Origin: Opitutales bacterium
Lineage (GTDB): Bacteria; Verrucomicrobiota; Verrucomicrobiia; Opitutales; PNEW01
Assembly (NCBI GenBank): GCA_965197745.1
Contig: CBDANS010000004.1
Span: 96,001-160,000, forward strand
Length of the DNA: 64,000 nucleotides
Direction of reading: 5' to 3'
Shown: in pieces, positions 1 to 64,000 of the stretch
Layout of the letters: each line of letters opens with the position of its first letter
Numbering within the stretch: the first letter of the stretch is position 1
Notes under the pieces: model-generated
The model's input: the letters and a program-made list of their open reading frames with translations, nothing else
Database searches by the model: none
What the model was told of the DNA's origin: nothing
Translations under genes and position numbers: made by a program

Positions 1-1
1 G

Positions 2-736
2 TTAAAGGTTCCCCAGGGTTCCCATGTCCGCAAAATTATTGAGGCGATTGGATTTTTGCCATTACCCGAGCATGCGGAATCTTTCTCGTGGCGAAGGCAA
101 TTATTATTACGCATCCTTTTCCACCCCCGCCAGCGAATGCAGCTGTCGGAATGTCCTCCTATTGACCGTCTCGTGCGGCGTATTAATCCGGAACAGACCA
201 ATGATTGTTCCAACAACGGAAAGATTCAATACTTCTGGATTAAATCAATGCTCGCGCCTTATATCCTGACGACTATTGGTGATCGCCAGGAAATGGCGCA
301 CTCTATTGAAGGGCGCACCCCTTTTCTTGACCACACCCTTTTTGAAAAGGCTCGCTCCATACCCGAGCGATTCAAGATCCACAACGGGGTGGATAAATAT
401 GTATTACGAGAAGCCTTCAAGACCGAGGTAACGGAGGAGATTTACGGCCATGAAAAATGGCCATTTAGCGCCCCGCCCCTGTGGGTAAAAAAAGGCCTTT
501 ATCCCATTCTTGATTTGCTCATCGATCGTTACTTGAGCAATTCGGCGATTAATAAAACCGGTATTTTCAATTATCGCATGATTCAATGCTGCCGTCTTTT
601 TACACGATTGGTTTTCTTCGATTGCCAACTGAAGCGGCGCCTGAACATGATGTTGATTTTTATTCTGACTATTCAGATCCTCGATCATCTCTATGTTCAG
701 GATTTCGCTGCAAATCTGACGAAGCGAAAGAGATAA
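2..736 (+). CDS. Asparagine synthase (glutamine-hydrolysing)-family protein, C-terminal part (5' end outside window)
   Basis: Frame open from base 2; motifs GDRQEMAHSIEGRTPFLDH and DKYVLREAF typical of the AsnB C-terminal domain. Confidence 0.85.
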   Translation, partial: LKVPQGSHVRKIIEAIGFLPLPEHAESFSWRRQLLLRILFHPRQRMQLSECPPIDRLVRRINPEQTNDCSNNGKIQYFWIKSMLAPYILTTIGDRQEMAHSIEGRTPFLDHTLFEKARSIPERFKIHNGVDKYVLREAFKTEVTEEIYGHEKWPFSAPPLWVKKGLYPILDLLIDRYLSNSAINKTGIFNYRMIQCCRLFTRLVFFDCQLKRRLNMMLIFILTIQILDHLYVQDFAANLTKRKR

Positions 737-849
737 AAAGATAGGCTATCAATAGAAAAATGATACGCTTGCATGATGACGGTCTTTCCCTTCGCACCGG
801 TAGGTTCACTCCGACGGCGTGATGACCGCAGTTTATCTGTCTTCGAAGC

Positions 850-2064
850 TCAGGGACGGACCGGTGTTCCATCGGGGATGCGGGCCTGTGTCCACCATTG
901 CCCTTGAATGTCGCTATCTTTACAAGGGTGTCTGGCCGCAAGCGATTCATCGATGTCTATGCCGAGACCGGAGTTTTCATTGGGATACAAATAGCCATCA
1001 CGGACTTCAGGTATGCCGGGAAACATGTCACAGGTTAAATTATTGAAGCGGCACCACTCCTGAATTCCAAAATTGGGAGCCCAAAGATCGAGGTGGAGAT
1101 TGGCGGTGTGGCCGACAGGTGAGACATCACCCGGACCATGCCAGGCAGTTCTAATGCCGTAGATCCTGGCAAAAGCGGCAACATTTCGAGCCGGTGTAAG
1201 TCCACCCATAATGCTGATGTGCATACGGATGAAATCGATGAGACGATCCTGGATAAGGGGAGTCCATTCAAGGGGATGGGAAAAGAGCTCACCCATGGCG
1301 AGGGGAGTGGAACACTGACTTCGCATATGGCGAAACCATTCAATATCTTCGGGAGCTAGCGCATCTTCTAAAAAAAACAGCTTATAGGGTTCTACATCTT
1401 TGGCAAAAGCGATGGCGTCAATGGGCTGTAAACGTTCGTGAATATCGTGAAGGAGTTCTATTTCTGGCCCTACGGAATTTCGTATATGCTCAATCATCCC
1501 CACCGCTTTCCGACTGTAATCCCGGGGATCATAGTAAACGCCATCGGGCGCGCCATCAGGCTTGTGAAAATTCGCTGCCTGACCTCCATAGCCGCCCATC
1601 TGAATACGGATATACTTGTAACCCTGCTCGATAAATTGTTTCACACTGTCTTCAACTTCAAGCCTGTCCTTTCCGTCCGCGTGGGTGTAAACTGCTGCCG
1701 CTTCCCGGCATTTTCCCCCGAATAATTGGTAGACCGGCATGCCCGCGCGTTTGCCTTTAATGTCCCAGAGGGCTATATCCACCCCGGAAATGGCATTGTT
1801 GAGGACCGGACCGTTGCGCCAGTAAGCGTTGACCATCGACATCTGCCAGATCTCCTCAATCCTATCAACGTCTCTTCCGATGAGGAAGGGGCGAAGGTGA
1901 TCCTCGATAGTTTTATGGACGGCGTGAAAACGCGGAGAAAAAGTGGCACAACCTAATCCATACAGGCCGGGTTCAGAGGTGATAACTTTGACAACAATTA
2001 GCGGTGAACCTTCCGGCTGGGTCAAAATCGTTTTTACATCTTTTATCGTTACTGGTGTGGCCAT
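850..2064 (-). CDS. Enolase superfamily sugar-acid dehydratase (RspA/mannonate dehydratase-like)
   Basis: YWRNGPVLNNAISGVDIALWDIKGK, LLHDIHER, FFLED, MGELF, WHGPGD motifs. Confidence 0.9.
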   Translation of the reverse strand: MATPVTIKDVKTILTQPEGSPLIVVKVITSEPGLYGLGCATFSPRFHAVHKTIEDHLRPFLIGRDVDRIEEIWQMSMVNAYWRNGPVLNNAISGVDIALWDIKGKRAGMPVYQLFGGKCREAAAVYTHADGKDRLEVEDSVKQFIEQGYKYIRIQMGGYGGQAANFHKPDGAPDGVYYDPRDYSRKAVGMIEHIRNSVGPEIELLHDIHERLQPIDAIAFAKDVEPYKLFFLEDALAPEDIEWFRHMRSQCSTPLAMGELFSHPLEWTPLIQDRLIDFIRMHISIMGGLTPARNVAAFARIYGIRTAWHGPGDVSPVGHTANLHLDLWAPNFGIQEWCRFNNLTCDMFPGIPEVRDGYLYPNENSGLGIDIDESLAARHPCKDSDIQGQWWTQARIPDGTPVRP

Positions 2065-2189
2065 ATGCCTTTTGAATTTAAATTAATGATGGTTGCGAAA
2101 TTTGAAAAAATACTGGAACTATGAATTAGTCCAATTTTATTATAGAGGAAACGATCCACAACTGTAATTAGAATTTACCAAGGGCAATC

Positions 2190-2996
2190 ATGTCGTTTAA
2201 GTTAGGTTACTGTACCCTGCGCTGGAAGAACCCGGAATTAGAACCAGCCTTAGAGGCCCTCAAGAGAGCAGGGTGGGATGGATGGGAAGGCCGCTTGCCG
2301 CTTAATTGGCTGGGTACACCGCAACGGGTGCAGCGTATCTGTAAAAATACCGACATGCCCCTGGCAATATTGACGGCAGAGGGGACACCCGATAACCGCG
2401 ATCCCGAAAACATCGAACGAAACAAACGTCGTATGGAATTTGCTGCTGAAATCGGCGCTGATTGTTTTATGTACATGAACGGTTCCAAACCGGAAGGAAA
2501 AGCGGTGAATGATGATGATCTTAAGGCAGCGGCAGAAGGTGCTGAGACGTGGGCCGACTATGCCGCGCAATACGATTTAGAGCTGAGTTATCATATCCAT
2601 ACCAACTTATTAGTCGATAGCGCTGAGGACTGGAAAACCTATATGGGATACCTTGACAAAGCTAAACTATGCATTGATGTCTCGCATGCTCAACTCTGGG
2701 GCTATGACCCGGTCGAAGCCATTCGAGACTACAAGGATCAACTGAATTATATCCATTTGCAGGACTATTCCTCCTACACCCAACACGATAACGGTTTCCA
2801 TGATCCGCACTGGTGCGCTGTGGGGGAAGCAGAAGCCTGTGATTTCACGGCGATTGCGGGAATACTTAAAGAAATTAACTATAACCGCTGGGTCACAGGT
2901 TGCCCGGGTGAGCCGCAGCCGGGAAGAGAAGATGCTTTAAGCATCGCTGAGTGCAGTCAATCGATGTACGATTACATACGCCGGGTCGGTTACTAG
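2190..2996 (+). CDS. Sugar phosphate isomerase/epimerase (xylose-isomerase-like TIM barrel, IolE-like)
   Basis: YHIH, CIDVSH, YIHLQD metal-binding pattern. Confidence 0.75.
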   Translation: MSFKLGYCTLRWKNPELEPALEALKRAGWDGWEGRLPLNWLGTPQRVQRICKNTDMPLAILTAEGTPDNRDPENIERNKRRMEFAAEIGADCFMYMNGSKPEGKAVNDDDLKAAAEGAETWADYAAQYDLELSYHIHTNLLVDSAEDWKTYMGYLDKAKLCIDVSHAQLWGYDPVEAIRDYKDQLNYIHLQDYSSYTQHDNGFHDPHWCAVGEAEACDFTAIAGILKEINYNRWVTGCPGEPQPGREDALSIAECSQSMYDYIRRVGY

Positions 2997-3086
2997 CGTA
3001 TTATTATCGTTTCTAAAGAAGCGCTGTAACTACTATCCCATATCCTGTCGTCATTTCGAGATAACCCCCGGAGAGCTTTTACTCAG

Positions 3087-3942
3087 CTAAATATTTTGTG
3101 TGTCTAAGTAACCCCACTCGCGCAACCAGTTAATCCAGTGTTCTCGCCGTGAACTGTTCTCATTATTCGCAACCCAGGAGGGATGAAATTGTGGACCAAA
3201 GGTTTTATTACGTATCCTGCTATTCTTCATGATGTCCACGTAATTTTGCACCGAATTCTTTTCTTCAGCGGATTGAGGATTTTTAAAAAAATTAAAAGTG
3301 CATGTTCTGCGGTCTAAATAACCACCCCAGGCTGCATGCCAGGTGCGGCCATTAAAAGTAATCATGTCTCCCGGTTGCGAGGTGAAGACAAAAGCGGGGA
3401 TATCGCAAATTTCAAGACCGGCCTTTTTTTAAAAACGATGCATCACCCGACCCGCCGCGCAATCCTATTTTTGTGAGTTCATCGTGATAGGGACTTTTAT
3501 GGGAACCGGGAATCACTCGCAACGCGCCTTTCTCAGCTGTAGTGGCTTGCAAATAAATGACGTTTTTAAGCATGTGAAAATCAGGATCTACGAAGTCCGG
3601 GTGCCAGCTCGTGTTTTGGGAGTAGCTGTTGGAATTGGATAGGATGGGAACGGCGCCCTTTCCCATAAGCATTTCAGAGGCATCAGCAATGCGAGGATCT
3701 TCAAGTATATTGGTAAGAAAGGGTGTGTTGGGATGCCGGTTTGCCCAGTTAACATTGGATAAGCGTTCTCCCTCACGGGCACTCGTTTCCTTTAACACTA
3801 CTTTATATTGTTTATCAAATTCTTCGTTAATCGTCTTTATTTCGTCAGTAGTGAACACATTTCGACGAACAATGAAACCAAAGGTGTTAAAATGCTCGAC
3901 TTGAGATTCTGTCAGTATTGATGGGGATGTGATTTGGATCAT
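3087..3942 (-). pseudogene. Phytanoyl-CoA dioxygenase (PhyH) family, split by a +1 frameshift in an A7 run near 3424-3430
   Basis: WHPD and LRVIPGSH in 3412..3942; removing one A joins to AFVFTSQPGDMITFNGRTWHAAWGG of 3087..3365. May be a sequencing error. Confidence 0.8.
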
Positions 3943-4161
3943 TTTATTCCTTTTTTATTATTGTTTGTATAATCCAAAAATGAGCGAGTATAAAAAATGC
4001 GATTAAAATTTATCAGTTGGCCGGTTGGGCCCAATGGCGATTGGCTGATCATTCTCCTTAACACCGTGTTTATTGAATACACACACTTGACTTCAAATGT
4101 GAAAAAGGCAGTCTTGATCATTTCTCTCCGCAAGGAATTCATAGTAATGGTTATAAAATAT

Positions 4162-4248
4162 GCCGAGGTGGCGGAATTGGCAGACGCGCTAGGTTCAGGA
4201 TCTAGTACTCGCAAGGGTGTGAGGGTTCGAGTCCCTCTCTCGGCACCA
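4162..4248 (+). tRNA. tRNA-Leu(CAG)
   Basis: Acceptor GCCGAGG/TCTCGGC+ACCA, D-loop GGAATTGGCAGAC, anticodon arm CTAGG-TTCAGGA-TCTAG, long variable arm, GGTTCGAGTCC T-arm, encoded CCA. Confidence 0.96.
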
Positions 4249-4305
4249 TTATTTATCGACATTTTGTCAAGATTTGCTAATTTGAGTTAGCAAATCATGA
4301 TCTAG

Positions 4306-5296
4306 ATGGCGAAACAAAGATTTAAAATCAACAAGTTTACCAACCCGGGTGGGTCAGAAGCCTGGCGTTTATCCGGTACCCTAAATAGTAAGCAAATTCG
4401 CAAGAATTTCAAGTCCCGAAACGATGCCGTCGCCGAGCGTCAACAGTTATCGATCCGCTATTTAAACGAACAATCAGAAGGGCAGACGGTTTGGACCACG
4501 CTGACCCACGGGCAGAACAAAGAGGCCATTGCAGCTATTAATCTTCTTAAGCAAACCAACTCCAATAAGCCTCTCACCTTTGCTGTTAACTATTTCTTAG
4601 AGCATTATAAAGAAGCCGCCGAGACAATGACAATCGAAGAAGCCGTCCGAGAGTATTGCGATCATAAATCCAAGGAAATGGAGCGTGGTATCATCTCATT
4701 TTGCCAAGAGCAGGGCATTATTCGTGAGATGAAAAAGCTAAAACGCTATTTCGCGGGGCGGATAGTGAATGAAATTCAACCTGTTGAGTTGAATACTTAC
4801 CTCGACACACGACACGGTCGCTCAAAGGCAGTGCTCACCCTTAAAACCTGGAATAACCGCCGTGGATACCTAAGCACCTTTTTCAAGTACTGCGTGGCGA
4901 AAAAATATATAGGAGAAAACCCGATCCTGGAAGTTCCCCAGTATAAAATTAAACATCGCAGGGGAAGCGCCGAGATTCTCTCTGCTCGTGAAGCAGCCGA
5001 GCTGATGGAGTGGCTGGAAACCTATCGGGGCAAGCAGAACAGGGACGGGACCTGGTGGGGAGACCCCGGGTGCATGGTGCCCTATTTTGCATTGGCCCTG
5101 TTTGCAGGAATCAGACCCGACTGGAAGCATGGTGAAATGAGCAAACTCAAGCCCAAGCACATCCGCATGGATACCGGGGTTATCCTTATCGAACCGGAGG
5201 TCTCGAAAGTTAAGGAAAAGCGTGCCATTAAAATCCAACCCAACCTTAGTCTGTGGCTGGAGAAGTATCCACCTGCCCTCTACCCGATCATCCCAA
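4306..5296 (+). pseudogene. Tyrosine recombinase/integrase truncated by IS3 insertion
   Basis: FAGIRP catalytic Arg and SKVK present; HxxR and Tyr motifs missing; the last 17 aa of the ORF (MVVTTKTG...) are read from the IS left end. Confidence 0.88.
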
Positions 5297-6614
5297 TGGT
5301 CGTGACCACGAAAACTGGTCCACTTGAAAAGTTAGTCTGGTCCAACTAGAAAGGACACAGACAATGAAAGGCAAAAGATACACGACCGAAGAGAAAATAC
5401 GGATGCTGCGCCAGGCGGACAAAGGGAAAACGATCCTGGAAGCATGCCGCGAGAACAACATAAGCGAACAGACCTTCCACCGCTGGAAACGTGAGTTTGG
5501 GATGATTGATGTCAACCAGGCCAAGCGGATGAAGGAGCTCTTTGAAGGAGAACGCGCGGTTAAAACGGATGCTGGCGGACAAGATGCTGGGGATAGAGAT
5601 CCTGCAGGAGACCCTCGAAAAAAAACTGTAAGCCCTGGGCACAAGCGGCAAGTGGCAGAGAGACTTGTGACTCGGGGCCAGTGTTCGATGCGAGCGGGGT
5701 GCCGGTACTTTCGGCTGCACCGTTCCACCTATGCGTATAGGGCCAAGCATCCGGATGCCTGGCTAACGAAACTAAAAGCGGCAGTAAGGCGGTTATCACG
5801 GCAATACGCGAGGTGGGGCTATCCCAAGATCACGAAGCTGTTGAAGGACGAAGGCTGGCAGGTGGGTAAACGTCTCGTGCAAGGTCTGCGACGTGAACTG
5901 GGTCTGGCGATCCCCCCACGCAAGCCAAGACGCCGGCGCAGGGGTGTCTGCACCGGGCTACCGACAAAGGCCGAACATCCCGACCATGTTTGGACCTGGG
6001 ATTTTATCCACGATAAGACGGTTCGCGGCGGCAGTCTAAAAATGCTGACCGTGCTCGATGAGTACACCCGCGAGTGCCGGGTGATCCATGTTGATCGCCA
6101 TATCAATGCGGAAACGGTGCGCGGTATCATGCAAAAACTGCTCGACCGGCATGGGCCGCCAAAATATATTCGTAGCGACAACGGTTCCGTTCCGAGGAGC
6201 GAAGCGACGACATGCAAAGCCATTCATTGAAAGCCAATTGAGAGCCTGGCTAACTGCGATGAAAATCAAAACCCTCTATATCGAACCAGCAAGCCCTTGG
6301 CAGAACGGATACATTGAATCGTTCCATGCCCGTTTTCGCGAGGAGTGTTTAAACCGTGAACAGTTATGGACTTTGACCGAAGCCCGCGTGGTCATCGAAG
6401 ATTGGCGCTGGCTTTACAATCATGTCCGACCCCACCGCAGCCTCGGCAACATCACTCCACGGCACTTCACTGAAAACCTCAATACCGAAGGCTCGGGCTC
6501 CATTCGGGCTACGCCCTCATTGCGCCCAAGCCTTGACTTCCTCTACCAACTTAACTTCAACATTAACCTCTCCAGACTAACTCTCCCTGTGGACCAGTTT
6601 GTGTAACCCGACCA
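5297..6614 (+). mobile_element. IS3-family element, variant A, copy 1 (1318 bp, carries 31-bp core insert)
   Basis: TG..CA ends with IRs TGGTCGTGACCACGAAAACTGGTCCAC / GTGGACCAGTTTGTGTAACCCGACCA; OrfA HTH, A8 slippery run, WTWDF/SDNG/IESF DDE motifs. Confidence 0.95.
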
Positions 6615-6676
6615 GAGTCCTTTCTAGGTTACCCAGACTAACTTTTCAAGTGTACCAGTTTTCGTGGTCACGACCA
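6615..6676 (-). mobile_element. 62-bp left-end fragment of IS3 variant B, inverted
   Basis: Reverse complement equals 42312-42373 (GGTACAC, GGGTAACC, GGACTC diagnostic of variant B). Confidence 0.92.
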
Positions 6677-7145
6677 TACGGAGTATTATCTATCCTCAAG
6701 ATATTGTTATTTCGCTAATTTACTGCGCCCTGCATATTTCAGTGCTTATCATTCTATTGAATGTATGGCGAAGGGATTCTTAGAGTTTAAAAACCCTAAG
6801 ATTGATGGTGAATCCTACGGACATAATTGGAGTCATATATTTAAAGATTTGATAAAACATTATCCTAAAGCAAAATATATATCCATCCCTGATTATATGA
6901 TTAAAGAAATCAGCTATTTATCAATCAGATACCCGAAAGGCACATTACTAGTTGCACCTACTAATTTTGTTAATGATGTAGACAAGCGTTTTTTATCAAT
7001 GATTCAACTAGTCTCTCCAAATGATCTAAAGTGGCTAGAAAATATTATTGATGAAAAGGAGGAAATAACACCGGGATTATTTAGCCGCGACAATCTCTAC
7101 AAACAAAATTTTATTAATTACTTTAGAGGTAGTGGGGGTAGTTAA
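6677..7145 (+). pseudogene. AT-rich hypothetical gene, 5'-truncated at the IS junction
   Basis: Frame of ORF 6765..7145 stays open upstream right to the IS end. Confidence 0.55.
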
Positions 7146-7217
7146 ATAATCAGCGATAAATATAATCCATATGCGTTGAAATTTTTCAACTTCGATATCG
7201 TGACAGGGGCTTAATAT

Positions 7218-7973
7218 TCATTCGAGGTAGTCACAAATATCAGGGATCAATTTTGCGCGCCGACCATTGGGTAATCTTTTCAGGTAGGGATCGACTTCAA
7301 CCAGCTGATCTTCCTCGTAAAGGTCATCCCCCTCGATAATAGTTTCAGGAAGGGTGCTCCCAGGCTCTGGCTCCAGGTCATCAAAGATGAGCGATAGTCT
7401 TCGCGATTCAGGATAGAGCACGTAGGCTGGATTTGATACCCGACCTTTTTTTATAAATTCAAAGAGACAGGGGTAGTGATTTTTCTCGTAGTGCTGGATG
7501 AAATCCCTGACCCAGTTATTAGGAACGGTCTCGCGTTTATTCAACAAAACGACATCGGAGAAATGAATACAGGCTTCGAACCATGTTTTTAAGGATGATT
7601 GATTTTGACAAAGACCACAATTTACGACGCAAAGGGTACGCGCGACTTCAAGGTTGTTTTTACTTATCCACGCACTGAGCGACTCTATCTGGTCAACAGG
7701 ATTTAAGCGACCGCTGGTAATAAAAAAAACTCTCTTCCTGTCTTCAGGTAAATGATCAGCGATTATTTCCCCTTCTGAGGTAAAACGCCATGAAATTAAA
7801 GCTACATCGGGGAGCGCTTGAATTTGTTCATCAAAGGAAGAAGGCTTCTCGTTTTCAGCAAGTAAAACAGCAGTTTTACCTTTGTGATTTTCACTACTGT
7901 TTTCGATAAGATCGAAGGCTATATCCCGTCGCCCCGAACCGGGAGCTCCCAAAAATATATAAATGGGAATCAT
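7218..7973 (-). CDS. Conserved hypothetical protein with P-loop-like N-terminus (CobW/GTPase-like fold)
   Basis: IFLGAPGSGRR and SDVVLLNKRE motifs; directly downstream of aroC. Confidence 0.65.
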   Translation of the reverse strand: MIPIYIFLGAPGSGRRDIAFDLIENSSENHKGKTAVLLAENEKPSSFDEQIQALPDVALISWRFTSEGEIIADHLPEDRKRVFFITSGRLNPVDQIESLSAWISKNNLEVARTLCVVNCGLCQNQSSLKTWFEACIHFSDVVLLNKRETVPNNWVRDFIQHYEKNHYPCLFEFIKKGRVSNPAYVLYPESRRLSLIFDDLEPEPGSTLPETIIEGDDLYEEDQLVEVDPYLKRLPNGRRAKLIPDICDYLE

Positions 7974-7986
7974 CGTCGAACATGAT

Positions 7987-9081
7987 TTATTTAAATTTGA
8001 AAGTGCCGCATTGGGCCTGTTGGCGCATCCAATGATCAACGAGAACTAAGCCCGTCATGGCTTCTACAATCGGCACCGCGCGTGGGACAACACAGGGATC
8101 GTGTCTGCCACGCGCTTTAAGAACCGTGTTTTCACCTTTTACATTTACGGTGTCCTGTTCTTGAAGAATGGTAGCGGTAGGTTTGAAAGCGACTTTAAAG
8201 TAGAGTTCTTCACCATTGCTAATCCCACCCTGTACCCCGCCGGAGTTATTTGTGCGGGTGCGAACTTTATTATCACGCATTTCAAAGGGATCGTTGTGCT
8301 CTGAACCAGTGAGGTAAGTTCCGGCGAACCCGCTGCCCACCTCGAAACCTTTAGTCGCGGGTAAAGATAACATGGCTTTGGCGAGATCAGCTTCCAGACG
8401 ATCGAAGACCGGTTCGCCTAACCCTACGGGCAGGTTGCGGGTACGACAGAGGATAATGCCACCGACCGAGTCGCCATTCTTTTGTATCTTTTTAATCCGC
8501 GTAATCATTTTATCCGCGGTCTCTGCATCCGGACAGCGCACCGGACTTGCTTCGACTTCCTCAAGACTGGGAAAATTTTCAAGCGGCGACAATTCGATAT
8601 CATGAATACGCGTAATGTAAGCAATTATATCAACGTCGAGGATAGTCTTTAATATTTTTTTCGCGATGGCCCCTGCGGCAACCCGCCCCGCCGTTTCGCG
8701 CGCTGATGACCGGCCACCGCCTTCATGATTACGCCGGCCGAATTTTGCTTCATAAGTGTAATCGGCATGAGAGGGTCGATATTTTTCTTTTATCTCATCA
8801 TAGGCATCCGGGCGAGCATCCTTGTTAGGGATTGTCATCGCGATGGGCGTTCCGAGGGTCCGCCCCTCATAAAGACCGGAAACGATTTTTACGATGTCCG
8901 TTTCCTTGCGTGTGCTTGTGATACTACTTTGTCCGGGACGTCGCCGGTCCAGCTCTTTTTGGATGTCCGCTTCCGATAATGGTAAATCAGGGGGGCAGCC
9001 ATCAACAACCACGCCGAGACCTCCTCCATGACTCTCTCCCCATGTGGATAATGTGAATAACTTACCGAAAGTGTTGCCCAT
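7987..9081 (-). CDS. aroC: Chorismate synthase
   Basis: [28 protein letters not shown] signatures. Confidence 0.98.
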
Positions 9082-9253
9082 GATTAATCAATGTTGTGCA
9101 GAACTTTGTTAATATCTCTTCTTCTCCTGAACAATATAGAAGCAAAACCCCTATTCACATAATTATCAAGAACGAAGGTGAAGCACGATGAGCGCCATAC
9201 GTTGCCGATAGGCATGTATCAATTTACAATTAATTCATCAATAGTTATTCACA
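9043..9253. promoter_or_regulatory. Cluster of DnaA-box-like 9-mers
   Basis: TGTGGATAA 9043, TGTGAATAA 9052 and TTATTCACA 9245 match TTWTNCACA; single mismatches at 9095 and 9151. Confidence 0.5.
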
Positions 9254-9340
9254 ATTAATTTTTTCTCTGGCAAGAGAATGGATTAGAGATACATCTATAA
9301 AAGATGAGTAATATGGGTGTTGACGGTCAGATCATCTGCT

Positions 9341-10123
9341 ATGGTTAATGAAGTTTCAAAGACCCGCTTACTGGAATTCGACCGTAGAGCGCTGGAAAAT
9401 AAAGACCGGCTCATTGGTGTGGATGAAAGTGGCAGGGGGGCTCTTGCGGGACCGGTAGTTGCCGCTGCGGTTTGTCTTGATGAACAATTTTACGATAGCG
9501 AATGGTGCAGTCGAGAAGCTCATGCGATTGGAGATTCCAAACAATTAAGTTCAGTGAAAAGAGAAAACCTTTTTGCGGAATTTAATCTGCTTAAAAGAAA
9601 AGGGTTTATTAAGACTGAAGTGGGTATCGCCACGGTTGAAGACATTGAAAAGCATAATATCCTTGGTGCCACACGCATCGCGATGCAAAAAGCGGTTGAA
9701 GCAATTGCCTCTGTGGGTGATGAACCGGTGTCCCTTACCTCAATTGATAACGAGGATAATCTTTTTCATAATATAATAACAGATACCGATGAACGCCACG
9801 AGCGTAATTGCATTTTAGTGGATGGGAGACCTTTGCGGCCTTTTCCCTACAGTCATGTTGCGGTGGTTGAAGGAGATGATAAATCACTCGTCATCGCGAT
9901 GGCTTCGATTATTGCTAAAGTCACGCGTGACACATTGATGTTGGAACTCGATCACCTCTACCCTCAATACGGATTTGCCCGCCATAAGGGCTACGGAACG
10001 ACGCGACATCAGGCTGCATTATTGAACGAAGGGCCAACTCCTGTCCATCGCTCCCTTTTTCTGAGAAAACTTTTTAGAACTGACAGTCAGGAATTCCAGT
10101 CCGTCCTGGAATTAAGTTCTTAA
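9341..10123 (+). CDS. rnhB: Ribonuclease HII
   Basis: GVDESGRGALAGPV, DSKQL, ASIIAKVTRD, HKGYGT. Confidence 0.96.
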   Translation: MVNEVSKTRLLEFDRRALENKDRLIGVDESGRGALAGPVVAAAVCLDEQFYDSEWCSREAHAIGDSKQLSSVKRENLFAEFNLLKRKGFIKTEVGIATVEDIEKHNILGATRIAMQKAVEAIASVGDEPVSLTSIDNEDNLFHNIITDTDERHERNCILVDGRPLRPFPYSHVAVVEGDDKSLVIAMASIIAKVTRDTLMLELDHLYPQYGFARHKGYGTTRHQAALLNEGPTPVHRSLFLRKLFRTDSQEFQSVLELSS

Positions 10124-10172
10124 AGATTCCGCGAAGCCGGGGATGGACATAGAAATAAGGTTTCGTTAATTA

Positions 10173-13034
10173 TTGAGTATGGTAAAACCGAATTTCTTTT
10201 ATATACAGGAGCCCTACCGCATGTTGGTGACAGCCTTTATTGCCGTCATTTTAACCTTGGCGACGGCAATTGGAGCACCCTTAGATAATAATGTGCTCGT
10301 GCATGGCGGCTTTGATGATTTTTCAAAGGGCCAATTCGATAACGGAGGAGCTAATCTCTATGTTAATGCTAATGGCATTATCGAAACCATTCACCGATGG
10401 GATGTAAATAATGATGGATACACTGATATCATGTTTGCTAATTCCGAAGAACATGGTGAGCGAGGTCCGACGCGAATTTTCAGTATTGATCCGGCGAAGG
10501 ATAAAGATTGGAATTACGAGGATCTTTCAGGTATCAGCGGCTATAGCAGTACAATCGTCGACCTCGACAAAGATGGTTATAATGACCTGGTGGTGGCCAA
10601 TGGGGATAATGGGATAAACAGTGAGATAGCCTCTCATGTCTACTGGGGAGGACCCAATGGTCCAGAATCAGAGCGATCTGATTTACCTACGATTGGCGCT
10701 TACGATGTCGCGATTCTCGACTTAAATCGTGACGGTTTACTCGATTTGATTTTTCCCTCTTCATGGAAGGATCGTCATAATATTGCAAAACCGATTCTTG
10801 CCCATGTTTATATAGCCGACCGCGACCGACGTTTCAAGGACGCTACCGAGCAATATCAGATCGCATGTATCGGGACGATGGGTATGGCAACAGCTGATCT
10901 GAATGACGATGGTTATGCTGACCTGGTATTGGCAAATAAAAGGCATATTTACAATAAACATACGGATTCATTTATCTATTGGGGCAATGAAGAATCTATT
11001 GAGACTGAAAATCCTGTGCGACTTCCCACCTATGATGTTGAAAACGTGCTGATTGCAGATTTGAATGATGACCATAGAGAAGATATCATTTTTTCCGGTA
11101 ATGATGAAGGAAGGATATTCTGGAATGACGATGGGAAGTTCAACGCTGAAAACTATATTATTATCAAACCGGAAAATGATGGTTCCACCAAAGAACAGCA
11201 TCTGGGCACGGGTGTCATCATCGGTCGCAAGGTAGCGCATTGTGCCGACGCGGATATTAATGGAGATGGAAAAAATAATTTAATAGTGGCGACGGCGAGT
11301 GGCGTTGAAATTCGTTCGAGCAGTGATGTTGAAAAGGTAGAGACTCTTATAGCTCTCGGAAATCTTAGCTGGGTAACAGCGGGCGACCTTAATGGCGATG
11401 GGCGGATGGATCTCATAGTCAGTCGCAGTAATGATGGCTATACTGCGGACACCAATTCGGCTGTTTTCTGGAATCGAGCAGCGGGATTTTCGGTGAAAGA
11501 TGCCAGCTGGTTACCAACCGGTAATCCCATTGGCAACACTTATGGAGATTTAAACAATGACGGATTACCGGAAGTAGTGATTAACAACTGTGGAAGTGGC
11601 CGTATAACAGGAACTGACAGTTTTATTTATCTCGGCAATAGTGAAGGTAATTACAGTGTGAATCGGCGCATTGATTTACCCCGGCACGAAACGTATGAAA
11701 GCTGTATGGTTGATCTTAATCTGGATGGATTCACGGATGTTATTTTAGCGGGTTGTGACCTCGACTTTTCGCGTATATTTTATGGCAGTGAGGAAGGACC
11801 CTCAGCTTCCCAATATGTCGATATAGCTAATGTTAACAGCGTAATAACCAGTATGGACGTGGCTGATCTTAATCGTGACGGCTATCTCGATTTTGTAACA
11901 AACGGGGTCGTTTACGACACCGAACCCGAGACCTTAAATAAAGCGACAACCATTTTCTATGGGAGCAAAAAAGGATTTTCACCCTCACATTCAGAGCGTA
12001 TCGCCAATTATGGGTTTGGCGTACATCTCGCGGATATTAACCGTGACGGATTTATCGACGCATTGTTCAGCGATAAACGTCACTTTATCCTGGTTTATGT
12101 GGGAAGTAAAAAAGGATACTCTCAAGATAAGACATTCAAAATTTCCTGCCCCATTCCGGGACGAATAAATTCCGCGGACTTGAATGGCGACGGTTGGCTG
12201 GACCTGATTATAAGCCAATCATCGCATCGTGTCAGACGGGAAGAAAATTTTACGGTCATGTATAGTAACGCTGGCGAGTACTCACTGGAGAACTCGCAAA
12301 CTTTTAAAAGAGGAATATCCGTGATTGATACGGCAGTAGCTGACTTTAACAGAGACGGCCATTTGGATTTATTAGCTTCGGCTTACTCCTCGCCCACCAC
12401 CCGTGTTGTCCCCGCAACATTACATTGGGGCAATGGCCGAACCCTGGATCTGGATCATACTGTGGAGTTTCCAGCGAATTCCTCCGCCGGTGTTACGGCT
12501 ATGGATTTTAATCGCGACGGGTGGCTTGACGTTGCCATTGCCAATCATCGTGACGAAGCTTCACATAAAACCCTGTCTTTCATCTACTGGAATAATGCGG
12601 GTGGATTTGATCCTGATCGTATAACCCGTTTGCCCGCCGCGGGGCCCCACGGTATGACATGTCGAGATTTTGGAAACGGCTATACGCGGAAGCCTGAAGA
12701 AACGTATACCTCTCCAGGCTTTAAGCTGGTGAAGAATATTCCGCATACTATTCAATGGGACGCCGATGTCCAATATCCGGCCCGGTTGAAATTTCAAATA
12801 CGTTGGGCTGCAGATAAAAAACAGTTACTCAGTGCCCCGTGGATGGGCCCGGGGGGAGCGGATTCATATTATGAGAAACGAGGTCAAACGTTAAACGGGA
12901 TCAATGTCATTGAGGCAAAATGGTTCCAATATAAAGTTGATTTTGTTTCTCCCTATGGTTGTTCATCACCAAAATTACGGGAAGTAAGATTTAGCTTAAA
13001 ACCTGCGTCATCTTACAACCGGAAAAAGATTTGA
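10173..13034 (+). CDS. Secreted FG-GAP/VCBS repeat beta-propeller protein (likely start ATG 10221)
   Basis: More than ten DLNxDGxxDL repeats; hydrophobic signal peptide MLVTAFIAVILTLATAIGA. Confidence 0.88.
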   Translation: MSMVKPNFFYIQEPYRMLVTAFIAVILTLATAIGAPLDNNVLVHGGFDDFSKGQFDNGGANLYVNANGIIETIHRWDVNNDGYTDIMFANSEEHGERGPTRIFSIDPAKDKDWNYEDLSGISGYSSTIVDLDKDGYNDLVVANGDNGINSEIASHVYWGGPNGPESERSDLPTIGAYDVAILDLNRDGLLDLIFPSSWKDRHNIAKPILAHVYIADRDRRFKDATEQYQIACIGTMGMATADLNDDGYADLVLANKRHIYNKHTDSFIYWGNEESIETENPVRLPTYDVENVLIADLNDDHREDIIFSGNDEGRIFWNDDGKFNAENYIIIKPENDGSTKEQHLGTGVIIGRKVAHCADADINGDGKNNLIVATASGVEIRSSSDVEKVETLIALGNLSWVTAGDLNGDGRMDLIVSRSNDGYTADTNSAVFWNRAAGFSVKDASWLPTGNPIGNTYGDLNNDGLPEVVINNCGSGRITGTDSFIYLGNSEGNYSVNRRIDLPRHETYESCMVDLNLDGFTDVILAGCDLDFSRIFYGSEEGPSASQYVDIANVNSVITSMDVADLNRDGYLDFVTNGVVYDTEPETLNKATTIFYGSKKGFSPSHSERIANYGFGVHLADINRDGFIDALFSDKRHFILVYVGSKKGYSQDKTFKISCPIPGRINSADLNGDGWLDLIISQSSHRVRREENFTVMYSNAGEYSLENSQTFKRGISVIDTAVADFNRDGHLDLLASAYSSPTTRVVPATLHWGNGRTLDLDHTVEFPANSSAGVTAMDFNRDGWLDVAIANHRDEASHKTLSFIYWNNAGGFDPDRITRLPAAGPHGMTCRDFGNGYTRKPEETYTSPGFKLVKNIPHTIQWDADVQYPARLKFQIRWAADKKQLLSAPWMGPGGADSYYEKRGQTLNGINVIEAKWFQYKVDFVSPYGCSSPKLREVRFSLKPASSYNRKKI

Positions 13035-13124
13035 TATTAATTAAAATAAATACACTATGCTCCAAAAAATCCGGTTCTTCTTCAGGATGAATGAACAGTT
13101 AGATTTTTAAAGAATATTATCGCG

Positions 13125-13472
13125 ATGAAAATTCTTTTTATTGAAGACGAAAAAGAGCTCAGTGAAGTTGGTGCGGCGCAGATGGTAGCCATGGGACACG
13201 ATGTCTGGCAGGCCTATAATACTCGGGAAGCCCGTTCATTATTTGAATTGAATGGTGAGAACATCGACTTGATTATAGCCGACCATAATCTACCGGATGG
13301 GGAAGGTATCCAGTTAATCAAAGAAGTTAAATCGCAGTCACCATCGATTGAATTTATCATCGTTTCTGCTTACTTAAATGAGATGGAAATAGAGATGCTT
13401 GAAAGTGAAGGCATACCATATTTTCATAAACCCGTGCTCTATTCTGATGTTTTAAAGCAATTCGATAAATAA
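13125..13472 (+). CDS. Stand-alone response regulator receiver protein
   Basis: ILFIEDE, IIADHNLPDGEG, IVSAY, KP motifs. Confidence 0.9.
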   Translation: MKILFIEDEKELSEVGAAQMVAMGHDVWQAYNTREARSLFELNGENIDLIIADHNLPDGEGIQLIKEVKSQSPSIEFIIVSAYLNEMEIEMLESEGIPYFHKPVLYSDVLKQFDK

Positions 13473-13514
13473 ACCTTTAAGGTCCACGCCTTACTCTTTT
13501 ATCTGGCTATTTCA

Positions 13515-14645
13515 TCAATAAACCTTCTCGAAAGCGCCGTCTGCCCGTTTTGCCAGCACACGCTTAAGCTCGAGCATCATTAAACCGCTGGCTACTTCGT
13601 TCTGTGACAACTGAGTCAGTTCCGTAACCGTGTCGGGAAAATGAATGGACCCATCTTCAAAGCAGTGGGCAATTTTAATTTCTATTTCGCCCAGCCCGAT
13701 TAGGGGATCATTGCCTGTGGAATTATGGGCCGAATCCTGATCAAAAAAAAGTTCAAGTTGTCCACTTAAACGTAATTCATCGATGACATCTTCTATTGAA
13801 TTCAAGAGGGTAGCGCCATCGCGCAGAAGTTGATGGCAGCCCTGGCTGGAGGCTTGATCGATGCGACCGGGTACCGCGAATAAATGTCGCCCTTGTTCAC
13901 CCGCAAATCGAGCGGTAATCATACTTCCGCCATTTACATTACTTTCTACTACGATGGTGGCCAGGCATATTCCAGAGATGACCCGATTACGCATGGGAAA
14001 AGATTGTCTGTCAGCGCGACGTCCAAAAGGAAATTCACTGACTATTGCGCCTGTTTCCGTTATTCTGCGGTAAAGCTCCAGATTATCAGGTGGGTATATT
14101 ATATCTGTTCCGCAGCCTAAGACGGCAACCGTTCTACCATTAGCTTCCAACGCGCCCTCATGCGCCTGGCTGTCTATCCCACGGGCCATCCCACTGACAA
14201 TGCAGAAACCGGCTTGTTCAAGCTCACGGGCCAGCCGCCTTGCTACTCCTCTTCCATAAAGCGTGGGCTGCCGTGTTCCGACAATAGCGATAGAGGGTTG
14301 AGCGATACGATATTCACCCAGAAAATAGAGTCCGATGGGGGGATCATAGATTTCTTTTAACATCGGGGGGTAGTCATCATCCTGGAATGTAACAAATGAG
14401 GCCTTATGTTTTTTGAGTAATTCTTCTTCTTTTATAAGATCAAAGTACTCCTGCCATTGAGTAATGGCGCCGGAAATTACTTCACTTACACCATTCACCT
14501 GCATCAAGTCTCTTCGACTTGCATTGAGGATACCGACAGCGTCGTTTTCGAAGCATTCAAGCAAATGCTTAAGGGTGACGGGCCCAATTGTCGGTAACCC
14601 ATTTAAGATGAAAAGTGCACGCCTTTGATCCAGGTTTTCGACCAT
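13515..14645 (-). CDS. dprA: DNA processing protein DprA
   Basis: AIVGTR, IVSGMARGID, FPMRNRVISG, GSMITA. Confidence 0.96.
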   Translation of the reverse strand: MVENLDQRRALFILNGLPTIGPVTLKHLLECFENDAVGILNASRRDLMQVNGVSEVISGAITQWQEYFDLIKEEELLKKHKASFVTFQDDDYPPMLKEIYDPPIGLYFLGEYRIAQPSIAIVGTRQPTLYGRGVARRLARELEQAGFCIVSGMARGIDSQAHEGALEANGRTVAVLGCGTDIIYPPDNLELYRRITETGAIVSEFPFGRRADRQSFPMRNRVISGICLATIVVESNVNGGSMITARFAGEQGRHLFAVPGRIDQASSQGCHQLLRDGATLLNSIEDVIDELRLSGQLELFFDQDSAHNSTGNDPLIGLGEIEIKIAHCFEDGSIHFPDTVTELTQLSQNEVASGLMMLELKRVLAKRADGAFEKVY

Positions 14646-14681
14646 TTTCGATACAATCTTTTCAAGGATGATCTATATAAT

Positions 14682-16241
14682 TTATTTCCTGAGGATGTCA
14701 GCCAGGTAATCTAAAATTTCGGTCGTTGAGACGGCAACATGGCCTCTATCGCGAGCCAGCGCATCCGCAGCCATGCCGTGCAGTGCGGCCGCGCGGCAAG
14801 TTGCGTCCAGGGGGTCGGTACCCGGTCGGGCTAACATACTTCCGATGATACCGCAGAGGATGTCACCACTGCCACCGCGCGCGAGCAACGGTCCGCCAAA
14901 AGTGCTATGAATAATACGCGCACCGTCACATATCCGTGTAACAGGACCTTTGAGTAAAGTAATCACATTGTTAACCTGGCAATACTCCATAAGCGTTTTA
15001 GAATTGTATTCCGCTGTCTTACTCTGAGCGATACGCATAAATTCACCCTGGTGTGGAGTAAGAACAATGGGACCTGAATCGCCTGGGCGGCTTTGCGCTT
15101 CATTAAGGGTCGCAACCTGTAAAGAATCAGCATCTAGAACAAGGGGCAAGGCGGTTTCTTTAACTACGCGTTGGAGAAGAAAGTGGGTTTCTTTTTCGGT
15201 GCCCATACCCGGACCCGCAAGGAGGGCCGTGGCGCGGTTTATTTTTTTTTGCAGAAGATAATACCCCTCTGCAGCGAGACCGCCATCGGGCGTTTCCGGC
15301 CAGGGCACCCACATCGCTTCAGGGGTTGCCGCCGCAAAGGATGGAGCAACGGACTCAGGAACAAAAGCGGTCACTAATCCGACACCGCTTCGCAGGGCTG
15401 CTTTGACGCTCATTTGAATAGCGCCCGGCATGGAACGAGACCCTCCGAGGATAAATAGATGCCCATAGGAGCGTTTATCGGTTACTGGATTACGCAGTCC
15501 ACGCAGGGGATTTATGACTTCTGCGGTAAGAACAGACTCGCCTTCAACCGGATGAGTGTATGTATCAAAAAAACCGATATCGAGATAACGGATCCGGCCA
15601 ACATTTTCTGAATTATGAGTTTCAAATAGTGGTGATTTGGCGATTCCCGTAGCGTAACTGAAATCTGCGCGAAATACAAAATCAGCACGCTCATCCCCGA
15701 GTCCGCTGGGAAGGTCGACTGCCGCGCGCAGACGGATGTGTGAATGATTGTTTATCCATTGAATGGCATTTTCAGCGGGTGAACGCAATGGAGGCTTAAA
15801 CTGCATGCCAAGCAGGCCGTCAAGGCAGATATCAAAACTTAATGATTCGTTGTGCGCGGGTCGGTCGTCATTCCAGGTTTCACAAGTGACCTGATCACCA
15901 CCAGCCTTCAGTAAGTTATCCAGACTTCTTTGCGTGAGTGTTTTTAGATTACTATCGCCGAAAACAAATAATATACTGATCCGGGCTTCGGGGTATTGAC
16001 ACAGTATTTCCTCGGAAGCGATCAAGGCGTCACCGGCATTGTGACCTTTACCGGCAAGCACCAGGACGCGTATTGATTCAGGAAGAGAGGCAATCTCCTG
16101 AAAATCCCTCAATACAGAATCACCCAGTGCACGACCCGCTTTTGACATTGCCTCCCATTCCCTGGTTTCATCGCCTACGAGCAATTCACCTTCATATTTC
16201 TCCGATGCTTTGCAGGTCAATATCGGATGGGTAAAGCTCAT
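14682..16241 (-). CDS. nnr: Bifunctional NAD(P)H-hydrate epimerase/dehydratase
   Basis: GKGHNAGD, DLPSG, GGSRSMPGA, LTPHQGEF, GGSGDILCG. Confidence 0.93.
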   Translation of the reverse strand: MSFTHPILTCKASEKYEGELLVGDETREWEAMSKAGRALGDSVLRDFQEIASLPESIRVLVLAGKGHNAGDALIASEEILCQYPEARISILFVFGDSNLKTLTQRSLDNLLKAGGDQVTCETWNDDRPAHNESLSFDICLDGLLGMQFKPPLRSPAENAIQWINNHSHIRLRAAVDLPSGLGDERADFVFRADFSYATGIAKSPLFETHNSENVGRIRYLDIGFFDTYTHPVEGESVLTAEVINPLRGLRNPVTDKRSYGHLFILGGSRSMPGAIQMSVKAALRSGVGLVTAFVPESVAPSFAAATPEAMWVPWPETPDGGLAAEGYYLLQKKINRATALLAGPGMGTEKETHFLLQRVVKETALPLVLDADSLQVATLNEAQSRPGDSGPIVLTPHQGEFMRIAQSKTAEYNSKTLMEYCQVNNVITLLKGPVTRICDGARIIHSTFGGPLLARGGSGDILCGIIGSMLARPGTDPLDATCRAAALHGMAADALARDRGHVAVSTTEILDYLADILRK

Positions 16242-16295
16242 AACAGGAAATGCTGATTCTGGTTAGGGAAAATGACAAGAATTCTTGTTCTATAG

Positions 16296-16847
16296 TTACG
16301 GTTCAACCTGATCATTAATACCTAAAACAAGCACATCTGCCTCTTTTTGATTTTTCAACTCAATGACTTCAAGATGCGCGAATTCAGGTTCTTTTAAAAT
16401 TAGCGGATACCGTTTTCGTTTACTGTGATGCGATTTTATAACCCAAAGTATCATTGAATCCGTACTTAAGAAAGCCTGCCTGATAGTTTCTCGATTACCG
16501 GAGTAGAGTTCTTCTTTTAATATCGCCCGTTTTGAAGTTCGAGATACGGCGCGCCATAGTACGAGAGGAAAAGAATAATTTAACCAGATTAAAGCGGTAG
16601 CTCTATCCCAGACAATATCGCGTACCACGCTGTAATTGCCGTCGGCAACCCACTGTTCACTGCTAACTGCTGCTCGCGTTAATTGTCTGAATTCGTCGCG
16701 AGGTCTTGATACCCAGTCGGGTTTCCAATGAATGGCATCCAGCTGAATATGGGAAACCCTTAAAATACCAGCTAACTTCCGGGCAAGTGTCGTTTTACCT
16801 GAACAACCGTTTCCAATGATGATAATCCGAGATTTATTTTTAATCAT
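16296..16847 (-). CDS. Adenylate-kinase-like P-loop protein (FlaR/topology modulation family)
   Basis: GNGCSGKTTLA, LDAIHWKPDW, WVADGNY. Confidence 0.82.
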   Translation of the reverse strand: MIKNKSRIIIIGNGCSGKTTLARKLAGILRVSHIQLDAIHWKPDWVSRPRDEFRQLTRAAVSSEQWVADGNYSVVRDIVWDRATALIWLNYSFPLVLWRAVSRTSKRAILKEELYSGNRETIRQAFLSTDSMILWVIKSHHSKRKRYPLILKEPEFAHLEVIELKNQKEADVLVLGINDQVEP

Positions 16848-16893
16848 CGTGAGTTATTCCTCAAAGAATCTTTATGTCTATAACCTGTCATCG

Positions 16894-17019
16894 CTTCCCT
16901 TTTTCCGGAGGGCCGCGCTCCGTCGTGGCCGTTATGATTATAAACGGCTAAATAGGATGATCATTAATCTCAAACTTTAAAGCGCCCACGATAGAACACG
17001 GCCCCTAAAAAAGGGGAAG
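16894..17019. repeat. REP/REPIN-like imperfect inverted repeat
   Basis: CTTCCCTTTTT..GGGCCGCGCTCCGTCGTGG pairs imperfectly with CCACGATAGAACACGGCCC..AAAAAGGGGAAG. Confidence 0.55.
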
Positions 17020-17073
17020 TTTCGCTTGATGACTATTCCATGCTGAGAAAGCAAAAGTGAAAGCGTAATGCTT

Positions 17074-17421
17074 TCACCCGGGGGGCCAGGTTAAAGGGCG
17101 ACCGCCGAGAAGGTGGACATGCAGATGGGGAACCGCTTCGCCGCCATGGGCCCCATTATTGATTACCAGGCGAAAACCCTGATCGAGGCGCAGTTTTTTA
17201 GCGAGGTCGCGTCCCGTAAGCAGGAGATGCCCCAGGGTCTCAGCATCGTCATCAACAGCTTCACCGATTCTTGTAATGAGCTTTTTAGGGATAATTAAGA
17301 TATGTGTTGGCGCCTGGGGATTAATGTCACGGATGGCGATACATTGCTCATCTTCGTACTCAATATTCGCTGGGAGTTCGCGATCAATAATTTTTTCGAA
17401 AAGGGTTTTTTCTTCAGGCAT
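17074..17421 (-). CDS. Histidine triad (HIT) nucleotide-binding protein
   Basis: DINPQAPTHILIIPK and HLHVHLLGG. Confidence 0.95.
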   Translation of the reverse strand: MPEEKTLFEKIIDRELPANIEYEDEQCIAIRDINPQAPTHILIIPKKLITRIGEAVDDDAETLGHLLLTGRDLAKKLRLDQGFRLVINNGAHGGEAVPHLHVHLLGGRPLTWPPG

Positions 17422-17444
17422 GGTCTAAAATTCCAGGAGGGTCA

Positions 17445-17915
17445 TCAGATATAGATGAGATTGAGGGTAGTCGATGAATCTACTTTCTGCGCTGCGAGCT
17501 CGTCGATATAATTTAGTGAACCCTCATAGCGATTTTGGATTCCATGGGTCCAGTATTTTCCCCTTGGACAGAGTGCTGATCGAAGACCGGAAATAATAAG
17601 CAACGCCTTTTCATAGCCCGCGAGAAGTTTGATCGCGCGGATGAGTTCTTCCCGCAACCAAAGAGGATCCAGGGTTTTTTCGCTCAAATCAAGGTGGTGA
17701 AACCCTCGTGATGCCAATGTTTTATCGTGGACCTGGAGAAAACGAATAACGGCCCTTGCGAATTTATCCAGGGGAGCGGAACACTCAATTGAACCGGTGA
17801 GAGAAAAATCTATAGCCGTTTTAATTTGCTCTTCGAAATAGGGATCAATGTTAGCAGTCGATCCCAGCAGCGTATGCAGGTAATGGTCTTTTACCCATTC
17901 GTTCAAATTATTCAT
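17445..17915 (-). CDS. Hypothetical protein, translationally coupled to nrdR
   Basis: ATG at 17915 overlaps the nrdR 3' end, with a GGAG RBS. Confidence 0.65.
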   Translation of the reverse strand: MNNLNEWVKDHYLHTLLGSTANIDPYFEEQIKTAIDFSLTGSIECSAPLDKFARAVIRFLQVHDKTLASRGFHHLDLSEKTLDPLWLREELIRAIKLLAGYEKALLIISGLRSALCPRGKYWTHGIQNRYEGSLNYIDELAAQKVDSSTTLNLIYI

Positions 17916-18366
17916 TGTTACTCTCCAGGTCTGATATCTCCTGGGCCAGTTCTGAGATATCGCGAAAATCTTTATAAACACTGGCAAATCGGACATAGGC
18001 AATTTGATCAGTGCTCTTTAGCTTGTTCATTACTTTTTCACCGATTACTTGACTGGGAATTTCTTCATCGAATTCATTTTCCAAGTCAATGAAAAGGTCA
18101 GAGATAAGCATATTAATTTGTTCCAGGTCGATCGGGCGTTTTTCACAAGCCCGCCGAATCCCGGTTAAAACCTTATTGCGATCAAAGTCCTCTCGTCGTG
18201 TATCTCTTTTAATGACAACAAGACCTTCACGGAGTATTTCTTCAATGGTGTTAAAACGATAGTCGCATTCCGGACAATGTCTTCGGCGGCGGACAGTACG
18301 TCCATTTTTTACGATCCTTGAATCGACGACCCGAGTGTCATTGGCTGAACATTTGGGACATTGCAT
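17908..18366 (-). CDS. nrdR: Transcriptional repressor NrdR
   Basis: MQCPKC..RRRRHCPEC zinc ribbon, ATP cone, AYVRFASVY. Confidence 0.97.
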   Translation of the reverse strand: MQCPKCSANDTRVVDSRIVKNGRTVRRRRHCPECDYRFNTIEEILREGLVVIKRDTRREDFDRNKVLTGIRRACEKRPIDLEQINMLISDLFIDLENEFDEEIPSQVIGEKVMNKLKSTDQIAYVRFASVYKDFRDISELAQEISDLESNNE

Positions 18367-18398
18367 GGAGGGAGAGGGTGCTGCGAATTTAGAGAAGA

Positions 18399-18962
18399 CT
18401 AAAATTGTAGGAAGTTTTCAAGTATCCTTATGCCATTAACGGTGGCGAGTGATTCTGGATGAAACTGAACGCCCCAGACGGGTTCTTCACGGTGCTTCAT
18501 TCCCATTATTTCATTTTCTGGAGTCTCCGCGGTGATTTCAAAGCAATCAGGCAAAGAAGAGCGTTCGACGAGAAGGGAATGGTAACGCGTCGCATCAAAA
18601 GGAGATTCCATGCCTTTAAATAAATCGGTTCCACGGTGCATAATAGGAGATGTTTTACCATGCATGAGACGGTCTGCGATAATGATATTACCACCGTAGT
18701 ATTGTCCTATGCATTGGTGCCCAAGGCAGACACCGAAGATGGGTATCTTGCCGGCAAAAGCGTCGATTATTTCCAGACTGTTGCCGGCTTCATTGGGGGT
18801 ACAGGGGCCCGGAGAAAACACGACACGATCCGGGTTGAGGGCCAACGCCTCCTTCGCCGTGAGTTCGTTATTACGCACTACTTTTTGATTTACCCCGAGC
18901 TGGCCAAAATATTGCACCAGGTTGTAGGTAAATGAGTCGAAATTATCGATGACTAATAACAT
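18399..18962 (-). CDS. trpG: Anthranilate/aminodeoxychorismate synthase component II (glutamine amidotransferase)
   Basis: [31 protein letters not shown]; could equally be pabA. Confidence 0.9.
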
Positions 18963-19098
18963 TTTTAAATGGGATATCTTGCTGCTGATGAAAAATGTAG
19001 TCAAGCCTCACAGAGAATGATTGCAGCAGCTTAATGAATTGAAAGTTAATAAACTGGAAAAAGGGGAGAAATGTATTTGAGTGATGACGGTTAAATTT

Positions 19099-20235
19099 AT
19101 GAAGGATACTTTTCAGATTCTGTTCCGTGATACGCAGACGGCAGCGCGATGCGGGCGTTTGCAAACGACACAGGGTGTTGTCGATACTCCGATTTTCATG
19201 CCCGTGGGCACGCAGGCGACAGTCAAAGCCATGACCCCCGCTCAACTGTGTGAAATTGGCAGTCAGATTATACTTGGGAATACTTATCATTTGAATCTCA
19301 GGCCCGGGGCAGAAACGATAAAAAAACTGGGCGGACTTCATCGTTTTATGAACTGGGAGGGCCCAATCTTAACCGATAGTGGCGGGTATCAGGTTTTCAG
19401 TCTCACTAAAATGCGAAAGATTACAAATGAAGGTATCAATTTTCGCTCCCATTTAAATGGGGATCCTTTTTTTCTCGGTCCCCGTGAGGTTATGGACATA
19501 CAGCAAAGTCTGGGTGCAGACATTGCGATGGTTCTGGATGAGTGTCCGCCTTATCCCTGTCCCGAGAAGGATTGCCGGCTGGCTGTTAATCGAAGCCTGC
19601 AATGGGCGGAACACTGTTTAACTATCGCCAGAGAAAATGGATTTTATGATGCCGGGCATCAAGTGTTTGGTATTGTACAAGGTTCCGTTTTTGAAAATTT
19701 ACGTCGGGAATGCGCTCAGGCACTCGTCAATCTTGACTTTTCGGGCTATGCAGTGGGAGGCGTCGCTCTTGGTGAAGCGGAACCTGATATATTCGAGCAG
19801 GTGGGCTGGTCGATTCCTCTTCTGCCTGAAAATAAACCACGCTACGTGATGGGTGTGGGTACTCCGCCCCAGCTTTTAAAAATGATCGCGTTGGGCGCTG
19901 ACATGTTCGACTGTGTTCTTCCCACCCGCGCAGCGCGACACGGTACGGTCTATACCCCTTATGGGACCCTTAACTTACGCAATCAACGGTTTAAGGAAGA
20001 CGGTCGTCCCCTCGTTGAGGGTTTGCAAAATTACACTTGCCAGCATTTCACGCGTGCCTACTTGAGGCACCTCATCGTTGCTGAAGAGATACTCGCCAGT
20101 ACGTTGCTCACCTTGCATAATCTTCATTTTTATCTCGATCTCATGAAACAAGCGCGCGAGCATCTTGAAGCTTCTGACTTTGATTCCTGGCACAAGTCAT
20201 GGATCAATCAATATGAAGAAGGCGAGAGAGAATAA
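19099..20235 (+). CDS. tgt: tRNA-guanine transglycosylase
   Basis: FMPVGTQATVK, LTDSGGYQVFSL, DMFDCVLPTR. Confidence 0.97.
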   Translation: MKDTFQILFRDTQTAARCGRLQTTQGVVDTPIFMPVGTQATVKAMTPAQLCEIGSQIILGNTYHLNLRPGAETIKKLGGLHRFMNWEGPILTDSGGYQVFSLTKMRKITNEGINFRSHLNGDPFFLGPREVMDIQQSLGADIAMVLDECPPYPCPEKDCRLAVNRSLQWAEHCLTIARENGFYDAGHQVFGIVQGSVFENLRRECAQALVNLDFSGYAVGGVALGEAEPDIFEQVGWSIPLLPENKPRYVMGVGTPPQLLKMIALGADMFDCVLPTRAARHGTVYTPYGTLNLRNQRFKEDGRPLVEGLQNYTCQHFTRAYLRHLIVAEEILASTLLTLHNLHFYLDLMKQAREHLEASDFDSWHKSWINQYEEGERE

Positions 20236-20428
20236 ATTTACCCAAACTTATCACGGGCAGTGATACCTTCGGAAATGTGAAGCGGCATAATATTGGCAGT
20301 ATTAATTTCTATCACGCATTCATAATATAAATACGGGGAACTACTCAGATTACAGCTTTTCAAAGAAGAAGTCTTTCGATATACTTTTCGCTTAAAATTT
20401 TAATTAACAATAGTAATCTGATATTTAT

Positions 20429-21367
20429 ATGCGAATCCTTGTCACAGGGGGTACCGGTTTTTTAGGAAGTCATTTATGTGAGCGTTTGCTTTATGATGGC
20501 CATGAAGTAACTTGCCTTGATAATTATTTTACCGGGATAAAGGCCAATATTCAGTCGATTATAGACAACCCTAATTTTGAGATAAGGCGTCACGATATTG
20601 TCGACCCATTCAAGATAGAAGTTGATCAGATTTATAATTTTGCCTGTCCGGCATCCCCTGTCCACTACCAGTATAACCCGATCAAGACGGTGAAAACTTC
20701 TGTAATGGGAGCGATCAACTGTTTGGGTTTAGCGAAGCGAGTTAAGGCGCGCATTCTACAGGCTTCAACCTCGGAGGTATATGGTGATCCCAAGCTCCAT
20801 CCCCAACCGGAGCATTACAACGGGAATGTCAATCCTATCGGTCTGCGTGCCTGTTATGATGAGGGTAAACGTTGCGCAGAAACATTGTTTTTTGATTATC
20901 ACCGGGAAAATGATGTAGATATTCGAATAATACGCATATTCAACACCTACGGTCCCCGTATGCGCGCCGATGACGGGCGTGTTGTTTCCAATTTTATTAT
21001 TCAGGCATTATGTGGTGAAGATATTACGGTTTATGGTGAAGGACAGCAGACACGTTCTTTCTGTTATGTTGATGACCTTATTGAAGGTACGGTGCGGATG
21101 ATGGAACAGGAAGATACGACAGGACCCATAAATCTGGGTAATACCGATGAATTTACAATGCTGGAACTGGCAGAGAAAGTTATTCAATTGACCGGGAGTC
21201 GGTCCCGAATTTCTTTCAAACCACTCCCCGAGGATGATCCTCAGCAACGCCAACCTGATATTTCCCTGGCGAAAAAATTTCTTAATTGGGAACCCAAGGA
21301 GAACTTTGAATCCGGACTCAAAAAAACAATAGAATATTTTAAGCAATCGCTGACGGTTAAGCCATAA
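20429..21367 (+). CDS. UDP-glucuronate decarboxylase (UDP-xylose synthase)-like SDR
   Basis: [36 protein letters not shown]. Confidence 0.92.
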
Positions 21368-21456
21368 AGTCGAGCTATTGATGTGAAAGAAAGAAGGGTC
21401 TTATTTGTTAAGTAAGGGAGCGATCACCTATAGAGTAAATTTAAAAGTTATACCTG

Positions 21457-24438
21457 ATGTTATCTAAAATTTTTAAAAAGTTCGCGGGGCGGCATTACCA
21501 CAAGTATATTAAAAAGCTGTGGCCTGTGGTGGAGCGAATAAAAGTTATTGAAGAGGAGTATCAAAAACTCTCTGACGATCAAATACGCGGTAAAACAGCT
21601 GAATTTAAAAAGCGTTACACCGATGGTGAAACCCTTGAAGAACTTCTCCCCGAAACCTATGCCACGGTTATGAACACGGCACGCCGTTTTGTGGGGCAGA
21701 CCATTACGGTGTGTGATCACGAACAGGTTTGGGACATGGTGCACTTTGATGTGCAATTGATTGGAGGTATGGCGTTGAATGATAATAAAATTGCGGAAAT
21801 GGCCACAGGGGAAGGGAAAACGCTAGTTGCCACCCTGCCACTCTATCTTAATGCCATAACCGGCCGCAATAGCCAGCTTGTTACGACGAATGATTTTCTG
21901 GCCAAGCGTGATTCGGAATGGATGGGCTATATCTATAAATTCCTCGGTCTCAGCGTAGGATGTATTCAAAACAACATGGATCCGGTCACGCGAAGGGAAA
22001 TGTATAATTGCGACATTACCTACGGCACAGCCAGCGAATTCGGTTTCGACTACCTGCGTGATAACGGTATGGCTACACGCAAGGAGGACCAGGTTCAACG
22101 CGATCATTATTTTGTCATCGTTGACGAAGTGGACTCCATCCTTGTCGACGAGGCGCGCACCCCGCTTATCATATCGGGTCCTGTCCAAAGTGAACGCGAG
22201 ATGCCCTTTAAAGAGCTTAAGCCGGGTATTGAACGCCTGGTTAAAAAGCAATCCGTTCTTTGTAACAATCTTGTCAGTGAAGTTGCCCAGGAGTTCAAAA
22301 ACGGCGATGAACAATCTATCGATGTTTATGAAAAACTGCTCCAGGTAAAAATGGGCAACCCAAAGAACAAACAATTTTTACGTCTCATGGAGGACGGAAA
22401 TATACGCAAGAATTTCGAGAAATACGATCTGGAAATGAGCGGTGATTTCAATCGTGAGCATCTTTATACGATTAAGGAAGAACTCTATTACGTCATAGAT
22501 GAAAAGCAGCATCAAGCCGATCTTACGGAAAAGGCCCGTAATCTCCTGAGACCGGACGATGAAGAGGCATTTGTCCTTCCTGATCTTCCCAGCATTTTCA
22601 TGGAAATTGACAATAAAAATGATCTCTCGAGGAAAGAAAAAGATGAGGAGAAGACGAAAGCGCAGGACCATTTTGAAACGACGAGCGAAGGAATTCACTG
22701 TATCAGCCAGCTCTTGCGCGCCTATTCCCTCTACGAACGTGATGTCGAATACATGGTCAATGAGGGCAAGGTAATAATTATCGATGAAAATACGGGGCGC
22801 GCCATGCCCGGCCGCCGGTGGAGTGATGGTTTACACGCAGCCGTCGAAGCGAAAGAAGGCGTTACGGTGGAGCGTGAATCGAAAACCTTTGCCACCATAA
22901 CGATTCAAAATTATTTCCGGCTCTACAATAAACTGGCCGGTATGACCGGTACCGCCGAAACGGAGGCTTCGGAATTTAACGACATTTATAAACTAAGTGT
23001 CATGGTGATACCCACCAATAAGCCGAACCAGCGCATGGACGTTCACGATATTATTTACAAGACGCGCAGTGAAAAATATAATGCGGTGATCAAAGATATC
23101 CAGAAGTCCAATAATAATGGGCAACCCGTCTTAGTCGGCACCGCATCAGTCGAAGCTTCAGAAGTGTTAAGCCGCATGCTCCGGCGAGTGAATATTGTCC
23201 ACACCGTTCTCAATGCTAAACAACATGAGCAGGAAGCCGAGATTGTGGCGCGCGCTGGCCAGCGAGGATCAGTGACCATTGCCACGAATATGGCTGGCCG
23301 CGGAACGGACATCAAGCTGGGGGAGGGGATACCCGATATTGGAGGCCTCTATGTTCTCGGCACTGAGCGCCACCAGTCTCGACGCATTGATCGTCAATTG
23401 CGTGGGCGTTGCGCGCGCCAGGGCGATCCTGGTGCCTCGAAGTTTTTCATATCGCTGGAAGACGATCTTCTGCGTCTCTTCGGTAATTCCGGTTATATTG
23501 CAAAACTTTTGGAAAAGTCAGTGGGTGAAGGGGAGGTGCCTTTACCGAGTTGGGTAATTGAAAATGCGCAAAAACGCGTAGAGCAGCAACACTACTCAGT
23601 GCGCAAGCGACTCTTGCAGTACGATGATGTGCTCAATCGGCAACGTGAAGTCATATACGAACTGCGTAACGAAGCCATTCATAGTGAAAAACCCAAAGAT
23701 ATAATTTTTGAATTAATTGGGGATGAAATCGATTTCCGTATGGATGAAACAGGTCTCTACGATCCCAAACATGATGAGGATTCTCTCGATGGATTTCTCA
23801 ATTGGCTGAATACTCATTTTCCCGTGGCGCTTAAGCATGAGGACATACACGAAAAGGAAGCTGAAGAACTGGCGCCTTATTTATTGGAAAAAATTCAGTC
23901 GGCCTATGCTGCCAAAGAGTCGGTGGAGAACCCCGAAGCATTACAAGCGCTCGAACGCTATGTCATCATTGGCCCGATGGACAAGCATTGGCAGGATCAT
24001 CTTACTGAAATGGAGGAGTTGAGACAGAGCGTGGGATTGCGCGGATACGGGCAAAAGGATCCGCTCAACGAATACAAAAGTGAAGCCTTTACTTTTTTCG
24101 AACAGATGATGAAGAGTATCCGTGGTGATATATGCCACCGTTTGTTCCATTCGGCGACGAATATTAAAGCATTTGAAAATATGCTCTCCGTCCTCTCGCG
24201 CCAGGCACAGACTCGGGGCCCCGTAGATCCCACGGGTGCTGCAGCGCCGAGCATAACGGCTCTTCCGAATATTCAACAAAAAAGGCGCGTTCTGGCCGGA
24301 GCGGACGGTATGTCAGGAGAGGAAGCACAACCTTCGGTAGTAACCGTTCGAAAAGAGGGTCCGAAAATAGGCCGCAACGCACCCTGTCCCTGTGGAAGCG
24401 GGAAAAAATATAAAAAGTGCTGCGGGCGAGCTGCCTGA
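21457..24438 (+). CDS. secA: Preprotein translocase ATPase SecA
   Basis: [41 protein letters not shown]-terminal [13 protein letters not shown]. Confidence 0.98.
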
Positions 24439-24531
24439 CTGTTCCTTTCCCGGCGAAAGCAATTTTCCAGCACACGTGGCGTTTTTGAAAACGTAAGCCG
24501 TATACTTTATTCTGAAAAAGTTAAAAGCGCT

Positions 24532-26421
24532 TTATTCCTGATTCAACCACACCGCCATTTCCCCTTCTCCACGATGGGCCCAGGCATAATAGGGTATCAG
24601 CATTATCTCCCGATCCCTGTTAATTCCCCGGATCACTGATATGCCATTCAGGTTTTCTGATCGATGTTCGCAGCTCAGAGTCACGTCATCGGGTAAAGTT
24701 AAATCCAGTGCTATCCCGCTGTTGTCTACTCCCTCAGCGCAATAGACAACGGGCCCGCGTTCGATCGCGACTTTATTTCTATTGCTTTTAACATTTTTAT
24801 GAGACAAGACGCGCCGAATTGGCATGGGCAGGTTCAGCTCTATGGTATCATCCTTCTTCCAGACACGCTTCAAGCAAGCATATCCCTTGTCCATTTCCAG
24901 CTGGACCGATCTACCATTAACACTCAGTGACACTGTTTCTTCACTCTGCTCCTTATAGGTATAGAGGTCACTGGGCACCGGGTGATTTTGCGTCCATCCC
25001 GGAATGCGGCAGCGTATTTCGAATTCCGATTCGGCAACGGATTCTAAAATCAATGTTACTTTACCGTCCCAGGGGTAGCGTGTTTCCTGTTTCAGTTTTA
25101 CCGATTGATGCTCCAGCTTGATGGTGGCGCTATTGGCAATATACAGATTTATAAAAATGGCATTGTCTTCCTGCGCGTAAAGGTATCCCGGAAGAGAAGG
25201 AAGAAAACGAACGACATTTGTGGGACAGCAGGAGCAGTGAAACCATGGCTGTCGTGATGTTTTCTTTATGTTGAAGGCAAAGTTGCCGTCCCATTCGAGT
25301 GGATTTGGATAAAAAAAATGGTCGCCGCTGAAGGAGATGCCGGAGAGAAAGCCATTATAAATAATACGCTCCAGGACATCGATATATTTTGACTCCCCAT
25401 GAAGAAGAAAAAGCCGATGATTCCACATCGCGTTGCCAATCGCGGCGCAGGTTTCGTTATAAGCGGTGTCGTTGGGCAGTTCGTAATCATCGCCAAAAGC
25501 TTCACCCTCATGTCGTGATCCAATACCGCCGGTGAGATATAGTTTTTTTGAAACGACATTCTCCCAAATGTGACCGACTGCTTTTAAGTAATCACTATCG
25601 GCTGTCAGGGCCGCAATATCTGCCATAGCCGAATACATGTAAGCCGCTCGTACCGCGTGACCAACTGCCTCTTCCTGCTCGAGTACGGGGATATGGTCCT
25701 GACAGTACTCTCCATAGATATCGCGATCCCGGTCATTACCGCGTTGGGCAAGAAAATATTTTGCCAGATTTAAATACTTTTCATGCCCTGTTGCGCGATA
25801 CAGTTTAGCAAGTCCGATCTCAATTTCCTGATGACCGGGAACATCACAGTTTTTTTCGGAACCAAAAACACTGTCGATAAGATCAGCATTATTTAGGGCA
25901 ACAGCTAAAAAATTGCTTTTGCCGGTGGCTTGATAATAAGCTACCGCAGCCTCATACATGTGTCCGACATTGTAAAGTTCGTGGCTTTTTTCGAGATACG
26001 ACCAGCGCGTTTCTCCCGTGTCTACAGCTGAATTATTGGGATCGATGGTTCGCGTAGTGAAAAGATAACCATCGTCTTCCTGTGCGGCGGCAACTTTATC
26101 GATCAATTCATCGAGGTATTTTTCTAATTCCGGATCGAGCTGCAGTGACAGTGAGTATGCGGCGCCTTCCATCACTTTGAAGACATCGGAATCGTTAAAC
26201 CGCAGTCCCTGGAATGAGCCTTTCTTAAGTTTGCCCGCTATGGCAAAATTATCAATGCGTCCCGTTTCCTCGCATTTTTTAAAATCGTAAGGAAGAGTCA
26301 CCTCACGGTTGATTTTCAGTCTCGGTGACCAGAAATCGTCTTTAACCTGGAATGCCGTAAAGGGAACCGGAGTTATAGGATAATCCTTAAAATCGGTATC
26401 TGCTTTGTTTTCAGTATTCAA
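24532..26421 (-). CDS. Glycoside hydrolase family 127 (beta-L-arabinofuranosidase-like)
   Basis: HELYNVGH, GHAVRA, YNETCAA, CSCCPTN. Confidence 0.92.
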   Translation of the reverse strand: MNTENKADTDFKDYPITPVPFTAFQVKDDFWSPRLKINREVTLPYDFKKCEETGRIDNFAIAGKLKKGSFQGLRFNDSDVFKVMEGAAYSLSLQLDPELEKYLDELIDKVAAAQEDDGYLFTTRTIDPNNSAVDTGETRWSYLEKSHELYNVGHMYEAAVAYYQATGKSNFLAVALNNADLIDSVFGSEKNCDVPGHQEIEIGLAKLYRATGHEKYLNLAKYFLAQRGNDRDRDIYGEYCQDHIPVLEQEEAVGHAVRAAYMYSAMADIAALTADSDYLKAVGHIWENVVSKKLYLTGGIGSRHEGEAFGDDYELPNDTAYNETCAAIGNAMWNHRLFLLHGESKYIDVLERIIYNGFLSGISFSGDHFFYPNPLEWDGNFAFNIKKTSRQPWFHCSCCPTNVVRFLPSLPGYLYAQEDNAIFINLYIANSATIKLEHQSVKLKQETRYPWDGKVTLILESVAESEFEIRCRIPGWTQNHPVPSDLYTYKEQSEETVSLSVNGRSVQLEMDKGYACLKRVWKKDDTIELNLPMPIRRVLSHKNVKSNRNKVAIERGPVVYCAEGVDNSGIALDLTLPDDVTLSCEHRSENLNGISVIRGINRDREIMLIPYYAWAHRGEGEMAVWLNQE

Positions 26422-26487
26422 TGAGAGTCAACCCGGCGGCTCTTAAAATTGAATTTGAAGTTCTCACCTCAGCATAATTAAAAGTTA

Positions 26488-28350
26488 TTAGAGGATTACT
26501 TTACGCTCGGTATTCAAATAGTCTTTTTGTAATTTATGAAAAGAGAATTCGATTTTACCCAGTGATTTAATCTCTCCCTTACCCTTTATTTTTTTTCGCG
26601 CAGCCTCTTTTGCACTGATCTCGATTCGTTCTGATACCCTGCCCAGGGTAACGATGTCTCCTGGAAATAGAGTGATGAATTTAGTTATTAACTCCAACAC
26701 TTTGGGCGCCCAGACAACATATTCGTCCAACGATCCCTTTATTTTCCCAATACCGTCGATTTCCAGTGACATCGCGAGATTTCTAATCTCACCACTATTC
26801 CGTTTCACCGGCTGATCTAATATTACATTATAGCCGTCGGCCCATCTACCGTAAACGCCGGGAATATTTCTCTCCTGATGCGTAGCTGGCTCGACAACAT
26901 CCTCTTGAAAGGAATAATCACTGACTGAGACAAGGGGAGTGTAGCCAAGAATAAAATCATCCGCTTTATCACTTTTGATTTTACTCGCTATTTTTTTTAT
27001 AACCAGAGCCAATTCAATTCCCAGATGCAGGGTAGTTGCCCGTGGCGTTAACTCCACCTTTGAAGGAGATACACCCAATGAGGAATTAGGGCCATTGAGA
27101 AATCGCGGGTGCGGGAGCATTTTTATATTTTCATTTTTTGTGACATTTTTATAATTGCCGAAGACCGTCCAGAAATGACCGGCACGCTTAATATTCCAAT
27201 CCTGAATGGACTTTATGTTGTCCCCTCCATTTTTAATCAACGCCCTGACCGCAGGTGAGGCATGAACTTTCTTTGTCGGATGATCTTTATCCCGCCAGTC
27301 ATTATTACCGACAACGACGACTTTGTTGCGCAAAAGCCCAACCCTTTCAATTTCCGTCTCGATTCTATCGTCCGGTTCGAATTCCATATCCTCCGGGCAG
27401 GGCATGCCGTCAACACCCATCGTGGCGATGTGAATGACATCACCCGGAAACACGGTGGCAAAGGAAGTGTACCATTCAAGCGTTCGTTCAAATCCCAGTA
27501 AAAGCGCCCCGGTATGCGCGCGGTCACGCAAGAGGCCGGACTTTTTCGTATAAACAAGGAGATCATAGGGATTGCTCACATCGTCTTTCGTAACCAGGTA
27601 GGGGCCCATCGGACACATGGTATCCGCTTTTTTACCTCCCCAGGAGGCGGTTGCTCCCATAAACCAATCTTCAGCACCAATATTAGCCTTCCCTTTGCAT
27701 ACTTTATCAATGGAAGCATAATAGCCAAAGATACAGGCATCGGTAACGACGGTGAACCCTGCGACATAATCCATGGCTTTATCAGCAGTGATGTAACGGC
27801 CCTTCTTCCCGATGATAATACCAAATTCCACATTGTATCCCCAGGGCGGTGTGTCTTTGGGGATGATCATTGTTTCATCCGCCCCGATAACGCTACCTTG
27901 AGGTCGCTGATGACCTTGAGGGAATAAATTTACTATTTTTCGAAAAGGATCATTGCGGATGAAGGTCGGACAGTTCTGAACTAAGCCCCAGTATAATCGG
28001 GGGCGAGGGATCGGCGCTTTTAATGTGACTGCGTTTCTCGAATACCCTGCGTTTTCCAAAATTGCCTGGTCCGATACGGCTATAAATTTAATTAAAAAAT
28101 CGGTTAATTGTTTTAAGGCAGTCATGCCCTCGTCTTCGAGCGCGAGAAAAGAAACCAAATCTTTGGGCCACTCCCCTGACTTGAGAAATATCGGAGTCTG
28201 GTAAAAATAGCTGGAAGTTTGTGATGAATAAATCTTGAACTTTTCTTCCACAATCGCGGGTTCGAAGATCCAATCTTCATTATGTGCGGGGTGATAGACA
28301 ACCACCCCCCAGCTCTCACGACCATTAACTTCAAATGTGGCTAATCGCAT
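26488..28350 (-). CDS. Fumarylacetoacetate-hydrolase family protein with two FAH-like domains
   Basis: YNVEFGIIIGKKG/MGPYLVT/PGDVI in the N-half; ELALVI/LFPGDIVTLG in the C-half. Confidence 0.8.
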   Translation of the reverse strand: MRLATFEVNGRESWGVVVYHPAHNEDWIFEPAIVEEKFKIYSSQTSSYFYQTPIFLKSGEWPKDLVSFLALEDEGMTALKQLTDFLIKFIAVSDQAILENAGYSRNAVTLKAPIPRPRLYWGLVQNCPTFIRNDPFRKIVNLFPQGHQRPQGSVIGADETMIIPKDTPPWGYNVEFGIIIGKKGRYITADKAMDYVAGFTVVTDACIFGYYASIDKVCKGKANIGAEDWFMGATASWGGKKADTMCPMGPYLVTKDDVSNPYDLLVYTKKSGLLRDRAHTGALLLGFERTLEWYTSFATVFPGDVIHIATMGVDGMPCPEDMEFEPDDRIETEIERVGLLRNKVVVVGNNDWRDKDHPTKKVHASPAVRALIKNGGDNIKSIQDWNIKRAGHFWTVFGNYKNVTKNENIKMLPHPRFLNGPNSSLGVSPSKVELTPRATTLHLGIELALVIKKIASKIKSDKADDFILGYTPLVSVSDYSFQEDVVEPATHQERNIPGVYGRWADGYNVILDQPVKRNSGEIRNLAMSLEIDGIGKIKGSLDEYVVWAPKVLELITKFITLFPGDIVTLGRVSERIEISAKEAARKKIKGKGEIKSLGKIEFSFHKLQKDYLNTERKVIL

Positions 28351-28415
28351 CTTTTATATCCTTTATTCAAATTTGTTAAGGGTCTTTCCCCTTTAATAGA
28401 GAATTAAAATCAGTA

Positions 28416-29495
28416 TTAATTGGGTGTGGGCAGCGCGGGAATAACCTCTTTTGCTAATTGCTCCATCGAATTAACCCACTTTGCTTTATCATCCCAGTCA
28501 TGGGAGATCATAAGAACAGTCCCAAAACCACCGAGATAATCATATAAATCCTGCAATCGCTGGGTGACGGTATTTACGGTGCCAGAGATGCAGAGATTTT
28601 TTATCAGGTACTCACGATCGACTTGGTCATCGGGCGTGTCCGGATCGGCTTTCATAAGGTCGAGCATATCATAGTGCACAAAAAGGCTTCGCAGATACAT
28701 AAAGGAGTCTCCCAATGCGCTGTTACAGGCAAAATCAAAGGCTTCATCGTCCGAGTCACCGATGAATATATTACGGCAAACCCTCCAAATAGAACTTTTA
28801 GGTTCTGGATTACCCGCTTCCCTGGCTCCATCACAATAGGATTCCCAGTGAGCATTAACAAATCGAGGTGCCACAAGATTGGTACTCAAGGGCATATACC
28901 CGCGTTCACCGGCCATCTTGGCCCCGATCGAGGGGCCGCGAACGATACTCGTGCCGATCGGTGGGTGGGGTTTTTGCAGCGGTTTGAGCAATTGTCCGAT
29001 GCTATGTTCGGGAACGACACTTTGATTCTTAATTGTCCAAAACTTACCTTGAAATTCAAACGGTGGAGGGGTGGACCAGAGCTTAAGGACCATGTCCAGG
29101 CATTCAACGGTCATCAGGCCCTGTGTTTTCGGGTCGGTGATATTAAAAAGTTCCATATCCGTGGGAACGCCGCTCTGCCCATAACCAAAGTACATGCGCC
29201 CATGAGAGAGGTGATCGAGCAATGCTATGGAGGAGGCCACTTTAACCGGATGGTTGTGGGGCATGATGATTACACCCGGTCCCAGGCGTATGGTTTTCGT
29301 TCGTTGAAAAGCGGCGCTAAGGAAGATCTCATTACCGGCAATCGGCTCCCAGGGTAGCGATTCGTGATTGCCCACCCAGCCTTCCACGAATCCCAGGTCT
29401 TCAGCCCGTTCGACAAATTCCAGATCCTCGTCGAAACATTGAGTGCGATCTTTTGCCGGTTGATGCAATGGCATCATAAAAAAACCAAGGTTCAT
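28416..29495 (-). CDS. LLM-class (luciferase-like) flavin-dependent monooxygenase
   Basis: GFFMMPLH, AEDLGFVEGWVGNH, IRLGPGV, KPLQKPHPPI. Confidence 0.9.
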   Translation of the reverse strand: MNLGFFMMPLHQPAKDRTQCFDEDLEFVERAEDLGFVEGWVGNHESLPWEPIAGNEIFLSAAFQRTKTIRLGPGVIIMPHNHPVKVASSIALLDHLSHGRMYFGYGQSGVPTDMELFNITDPKTQGLMTVECLDMVLKLWSTPPPFEFQGKFWTIKNQSVVPEHSIGQLLKPLQKPHPPIGTSIVRGPSIGAKMAGERGYMPLSTNLVAPRFVNAHWESYCDGAREAGNPEPKSSIWRVCRNIFIGDSDDEAFDFACNSALGDSFMYLRSLFVHYDMLDLMKADPDTPDDQVDREYLIKNLCISGTVNTVTQRLQDLYDYLGGFGTVLMISHDWDDKAKWVNSMEQLAKEVIPALPTPN

Positions 29496-29785
29496 GGGAT
29501 CTCCTTATGGTTGAGGTGTTAAATTAAATCGGGGCATGATTGCTTGATGATGGGAGATTATTTTCATATTTGGCAAATTTTTTTTATTTTAATACCAATC
29601 CCATAGTTTAATCTCCCGCTTTGTCGATCCGACTGTCATCTCCGGGGAGGGGAACAATAATTGTTGCTTAACGAGGTTGAGATTAGAAAATATAATCAAT
29701 TTCGAGCTCATCGTTTTAGCGGTCACCTGTATTTTCAAATTATCGGTTATTTAAGTGAAATCGAGTTCAATACCTGGAATATCTG

Positions 29786-31336
29786 ATGAATAACTGGAAC
29801 GCTGATGTCATCGTTATTGGCGCAGGTCACAATGGATTAGTGTGTGCCGGTTACCTCGCGAAAGCGGGTCTCGATGTCCTTATTGTCGAACGCAGTCACC
29901 GCATAGGTGGGGCCTGCGTCTCGGAGGAACTCACTCCCGGGTTTATTTTTTCCACTTTTTCCTATGCCGCCCATGGTCCCGGACCAAAAATCTGCGGCGA
30001 TCTCGAAATCCCCGCTGATGCTTTTACGATAGTGCCAACCGATCCGGGGATGTTTTTACCCTTCCCGGATGGTGATTATTGCGTCCTCCGGGCAGATATA
30101 GAAAAAACCGCGCGAGATCTTGAGCGATTTGGGCCCCGTGAAGGACCGGGGTATCTGGCTTATCATCAATTTCTGGAATCAGCAACTCATGTGATGCAAT
30201 CCATTTTTTTCGAACCCCCACCGACGCATCAAGCGCTTTATGATCGGTTTTCGGGAACTCCGTTTGAAGCAGCGCTGGAAGCAATGTTGACGCGCAGTCA
30301 TTGGGATGTCATCTGCGATTATTTTGAAACGGAAAAAGTTCGCTGTGCCATGGCGCGATCCGATGATGTTGGTTACCCCACAGCTGTTGGGTCGCTGCTC
30401 GCTGAGGTTATGGAAAGCGCATCCGAAGGAGCGGGTGTTGAAAATAAATCAGGGATTCCCGACGGAGGGATGGGGGTGATAACCGCCGCGTTAGCCGATG
30501 CCGTTTGCCGCTATGGCGCGGAGATCCGCACTGAATCCCCGGTTGGTAGAATACTAATCAAAGACGGCCAGGCAAAAGGGGTGCGCCTGTCAGGGGGTGA
30601 AACACTCACCGCTCGATTGGTCGTATCTAACGCCGACCCTAAACGCACTTTTCTTAAACTCATAGATCCGCATGAACTTGACAGCGGATTTCGCGAAACC
30701 GTTACCCGCATAAAGACACGCGCTAATTATATGAAATACCATGCAGTGATTAGTGCAGCACCGCCTTTTACCGCGGTACCCGATGATCTGGCTGATGATC
30801 CCCGTCTTTTCGCTTCAATGCGAATAAGCCCTAGTTTATCCTATATGGAAAATGCCTGGCTCGATGCCCAGAAAGGAATACCATCTCGTCAGCCCGTGAT
30901 GAGCTTGCAACTGCCTACCGCTTACATACCGCACATGGCTAAACCTGGTAAACACATCTTTGGCGCCTGGGTGCGATATGGTCCGCCTGAACCGAAAATG
31001 TCCAACGATGCGTTAAGGGATGAAAGTTTGAAAAATATAATCGACACCTTGGAAAGCTATGCGCCCGGATTCAGCGATTTGATCGAATGGCAACGCCTAT
31101 ATACTAACTTCGACATCGAAAATGAGACCGGCATTACTAACGCAAGTATTCGGCATGTGGACATGACTCTGGATCAAATGCTCTACCGCCGCCCCCTGCC
31201 TTCCTGGGGCGCTTATAAAACACCAGTCGAAGGTTTATGGTTGTGCGGCTCGGGCACCCATCCCTGTGGATCGGTTACCGGCGCGCCCGGTCACAATGCC
31301 GCCCATGCAATCCTTTCTGAACGCGGGATGAGGTAA
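29786..31336 (+). CDS. Phytoene-dehydrogenase-like FAD-dependent oxidoreductase
   Basis: IGAGHNGLVCAGYLA, GGMG, LWLCGSGTHP..VTGAPGHNAA. Confidence 0.9.
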   Translation: MNNWNADVIVIGAGHNGLVCAGYLAKAGLDVLIVERSHRIGGACVSEELTPGFIFSTFSYAAHGPGPKICGDLEIPADAFTIVPTDPGMFLPFPDGDYCVLRADIEKTARDLERFGPREGPGYLAYHQFLESATHVMQSIFFEPPPTHQALYDRFSGTPFEAALEAMLTRSHWDVICDYFETEKVRCAMARSDDVGYPTAVGSLLAEVMESASEGAGVENKSGIPDGGMGVITAALADAVCRYGAEIRTESPVGRILIKDGQAKGVRLSGGETLTARLVVSNADPKRTFLKLIDPHELDSGFRETVTRIKTRANYMKYHAVISAAPPFTAVPDDLADDPRLFASMRISPSLSYMENAWLDAQKGIPSRQPVMSLQLPTAYIPHMAKPGKHIFGAWVRYGPPEPKMSNDALRDESLKNIIDTLESYAPGFSDLIEWQRLYTNFDIENETGITNASIRHVDMTLDQMLYRRPLPSWGAYKTPVEGLWLCGSGTHPCGSVTGAPGHNAAHAILSERGMR

Positions 31337-31468
31337 AATACCTCGGATTATGCTGATAACACGGGTATATTACTGCAGATTACACGTATATTTTTCTATA
31401 TGGGGATAAAGTATTCCGTCGTGTAGGGAGTCGCCTTAACATCACTCCATTACTCAACATCCGCAACC

Positions 31469-31545
31469 ATCCGTGTAATCCGCGGTCATCAGTAATCATC
31501 CGCTTGATCCGCGGTCATCAGAATTCATCCGCTTAATCCGCGGTA
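31469..31545. repeat. Tandem 29-bp repeat (about 2.6 units) between convergent genes
   Basis: CATCCG(TG/CT)T(A/G)ATCCGCGGT three times, two of them followed by CATCAG. Confidence 0.8.
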
Positions 31546-31548
31546 AAT

Positions 31549-32421
31549 TTAACCTAGAATTTCCTGGGGATCGTAATCGGGAATAGCACCATCCTGGGAT
31601 GCGACATAAGCGCCGAGACGACAGCAGCGATTAATAAATTCCGGATCCCGGTCGGCATCACCGTTTATAACGCCGTATGTAAACGCGGCCATAAAGGCAT
31701 CACCGGCCCCCACGGTATCCCGTACTTCCGGGGCCTTTGCGCTTCCTTTTATGAGACGGCCATTATTGTAATAAACGGCTCCCTTTTCCGCCAGCGTTAC
31801 GCACACACGGCGCACCCGTGTTTTTTCGACCAGGGTATCGATAAGACTTTCACATCCGGAGGATTTGATAGAACCCTCCGTTATTTTTTCCAGTTCTTCC
31901 TCGTTAAGTTTGAGAATATTCGTTTTTTCCGCCAGGGTGAAGACAAGATCGAGATTGTCATAGGGTGCCCTCAGGTTGACATCAAATATCTTGGTGGGCC
32001 CCTTTTCACTGAGCATACGATTCAGTGTTGCGAAATTTGAGTTTGAACGGGCATCAAGCGAACCGAATACAATAGCATCAGCTTTTTGGACAATCTCGAG
32101 CAGTGCATCGCTTAAGACGATTCGATCCCAGGCTACGTCTTCGTGAATAGTATAACAGGCATTGCCCTTATTATCGAGAATGACCTTAACGGTGCCTGTT
32201 GGTAAATCGTCATGTTGTTCCACGAATTGGGTGTTGACCCGGTTTATCTTCATCCTTTCGAGCGCTTCATCACCGAGGAAATCCTTTCCCACGGCCGAAG
32301 CCATATATGCTTCGACTCCAAGTTTAGATAAATGAGAGGCGACATTGAGGGGGGCGCCCCCAAAATAAATACCTCGCGGGAGTACATCCCACAAGACTGC
32401 TCCGAAAGACACAACTTTCAT
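31549..32421 (-). CDS. PfkB family carbohydrate kinase (fructokinase-like)
   Basis: GGAPLNVA, FDVNLR, DTVGAGDAF. Confidence 0.93.
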   Translation of the reverse strand: MKVVSFGAVLWDVLPRGIYFGGAPLNVASHLSKLGVEAYMASAVGKDFLGDEALERMKINRVNTQFVEQHDDLPTGTVKVILDNKGNACYTIHEDVAWDRIVLSDALLEIVQKADAIVFGSLDARSNSNFATLNRMLSEKGPTKIFDVNLRAPYDNLDLVFTLAEKTNILKLNEEELEKITEGSIKSSGCESLIDTLVEKTRVRRVCVTLAEKGAVYYNNGRLIKGSAKAPEVRDTVGAGDAFMAAFTYGVINGDADRDPEFINRCCRLGAYVASQDGAIPDYDPQEILG

Positions 32422-32629
32422 ATGTCCATAAAGGCATAGGGCTATTGATTAAATGCTTCAAGATTTTCCCAACGTTTATTTTTCAACGCATACCCGAGAA
32501 TGCGCAGTTTATAAAAAAAGGGATTAGGATTTAGAAAAAGATTACGATTATAGGTATAAGGGTGAGAAGAAAAGAGCAATGGCAGATCCATGCTTGCTTC
32601 AAATATGAAGGCATCTAAATTCGGTGTAT

Positions 32630-34741
32630 ATGGATCCTGAAGCAGCATTACGGAAGTACTTTGGATTCGATGCGTTCAGACCCGGCCAGGATGAAGTTAT
32701 AGATGCGCTCATTGCCGGTGAGGATGTTCTTGTTGTTATGCCCACGGGTGGGGGCAAGTCACTCTGTTACCAACTGCCGGCCCTAATCAAGGACGGTGTC
32801 GCCGTGGTGGTGTCACCTCTCATCGCCTTAATGAAAGACCAGGTTGATAGCCTGAACACCCAGGGGATCGCCGCTTCATTTATTAACAGCAGCATAACCC
32901 CCAGTGAACAAGGGCGTGTTTTAGATGACGTGTCCGCGGGAAAAATCAAGCTCCTTTATATCGCGCCAGAAAGATTTCGCGACCTGCGTTTTACCCGCGC
33001 GATGGCTGGCATTAATATTTTATTTTTTGCCATTGATGAAGCGCATTGTGTGTCGATGTGGGGGCATGATTTTCGACCTGACTATCTACGGGTGGGCGAG
33101 GCGGTAAAGCGCCTGGGTAGACCGCCTGTCGCAGCTTTTACGGCCACCGCCACGCCGGAAGTGCGTGCCGATATTCTCACCGCGCTCCACTTGAAGGAAC
33201 CGCGGCAGTTTATCACCGGTTTCGAAAGGCCCAACCTTGAGTTTCGCGTTACCGAAGCGAGTAAAAACGCCGATAAGTATGCTCATCTCAGTGGCCTTAT
33301 TGATAAATATAAAACGGGCATTATATACTGCGCGACCCGAAAACGGGTCGAAGAGGTAACGGTGCAACTCAAGTCCTGGGATATTGCTCACACTTCCTAC
33401 CACGGTGGAATGGATGATAGTGCGCGCACTTCGGCGCAGGAGGCATTTTTAAACAAGAGCACAGACATCGTTGTCGCCACTAACGCTTTTGGCATGGGCA
33501 TTGACCGGGCCGACCTTCGATTCGTCGCTCATTTTGAAATGCCTGGTAGCGTGGAAGCGTATTACCAGGAGGCGGGACGTGCCGGACGTGATGGATTACC
33601 GGCAGTGTGTGATTTGTTCTTCCGTCACAATGATCGACGTATCCAGGAGTTTTTTATCGATGGGAACAATCCGGGGAAGGCATTTATTGTCGATCTCTAT
33701 GCCACATTGCGTCAACTGGCTGATGAAAGCAGTGAAGTGATTATTTCTATTAACGAATTGTCCGAAAAAATGGGGTGTTCCAACTCTATGGCCGTTGGGA
33801 CCTCGCTAGTCCATTTATGGCGTCATGGCACTATCGAGCGTTTCGATATACCGGGTCAGCGCATTCGTGGAACCCGCTTGCTGAACCCTGAAATAAAGCC
33901 CCATGATCTGGAGATCGATGCTGAAGCCCTCGCGGATAAAGAACAGTGCGATCGCGCAAAATTGGAAGCGATGCTGGAATACGCCCAGGCCCTTGAATGC
34001 CGGCAGATGTGGATTTTAAATTATTTTGGAGAGCACAATGCCCTGCCTTGCGGGCGTTGTGATCGCTGTCAGTTAATTGCTCCTGAAGGTATTCGCGATC
34101 CAAGCGATGAGGAATCAGTTATTTTGCAAAAAACTTTAAGCGGGGTCGCCCGCATGTCATACCGCACGCGAAGCGGGGAATGGCGGCCGCGCTTTGGCAA
34201 AACACGCATCATTGAAATGTTAATTGGAAGCCGACGGTCTGAAGTCTTACAAAACGATCTCGACCAATTATCAACCTATGGATTGTTCCAGGAACAGGGA
34301 GCTGAATATTTAAGGAGTCTGTTTGACGATATGTTTCGCGCGGGGTTATTAAGGCGAACCGGTGGGCGATATCCCTTAATTACGCTAACGCCCTTGGGTG
34401 ACGCGGTGATGAAAGGGGAAGAGAGTGTAAAGCTTGCCTGGCCGAATGTGCTGAAAGCCAATCCATCGTACCGCAAGCATGATGATCTCCCCCCTCAGCT
34501 TGAAGGTGATTTCGACCCTAATCTATTTGAAGCATTGAAGAAAAAACGGCTAGCGCTTGCTCTGCCGCGTAAACTACCTCCCCATTATATTTTTACCACG
34601 CGTACTTTAAAGGAGATGGCCACAGCAAAACCCTTAAGCATTGAGGAGGCACAACACCTTCACGGTATTGGTAAGATCAACGGCCGGAAATGGCTGCCAG
34701 AATTTATACCGCTCATTGCCAGGAATTTGGCGGATAAATAA
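32630..34741 (+). CDS. recQ: RecQ family ATP-dependent DNA helicase with RQC and HRDC domains
   Basis: MPTGGGKSLCYQLP, DEAHC, QEAGRAGRDG, CGRCDRC. Confidence 0.93.
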   Translation: MDPEAALRKYFGFDAFRPGQDEVIDALIAGEDVLVVMPTGGGKSLCYQLPALIKDGVAVVVSPLIALMKDQVDSLNTQGIAASFINSSITPSEQGRVLDDVSAGKIKLLYIAPERFRDLRFTRAMAGINILFFAIDEAHCVSMWGHDFRPDYLRVGEAVKRLGRPPVAAFTATATPEVRADILTALHLKEPRQFITGFERPNLEFRVTEASKNADKYAHLSGLIDKYKTGIIYCATRKRVEEVTVQLKSWDIAHTSYHGGMDDSARTSAQEAFLNKSTDIVVATNAFGMGIDRADLRFVAHFEMPGSVEAYYQEAGRAGRDGLPAVCDLFFRHNDRRIQEFFIDGNNPGKAFIVDLYATLRQLADESSEVIISINELSEKMGCSNSMAVGTSLVHLWRHGTIERFDIPGQRIRGTRLLNPEIKPHDLEIDAEALADKEQCDRAKLEAMLEYAQALECRQMWILNYFGEHNALPCGRCDRCQLIAPEGIRDPSDEESVILQKTLSGVARMSYRTRSGEWRPRFGKTRIIEMLIGSRRSEVLQNDLDQLSTYGLFQEQGAEYLRSLFDDMFRAGLLRRTGGRYPLITLTPLGDAVMKGEESVKLAWPNVLKANPSYRKHDDLPPQLEGDFDPNLFEALKKKRLALALPRKLPPHYIFTTRTLKEMATAKPLSIEEAQHLHGIGKINGRKWLPEFIPLIARNLADK

Positions 34742-34876
34742 ACTGAATAGCTTTTTTGCGTAATAGCTTATCCGGCATAGAAGTATTTTTTATGACGAGA
34801 GGTTTCCCATTGTATTGCTTGCATTCAAGTGCATTTCTCTGAATATGATTAACTCTTGAAACATAAAAAGTAGAAG

Positions 34877-35749
34877 ATGCGTACAACCGTAACAGGAAAC
34901 TTTAATATTGGATTTTGCCGCTTAAACAGCCCCTGGCAAAAAAATTTAGACGAGCTTATAACCTGGGCTCAGGAGGTTGGATTCGGGGCTGTTGATCTGG
35001 GCAGAGACGGAGATGAAATTGCGGAGAGCGTGATCAAGGCAGGGCTTAAAGTGGGAACCGTCACCCTTCCGGAATGGCAGGGCATGCTCTCATCTGAAAG
35101 TAAAGAAAGAGATAAAGCGGTTGCTCTCAACAATGCATACATTGAAACCTGCTGCGCTCACGGAGTGAAAAACTTTTTCGTTGTTATGCTCCCCTCAGAT
35201 CCGAATAAAGAGCGTAAGGATAATTTTAGTTATATGGTTGATAGCTTTTCCCAGTTGGTGCCGGTATTAGAAAAATCTGACGGCCGTATTGTGATTGAAG
35301 GTTGGCCGGGGCCGGGTGCTCTTTGCACTACTCCCGAAACTTACCGTGCTTTTTTCAATGAAATTCCCTCTCCTACCATGGGTGTCAATTATGATCCCTC
35401 GCATCTTTTGCGAATGGGTATTGATCCCATGAGGTTTCTCCATGAATTCATCGAACGGGTATACCATCTTCACGGAAAGGATACGGAATTAATGGCAGAA
35501 AGATTATATGAATATGGCCACGAACAGGATTCTGCTTTTACCGATAAGATCCCTTTTGGAAATCAAGCCTGGCGCTACACCATACCGGGTCATGGGGTGA
35601 TGCGCTGGAGTGAAGCTTTTGAATTCCTCGAAGAGAGTGGTTATCAAGGGTGTGTTTCGGTGGAACTGGAGGATGCCAATTTTAACGGGAGCGAAGATGG
35701 CGAAAAGTTTGGATTGCTTAAATCTCTACAGTTTCTCGAGGGTTGTTAA
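34877..35749 (+). CDS. Sugar phosphate isomerase/epimerase (TIM barrel)
   Basis: IEGWPG, YDPSH, HGKD, SVELED. Confidence 0.85.
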   Translation: MRTTVTGNFNIGFCRLNSPWQKNLDELITWAQEVGFGAVDLGRDGDEIAESVIKAGLKVGTVTLPEWQGMLSSESKERDKAVALNNAYIETCCAHGVKNFFVVMLPSDPNKERKDNFSYMVDSFSQLVPVLEKSDGRIVIEGWPGPGALCTTPETYRAFFNEIPSPTMGVNYDPSHLLRMGIDPMRFLHEFIERVYHLHGKDTELMAERLYEYGHEQDSAFTDKIPFGNQAWRYTIPGHGVMRWSEAFEFLEESGYQGCVSVELEDANFNGSEDGEKFGLLKSLQFLEGC

Positions 35750-35758
35750 CGGGCGAAT

Positions 35759-36526
35759 ATGCCAGATGTCACGATGGATAAGAATGTCTACGAAAGTGAA
35801 CAACAATTAAACGAGTATTTACTTTTCCACTATGGCAATCCTTCTGAAATATTACCTTATGATTTCGGGCCGATTGAAGCCTTGAATTTTCCCTCCCGTT
35901 GTGTAAACGAATGCGTCGATTTTGAGAATTTATCGCCACAGGCACGAGCCTTAGACCTGGGATGCGCGGTAGGTCGCGCCAGTTTTGAATTGGCCAATCA
36001 TTGCGTGGAAGTTCTCGGGTTCGATTACTCGGAAAGTTTTATCCGTGCCGCGAATTTCTTAAAGAAAGAAGGAAGTTTACCTTACACTATAAAATTAACC
36101 GGCAATATCACTGGGCCTGCCAGCGCTGAAATATCATCGCATATAAACCGGGAGCGTGTTGTCTTTGAGGTTGCTGATGCCCACGCGCTACCGCCTGATC
36201 TCAGTGACTTTGACGTCGTTCTTGCCGCGAACCTTCTCTGCCGCATGAACAATCCAAGGAAGTTGCTTTTACGCCTTCCTCAACTCGTTAAAAAAGGTGG
36301 ACAACTTATTATAACAACCCCTCACACATGGTTGGATACCTTTACACCCCGTGAAAACTGGTTAGGCGCTACACCGGAGTCAGGTCAACCGCTTGATGCG
36401 ATTAAACAATTACTGTCACCGGCCTTTAATCTCACCACCTGTAAGGATATGCCATTTTTAATCCGTGAACATGCCAGAAAATACCAGTGGAGCGTAGCTC
36501 AAGCATCAATGTGGCACCGGCTTTAA
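35759..36526 (+). CDS. SAM-dependent methyltransferase resembling the OvoA C-terminal (mercaptohistidine N-methyltransferase) domain
   Basis: YESEQQLNEYLLFHYG, ALDLGCAVGRASFEL, MPFLIREHARKYQ. Confidence 0.75.
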   Translation: MPDVTMDKNVYESEQQLNEYLLFHYGNPSEILPYDFGPIEALNFPSRCVNECVDFENLSPQARALDLGCAVGRASFELANHCVEVLGFDYSESFIRAANFLKKEGSLPYTIKLTGNITGPASAEISSHINRERVVFEVADAHALPPDLSDFDVVLAANLLCRMNNPRKLLLRLPQLVKKGGQLIITTPHTWLDTFTPRENWLGATPESGQPLDAIKQLLSPAFNLTTCKDMPFLIREHARKYQWSVAQASMWHRL

Positions 36527-36591
36527 TGATCCTGTTATTACTCAATCATCGCGTCCATCGTTAAGCCCATTTTCAATATCTCACTATAGAG

Positions 36592-36633
36592 AAAAAAAAA
36601 GCCACCTTCCAAGGGGGAGGGGGAAGGTGGCTT
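36592..36633 (-). terminator. Rho-independent terminator with C-rich loop
   Basis: Minus strand AAGCCACCTTCC-loop-GGAAGGTGGC followed by T9. Confidence 0.8.
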
Positions 36634-36835
36634 AGGGAGTAAGGTCAGCCGTTCTCTAAACTAACCTAACTTTAACTGTCGCTTTATTATCACTTGGGCA
36701 TGAGCCCATTTGGCTTTTTATAGCAGCCAAAATCCTATGCTTTGGGTTAATATTAAAAATTCAGTGAACACGCTATTTTCTATCACACTGACAGGGTGTC
36801 TGCTTATCACGGTTCATAACAGGTATCGCTAAAAG

Positions 36836-37456
36836 TTAGAATGATATGCCCGGTGAATTATTCCCTGAATCAACGATAATTTTACGCAATGCCGGTAATA
36901 AATTGATAATGATCGCCGGGTCATTTCGAATTTTAGCTTGTAAAATAAGGCCGCAAAAATAACTGAATACAGCATCGACAATATCATTGAGATTACCGCT
37001 CAATTCACCGGTTTCTCTGGCCTCATTTATAGCGAATGCTATATATACTTTATAGCGATCGAATATCTCCTCTATTTTTATTCGTACCGATTCGTCCTGC
37101 GCACTTAATTCGATGCCAAGATTGCAGAATGGACAGCCAGGAACGCGTCCTATTTCCTTTTGTTTCTGTTTCTGATAATCGTATTGATTGCGAAAAAGGT
37201 TTTCAATTCGGTCCAGGGGGGCGACTTCAGGATCAAAAGCGGGTTCAATTACCAGTACTTGCAACTCTTTCCACCAGGCATCAATTGCAGCATGAATAAT
37301 GGCCGATTTTGAGTTAAAGAAGTGGTAAATGCTCCCTTTATTCACTCCCGCTTCCAGACAGAGAGCATCGACACTAACCGAACCACAACTTTTATTCCAA
37401 AAGCTACTCTTAGCAGCTGCGATGATACGCTCTCTGGCGTTGCTTTTGCGTCCCAT
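36836..37456 (-). CDS. TetR/AcrR family regulator
   Basis: AGVNKGSIYHFFNSK HTH; GCPFCNLGIEL. Confidence 0.92.
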   Translation of the reverse strand: MGRKSNARERIIAAAKSSFWNKSCGSVSVDALCLEAGVNKGSIYHFFNSKSAIIHAAIDAWWKELQVLVIEPAFDPEVAPLDRIENLFRNQYDYQKQKQKEIGRVPGCPFCNLGIELSAQDESVRIKIEEIFDRYKVYIAFAINEARETGELSGNLNDIVDAVFSYFCGLILQAKIRNDPAIIINLLPALRKIIVDSGNNSPGISF

Positions 37457-37510
37457 TTACGATATACTTGACTAATAAGTATAGAAAATCGCAAATGATA
37501 GAGCAAGTAA

Positions 37511-38167
37511 TTAATAGGGAGCGTTAATATTCATCTTTCGGTGTGACAAAGGGACCCCCCTCGCGGGTTTTTTCCCGGGAATCGATTTTTTTTCTTTTTC
37601 ATACGAACTTTCAATGGGGGGACGTTTTTGAATTTGATTTTCCCGAGCCCGGTGAATAATTTCACGATGGTATCGGTGTCGTTCCTGAGGGGACATATGC
37701 TGCATTTTTCTTCGTTCGTTAATACGCTCTTCGTGTGTCATTCCAAGCCAGTGGTGGCGCATAAGCTCACGATCTTCTAAGGACATACTATCAAAGCGTC
37801 TGCGCATATCCTCTTGTTGTCTAGGGTGGAGTTTCTTGAAAGCTTGTATTTGATTGCGTAAAGCTTCCCTTTCTTCCAGTGGCATATTTTCAATCTTCTC
37901 AATGGTCAGCCGGATTTGCCGTAATTTATCAGGGGGTAATCTAAGGAAACGATCGAGCATAGTCATTTCATTGATTTTTCTCTGACGCTCTTGAGGTGAA
38001 AGATCGCGGAAATTGTTAGCATATGTGGGTGAGGAATCAGGAGACAACTTGCTTACAGATTTTTCATCCTGTTGATCATTGGCGATGATAAAAGGGGTGT
38101 TAAAAAGCATTAATCCGACAAGGATAAACCCTCTTCTCATCAGTGTACTTAATCGGTTATTATTCAT
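37511..38167 (-). CDS. Exported helical protein (DUF3106/periplasmic sensor-like)
   Basis: Signal peptide; repeated LSPQER/LPPDK/MSLEDR/MSPQER units; third gene of the ECF operon. Confidence 0.65.
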   Translation of the reverse strand: MNNNRLSTLMRRGFILVGLMLFNTPFIIANDQQDEKSVSKLSPDSSPTYANNFRDLSPQERQRKINEMTMLDRFLRLPPDKLRQIRLTIEKIENMPLEEREALRNQIQAFKKLHPRQQEDMRRRFDSMSLEDRELMRHHWLGMTHEERINERRKMQHMSPQERHRYHREIIHRARENQIQKRPPIESSYEKEKKSIPGKKPARGVPLSHRKMNINAPY

Positions 38168-38200
38168 TGCCTGGCAGAATAGATAGAAAACAGGGTTCAG

Positions 38201-38704
38201 TTACTGGATGAAGATTTCCAGGGTTTCGAAGGTATTATTATCGAGGAGAAAGTTTACATCGCTGAGAGACTCGGCAAGGACAAACAATTCGTTCATGGTG
38301 GGCTCATCCCTATCATCTATGACGAACTGCGAAGGGAGTAATACTTTTGTAGCATCCACCTGGCTGCCAATATCACCATCGGTCTGCTTAGAATTAACGA
38401 AATACAGGGTTAAGAAAGTAACAACGATAACTGCCGCAGCCGCTATACTTTGCAATGCGCTCAAGAAACGGGTCTTTTTTACGCTGCGAACTTTATTGAG
38501 CGTATCATCGATAAATTCGCTTGAGGTTGAAATGGGGTGGTCTGCCAGCAACTGGTCGAGCTTGTCATCATTTTCGATGAGCCCAATCTCATCCTTGAGG
38601 CGCTTCAACGTTCTCTCCACGAAATCGGGCGTAGCCTCAACTGACCGGGCAGCGAGCAATGCATCGATTTTATTGTCGTTGTAATCTGTATTCTGGTCAC
38701 TCAC
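38201..38704 (-). CDS. Putative membrane anti-sigma factor
   Basis: Overlaps sigma stop; single TM helix IAAAAVIVVTFLTLYFV. Confidence 0.65.
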   Translation of the reverse strand: MSDQNTDYNDNKIDALLAARSVEATPDFVERTLKRLKDEIGLIENDDKLDQLLADHPISTSSEFIDDTLNKVRSVKKTRFLSALQSIAAAAVIVVTFLTLYFVNSKQTDGDIGSQVDATKVLLPSQFVIDDRDEPTMNELFVLAESLSDVNFLLDNNTFETLEIFIQ

Positions 38705-39240
38705 AGGAGATCCTTTAATTCATTTTTAAGGTACTGACGTGCGCGAAAGACCCAGGATTTTACCGCACTTACGGTTGCCTCCATAATTTCCGCAATTTCC
38801 AGATAACTTAATTCCTGTTGTTTCAGTAAAAGTATGGCTGTCCTTTGATTTTCCGGTAAGCCATATAAGGCAAGGGTGAAGGCTTCTTCAATTTCCATTA
38901 TATTGAGATTGTCTCGGCCCGAATCGATTGCCGTTAGTTCAGCGGGGTCAACCGTTTCGAGGGGTTTACGCTTCATGCGGCGGTATTCATTGATGAGCAG
39001 TCGTCTCGCGATATGGAATAGAAAAGTAGAAAATTTGGCTCTGGGTTGGTAGTTGGGGGCCGCTCGATAGAGGCGAATGAAAACCTGTTGAGCGAGGTCT
39101 TCTGACTGCTCAACCGATCCCAGCGAGCGGTAGAAAAAATTAATCAATGGGTTTTTCCATTTTTTAATGAGAATCGCTAATGAAGCTTCATTCCCGACCC
39201 CTATTTGCTGCATTAGAGCGATATCGGTATCAGCTCCCGT
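38701..39240 (-). CDS. ECF RNA polymerase sigma factor
   Basis: EDLAQQVF, KFSTFLFHIARR, LSYLEIAEIM..VKSWVFRAR; first ATG 39213, frame open to ACG 39240. Confidence 0.92.
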   Translation of the reverse strand, partial: TGADTDIALMQQIGVGNEASLAILIKKWKNPLINFFYRSLGSVEQSEDLAQQVFIRLYRAAPNYQPRAKFSTFLFHIARRLLINEYRRMKRKPLETVDPAELTAIDSGRDNLNIMEIEEAFTLALYGLPENQRTAILLLKQQELSYLEIAEIMEATVSAVKSWVFRARQYLKNELKDLL

Positions 39241-39331
39241 CTATTATAATATATACCAATGGTTTATAATATTCCTTCCCAATTATTGACAAAATTGCTT
39301 GCAAGTAAGCATGATTGAGGCATTAGTGTAC

Positions 39332-40588
39332 ATGATGCAGGCAACTGAAGGAAAACATAAAAAATTTAGTCCCCTTAATTCCTGGGAACACCCCAAAAAA
39401 AGTTCTATCAAAGTAAGGGAAGTCATCAACCGTAACGCCGGTGACGATTACGGATTTTCCTACCAGGTCTTCATTCCCTCGAAGTTAGCCGGCAAGCGAA
39501 TCAGAAAACAGTTCAAGCATAAAGATGCCGCTTTTGCATGGGCAAAAGAACAACACGAACAATTGCTCCAATACGGGCAGCATCATTATAACCTGGACTA
39601 TAACCAATTAAGGGATGCATTCAATGCGCTCGAAAAACTTGAAGGTTTCGACATTACCCTCTCAGAGGCAGCGGAGTTTGCAAAGATCCATTTGCATCCC
39701 CTTGCCGGTGATATCTCAGTGTTGGAATTGACGGCAATAATGATTGAAGAAAAGGAGAAACAGAACCTGCGCGCCCGTTCCATTAATGATATCCGCTCAC
39801 GGATGGGAATCTTTTCAAGAAGCTTTGGGAGACGACTGGTCAAAGAGATTTCACAGTCGGAAATAGAGGAGTGGCTCAATACCCTCAGTGCCCTCTCGAT
39901 GAGGAGTATTATAAACTACCGCTTGTGCTTAAGCTCCTTTTTTAACTATGCCGTCACCCAGGGCTACCGGATCGATAATCCCGTGACGAGAATCCCTATG
40001 CCTAAAATAGACTGGAAGCCCCCTGTCATTCTCAAAGTCACTCAAGCGGAAGACTTGGTATTGCATGCGGCAAAGACCGATGAAGAAAAGGGGCTTTTGC
40101 CTGTGGTCGCATTAGGACTGTTCGCAGGTTTAAGGAGCACTGAAATCTCGCGGCTTGACTGGTCGGCGATCGACCTGGAGCGCAAGTTACTGACGGTTGG
40201 GCCACAGATAGCTAAGAAGCGCCAGTTAAGGGTGGTTGATCTAATGGACAATTGTGTGGCGTGGCTGCAGAGGTGTGATCAAAAGACAGGGCGTATATCA
40301 CCAACCAATTATTTTAAAAGCTTTGCAGAACTTACCAGACAAGCGGGCCTCGCCAAGTGGGGGGAAAAATACAGTAATGCGATGCGCCACAGCTTCGGCA
40401 GCTACTATTATGCGCTGACAAGTGATGCGGGTAAAACAGCAGCGATGCTGGGCCATAAATCGAACGACCAGGTGCTATTTGATCACTACCGAAGCCTGGT
40501 GGGCAGATCGGAGGGGGAAAAGTATTTCTCAATCCTACCGGCAGATAAAGAGCAAACGGTTGTCGCATTTAAACCTTTAGATAAGTAG
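39332..40588 (+). CDS. Tyrosine recombinase/integrase, apparently intact
   Basis: FAGLRSTE, AKKR, NAMRHSFGSY, LGH, DHYR catalytic residues. Confidence 0.92.
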   Translation: MMQATEGKHKKFSPLNSWEHPKKSSIKVREVINRNAGDDYGFSYQVFIPSKLAGKRIRKQFKHKDAAFAWAKEQHEQLLQYGQHHYNLDYNQLRDAFNALEKLEGFDITLSEAAEFAKIHLHPLAGDISVLELTAIMIEEKEKQNLRARSINDIRSRMGIFSRSFGRRLVKEISQSEIEEWLNTLSALSMRSIINYRLCLSSFFNYAVTQGYRIDNPVTRIPMPKIDWKPPVILKVTQAEDLVLHAAKTDEEKGLLPVVALGLFAGLRSTEISRLDWSAIDLERKLLTVGPQIAKKRQLRVVDLMDNCVAWLQRCDQKTGRISPTNYFKSFAELTRQAGLAKWGEKYSNAMRHSFGSYYYALTSDAGKTAAMLGHKSNDQVLFDHYRSLVGRSEGEKYFSILPADKEQTVVAFKPLDK

Positions 40589-40858
40589 CGCACGTGAGCT
40601 TATTAATCTACAATCCGTGCAAGTATAGAATAGCAGCGAGTGGGTTGAGCGGACTTTGGGTTGCACCGGTAGTGGGTCAGTTTGAAAAATATTGAGTTTG
40701 CACCGCGTCGATTTTCTGTCATAATCATTCGCTGTGAAAGAGAGAGAAGAACATTCCCGCGATGGCAAGCAGTTTGCCAAGTCTGTCGTGGAGTTGGATG
40801 CGGGCGAGCGAGAAATCAGTCTTAAGGTTACCCCAGTGCATAAGTTTGGGCAGAAGGG

Positions 40859-42145
40859 TGGTCGTGACCACGAAAACTGGTCCACTTGAAAAGTTAGTCT
40901 GGTCCAACTAGAAAGGACACAGACAATGAAAGGCAAAAGATACACGACCGAAGAGAAAATACGGATGCTGCGCCAGGCGGACAAAGGGAAAACGATCCTG
41001 GAAGCATGCCGCGAGAACAACATAAGCGAACAGACCTTCCACCGCTGGAAACGTGAGTTTGGGATGATTGATGTCAACCAGGCCAAGCGGATGAAGGAGC
41101 TCTTTGAAGGAGAACGCGCGGTTAAAACGGATGCTGGCGGACAAGATGCTGGGGATAGAGATCCTGCAGGAGACCCTCGAAAAAAAACTGTAAGCCCTGG
41201 GCACAAGCGGCAAGTGGCAGAGAGACTTGTGACTCGGGGCCAGTGTTCGATGCGAGCGGGGTGCCGGTACTTTCGGCTGCACCGTTCCACCTATGCGTAT
41301 AGGGCCAAGCATCCGGATGCCTGGCTAACGAAACTAAAAGCGGCAGTAAGGCGGTTATCACGGCAATACGCGAGGTGGGGCTATCCCAAGATCACGAAGC
41401 TGTTGAAGGACGAAGGCTGGCAGGTGGGTAAACGTCTCGTGCAAGGTCTGCGACGTGAACTGGGTCTGGCGATCCCCCCACGCAAGCCAAGACGCCGGCG
41501 CAGGGGTGTCTGCACCGGGCTACCGACAAAGGCCGAACATCCCGACCATGTTTGGACCTGGGATTTTATCCACGATAAGACGGTTCGCGGCGGCAGTCTA
41601 AAAATGCTGACCGTGCTCGATGAGTACACCCGCGAGTGCCGGGTGATCCATGTTGATCGCCATATCAATGCGGAAACGGTGCGCGGTATCATGCAAAAAC
41701 TGCTCGACCGGCATGGGCCGCCAAAATATATTCGTAGCGACAACGGTTCCGAGTTTATTGAAAGCCAATTGAGAGCCTGGCTAACTGCGATGAAAATCAA
41801 AACCCTCTATATCGAACCAGCAAGCCCTTGGCAGAACGGATACATTGAATCGTTCCATGCCCGTTTTCGCGAGGAGTGTTTAAACCGTGAACAGTTATGG
41901 ACTTTGACCGAAGCCCGCGTGGTCATCGAAGATTGGCGCTGGCTTTACAATCATGTCCGACCCCACCGCAGCCTCGGCAACATCACTCCACGGCACTTCA
42001 CTGAAAACCTCAATACCGAAGGCTCGGGCTCCATTCGGGCTACGCCCTCATTGCGCCCAAGCCTTGACTTCCTCTACCAACTTAACTTCAACATTAACCT
42101 CTCCAGACTAACTCTCCCGGTGGACCAGTTTGTGTAACCCGACCA
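40859..42145 (+). mobile_element. IS3-family element, variant A, copy 2 (1287 bp, no core insert; continuous 403-aa ORF)
   Basis: Same IRs and nearly the same sequence as 5297-6614; SDNGSEFIES intact. Confidence 0.95.
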
Positions 42146-42311
42146 GAGGGAAGGAGATGTTATTAGCATTGGATTTTGTTCATAGATTATTCGATCTAAT
42201 ACAATTTTGTGAATCTCCTGATAAGAATCTTGTAAACTAAGTCTAGTTGTTATTTTTAACCAAAATTTACAAAGCTTATATTTATTAGAAACGTAATAAC
42301 GTGTTGGACTA

Positions 42312-43629
42312 TGGTCGTGACCACGAAAACTGGTACACTTGAAAAGTTAGTCTGGGTAACCTAGAAAGGACTCAGACAATGAAAGGCAAAAGATACACAA
42401 CTGAAGAGAAAATACGGATGCTGCGGCAGGCGGACAAAGGGAAAACGATCCTGGAAGCATGCCGCGAGAACAACATTAGCGAACAGACTTTCCACCGCTG
42501 GAAGCGTGAGTTTGGGATGATTGATGTCGACCAGGCCAAGCGGATGAAGGAACTCTTTGAAGGAGAACGCGCGGTTAAAACGGATGCTGGCGGACAAGAT
42601 GCTGGGGATAGAGATCCTGCAGGAGACCCTCGAAAAAAAACTGTAAGCCCTGGGCACAAGCGGCAAGTGGCAGAGAGACTTGTGGCTCGGGGCCAGTGTT
42701 CGATGCGAGCGGGGTGCCGGTACTTTCGGCTGCACCGTTCCACCTATGCGTATAAGGCGAAGCATCCGGATGCTTGGTTAATGAAACTGAAGGCGGCAGT
42801 AAGGCGGTTATCACGGCAATATGCCAGGTGGGGCTATCCGAAGATCACGAAGCTGTTGAAAGACGAAGGCTGGGAGGTGGGTAAACGTCTCGTGCAAGGT
42901 CTACGACGCGAACTGGGCTTGGCGATCCCCCAACGCAAGCCAAGACGTCGGGGCAGGGGTGTTTCCACCGGGCTGCCGACCAAGGCCGAACATCCCGGCC
43001 ATGTTTGGACCTGGGATTTTATCCACGATAAGACGGTCCGCGGTGGCAGTTTAAAAATGTTGACCGTGCTCGATGAGTACACCCGCGAGTGTCGAGTGAT
43101 CCATGTTGATCGCCATATCAATGCGGAAACGGTGCGCGGTATCATGCAAAAACTGCTTGCCCGTCATGGGCCGCCACAATATATTCGCAGTGACAACGGT
43201 TCCGTTCCGAGGAGCGAAGCGACGACATGCGAAGCCATTCATTGAAAAGGAATTGAGAGCCTGGCTAACTGCGATGAAAATCAAAACCCTCTATATCGAA
43301 CCAGGAAGCCCTTGGCAGAACGGATACATCGAATCGTTGCATGCCCGTTTTCGCGAGGAGTGTTTAAACCGTGAACAGCTATGGACTTTGACCGAAGCCC
43401 GCGTGGTGATCGAGGACTGGCGCTGGCTTTACAATAATGTCCGACCCCACCGCAGCCTCGGCAATATCACCCCACGGTGCTTCGCTGAAGACATTAATAC
43501 CGAAGGCTTGGGCTCCATTCGGGCTACGCCCTCATTGCGCCCAAGCCTTGACTTCCTCTACCAACTTAACTTCAACATTAACCTCTCCAGACTAACTCTC
43601 TCGGTGGACCAGTTTACGTAACCCGATCA
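42312..43629 (+). mobile_element. IS3-family element, variant B, copy 3 (carries 31-bp core insert)
   Basis: IRL TGGTCGTGACCACGAAAACTGGTACAC, IRR ..GTTTACGTAACCCGATCA; scattered substitutions relative to variant A. Confidence 0.95.
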
Positions 43630-43637
43630 GAATTTAT

Positions 43638-44594
43638 ATGAGACGCTGTTTTGCAATAACTTTTTCAATGTTTTTTTCTTTATTGGCATTTTCGAGTAGT
43701 GATGATTCTCTGCATGATCAGGTAAAAGAAATAAACGCTCTTCCTATTATCGATGTCGGTGAGGAATTCAGTGAACGGTATATCCCGTTTCATATCCATG
43801 ACTCCAAAGTTTTTCGACCTCCTGACGAGAGAGGTAGATTCGTGGTCATGTCAACATTTCCGAATATACCCGATTTTATCTGCGATTCGTGGTGCTATGA
43901 ATCGGATGTGTATCTTATTGAGGCACGATCGCTCGATGGCAGCAGAATAGAACTCCGGCATCGTTCCCGTAAATATCCGAATGTTATCGTTATTACCACT
44001 GTTACGCCCGAACCCGGAGCATTGGAATTCTCCGCCCGTATGGAATTGGAAAAAGAGGATATCGGTAGTTTGCCTGAGAATAATGTAAATCTCAATCTGT
44101 GCTGGCAACTCAAACGTGCTCCGGGATTTTGCAGCAAACCGGATCCATACCCTGATTTTATAAAGCGATGTTTCATTTTCACCGAAAAAGGACGGGTTTT
44201 CCTCGATAAAACTGAACGCCGTAACCTTCCCAGCCGTGTTGCAGATGATTTCCGCAATAATCCGCCATGGGTACAGTCGTATGTTGACACCTGGAAGGAG
44301 ATTCCGGAGGTTTCTCCGACAGCCTGGCAAGACAACTACAGCCCGGACAAGTATGTAACAACGGTTATAGGAGCTGTTTCCAGAGATGGAAAATATCTTG
44401 CAGCATTGACCAATGACTCGGCAACTTACATGGAACAGGCATGGCATGACTGCATGCACAATAATCCGTTGTGGCTACCTGCCGTTGCACCTCCTTCTGA
44501 ACGCAGGTGGCGGTTGAAACTTTATGTGATGGAGAATGATCCCGATGCACTGCTGAAACGGGCACATAAGGATTTTCCCAACATTCATCGATAG
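43638..44594 (+). CDS. Secreted hypothetical protein
   Basis: 318-aa ORF with N-terminal signal peptide; no family recognised. Confidence 0.7.
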   Translation: MRRCFAITFSMFFSLLAFSSSDDSLHDQVKEINALPIIDVGEEFSERYIPFHIHDSKVFRPPDERGRFVVMSTFPNIPDFICDSWCYESDVYLIEARSLDGSRIELRHRSRKYPNVIVITTVTPEPGALEFSARMELEKEDIGSLPENNVNLNLCWQLKRAPGFCSKPDPYPDFIKRCFIFTEKGRVFLDKTERRNLPSRVADDFRNNPPWVQSYVDTWKEIPEVSPTAWQDNYSPDKYVTTVIGAVSRDGKYLAALTNDSATYMEQAWHDCMHNNPLWLPAVAPPSERRWRLKLYVMENDPDALLKRAHKDFPNIHR

Positions 44595-44645
44595 AATCAA
44601 ATCCAGTCTAAACCAAAGAAAGAAAAATAGCATATGAAAAGCTAT

Positions 44646-44708
44646 TTCGAACAACGGCATGCAGTCGGATGGCCGCTTCGCGACCCCCGCTGATGCCGAG
44701 CGTAAGCA
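44646..44708 (+). other. Integron attC-like recombination site
   Basis: TTCGAAC-AACGGCATGCAGTCGGA..CCGCTGATGCCGAGC-GTAAGCA: R''/L''/L'/R' layout with extrahelical bases. Confidence 0.7.
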
Positions 44709-44782
44709 GAATCCGCTTATTCTAAGCTGCAGCAAACAATCGAGGAGGATGACTGCAACCGCTAAGCGTGTATCAAATTAAT

Positions 44783-45265
44783 TCAGGCGATCCTTTCTCC
44801 GCGCCGGTCATACTCTCCCAACGGATCATAAAACCCCGGCCTATCGGTGAGCTTGATCCACACCCGCTGGGTTCTCTTCAGAACAATCCTTCCTAATCTC
44901 CTCAATAGTCCCTGACTACCATCGGGAAATTCAATAACGTATACCCAGTTATTAAGCGGGTCATCATTAACAATTACTGCTGAAATCCCAGGCCATTTTT
45001 TGTCGTCAGCGCGACCATCTTTTTGTTTTGAATGATCAAGGTGCTTTTCCATTAGCTGCTTTGGATTCAAGCCGTTCTTCCACAATAAGTTAACCTCTTT
45101 TATTAGCCTCTCGGGGAAACACTTTTCTTGCACGCGTAGGACCTTAATTCGGCCTCGTTCCCCCCTTATAGGTAACCCCGCTATGGCTTTTTCGTATGCT
45201 GAGTGCTCATACCAGCTGAAGTCGCTCTCATAGGTTACTGGACCAGAGTTGGTTACAGTTGACAT
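44783..45265 (-). CDS. Hypothetical protein
   Basis: 160-aa ATG-started ORF only. Confidence 0.5.
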   Translation of the reverse strand: MSTVTNSGPVTYESDFSWYEHSAYEKAIAGLPIRGERGRIKVLRVQEKCFPERLIKEVNLLWKNGLNPKQLMEKHLDHSKQKDGRADDKKWPGISAVIVNDDPLNNWVYVIEFPDGSQGLLRRLGRIVLKRTQRVWIKLTDRPGFYDPLGEYDRRGERIA

Positions 45266-45591
45266 TAACTATTTTTAAAAAATGTTTTAATAGACTTAAT
45301 CGACAAAACTCAATTTAAGATATCATAGATTTTAAATTTATATAGTCCTCATTAACAATGACTTGATTATAATTTTTATCTCAAACTGAATTTCAAATAT
45401 TAGCGGTTTCTATTTTGCTGGTCTCAATTACACACAAATGGATTATTATCGTCATAAATTACACATGTAAATTTTGGTTAATAATATTCCTCTTTAAATT
45501 AATAAATGAAATAATAATATACCACATTGGGATCAATAATTGGCGGTCACAACATATATTGTAAGGAGTAAGGCCAGGGCTAGATAGGAAG

Positions 45592-45888
45592 ATGGAAAGT
45601 AACAATAAGCTGGTAATCTCGAGCCAGCGAATGGCCGAGCACGGGGAAGTTTATACTTCCAATAAGGAAGTGAATGCTATGCTTGATCTTGTTAAGCAAG
45701 AGACAGATCGTATCGATTCTCGCTTTTTTGAACCAGCATGCGGGAAAGGTAATTTTCTCGTTGAAGTATTGACCCGCAAGCTCGCGGTTGTAGCGAACCG
45801 CTATGGAAAGAGCCAGTATGAATATGAGCGTTATGCAGTTATAGCAGTTTCAAGTATCTATGGAATCGATATTCTGCATCTTTGGTGA
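45592..45888 (+). pseudogene. Truncated restriction-modification DNA methyltransferase (N-terminal part)
   Basis: HGEVYT, FFEPACGKGNFL SAM motif, SSIYGIDIL then premature end. Confidence 0.8.
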
Positions 45889-46051
45889 TCTATGGGATGA
45901 AAACCCAGCATGCTTTAATGGGCCAACACTCCAACTCAATATGGTTCAATAGATAGCCGTTGCCTCTAGAAATCGTTTTGATTAGAAGGTGATTCTAGAT
46001 ATACTCGAGAGTGTCAATTCACTTTATTCAATCAAGTAAGTATATTACACC

Positions 46052-47923
46052 ATGAAATTATTCTCAATTATATTTCTATCTGCCTATCTTGTCATTTCCA
46101 GTTTTGCTCAGGATCCAATTAATATTGGTTCACGTCTGGAGTTATTTGTCGATGATTATTTAATCGACGAGCTATCCGGTGGAGCCCGAATAATTTTACA
46201 TCATCCCACGCCGCAGGAGGTGGTGATTGTGCACGATGAACCCTGGGAAGGCAACGGCAGCCATAATCACAGTATCTTCCAAGACGGTGATCTTTATCGC
46301 TTATACTACTTGGGGTACCAGTATACCACCACGGATGGGAAATTAACCACCCCTCACCCTATTACCTATTGTTACGCGGAAAGTGACGACGGTATTCACT
46401 GGCGCAAACCCGAATTGGGTCTCATTGAGTTCAACGGCTCAAAGAAAAACAATATTTTGTGGGCCGACAACCAGACCGATCGGGAAGTGCCGTCCGCTAC
46501 CGCGGTAGTTATTTCCATTGTCGTAAAAGGTGACGGTCTCAAATATCAATGGTATATCGGCAAACCCGGTGACACTTCTAAGCCCATCGCAGGTGCAACC
46601 AGCAACACACTGAATACCGGCCCTCTCAATGAGAGCACAAACTTCTGGGTCCAGATAACAACGAAAGCAGGAGTTTATATTAACAGTGATACCTCGGTCA
46701 TCACCGTTACGGCTCCCTCCGTCCCTTCGGTCGATGAAGGTTCGCGTGATTCTGACAGCGCCGTGTTTGGTCCGATATTTCTCAATGCCGTCGACGCCGG
46801 ACATACCGCGGTGTTTAAAGACACAAATCCAGATGCACCACCAGATGCTCGTTACAAAGCTGTCCGCGTATCCGGTGATTTCGAGGGATTAATGGTTTTT
46901 AAGTCTGCTGATGGCATTCATTGGACTGCAATGACTCACAAAAAAATTATTTCAGAAAGCGAAATGAAAATTTTTGAACCATCGGTAAAAAGTGTTTATT
47001 TCGATTCGCAGAACCTAGCTTTCTGGGATGCTATTAACGGAGTTTACCGTCTCTACTTTCGCTACTGGCCGGATGACCGTCGTGACATCATGACGATGAC
47101 CTCGAAAGACTTTGTGAACTGGGTCGATCCCGTTCGACTCAAATACCCAGGCGCGCGTCCCGATCATTTATACACCAACCAGATTAAACCCTACTACCGG
47201 GCGCCTCACATTCTCATTGGCTTTCCGACCCGCTTTATCAATCGAGGATGGACGGAATCAACACGAGCACTGCCGGATTTATTAGAACGCCGTCAACGAG
47301 CGGGGCCGGATGTCGACACTGAAGGAAATGAGCATGAACTTCATTTCAGCAGCGCTGTTACCGAAGCTGTATTCATGACCAGCCGAGACGGGCAAACTTT
47401 CAAGCGATGGGATGAAGCGTTTCTGCGACCGGGCATCGAGAGAAAGGATAGTTGGGCTTACGGTAACCAGTACATTGCCTGGCAACTGGTTGAAACAAAG
47501 TCGAGGTTTGAAGACGCCCCGAATGAGTTGTCTCTCTATGCCACCGAGGGATATTGGACCGGCACCAGCACTCATCTTCGCCGCTATACCTTGCGCATCG
47601 ATGGATTCGTTTCGGTTAATGCCCCCCTCAGTGGCGGTGAACTGCTCACCAAACCGCTTGTTTTCGATGGTGACGAGATGGTAATTAATTTTTCGAGCTC
47701 CGCAGCGGGCGGCGTCCAGGTAGAAATCCAAGATGTATCGGGTGAACCCATAGAAGGGTTTACTCTGGCGGATTGTCTACCGGTATTCGGCGATTCCATC
47801 GAACGCAAAGTAAACTGGAATAATTCGCCCAACTTAGACAAGTTGTCAGGACAACCCGTCCGTTTACGTTTCGTTTGCAAAGACGCGGACCTCTATTCTT
47901 TTCGCTTTCGTCCTGCGCCGTAA
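46052..47923 (+). CDS. Secreted beta-propeller glycoside-hydrolase-like protein with an internal Ig-like insertion
   Basis: Signal peptide; Asp-box-like SDDGIHW, SADGIHW, SRDGQTF; FDSQN; LRIDGFVS C-terminal domain. Confidence 0.75.
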   Translation: MKLFSIIFLSAYLVISSFAQDPINIGSRLELFVDDYLIDELSGGARIILHHPTPQEVVIVHDEPWEGNGSHNHSIFQDGDLYRLYYLGYQYTTTDGKLTTPHPITYCYAESDDGIHWRKPELGLIEFNGSKKNNILWADNQTDREVPSATAVVISIVVKGDGLKYQWYIGKPGDTSKPIAGATSNTLNTGPLNESTNFWVQITTKAGVYINSDTSVITVTAPSVPSVDEGSRDSDSAVFGPIFLNAVDAGHTAVFKDTNPDAPPDARYKAVRVSGDFEGLMVFKSADGIHWTAMTHKKIISESEMKIFEPSVKSVYFDSQNLAFWDAINGVYRLYFRYWPDDRRDIMTMTSKDFVNWVDPVRLKYPGARPDHLYTNQIKPYYRAPHILIGFPTRFINRGWTESTRALPDLLERRQRAGPDVDTEGNEHELHFSSAVTEAVFMTSRDGQTFKRWDEAFLRPGIERKDSWAYGNQYIAWQLVETKSRFEDAPNELSLYATEGYWTGTSTHLRRYTLRIDGFVSVNAPLSGGELLTKPLVFDGDEMVINFSSSAAGGVQVEIQDVSGEPIEGFTLADCLPVFGDSIERKVNWNNSPNLDKLSGQPVRLRFVCKDADLYSFRFRPAP

Positions 47924-48161
47924 GCTTAATTAGTATTTTAAGTGAAAGACTGAGGCGAAATTCTTTGTCAAATCATGGATTTATACGTCCCAGTTTTGTG
48001 AATGTTGAACCAATTCGAGTAAAAGGTGATGGTCCAGAGCCACCAAGTCCAGGGATGAGTGAAATACCATTGTTTACTGAAAAATATCATGAATGGATCG
48101 AAAAAGAAAATTCAGAAGAACCCAATAGATCCTAGCACATCAACCTCCCGCATTTTTCACC

Positions 48162-48442
48162 TCAGCCGTTGCTTTTAACCCATTCTGTTTTCCGTCTCAT
48201 AGCTTCGGCGATTTGTGCTCCGGTCATCTTTGAAGTTAACTCTTTCAATATATTTTCTGCCGCTTTTTCTTTTTCTCCTAAATCTTCTCCTCCTGTCATA
48301 ATGATTCTAAACCATTTAAAGGCCTCAATATAATCATCAACTTTGTAATAGTACACCCCAAGGTTGTATGGGGCTGAAGCGTCTCCCTGTTCAGCCGCTT
48401 TGCGATACCACTTAACCGCTTCTGTATTATTCTTAGTTACCC
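48162..48442 (-). pseudogene. Sel1-like repeat protein fragment
   Basis: Upstream extension reads KNNTEAVKWYRKAAEQGDASAPYNLGVYY. Confidence 0.75.
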
Positions 48443-48510
48443 TGGGTATACCCCCACTCCTAAAAGCGCCGTCACGGCTTTACAGCACTCGAGAATGCTA
48501 AGCTGTAAAT

Positions 48511-48597
48511 ATCACCTCCGCCGCATACAGGTTTATGGATTATCGATTGATGAGGGATGCGTTTATGCATACCCCGGCCCTCCCTTTTTATCAGGGG
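48511..48597. repeat. About 87-bp dispersed repeat, copy 1 (copy 2 at 57686-57773)
   Basis: Identical ATCACCTCCGCCGCATAC start, shared CGATTG, GGATG, ATACCCC and TTATCAGGGG end. Confidence 0.8.
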
Positions 48598-48717
48598 TAA
48601 CATACAAGGCATAGCCCGACATCCCTCATCTAACGCTGATCGACAACAAAACGCTGAAGTAATAGTCTGATCTGTTCTGAATCGTGTGGATAGAACACTA
48701 AGAGGGAGCGATCAGTT

Positions 48718-49245
48718 ATGGAACGCAAGCTAACGGCCATACTCAGTGCTGACGTCGAGGGTTACAGTCGCCTTATGGGGGAAGACGAAGAGGCGACGGT
48801 AAAAACCCTCAACACTTATCGTGATGCGATGAGTCGGCTAATTAAAGAACATAAAGGCCATGTGATAGATTCTCCCGGTGATAATCTTCTCGCCGAGTTT
48901 ACAAGCGCGGTGAACGCAGTTCAATGTGCCGCTGTGATACAGGGAGAGTTAAGGGCTCGCAATGCAGCAATACCTAAAGATCGCCGTATGAACTACCGTA
49001 TCGGAATTAATCTAGGCGATGTGATTGTAGATGGTGATCGAATCTACGGTGATGGTGTCAACGTGGCGGCTCGCATAATGAAAGCGGGCACCTCCCCCCT
49101 AGCTAGCGTATCGAGTGGCTCTGGATACTCCTCGAGAATCGATTTCAAATCAGCTTCAACTGGAAGCCATTGTGCAGTTGTCGTCATTGTTAAAGAAAGA
49201 GTCGAAGGTTATTTCGATTGTCGATTGTCGATTGAAAAAAATTAA
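48718..49245 (+). pseudogene. Class III adenylate/guanylate cyclase, truncated after the catalytic motif
   Basis: ILSADVEGYSRLM, GDNLLAEF, RIGINLGDV, GDGVNVAARI then unrelated sequence. Confidence 0.85.
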
Positions 49246-49346
49246 CTACAAGAGGCACAAGAAAGAAAATTGAAACTCAGGAACTCAGGATTTAAAATTG
49301 ATGAACCGCAGAGACGCAGAGATCGCGGAGATTATAATTTGGAATA

Positions 49347-49515
49347 TATCAGGTGAATCACGGTGCTTAATCGCAATTGCTCAGCAATAGCTGAGCCTCG
49401 GCTGATCCTTACCGCTTTTTTAAAATCTTGATTTAAAAAAAGGGTAAGGGATTATCCGTATCAGCCCCTTAACCGCGGGATGACATTGCGATTAAGTACC
49501 TTGTTTCACCTGATA
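49347..49515. mobile_element. MITE-like nested palindrome
   Basis: TATCAGGTGAATCACGGTGCTTAATCGCAAT / ATTGCGATTAAGTACCTTGTTTCACCTGATA terminal IRs plus internal hairpins. Confidence 0.7.
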
Positions 49516-49694
49516 ATACTTAATTATCTTTCTTAATTAACAATCTTGTTTTGTGCCTTTTGTGGCCAATCAAATTCTCTTTAAATTACATTCGTGTTTA
49601 TTCGTGGTTAATTCTCTCCCCAAAACGCAATCTTAATTCTGAAATTGACACACCCTTTTGGTTATTCATAAAGGAATTCAAAACCAATAAGGGC

Positions 49695-50564
49695 ATGGAA
49701 AAAAAATTACAGGTCACGATCGCTGCTCCGGAAAAACTTAACCAACTCATTACTGAGGGCTTCTGCGTCTTTAAATATGTTCTCGAACCCGAGATGGTTG
49801 AAAAACTGAATGCCATGAGTGAATGGACAACCGCTCAGGAGGATCCCGCTCACTTCGAGGATCACCGTTCCCAGGGCTGTATCATTTCTTACTATAAATT
49901 TCCTCATCCCACTTTTGCTGAGCTCATCGCTTATCCGCGCGCGATGGCAGTTTGGGCCGAATTGGAATTTAACGACCCCAAAGTCTGGAGCGGTTTTGTC
50001 ATCAGTAAACCACCGCATTCCCCGCCGCTCTACTGGCACCAGGATTGCATGATGTGGGGTCATCCCATCAGTGTCACGGATAAGCCACAGCAGTATTTTA
50101 TGATGTACTACCTGGTCGATACCAACCGGCTCAACGGTTGTCTGCGCGTCATTCCAGGCTCTCACTTGAAACGTCACGTCCTGCATGACGTGCCACGAAC
50201 GGCTCACGAAGACGACGAAATTCGTCGCGCCACCGACCTCGATCATCCAACCTTGCAGCCTGCCGAGGGCGAAGTCGATGTCCCGGTCAAAGCCGGTGAT
50301 GTAGTCATCGGTGACTCACGCCTGTTGCACTCCGCTCATGCCAACCAAACCGGTGAAAGGAGAACCGTGCTCACCATCTGGTACTGGCCGGCATACGACA
50401 GTTTACCCGATGATGTTAAAAGTATGGTTGCCGGTAGTATCACTGAAAATCCTCAATGGGTAACCTGGACTGAAGAGACGCGATCCATCACTCAGTCGTT
50501 GATACCGATCTACGAAGGCGATGCCGAGCCAACTCCCAGGAACAAAACCTGCGCCTTGCGCTGA
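49695..50564 (+). CDS. Phytanoyl-CoA dioxygenase (PhyH) family protein
   Basis: WHQD, NGCLRVIPGSH, AGDVVIGDSRLLHSA. Confidence 0.9.
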   Translation: MEKKLQVTIAAPEKLNQLITEGFCVFKYVLEPEMVEKLNAMSEWTTAQEDPAHFEDHRSQGCIISYYKFPHPTFAELIAYPRAMAVWAELEFNDPKVWSGFVISKPPHSPPLYWHQDCMMWGHPISVTDKPQQYFMMYYLVDTNRLNGCLRVIPGSHLKRHVLHDVPRTAHEDDEIRRATDLDHPTLQPAEGEVDVPVKAGDVVIGDSRLLHSAHANQTGERRTVLTIWYWPAYDSLPDDVKSMVAGSITENPQWVTWTEETRSITQSLIPIYEGDAEPTPRNKTCALR

Positions 50565-50753
50565 AGCGCGAAGCGCTTTTTAGGTTAAAAGGTTCACGGT
50601 TCAACGTTCACAGTTGAAATATATCGAGCCTCACCCTCGGCACAGGTGTCAGTAAAAGATAATTGTAACCGTCAGGATCAATCCGCATTCACGCATATTC
50701 GCATTTACTCATCTTCGAATAATAACAGACGTTTTGACATTTTGACTAATGCG

Positions 50754-51399
50754 ATGGGCATCAGTATCGGTTTAGTCGGCCTGGGACAGTTCGGTAAAGC
50801 GTTTACTGATCTATATCGAAGTCATCCCGGGGTAGACCGTGTCGCCCTCTGCGACCGTGAACCTGAAAGGATGGATTATGTCGCTTCAAAACCGCAATGG
50901 GACAATAAATTTAATCCACGCGACAAGTACACATCGTTTGAAGATTTGCTTAAGACCGACGTCGATGCGGTCGTCATCATCACTCAACCCTGGCTTCATG
51001 CGCCTCAATGCATCCAGGCAATGGAGGCGGGTAAACATGTCTACAGTGCAGTGCCGATTATGTGCGTGCCCGACAGTGACGAAATTCTCGACTGGTGTGA
51101 ACGTATTGTTAAAACGACCCGGCGCACCGGCCAGTACTACATGCTGGGAGAGACAACGTATTTATCATGCCGATACCATGTTCTGCCGGCGCAAGGCTGC
51201 CGAAGATGCTTTTGGCCACTTCGTCTATGCTGAAGGTGAATACTTCCATGATCTCGATGAATACAATTGCAGTCTGCGCGAAGTCTTCCGTGCGCGAACA
51301 TCGAGCGCCTCGGGTAAGGAGTGGCTCGAAATTAAGCGCCGCTACCTGGAAGCCGGAATAGGGGAAGCCCATAGCAGGGGTCAGGCCGTGTATTTATAG
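50754..51399 (+). pseudogene. Gfo/Idh/MocA oxidoreductase, frameshifted near 51160 and 3'-truncated
   Basis: GLVGLGQFG, AGKHVYSAVP, YMLGETTY then other frame YAEGEYFHD. Confidence 0.85.
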
Positions 51400-51479
51400 A
51401 TTATTCAGTTTTCAATAACAGTGTGATATTATTTTCTAATTTGAAATCTATAAATACACAGCCTGACACTTTTTCATTT

Positions 51480-51933
51480 GCCCTGTTTGACCTGCTCAAT
51501 TTGCCGTGTCCGGAAAACGTGCAGGGACGGAGCTTTGCGGAATTCTTCCGCCATGAGCAAGCAGTTCCATCGCGTAATGCGGTATCTGCCATGATGCAAG
51601 CGGATGGTAAATTTGTCGAGGCACGTTGTGTCCGCACAGCACAATACAAGCTCATCCGTAATTTTTCCCCAAGCCGTGTTCCGGAAACGCCCTTTCAACT
51701 CGGTCAGGGCGCATTGCGGGAACGCCCGGTAATGGAGCTCTATGAATTTGCACACGGATCCCTATGAACTGAGCAACCTCGGGTCGGATTCTCGACTCAA
51801 ACAGGTACGCAAGGATCTCAACGAGCGACTTTTGCGTTGGCTCGAAGAGGTAAAGGACCCCATTCTCCAAGGGCCTACCCCTACCGCTTACTACAAAATG
51901 GCCATAGCTGACCTGACGACGGGCAACACCTGA
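51480..51933 (+). pseudogene. Sulfatase C-terminal fragment with frameshift near 51745
   Basis: VQGRSF, RCVRTAQYKLIRN, ELY[D]LHTDPYELSNL. Confidence 0.8.
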
Positions 51934-52079
51934 GGAGGGTCGTCTACGGAAGCCACGCGAACCAACGGATGCACACATCTTATATCATTCCATCACTAAA
52001 ACTTGAGCCCTGAATACCCTGAGCATAGTCAAAGAGTTTGACTCCTTTTAAAACTGATGCAAAGAAAAGAAAAAAAACG

Positions 52080-54080
52080 ATGTCAGACACAGTAGCCGGT
52101 AGAGTAGAGCAGGTCGGAGACTCCCTCTTTCACAATCGAGATGGTGAAACGATTTCCATTACACCGTGGGGTCCCGACGGCCTGCGGGTCCGTGTCACTG
52201 CAGGTGGTACCATTATCGATACTGCCTGGGCATTGACCGAAAAGGTTGCCCCCTCTGAATCAAAGATCACTATCAACGACGCCGAAGCTACTATTCGAAA
52301 CGGAAAGATCTCGGCATCGATAAGCGATATAAAAACGCAGCCCGGGTACCTGCAGTTTTTTCGCCACACAGGAGACGGTGAAAAAACCTGCATCCTCAGT
52401 GAGCATGACTATGTCGCCCCCGCGCACAACCCGGGAACGCGCATTTTCCAGCCTCGGGATGACGGCCTCTTTTACACGGAAACGCACTTTACGGCGAAGG
52501 ATGGGGAAAGGCTATACGGTATGGGGTTGAATGCCACGGGGCGGGTGAACCTGAAAGGCTGTGTCATCGACCTCTACCAGAGCCATGTGAAACATGTCGT
52601 GCCATTCCTCGTTTCCAGCGAAAGATACGGGTTCCTTTGGAACAACCCCTCGATGGGGCGGGCAGAATTTGGCAACAATATGACACGCTGGATCTCTCGC
52701 GGTTGCAGACAGGTCGACTACTACCTGACGACCGGTGATTCCTACGCCGAGATCATGGAGCACTACGCTGAGGTGACGGGTCACGCACCGGTGTTGCCTT
52801 ACTGGGCTTCTGGCTTCTGGCAGTGCAAGAACCGCTACAAAACCCAGGAGGAATTTCTGGAGGTGGCGCGGGAGTTCAAGCGGCTTGGCCTTCCCCTCTC
52901 GGTGCTGGTTATTGATTACCTTCATTGGAATTGCACCGGTGACTGGAAGCTTGATCCGGAGTTCTGGCCCGATCCAGAGGCGATGGTTAAAGAGCTCGAT
53001 GAGATGGGCGTTCGTATCATGATCTCGCCCTGGCCCGTGGTCGACAAAACGAGCGAAAATTATGAGCCTATGAAAAAGCAGGGGTTGTTTACCGGTTCCA
53101 TCGATGGCAAGAAGGACACCGTCAGATTCCGCGGAATACCGGGTGAAGATCCACAGAAGTACTCATACGACCCGACTAATCCCGAAGCTGGAAAGTATCT
53201 CTGGGATAAGTGGAAGAAAAATTACTTCGATATCGGTATAAAAACATTCTGGCTTGATTCCTGTGACGATTTACACCAGATACAAGATTACGAACAGGTG
53301 CTCTATCATATCGGACCGGGAATTGAAGCAAACTGCTACTATCCCATCGCCCACCAGAAGAACATCTACGAGGGTCTGCTTTCAGCCGGAGAAAACGAGG
53401 TCGTAACCATCTGCCGCAGTTCCTGGGCAGGTTCTCAGCGTTACGGCGCCTCGCCCGCGGCCCACGATATCATGTGTTCCTTCGAGCACCTGCATGAGTA
53501 CATGATGGCGGGGCTCAACCTGTCGATGAGTGGCATCCCTTGGGGAGCATCAGAAATTGGCGGGTTTGTCACACCCGATACTGCGAGCGACCGTTTTCAT
53601 GAGATCATGATACGTTGGTACCAATACGGCATTTTTACGCCCATTTTTCGCTCGCATGGTCATAGCCATAACAACGAGGCCTGGACCGTAGGTGGCGACT
53701 CTTACAAATACATCAGGGCCGCAATGATGTTAAGAGAGCGACTGCGCCCCTACGTGATGGATCAAATGAAGTTGGCATCAGAGCGGGGAATTCCACCCAT
53801 GCGCCCGCTCTTTTTCGACTTCGATGACGATGAGAATACGGCCGAGATAGAAGACGCGTTTCTCTTCGGACCGGATCTTCTCGTAGCCCCGATCACCAAG
53901 TATCAAGCCAGGGAGCGCGAGGTTTACTTGCCAGCCGATTGTCGGTGGGTGGATGCCTGGACAGGTGAGACTATGGCTGGTGGATCCACTGTCACCGTCG
54001 ATGCTCCACTTGAACGCATCCCGGTTTTTTCACCTAACGAAAAACTGTTGAGCTTGTTCCAGGGTTTGTATGACCTGTAA
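52080..54080 (+). CDS. Glycoside hydrolase family 31 (alpha-xylosidase-like)
   Basis: GFWQCKNRY, VIDYLHW, FWLD nucleophile, RWYQYG, PPMRPLF. Confidence 0.92.
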   Translation: MSDTVAGRVEQVGDSLFHNRDGETISITPWGPDGLRVRVTAGGTIIDTAWALTEKVAPSESKITINDAEATIRNGKISASISDIKTQPGYLQFFRHTGDGEKTCILSEHDYVAPAHNPGTRIFQPRDDGLFYTETHFTAKDGERLYGMGLNATGRVNLKGCVIDLYQSHVKHVVPFLVSSERYGFLWNNPSMGRAEFGNNMTRWISRGCRQVDYYLTTGDSYAEIMEHYAEVTGHAPVLPYWASGFWQCKNRYKTQEEFLEVAREFKRLGLPLSVLVIDYLHWNCTGDWKLDPEFWPDPEAMVKELDEMGVRIMISPWPVVDKTSENYEPMKKQGLFTGSIDGKKDTVRFRGIPGEDPQKYSYDPTNPEAGKYLWDKWKKNYFDIGIKTFWLDSCDDLHQIQDYEQVLYHIGPGIEANCYYPIAHQKNIYEGLLSAGENEVVTICRSSWAGSQRYGASPAAHDIMCSFEHLHEYMMAGLNLSMSGIPWGASEIGGFVTPDTASDRFHEIMIRWYQYGIFTPIFRSHGHSHNNEAWTVGGDSYKYIRAAMMLRERLRPYVMDQMKLASERGIPPMRPLFFDFDDDENTAEIEDAFLFGPDLLVAPITKYQAREREVYLPADCRWVDAWTGETMAGGSTVTVDAPLERIPVFSPNEKLLSLFQGLYDL

Positions 54081-54193
54081 TCCGAATCACCACGTCATGT
54101 CTATTTTATGCAGGTTAAAGCAAGTTATAAAATTCACGGTTCACGTTTAAAACGATCTCGGATCTTTAATATTTTAATCGAGGAAAACCTATT

Positions 54194-55072
54194 ATGCAGA
54201 TAACTCATCCCTACGAAAACTTAAATGACGGTTCCTGGCTTCGAGGAAATTTGCACACGCATACAACGAACAGTGACGGCAGATGCGATATGCAGGAGGT
54301 AATTAATACCTATTCTGACCACGGGTACCAGTTTCTCTCAATTACCGATCATGACATATTCACCGACTATCCAACCTATGAAAAAATCGACAATAAGGGC
54401 CTCGTGCTCATACCGGGAAATGAAATTACGAGGAATGGTCAGCATTTAGTTCACGTAAATGGTGACCGCCTGATTGAACCCAATGCCGACCGACAACGCG
54501 TGATCGACGATGTAAATTCCACTCAGGGTTTTATCGTCGTTGCCCATCCAAACCTGGATTATAATTTTAATTTTTGTCCACTTGAACTATTGCAGCAATG
54601 GACGGATTATGTGGGTATGGAAATTTTTAACGCGGTGGCGGGGATGTGCACTGGCAGCCCTTACGCAACAAACAAATGGGATATGCTCCTGTCTGAAGGA
54701 CGTCGCCTATGGGGTTTTGCCCATGATGATGCTCATTTCATGCCGGGAAATGTTGATGTCGGAGTTGGATGGAATGTTGTTTATGCTGATTCATCTAGCC
54801 CTGAAAACATTATAGAGTCTTTACGAAATGGACGCTTTTATTGTTCTACCGGTGTTGTCATTAAAACCATTCAAGTGGAAGGACCCGAAGTTTTCATAGA
54901 ATGTGAAAATGCGAGCAGAATCGTAGGAATAACCCTAAATGGGCAACGCATTGCCTGGAGTGACAGCGGTTCGATTAAAGTGGATGTATCCGATTTGACT
55001 CGTTATCTGCGTTTTGAGTGTTGGGGTGATGGAGAAAGAAACGCCTGGACCCAACCCTTTTTCCTTAAATGA
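54194..55072 (+). CDS. PHP-domain metallohydrolase (CehA/McbA-like)
   Basis: GNLHTHTTNSDG, ITDHD, AHP, DDAH. Confidence 0.88.
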   Translation: MQITHPYENLNDGSWLRGNLHTHTTNSDGRCDMQEVINTYSDHGYQFLSITDHDIFTDYPTYEKIDNKGLVLIPGNEITRNGQHLVHVNGDRLIEPNADRQRVIDDVNSTQGFIVVAHPNLDYNFNFCPLELLQQWTDYVGMEIFNAVAGMCTGSPYATNKWDMLLSEGRRLWGFAHDDAHFMPGNVDVGVGWNVVYADSSSPENIIESLRNGRFYCSTGVVIKTIQVEGPEVFIECENASRIVGITLNGQRIAWSDSGSIKVDVSDLTRYLRFECWGDGERNAWTQPFFLK

Positions 55073-55389
55073 TCAAAGTCCCGGCATTTATTTAGCGCAA
55101 AGATTATAAGATCCATTGAATGGTCGTTAAATAAGGGTATCTGTAATGTTTAAAGTGACTCAGGACAGGGTGCTTCCTACCACTACGACCGGTTCATATC
55201 CCAAACCGAACTGGTTTAACCAGTATTAAGTAATCCAAGGTTGCCACCTCGATCGATTATCGACAACAGCCCTCAACTTTAATTTAATAATGATTAGATT
55301 AAATAACTAACCAAACCGGTAAAGGATAATGCGCCAAAAGTGCAAATTCCTCTACACATCTTTGGAGTCACTCTAATCGGTATAACAAT

Positions 55390-57651
55390 ATGAAAAGAAA
55401 ACATATAAAAATATTTACGATTCTTATTCTCTTGCTCTGTTTACCGGCCAGTCTCTATGCCCTTCCTCAAGACCAGGAAGTATTTCTCGATTTTGAAGAT
55501 GCCGAAGGATCGGGTGATTTTACCCTTGGTGAACCACCGAATACCATCCAGTTTGTCGGCTTCACGGTAGAGACTTTAGAAGATCCCGCGCTATTACACT
55601 CAGGAACGAAAGCTATAACCCTTGGGCCCGGTCAGGAAGGGAAAATTATAAGCTTTCGCGGGATTAATACCTTGGAATTTTACGCGGCCGAATCAACGGG
55701 GGGCGGCAAAATCGAGATTAGAGGAGATAAAAACAGCGAGGGAGGACTTGCTGGTGGATTTCCTGAAGTTATAACCGTGATAGGAGATAATGGCGAAGTT
55801 GTTGGACTGCCGGCTAACATCAGCCCGGGAGCCAACCCTGTCTTGCAAAGCTTTCTCGCTGACAGCGGCAATTTTCTTGATGCTACGGACCTGGAATTCC
55901 TTGAAGGTATAAAAGAAGTAAGGATTCTCAATGTTACAGGAAAATTTTCCATTGATGATCTTGGCTACACGCCCACGGATAAACCTGTCAATAATACGGT
56001 CTATACCCGTTTTGAGTCGAGTGAAGGATTTGGGGTAGGTGATGGTGCACTGGAACCTATTACTATTGGGACTTCTCCTTATACCGCTACTTTTACCAGT
56101 ACTGGTGGTGTTGGAGGTAGAATTAGAGCTAGTGGCGGCGGCTTCGCAGTTCATTCTGGTAACCAATCTTTGATTGTCCAGACGTCAGGAGGGGAATTCA
56201 CCATCACTTTTGAAACGCCTGCTTATGAGGTGGATTTTTATGCAAATTGTGAACCTATATTGGGGCAGACAGGAGAAATCGATTGCACGATTGAAGTCTT
56301 CGATACTAATGATAACCTGCTCGTAACCGAAACAAATTTGGAGACGTCTGTTGAAGCGACATTTAAACCCTTTTTTTTTACCTTTAATGCAAATGAATTG
56401 GGAGCACCGGGAGGCATTGGGAAGATTGTTTATAGTGATGAAGAAGATGTTAACGCTGGTGTATTTACCCGTAATGGTATCGACGATTTCGGATTCACCC
56501 CGATCGGTGCCCCGGGAAGCGGAACGGGCGGACCGCCTCCTACGCAAGGCCCCACCATCACCACCCAGCCCGCGAGCCAGGAGGTACAGTCAGGTACAGC
56601 TGTCGTTCTATCGGTAGTGGCAAGCGGTGACGATCTCACCTACCAGTGGTATACCGGCAACAGCGGTGACACCGCAAGTCCCGTCGCCGGCGCTACCAGC
56701 GGCACGTTAGACACGGGCGCTCTCACCGCGAACACCAGCTTCTGGGTACAGATTACTAACGCCGGGGGTACCGCGAATAGTGAAACCGCGGTTGTCACCG
56801 TAGCGGCACCTTCCCTACCCCTCGTTCTTGAAGGCACGGGTGATATTGCCGGTGAAAACATTCAGCATGCCAACGGGAATGTCTTCGACCAGATTTTACT
56901 CACCGGAGAGTCCGTCCAACTCCAAGCCAAACCGGGACAGATCACCCGCGTCTCTTTCATGGACGAAAACGAGGACATTGTGCAGGTAGAGTTCTCCGGC
57001 AACGGTACCTTTACCGTATCCCTCGACCCGGCCACCTTCCTGCCGCCAGCCGTCCCCCCACGCTACAACCAGGCCGTTGAGTATGTGACGGGCAAGCCGA
57101 GCGTGGTCATCGATGGAGCGGACGCCAATACCTTCTTCAGCATTTTCACGGTGGGCAGGATCAACGCCTTTAACCAGGCACTGTTTCCCGAAGGACAGGT
57201 CTATGACGCCCAGGCCGACGTGGCCCTCGTGGAAGTAGTCAACTCCACGGGACTGGGAGGGGTACAGTTATCGAACACCGTGTTCAGTGGTAGCACCGGC
57301 AAGGTCGGCTTCGATGCGCGTGGAGTACCGATCGCGGTACGCTTAACAGTAGGTGACATCGATGCCAGTGGCGATGCAGTACCGCACCTCTTGTTCGGTG
57401 AAGGATCGTTCACAGTAGCAGCGGGCAACCCTGGTTTACGCATCACCGGTGGAGACCTAGAACAGACAAACGGTGCTTCGATCGTAGTGGCAGAGAGCGG
57501 ATCGACAACAACCGGGTTTGAGACCCTGATCTCTCAGAACAACTTCAAGTCCGACAACACCCCGCAACCAACTCAGAGTGTCGGTGCGACCTTCGCTAAC
57601 GAGGATGGGGATGAGATAACAGTGACAACCGAAGAAGTGACGATCGAATAA
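55390..57651 (+). CDS. Large secreted/surface protein: two repeated beta domains, Ig-like domain, conserved C-terminal domain
   Basis: Signal peptide; internal repeat HSG..IDD(L/F)G(Y/F)TP; PTITTQP..YQWY..FWVQITN Ig; C-terminal domain paralogous to 60810-61497. Confidence 0.85.
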   Translation: MKRKHIKIFTILILLLCLPASLYALPQDQEVFLDFEDAEGSGDFTLGEPPNTIQFVGFTVETLEDPALLHSGTKAITLGPGQEGKIISFRGINTLEFYAAESTGGGKIEIRGDKNSEGGLAGGFPEVITVIGDNGEVVGLPANISPGANPVLQSFLADSGNFLDATDLEFLEGIKEVRILNVTGKFSIDDLGYTPTDKPVNNTVYTRFESSEGFGVGDGALEPITIGTSPYTATFTSTGGVGGRIRASGGGFAVHSGNQSLIVQTSGGEFTITFETPAYEVDFYANCEPILGQTGEIDCTIEVFDTNDNLLVTETNLETSVEATFKPFFFTFNANELGAPGGIGKIVYSDEEDVNAGVFTRNGIDDFGFTPIGAPGSGTGGPPPTQGPTITTQPASQEVQSGTAVVLSVVASGDDLTYQWYTGNSGDTASPVAGATSGTLDTGALTANTSFWVQITNAGGTANSETAVVTVAAPSLPLVLEGTGDIAGENIQHANGNVFDQILLTGESVQLQAKPGQITRVSFMDENEDIVQVEFSGNGTFTVSLDPATFLPPAVPPRYNQAVEYVTGKPSVVIDGADANTFFSIFTVGRINAFNQALFPEGQVYDAQADVALVEVVNSTGLGGVQLSNTVFSGSTGKVGFDARGVPIAVRLTVGDIDASGDAVPHLLFGEGSFTVAAGNPGLRITGGDLEQTNGASIVVAESGSTTTGFETLISQNNFKSDNTPQPTQSVGATFANEDGDEITVTTEEVTIE

Positions 57652-57685
57652 TCCATTAAGGTTTATCGTATTCCCTCGCGGAAAA

Positions 57686-57773
57686 ATCACCTCCGCCGCA
57701 TACGGGCTAATCGATTTTCGATTGTGAAGGATGTGTATTTTTATACCCCCCCCGCCACCTAAATTATCAGGGG
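57686..57773. repeat. About 87-bp dispersed repeat, copy 2
   Basis: See 48511-48597. Confidence 0.8.
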
Positions 57774-57878
57774 AAAAGTAATTAATATTAGTCTGCGTTA
57801 TCCTTGGATATCGGCGAATCTATTGTAACTATCATTGTAACTTTGACTAAATCCTTAATCTATTAATTACATAAACAT

Positions 57879-58018
57879 TGAAAAGTGACATGAGGTTTGG
57901 TAACCGGTGACAGAGGTTTGGTAACTTTTGTAAAAAAAGTTACCCTTACCGAGCCCCATTATCGTCATTTCAGGGGAGTGTTTTACAGCTCTTGAAGGGG
58001 CCGTTTTCGACCGTTTCT
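57879..58018. mobile_element. Probable IS end remnant with tandem binding-site repeats
   Basis: TG end followed by TGACA(T)GAGGTTTGGTAAC twice at 22-bp spacing. Confidence 0.45.
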
Positions 58019-58342
58019 GGCTTTGTTGAAAAGCTCTGGTACAAATGAGAAAAAGAGTTAAATGGGGCAAGCATGAGCGAAGGAGGGCTTGTGCCATTGG
58101 TAAAAGTAGCAGTAGAGGTAGGTGAAGAGGTGATCGCACCCGACAGGCATAAATTTTCGCCGCAGCGCTGCACCCAGCCACAGTTGTCGGCCGTCTTGTG
58201 TTTGATGCGCTACGAGGATTGGACGTTGCGCGCGTCGGAGAGGCGGTTGAACGCACACAGTGAGTTGTCCCAGCCGTTGCGAGTGAAGCAGACGCCGGAT
58301 CACACCACGGGGTATCGCTTTTTTGAACGGGTTGAAGAGGCG
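58019..58342 (+). mobile_element. IS5-family remnant (left end plus transposase N-terminus) interrupted by IS3
   Basis: GGCTTTGTTGAA IR resembling IS903; TQPQLSAVLCLMRYEDWTLR..TPDHTT. Confidence 0.7.
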
Positions 58343-59660
58343 TGATCGGGTTACGTAAACTGGTCCACCGAGAGAGTTAGTCTGGAGAGGTTAATGTTGA
58401 AGTTAAGTTGGTAGAGGAAGTCAAGGCTTGGGCGCAATGAGGGCGTAGCCCGAATGGAGCCCAAGCCTTCGGTATTAATGTCTTCAGCGAAGCACCGTGG
58501 GGTGATATTGCCGAGGCTGCGGTGGGGTCGGACATTATTGTAAAGCCAGCGCCAGTCCTCGATCACCACGCGGGCTTCGGTCAAAGTCCATAGCTGTTCA
58601 CGGTTTAAACACTCCTCGCGAAAACGGGCATGCAACGATTCGATGTATCCGTTCTGCCAAGGGCTTCCTGGTTCGATATAGAGGGTTTTGATTTTCATCG
58701 CAGTTAGCCAGGCTCTCAATTCCTTTTCAATGAATGGCTTCGCATGTCGTCGCTTCGCTCCTCGGAACGGAACCGTTGTCACTGCGAATATATTGTGGCG
58801 GCCCATGACGGGCAAGCAGTTTTTGCATGATACCGCGCACCGTTTCCGCATTGATATGGCGATCAACATGGATCACTCGACACTCGCGGGTGTACTCATC
58901 GAGCACGGTCAACATTTTTAAACTGCCACCGCGGACCGTCTTATCGTGGATAAAATCCCAGGTCCAAACATGGCCGGGATGTTCGGCCTTGGTCGGCAGC
59001 CCGGTGGAAACACCCCTGCCCCGACGTCTTGGCTTGCGTTGGGGGATCGCCAAGCCCAGTTCGCGTCGTAGACCTTGCACGAGACGTTTACCCACCTCCC
59101 AGCCTTCGTCTTTCAACAGCTTCGTGATCTTCGGATAGCCCCACCTGGCATATTGCCGTGATAACCGCCTTACTGCCGCCTTCAGTTTCATTAACCAAGC
59201 ATCCGGATGCTTCGCCTTATACGCATAGGTGGAACGGTGCAGCCGAAAGTACCGGCACCCCGCTCGCATCGAACACTGGCCCCGAGCCACAAGTCTCTCT
59301 GCCACTTGCCGCTTGTGCCCAGGGCTTACAGTTTTTTTTCGAGGGTCTCCTGCAGGATCTCTATCCCCAGCATCTTGTCCGCCAGCATCCGTTTTAACCG
59401 CGCGTTCTCCTTCAAAGAGTTCCTTCATCCGCTTGGCCTGGTCGACATCAATCATCCCAAACTCACGCTTCCAGCGGTGGAAAGTCTGTTCGCTAATGTT
59501 GTTCTCGCGGCATGCTTCCAGGATCGTTTTCCCTTTGTCCGCCTGCCGCAGCATCCGTATTTTCTCTTCAGTTGTGTATCTTTTGCCTTTCATTGTCTGA
59601 GTCCTTTCTAGGTTACCCAGACTAACTTTTCAAGTGTACCAGTTTTCGTGGTCACGACCA
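58343..59660 (-). mobile_element. IS3-family element, variant B, copy 4 (carries core insert)
   Basis: Reverse complement of 42312-43629; identical ORF translations. Confidence 0.95.
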
Positions 59661-59739
59661 GTTCCTTTCCAGGGTGTAGGCCAGATTCAGTCGAGATCCC
59701 AGGTTGATGCCCTCGCCGTCGTCTCGAAAACACGCTGCA

Positions 59740-60255
59740 GCTTACGCGGTATTGCCGAAGCTCACTGGACGACGTGAAAGCTTTGCTGGAACTGCAACAA
59801 GAAGGGGAAGAGGTCCATGCGAAGCTGCAGGAGGAAGTCGAGGCACTGGAAAGGATTCTCTCTCGCATGGAAACCCGGACCCTCCTTTCGGGACCTCACG
59901 ATGAAACAACGCCATTGTGACCATTCATCCCGGTGCTGGAGGAACTGAAAGTCAAGATTGGGCCTCCATGCTGATGCGCATGTATCTCCGGTGGGCAGAA
60001 AGAAAGGGTTATCAGACTGAAGTTACCGATTTTCAGGCTGAGGATGAGGCAGGCATCAAATCGGTCACTTTCCTGGTAGAGAATGAATTTGCCTATGGGT
60101 ATCTCTTAGCCGAGATCGGGTGCACCGATTGGTTCGCATCTCTCCCTCTGACGCCGGTTCACGAAATCACACCTCTTTCGCTTCCGTCTTCGTAACATGG
60201 GAAGTCGACGACTCGGTGGATATTGATGTGGAGGGAAAGGATCTCCGGATCGAAA
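59740..60255 (+). pseudogene. prfB: Decayed peptide chain release factor 2 fragment
   Basis: [53 protein letters not shown] across at least two frameshifts; ends before GGQ. Confidence 0.88.
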
Positions 60256-60709
60256 ACCCCTTTGACTGAACAACCTGTTGATCCATTCGATGGCCGGTGC
60301 GAGCGCCCAAGGAGAGAACCGCGTTCAATCTCCTGTCAAGCGGGGCCTCATCTCCCATTCGGCTATAAAAGAGATTAAGACAACGGGCGAAATCCGCCGG
60401 AAACAGCCACTCCCTCGACCTACGGCAGAGCGCGCCTCCCCTCGACTCTACTGCTCATCGTGGCCCCTCATACATGTGTGTTTCATGGTATGTTGCCACG
60501 TTAAGGATTCGCACTAATGAGCAGTGGCAATTTTAGGGAATAATTCGTTTTAATTGCTCCTACACTAGAGGTGGTTTTTGCTATTACCAAATAGATGATG
60601 ACGCAGGTTAATTTATAGACAACATTACTGTTAGCGACGCCACTGAACTTATCGATTCAACAACAATCGATCTTGGCATATCTTCTTCAATGTACCTCAT
60701 GCATCAGGT

Positions 60710-61497
60710 ATGTTTGCACTACAAGTCAGAGGAATCGGATGGGAAACTTTTCCATTAGAATTCGGACCCACTCATATCGTGCAAGTGATCGAAGTTGAAG
60801 CTAATAATGAACTTATCGTAGGTGGTTCGGGTGATTTAGTCGGGGAGAACATTCAGCATCCCAATAGAAACGTCTTTGACCAGATCCTGCTCACTGGACC
60901 ATCCATCAAGCTCAAGGCGAAGCCAGGTCAGATCATGAGAGTGTCGTTTATGGATGAAGACGAGGATATTGTCTAGGTGGAGTTCCCAGGCAAAGGCACT
61001 TTTACTGTAACTTTAGATCCAGCGACTTACGTATCTCCGAGGTTACCCCCGCACTATAACCAGCAGGTTGGGTATGTAACAGGTAAACCCAGAGTGGTCA
61101 TTGACGGTGCAGACTCCAGCACTTTCTTCAGTATCTTCACGTTGGGAAGGATCAACGCGGTGAACCAGGCATTATTTCCTGAAGGTCAGGCTTATGATGC
61201 TGAAGCCGATGTTATCCTCGTGGAAGTGATCGACTCCACCCGGAATAGGGGGGGATGCAACTTTCAAATACGGTCTTCAGCGGAAGCTCAGGAAAGGTAG
61301 GTTTGGATGCGCGAGGAGTTCCGATCGCTGTGTGCTTAACGATAGAAGACATTGACGCCAGCGAAATGCGCATCCGCATTTATTATTTGGTACGGGTTCC
61401 TTCACTGTGCTTGTAGGCAATCCAGGGTTGCGCATCACCGGAGGAGACTTGAAGCAAACAAACAGGGCATCAATTGTAGTCGCGGAGTGCGGATCGA
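60710..61497 (+). pseudogene. Decayed paralog of the C-terminal domain of 55390..57651
   Basis: GENIQHPNRNVFDQILLTG..GRINAVNQALFPEGQ; TAG at 60974 and later frameshifts. Confidence 0.88.
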
Positions 61498-62055
61498 TGA
61501 ATACACGCGTCAATGTCTGGATATCAGAGTAGCTCGTCAACTCACCTCTAAGGACATCCGCACTGTTCTCAGCAAGACCATTGAAAAAGAGGGTGTTTCC
61601 AGCTATATCCGTAGTGACAACGGCAGTGAGTTCATTGCTCATCAAGTGCAGCAGTGGTTATCCAACAAAAAGATCAAGGCGATCTATAGCGATCCGGGCA
61701 GTCCCTGGCTACCGAGCGAAGCGACTCCTCAACGAGCGATAGCGAGAATAACAAACGGTTTCATCGAGTCATTTCACAACCGCTTACCCGATGAGTCTTT
61801 GAACCGTGAAGTGTTGCTCAGCGTGGCTGAAGCCCAATGGGTAATCGAACAATGGCGTCAGACCTACAATAATGAACATCCCTACAGTCATTTAGGCTTT
61901 AATAGCCCACAAGAGTTTGTCAGATTCCTTTCCGATCCTGGCGAAGTGAGGGCGTAGCCCGAACGTGGCCAGGATCTCTCCTATTCATCAACCCTAAAAC
62001 CATTAATCCCCGATACTCTTTAACTTAAACGTATACAAATAATGGAGCCCGATCA
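61492..62055 (+). mobile_element. 3' remnant of a different IS3-family element
   Basis: IDEYTRQC, IRSDNGSEF, NGFIESFH, YNNEHPYSHLG; right end ..GAGCCCGATCA. Confidence 0.88.
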
Positions 62056-62160
62056 GTGTTTTAATCAGTTGTTGCAGTTGATGTAAGTTTTCTATAGGAA
62101 CTTTTCAGATGTGGTATTCTTCTATCAAAAGAATCCAAATCATTGTTAAACAGCCCTATT

Positions 62161-63414
62161 TTAGAATTTAATATCAGTCTGCAGCCAGAACTTCTGCCGA
62201 TCTGCAAAACCATTTTCACCGTTAAAATAACTGTATTTCGCCAGTATTGACCAGTGCTTATTCATCTTTCTGGAGATGACAGCATCTATCTCATAGCCGT
62301 AGTCCTGACTACCTTCCTCAGCTGTGAACCAATGGCCAGTAATTTTAGCTGGCAGATCTTTCATTAAAGAAATTCCTGCCATCAAATAAATATCTTCCAG
62401 CCCTTGAGATGGGGTAGAGAGAAAAACATCACTCCATCCATTAAATTTATGCAAAGTGGCTAATGGGGTACGAAAACCCTGGTTGTTGTCGCTACCCAAA
62501 AGTTCGTAACCGGCACCCAATGTCAAACACTTATAGGTTGATGCGGTAACATGAAAATAATTGGCTTCGTAATTTGATGGATTATTGTTGGCATCTGTCT
62601 GATGTGCAAACTCGACATGCCATTTGAGGATCATTTCATTTTCGCTTTTGCGCGAACCTGAATACTGCATTCCATAGGTATTGCTTGAATTAGCTGCAGC
62701 ATTATTGAGATCCAGAAGATAGGCATAAAGGGTAAGTTTAGTGGATTTCTGGCCCTTGTAATCCATTTTGATCAAATGTGAACTGGATTTAAATTCCCGT
62801 TGCGCGGGTTGGGGAGCATCGTCTCCAAAAATACGATGCACCGTGTCGATATAACCATAATAAAAAATAAAATCGGGTATACTTTGATTTGTTACCGTGA
62901 CCGCATCATAGGTCTGTTCATTTTGACGGAATCCGACATTGCCGATAAAACGGGCATTATCCAAGATGATCCGTTGTCGACCAATTATTGTTGTCGTATC
63001 AAATCCTGTAATACTAACTTGAGCTCGATTTAATTCAGTTCCTTCAGGATCGGCAATTACCGTTCGGCCTGGTTGTGGGTAGGGATTAAAATTACCCTCC
63101 GATCCAATCACCCGAATATCCTCCATTTCTATCAAGGCAGAAATTCCGTTAAAACTACCAGTTTTAAAGCCCAACCGCGTACGTAACGTTACAGCGTTAG
63201 AATCATCACGGCCATCCTGATCGGCAGTTTCATAGCGCGGGCGGACATTTAGAATAATTTTGCTCTCCTTGAGCAAAGGGGGCATCTCTTTTTGTAAAAT
63301 TCGCCCTAATTCAAGTCCTTCTTGTCCCTCACAATAAAACACGAACAGGTTGAAAAGTCCGGTGGTAATTAAAAGCCTGTTAAGCCACATACATTTTAAT
63401 GCGATCAGTTTCAT
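62161..63414 (-). CDS. Outer-membrane beta-barrel, alginate-export-family-like
   Basis: RPRYE, LRTRLG, GRQRIILDNARFIGNVGFRQNEQTYDA, TPLATLHKFNGW, terminal Phe. Confidence 0.85.
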   Translation of the reverse strand: MKLIALKCMWLNRLLITTGLFNLFVFYCEGQEGLELGRILQKEMPPLLKESKIILNVRPRYETADQDGRDDSNAVTLRTRLGFKTGSFNGISALIEMEDIRVIGSEGNFNPYPQPGRTVIADPEGTELNRAQVSITGFDTTTIIGRQRIILDNARFIGNVGFRQNEQTYDAVTVTNQSIPDFIFYYGYIDTVHRIFGDDAPQPAQREFKSSSHLIKMDYKGQKSTKLTLYAYLLDLNNAAANSSNTYGMQYSGSRKSENEMILKWHVEFAHQTDANNNPSNYEANYFHVTASTYKCLTLGAGYELLGSDNNQGFRTPLATLHKFNGWSDVFLSTPSQGLEDIYLMAGISLMKDLPAKITGHWFTAEEGSQDYGYEIDAVISRKMNKHWSILAKYSYFNGENGFADRQKFWLQTDIKF

Positions 63415-63490
63415 TGAGGATCATATTCTTTAATAACGTTATTTTCTCAAAAATAGCGAAATACTGCTGTGCATGGTTTCATTTATATAT

Positions 63491-63945
63491 TGACCTGCCC
63501 CCGTTTACTGTACCAGAGCCAGTGTTAGATCCGGCAGGATGGTAAGAGTTTTGATTTGATTAGTCCAGAGAACTGTAATCTTTGGATATTATAATTGAGC
63601 CGCCAGGATTCAACTTTTTTTTATTCTTTAACTTCAGTCGATATGCAAAATATCTCGGTGTTAAGAAGTTCATGGTTGGACCCCGTTTTTCGTACCAATT
63701 TTTAAGTGAGAGAGTTACCGGGTGTGACCTGCTCCCGTTTACTGTACCAGAGCCAGTGTTAGTTCCGGCAGGGTGGTATGGGTTTAAATTTGCTTAGACA
63801 TGGCTCTGTGGGCGTATTCGGCCGGAGGCCGATAGCCCAGAGAACTGTGTGGTCTTTGAGTATTATAATCAAGCTGTAAAAGGCTTCAAGTTTTTCTTTC
63901 ACTTCAGCCGGTATACATAATATTTCGGTGTTAAGAAATTCATCT
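63491..63945 (-). mobile_element. Two tandem degenerate IS3 right-end fragments
   Basis: TGACCTGC(C/T)CCCGTTTACTGTACCAGAGCCAGTGTTAG at 63491 and 63725; minus strand reads DYNTQRPHSSLGYRPPAEYA. Confidence 0.8.
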
Positions 63946-64000
63946 CATAAGCGTCAATGGACGGCTAACAGCTCTGCCTACTGCATATTCAAGTAATATT

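Follow-up and report, generated by a model that had tools for sequence, protein, structure and literature searches.

A 33-nt, probably site-specific insertion module truncating IS3-family transposase genes in an Opitutales bacterium

The stretch of DNA analyzed here (the window) spans 64,000 nt of an Opitutales genome (GCA_965197745.1, contig CBDANS010000004.1, positions 96,001 to 160,000 of the forward strand). It carries four copies of an IS3-family element in two variants, A and B. Three of these copies hold a short insert, which we call module t1, inside the transposase gene, and one has the corresponding empty site; a sister module, t2, lies in another IS3-like gene. In window coordinates, the features are:

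5297..6614, + strand: IS3-family copy 1, variant A, filled; ORF 5364-6230
6190..6222, + strand: t1 module of copy 1, 33 nt long, second mini-hairpin GCAAAGC, displacing the AG of the Glu codon in SDNGSEF
40859..42145, + strand: IS3-family copy 2, variant A, complete and empty; unbroken 403-codon ORF 40926-42137
41752..41753, + strand: empty target AG of copy 2 (..GGTTCCG-AG-TTTATT..), swapped for the module in filled copies
42312..43629, + strand: IS3-family copy 3, variant B, filled; 94% identity to variant A
43205..43237, + strand: t1 module of copy 3, GCGAAGC form
58343..59660, - strand: IS3-family copy 4, variant B, inverted and 100% identical to copy 3
58735..58767, - strand: t1 module of copy 4
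6194-6215 (+), 43209-43230 (+) and 58742-58763 (-): 22-nt core of t1
61710..61752, + strand: sister module t2 (TACCGAGCGAAGCGAC...AATAACA), lying in a further IS3-like gene fragment at its PW-Q-NG site; the end coordinate is taken from the 43-nt unit length

The host element has an orfA with an HTH, a DDE orfB with SDNGxEF, and TG..CA ends, as expected of the IS3 family; this assignment is based on the translation of copy 2, its ends TGGTCG..CGACCA and many homologous loci. Copy 1 ends on the right at 6614 (..CCCGACCA), and not at 6677. Directly after it come 62 nt of a solo left end in inverted orientation, and copy 2 (40859-42145) is thus a complete element. Copies 1 and 2 are 100% identical in two 300-nt stretches flanking the insertion site (repeat families D1 and D4), and blastn aligns copy 1 to the place of copy 2 at 100% over 893 nt and at 99.5% over 395 nt.

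Where copy 2 has AG (41752-41753, within AACGGTTCCGAGTTTATTGAA at 41742-41762), copy 1 has 33 nt (6190-6222) that read TTCCGAGGAGCGAAGCGACGACATGCRAAGCCA, a net gain of 31 nt. A TGA directly 3' of the module, 13 codons past SDNGS, closes the ORF at 5364-6230, in agreement with the frameshift that an earlier reading of the sequence alone (the sequence-only reading) had proposed just after the second catalytic Asp. The 22-nt core occurs three times in the window and not once in 100 shuffles. Copies 1, 3 and 4 are indeed filled and copy 2 empty, as had been noticed, and copies 3 and 4 were duplicated with the insert, being 1318 nt long, inverted and identical throughout. The A/G substitution at 6216, in the loop of the second GC-NNN-GC mini-hairpin, had been described as the only one; this holds within the window, whereas others exist genome-wide. 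A flanking codon also differs, TTC in copy 1 and TTT in copy 2. As empty alleles with TTC occur in other samples, we regard this T/C difference as a polymorphism separate from the module.

Across the source genome (G000) we find 73 copies of t1, every one a singlet within IS3 orfB after SDNG(S). The unit is conserved at about 100%, the host IS3 lineages share as little as 40% protein identity, and the six bases adjoining the unit vary by lineage (GGTTCC, GGCAGT, GGATCG, GGTTCG, GGTTGC, GATTCG). Sites of the form IRSDNG.[EQ]F are filled in 73 cases and empty in 12, and five B-type sites are empty. Together with the sister modules t4 (n=32), t3 (n=16) and t2 (n=12), the IS3 genes of this genome hold 133 module copies. 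Each sister module is confined to its own conserved Glu/Gln codon of the transposase, the four motifs struck by the four modules being DE-YTR, SDNGS-E-F, PW-Q-NG and RD-E-C, and within this genome the unit is restricted to IS3 genes. The consequences for the reading frame differ: t1 shifts it by +31, t3 (+35) and t4 (+41) bring in-frame stops, and most t2 copies keep it open. Family B carries t4 and t1 together, and 15 variant-B filled copies have 287 and 127 open codons on either side of the unit.

Filled and empty forms can be compared on nearly the same background in the two sister genomes (G001 and G002). There, seven near-identical family-B copies have t4, t1 and t2 in various combinations, with two having none, and for near-identical IS copies the presence or absence of modules is the only difference. 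Chimeric A/B copies joined exactly at the unit are found at L005, L012, L014 and L020 in G001 and at C6:204088 and C7:1673768 in G000; judged by their sequences, these chimeras show that the unit does recombine.

The modules extend beyond this genome. With exact matching, the 19-nt core is present in 3 of 61 relatives, and the 22-nt core at 12 loci in two Opitutales records of a 185,579-species collection; the same exact search of that collection found the unit in no IS3 genes elsewhere. When up to 3 mismatches are allowed, the 26-nt unit is present in 9 of 401 genomes of the phylum, and the 18-nt 5' module, at up to 2 mismatches, in 58 of the 101 genomes of family f34. This 5' module also lies in unrelated targets: in frame in IS5 transposase and polX genes, and in tRNA-like loops and hairpin loops of other Opitutales. 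As far as searched, the module family is confined to Opitutales. Confinement of the insert to one clonal lineage, with no homologous inserts in other genomes, would have told against the sequence-only reading; related inserts are instead widespread in the order. Contigs from other samples contain both filled and empty alleles, and a single metagenome contig, L024, has REPIN-like inverted doublets of the core, which we found nowhere else. In our literature searches, neither IS3 genes nor Opitutales were described as carrying inserts of this kind.

Two leads on an origin were rejected. Known plasmids and phages gave only 26-30-nt matches to Vibrio phage-plasmids (E 0.02-0.9), and the one inspected is an ordinary Shine-Dalgarno-ATG region, which we read as chance. 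The sequence CCGAGGAGCGAAGCGACGACATGACC, single-copy in five f34 genomes, resembles a gene start, but ORFs from its ATG are short and lack conservation.

Modules at these different sites share one anatomy. The 5' part is conserved as (S)T-W-CCGAG-(G)AGC-NNN-GCGAC(GAC), which contains the GC-NNN-GC mini-hairpin; the 3' part is variable, has a second hairpin capped by GNA, and ends in CA. At 28-51 nt and with no gene of their own, they appear to be a family of minute insertion modules. A single signature, S/AR becoming S/TWCCGAG...CA, fits all eight sites for which an unfilled copy or relative could be aligned: the AR of an S-A-R triplet (GAG, GAA or CAG) is displaced by the module, and comparison of filled with empty sites gives a fixed orientation. 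Five of the comparisons are in IS3 genes (IS3-A; IS3-B for t1, t2 and t4; and t3). The others are IS5, compared at the protein level (KY[VPRSEATTCETRSKP]FG against KYEFG, with one of eight aligned homologues filled); polX, with four filled and three empty species aligned; and a REP-like hairpin in the genome G051, with filled and empty copies at one locus. In polX, as in the IS5 gene (456-aa ORF open), the module keeps the reading frame. The targets comprise a few conserved Glu/Gln codons of DDE transposases, D or T loops of tRNA-like fragments, and other hairpin loops, and what they have in common (roughly TG/AR/T) is far too short to explain the choice of sites. Where modules are linked to tRNAs, the direct repeats next to them may represent partial tRNA copies that predate the module.

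The insert had also been called hairpin-rich. Two GC-NNN-GC mini-hairpin motifs are present, but nearest-neighbour folding of the region, as RNA or as DNA, does no better than shuffles (z -0.6 to +1.9). Among module copies the loop triplet of the 5' hairpin varies while its GC/GC stem is kept, with a recurrent G..C to A..T double change, and the second hairpin goes from GAC-GAG-GTC to GCC-GAA-GGC between two IS5 copies. A consensus fold has a CCGG/CCGG and a CGC/GCG stem with thin covariation (1 compensated pair of 11), and a structure of the module is weakly supported. Rfam gave no relevant match for window positions 6100-6320 at E up to 10, and only tRNAs for eight module-bearing loci.

Collectively, we think it probable that the insert is a tiny site-specific module, non-autonomous and inserted by a putative mover. 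It would truncate the transposase and be carried along with the IS. The sequence-only reading had likewise favored a site-specific mini-element over random decay, and this is borne out by an identical unit at the same codon between diverged IS3 flanks, by the 5' module in IS5, polX, tRNA-like and hairpin loops, and by the coexistence of filled and empty near-identical copies. Read from its sequence, the 33-nt module, adding 31 nt, would stop the IS3 transposase 13 codons past the second catalytic Asp, and the truncated IS copy would become non-autonomous. Module-bearing copies may then have multiplied by in-trans transposition from intact copies, with modules shuffled by recombination among IS copies. 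Diverged IS lineages would have been reached through the module's own site-specific insertion, the work of a putative enzyme acting in trans and reading a folded single strand. Recombination would also fit part of the pattern as an alternative, with one insertion per site followed by homology-dependent spread.

Could the modules lack mobility of their own altogether? One mutational event per site in one IS3 copy, spread by recombination or gene conversion and by IS transposition, would account for the tie of each subtype to one site, for the A/B chimeras joined exactly at the unit and for the restriction of the unit to IS3 genes in G000, and recombination alone can yield all the presence/absence combinations seen among near-identical copies. 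We nevertheless consider this unlikely. Lineages of 40-72% protein identity share an identical unit and keep their own bases right up to its edges, conversion would have anchors of no more than 8 nt and 5-7 nt, and in other families of the order the 5' module, with AR replaced in the same way, sits in unrelated targets.

The density of modules in IS genes raises the idea that a host- or element-encoded system deliberately sterilizes transposases, writing modules into IS3 and IS5 catalytic motifs as a defence against IS expansion. Four modules in four conserved motifs of one enzyme, a fifth site in the IS5 transposase, the filling of 73 of the 85 IRSDNG sites and the 133 module copies in IS3 genes of G000 all speak for it. 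On the other hand, modules also occur in polX, where they are in frame, and in tRNA-like fragments and intergenic hairpins, and we found no linked machinery or guide. Enrichment in IS elements is expected anyway, since insertions are tolerated there and copied along with the IS. We judge a dedicated defence to be improbable.

A third account keeps the filled gene alive: through programmed recoding or splicing (a +1 shift, a ribosomal hop or RNA excision) it would still yield active transposase, with the insert as a regulator. There is precedent in the translational bypass inserts of T4 gene 60 and the 'byp' elements of yeast mitochondria, which like the modules are tens of nucleotides long, form hairpins and lie inside coding sequence. 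The unit can be read through in the +1 frame (FRGAKRRHAKPF) and includes a Shine-Dalgarno-like GAGGAG, and numerous filled copies are otherwise open. Nevertheless, unlike in bypass inserts, we found no matching take-off and landing codons: the triplet before TTC reads CCA, against TCC or AGT as take-off codons, and the only frame-fitting pair, GCG..GCG with a spacing of 10 nt, is one that chance would be expected to produce. No pair was found that would let the ribosome resume the transposase frame from TTC. The ATG behind the internal GAGGAG starts the +2 frame, which is the wrong one, and the 0-frame stop lies about 30 nt past GAGGAG in family A and far further downstream in family B. Nor does excision help, as one excision never yields GAG; the remark that one-step excision cannot recreate copy 2 was correct. 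No single deletion restores the Glu codon, and the removable on/off switch offered alongside that remark, whether by excision or by recoding, finds no support. One splice could not turn filled forms into the empty forms of other samples (an RNA library among them), since the latter have AG. That library (X15) has filled and empty forms among its contigs and is uninformative on splicing, as it cannot separate transcription from DNA carry-over. The in-frame stops of t3 and t4, the joint presence of t4 and t1 in family B, the long forms in IS5, polX and t2 that are simply in frame, and the lack of the unit in IS3 genes elsewhere also argue against a recoding signal. With no support found for splicing, bypass or a reversible switch, we regard this account as very improbable.

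That the unit is an artefact, created when repeated IS copies were assembled or polished, is conceivable in a 7-contig assembly rich in near-identical copies but hardly credible: it recurs in assemblies made independently (two sister genomes, an ENA MAG and JGI metagenome contigs), and Logan contigs from four runs, which belong to four studies, contain it too.

No mover of the modules was found among the Y1_Tnp and small GIY-YIG genes. The sole Y1_Tnp (RAYT-like) gene of the source genome (G000:C6:163380-163706) is flanked by inverted GGGTCAGACTGCGAAT repeats, which have 9-10 copies in the genome, and not by the module. Module and Y1_Tnp are also found apart, in 4/4 and 0/4 genomes of genus g57 and in 4/9 and 9/9 genomes of genus g64, respectively, counts in which related genomes are not independent. 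With another repeat at the gene and a module-bearing genus devoid of Y1_Tnp, we rejected RAYT as the mover. A GIY-YIG enzyme of the Ssn type was set aside as well, the module lying within 700 nt of only 2 of 7 small GIY-YIG genes, which is no consistent linkage. The insert is not the att scar of an integrase either: an integrase element meets the IS3 about 100 nt downstream, at CATCGAATCG, and has a different core and a direct repeat of its own. Two ideas on targeting fared no better. For a guide within the module pairing with the flanks, the t1 core antisense matches GYGACAAC at 7/8 positions by eye, and t3 and t4 gave nothing. The IS3-A target GGTTCCGAG as a T-loop mimic has an orientation to the module opposite to that of real T loops.

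Several known classes of small repeats resemble the modules in part. The small dispersed repeats (SDRs) of cyanobacteria, attributed to Elhai et al. (2008), are reportedly 21-27 nt long and mobile-looking, and are said to nest in hairpin contexts and other mobile elements, with no known enzyme. They belong to another phylum and have other sequences. Like MITEs and IS200/IS605-derived PATEs, the modules are non-autonomous and gene-less and would need an enzyme in trans; unlike them, they are three to ten times smaller and have neither terminal inverted repeats nor target duplication, the ends TWCCGAG.. and ..CA standing without inversion and two target bases being lost.

Like the REP/REPIN elements moved by RAYT (IS200-like Y1 HUH) transposases (Bertels and Rainey, 2011; PMC3116915), the modules are short, GC-rich, hairpin-forming and gene-less repeats that bear a fixed 5' tag and are scattered through a single genome. 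The inverted doublets in L024 and the presence of a RAYT-like gene add to the likeness. REPs, however, are extragenic and usually doublets (PMC3116915), and our modules are singlets within coding sequence, at fixed codons, with two bases replaced; moreover, this genome's RAYT gene is flanked by the other repeat, and one module-bearing genus has no Y1_Tnp. Rickettsia palindromic elements (RPEs) are likewise palindromic and in frame in unrelated protein genes, to which they add a conserved peptide (PMC10969869). Here polX and the IS5 transposase gain VPRSEATT.., and t2 contributes LPSEAT... RPEs measure about 150 bp against the 28-51 nt of the modules, and RPEs are not known to share their marked preference for transposase motifs and tRNA-like loops. 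The t1 copies in IS3 also depart from RPEs in being out of frame and truncating the gene. Finally, the Ssn-related motifs (NTS/SRM) are oriented hairpin repeats of 20-50 nt with a conserved tag beside the stem and a single-stranded DNA reading (Chenal et al., 2025; PMC11893778), and this genome has small GIY-YIG genes, as NTS/SRM systems do. In contrast, neither module strand fits HGTCWY-hairpin-RNCYNB by eye, and Ssn is shown to cut, not to insert (PMC11893778).

A bolder reading, which we hold only tentatively and think rather doubtful, is that the modules are the smallest site-specific bacterial mobile elements yet seen, with an undescribed transposon chemistry that uses a putative single-strand-reading enzyme or a guide in the 3' part, and that they act in effect as a genome-wide IS3/IS5 sterilizer. 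The features behind it are the size of 28-51 nt, the lack of end repeats, the replaced purine dinucleotide and the homing to Glu/Gln codons and tRNA-type loops.

Were the modules truly mobile, 33 nt would be locating one codon across enzymes of only 40% identity, which would imply a targeting principle (a folded single strand, guide pairing or a very tolerant protein) unknown for REPs, MITEs and IS, and exploitable as a tool. They would add a parasite-of-parasite layer, with 73 of 85 such IS3 catalytic sites knocked out in this genome; most IS copies would have become non-autonomous passengers, shaping IS dynamics and genome stability in symbiont-like Opitutales. For annotation, 'frameshifted IS3 pseudogenes' and the extra VPRSEATT peptide of polX and IS5 proteins would share one cause. 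The system is a tractable one, as filled and empty alleles occur together in one genome and in public samples.

The four IS3-family copies in the window, two of variant A (copies 1 and 2) and two of variant B (copies 3 and 4), differ in whether they contain a short module, t1 ("filled" or "empty"). A sister module, t2, also occurs in the window.

5297-6614, + strand, IS3-family copy 1, filled
40859-42145, + strand, IS3-family copy 2, empty
42312-43629, + strand, IS3-family copy 3, filled
58343-59660, - strand, IS3-family copy 4, filled
about 61710-61752, t2 copy

A net 31-bp insert had been noticed in copies 1, 3 and 4 and its absence from copy 2, and this holds. The empty site of copy 2 reads ..AACGGTTCCG AG TTTATTGAA.., encoding SDNGSEFIE; the other copies have 33 nt, TTCCGAGGAGCGAAGCGACGACATGC(A/G)AAGCCA, substituted for this AG. 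The 22-nt core of t1, GAGGAGCGAAGCGACGACATGC, occurs three times in the window and not once in 100 shuffles. The frameshift claimed for the insert can be read directly from the sequence, as t1 truncates the transposase after the second catalytic Asp, with a TGA stop 13 codons past SDNGS in family A. Copy 2 retains an uninterrupted 403-codon ORF (40926-42137). The right end of the element is ..CCCGACCA at 6614 rather than 6677, and thus copy 2 is a complete element. The 62 nt that adjoin copy 1 (6615-6677) are an inverted IS3 left-end fragment, 100% identical to the variant B left end, which looks like the remnant of a nested or adjacent insertion. Empty forms with both CCG-AG-TTC and CCG-AGTTT-ATT are present in contigs of other samples, and the choice of TTT or TTC next to the insert is thus a polymorphism of its own.

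The observation of an insert in IS3 transposase copies is therefore confirmed, and it is much extended by the whole assembly (G000; 4.45 Mb, 7 contigs). There t1 has 73 copies, all directly after SDNG(S) codons of IS3 orfB, and a six-frame scan for IRSDNG.[EQ]F sites gives 73 filled versus 12 empty. The carriers include family A itself, whose variants A and B in the window are 94% identical to each other, relatives at 68-91% protein identity and, at only 40% identity, family B. Across these lineages t1 is virtually invariant, while the adjoining bases vary (GGTTCC, GGCAGT, GGATCG, GGTTCG, GGTTGC or GATTCG on the left; TTC/TTT/TTA.. on the right). Four of the 12 empty sites belong to identical family-A copies at unrelated loci, and 15 variant-B copies are open apart from t1, which stands between stretches of 287 and 127 open codons. 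Filled copies would be non-autonomous, having multiplied via the transposase of intact copies.

Recurrent BLAST breakpoints in the IS3 genes of G000 revealed three sister modules, each tied one-to-one, like t1, to its own site.

t4, 32 copies, at ID-E-YTR, immediately following the first catalytic Asp: AA exchanged for 43 nt, with an in-frame TGA
t2, 12 copies, at PW-Q-NG: CAG/CAA replaced, most copies remaining in frame (LPSEATPQRAKARIT)
t3, 16 copies, at RD-E-C: GAG replaced, with an in-frame TAG

All four modules start with (G/C)T(T/A)CCGAG, contain ..GC-NNN-GCGAC.. and end in CA. A loose pattern for their conserved front part (the 5' module) has 187 matches in G000, 132 of them within IS3 genes, and most of the others are one family of about 35 copies, CTACCGAGCGCAGCGACATCTTCCATTCCAGG. 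This family (e.g. C6:116619, C7:745861) reads ..GACGCGG-CTACCGAGCGCAGCGAC-ATCTTCCATTCCAGG.. and has its 5' module in common with t2.

Near-identical copies allow filled and empty sites to be compared directly. In the sister genomes G001 and G002, seven family-B copies match at nearly every aligned base and differ in module content: none (two copies), t1 only, t4 only, t1 + t2, or a shortened t4. The "t4 only" form has some 35 copies in G002. In each filled/empty pair the preceding G or C is kept, the next two purines (AG/AA) are lost and TWCC...CA takes their place. The shortened t4 (L099, G002:C2:922733-923390) comprises only the 5' part (~26-28 nt), with the target AA retained and TG on both sides, and might represent an intermediate or have arisen by repair. 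We also found chimeric IS3 copies in which family-A and family-B halves, in either order, are joined exactly at t1: four in G001 (L005, L012, L014, L020) and at least two in G000 (C6:204088, C7:1673768).

Modules also lie outside IS3. An exact-pattern scan of a 185,579-species collection returned 12 loci. One Opitutales MAG (the G001 record) accounts for 11 of them and an uncultured Opitutaceae contig for the other. On the latter, an IS5-family transposase gene has a 45-nt long form in place of the KYEFG Glu codon, and its 456-aa ORF stays open. This KY[VPRSEATTCETRSKP]FG form is found in one of eight aligned homologues (873 found), and a 93%-identical relative is without the insert. A second, diverged IS5 gene on a metagenome contig has an insert at the same codon, and its extra hairpin reads GCC-GAA-GGC instead of GAC-GAG-GTC. 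When mismatches are tolerated, the 26-nt unit turns up in 9 of 401 genomes from the phylum. The 18-nt 5' module, at ≤2 mismatches, matches in 58 of the 101 genomes of one Opitutales family (f34); a reversed control pattern matches in ~19 genomes there, so part of these matches is chance. The typical f34 form is a 51-nt unit, GTTCCGAGGAGC-NNN-GCGACGAC-ARG-ACCGG-hairpin-CCGGACCA. It sits in tRNA-like fragments, in the D loop of 5' ones (in sense) and the T loop of 3' ones, and in loops of other hairpins; at one locus of another Opitutales genome (G051) an empty hairpin, CACGGACA-GGAA-TGTCCGTG, lies next to a filled copy. In the genus g70 (23 genomes searched; four filled and three empty species aligned, L070-L073 versus L075-L077), polX of some species holds an in-frame 51-nt module encoding VPRSEATT(S/R)PGAERTGP that others lack. 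Wherever an empty version is available, the triplet replaced is GAA, GAG or CAG, except that one empty polX species of the three has GAC. On a metagenome contig (L024, Ga0114994_10135770), the same 16-19-nt core occurs six times, in inverted pairs resembling REPIN doublets.

How did the modules arrive at these sites? Recombination alone is insufficient, as identical units stand in lineages without usable homology that have kept their own edge bases, and the same module is found in IS5, polX and tRNA-like loops. We therefore prefer genuine site-specific insertion, after which recombination and IS transposition would amplify the modules. The earlier proposal of a site-specific mini-element is supported by this same range of contexts and on the 73 t1 copies at one codon; its companion, a removable switch, found no support from excision, recoding or splicing. 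At filled sites two bases are lost, the target is not duplicated and the ends are asymmetric, a combination that is not known from DDE, HUH, tyrosine- or serine-recombinase products.

Candidate movers were rejected. The single RAYT-like gene of G000 carries its own, different repeat: this Y1_Tnp gene (within locus L027, G000:C6:161880-165206) lies between inverted GGGTCAGACTGCGAAT repeats, which occur 9-10 times in G000 and are unrelated to the modules. Y1_Tnp is absent from one genus (g57) that has modules, and no linkage of small GIY-YIG genes to modules was found. The f34 genomes hold Y1_Tnp-domain ORFs of ~300-350 aa, numbering as many as 38 in a genome.

Recoding or switching of the transposase by t1 has no support. 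GAG cannot be restored by a single excision of t1, which bears out the earlier remark that one-step excision does not regenerate copy 2. Modules t3 and t4 carry stops, and family B holds t4 and t1 together. No take-off/landing codon pair resuming translation at TTC was found in the t1-filled gene, and the internal ATG of t1 opens the wrong frame. Contigs from other samples, one of them an RNA library, include empty forms with the AG that is missing from filled copies; these are separate alleles rather than spliced products. The comparison is of contigs, which do not themselves show transcription.

The first hairpin of the module keeps its GC..GC stem around a free loop triplet (GAA, GCA, GTA, GGA, AAA, AAC, ACA, ATA), with a double change of G..C to A..T in one recurrent subfamily. 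The second varies in length and sequence and keeps its pairing and GNA cap. Statistical support for the hairpins is modest. The consensus fold has one compensated pair of 11, and nearest-neighbour folding gives the module region no excess stability, using standard energy tables that ignore the stability of GCGNAGC-type mini-hairpins. Such DNA hairpins are called extraordinarily stable in a review (PMC13037366).

In general kind, as tiny, gene-less, hairpin-bearing dispersed repeats, the modules resemble REP/REPIN sequences with RAYTs (PMC3116915), the in-frame Rickettsia palindromic elements (as summarised in PMC10969869) and Ssn nuclease hairpin repeats (PMC11893778). They failed the defining tests that we ran for the REP/REPIN and Ssn families; the in-frame insertion typical of the Rickettsia elements is seen in IS5, polX and most t2 copies, and not in t1, t3 or t4. 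Cyanobacterial small dispersed repeats (Elhai et al., 2008), likened by general kind only, are among the closest. The literature searched yielded no published account of inserts like these, either within IS3 genes or from Opitutales. Among very small dispersed hairpin repeats, the insertion signature and target choice of the modules are unusual.

In the family-A copies seen, including 40926-42137, orfB shares its frame with the HTH part of orfA, and the two form the single 403-codon ORF; a leucine-zipper-like orfA end (ENARLKRMLADKMLGIEILQETLEKKL*) lies in the +1 frame, and orfB is preceded by the usual A-rich shift site. In window 4162-5349, a tyrosine-integrase-like ORF (4306-5349) comes immediately after tRNA-Leu(CAG), and IS copy 1 interrupts the 3' part of this ORF; a repeat of the tRNA 3' end was looked for in the window and not found. 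A second integrase-like ORF (39299-40588), whose 429-aa product shares 24% identity with the first, stops 270 nt before empty copy 2 begins. Elsewhere in G000 (C7:1066385, C6:1180519, C7:1693031, C1:24256), IS3 orfB adjoins an integrase-bearing element at a point ~100 nt downstream of the t1 site, and both junctions of this element carry the 10-nt repeat CATCGAATCG.
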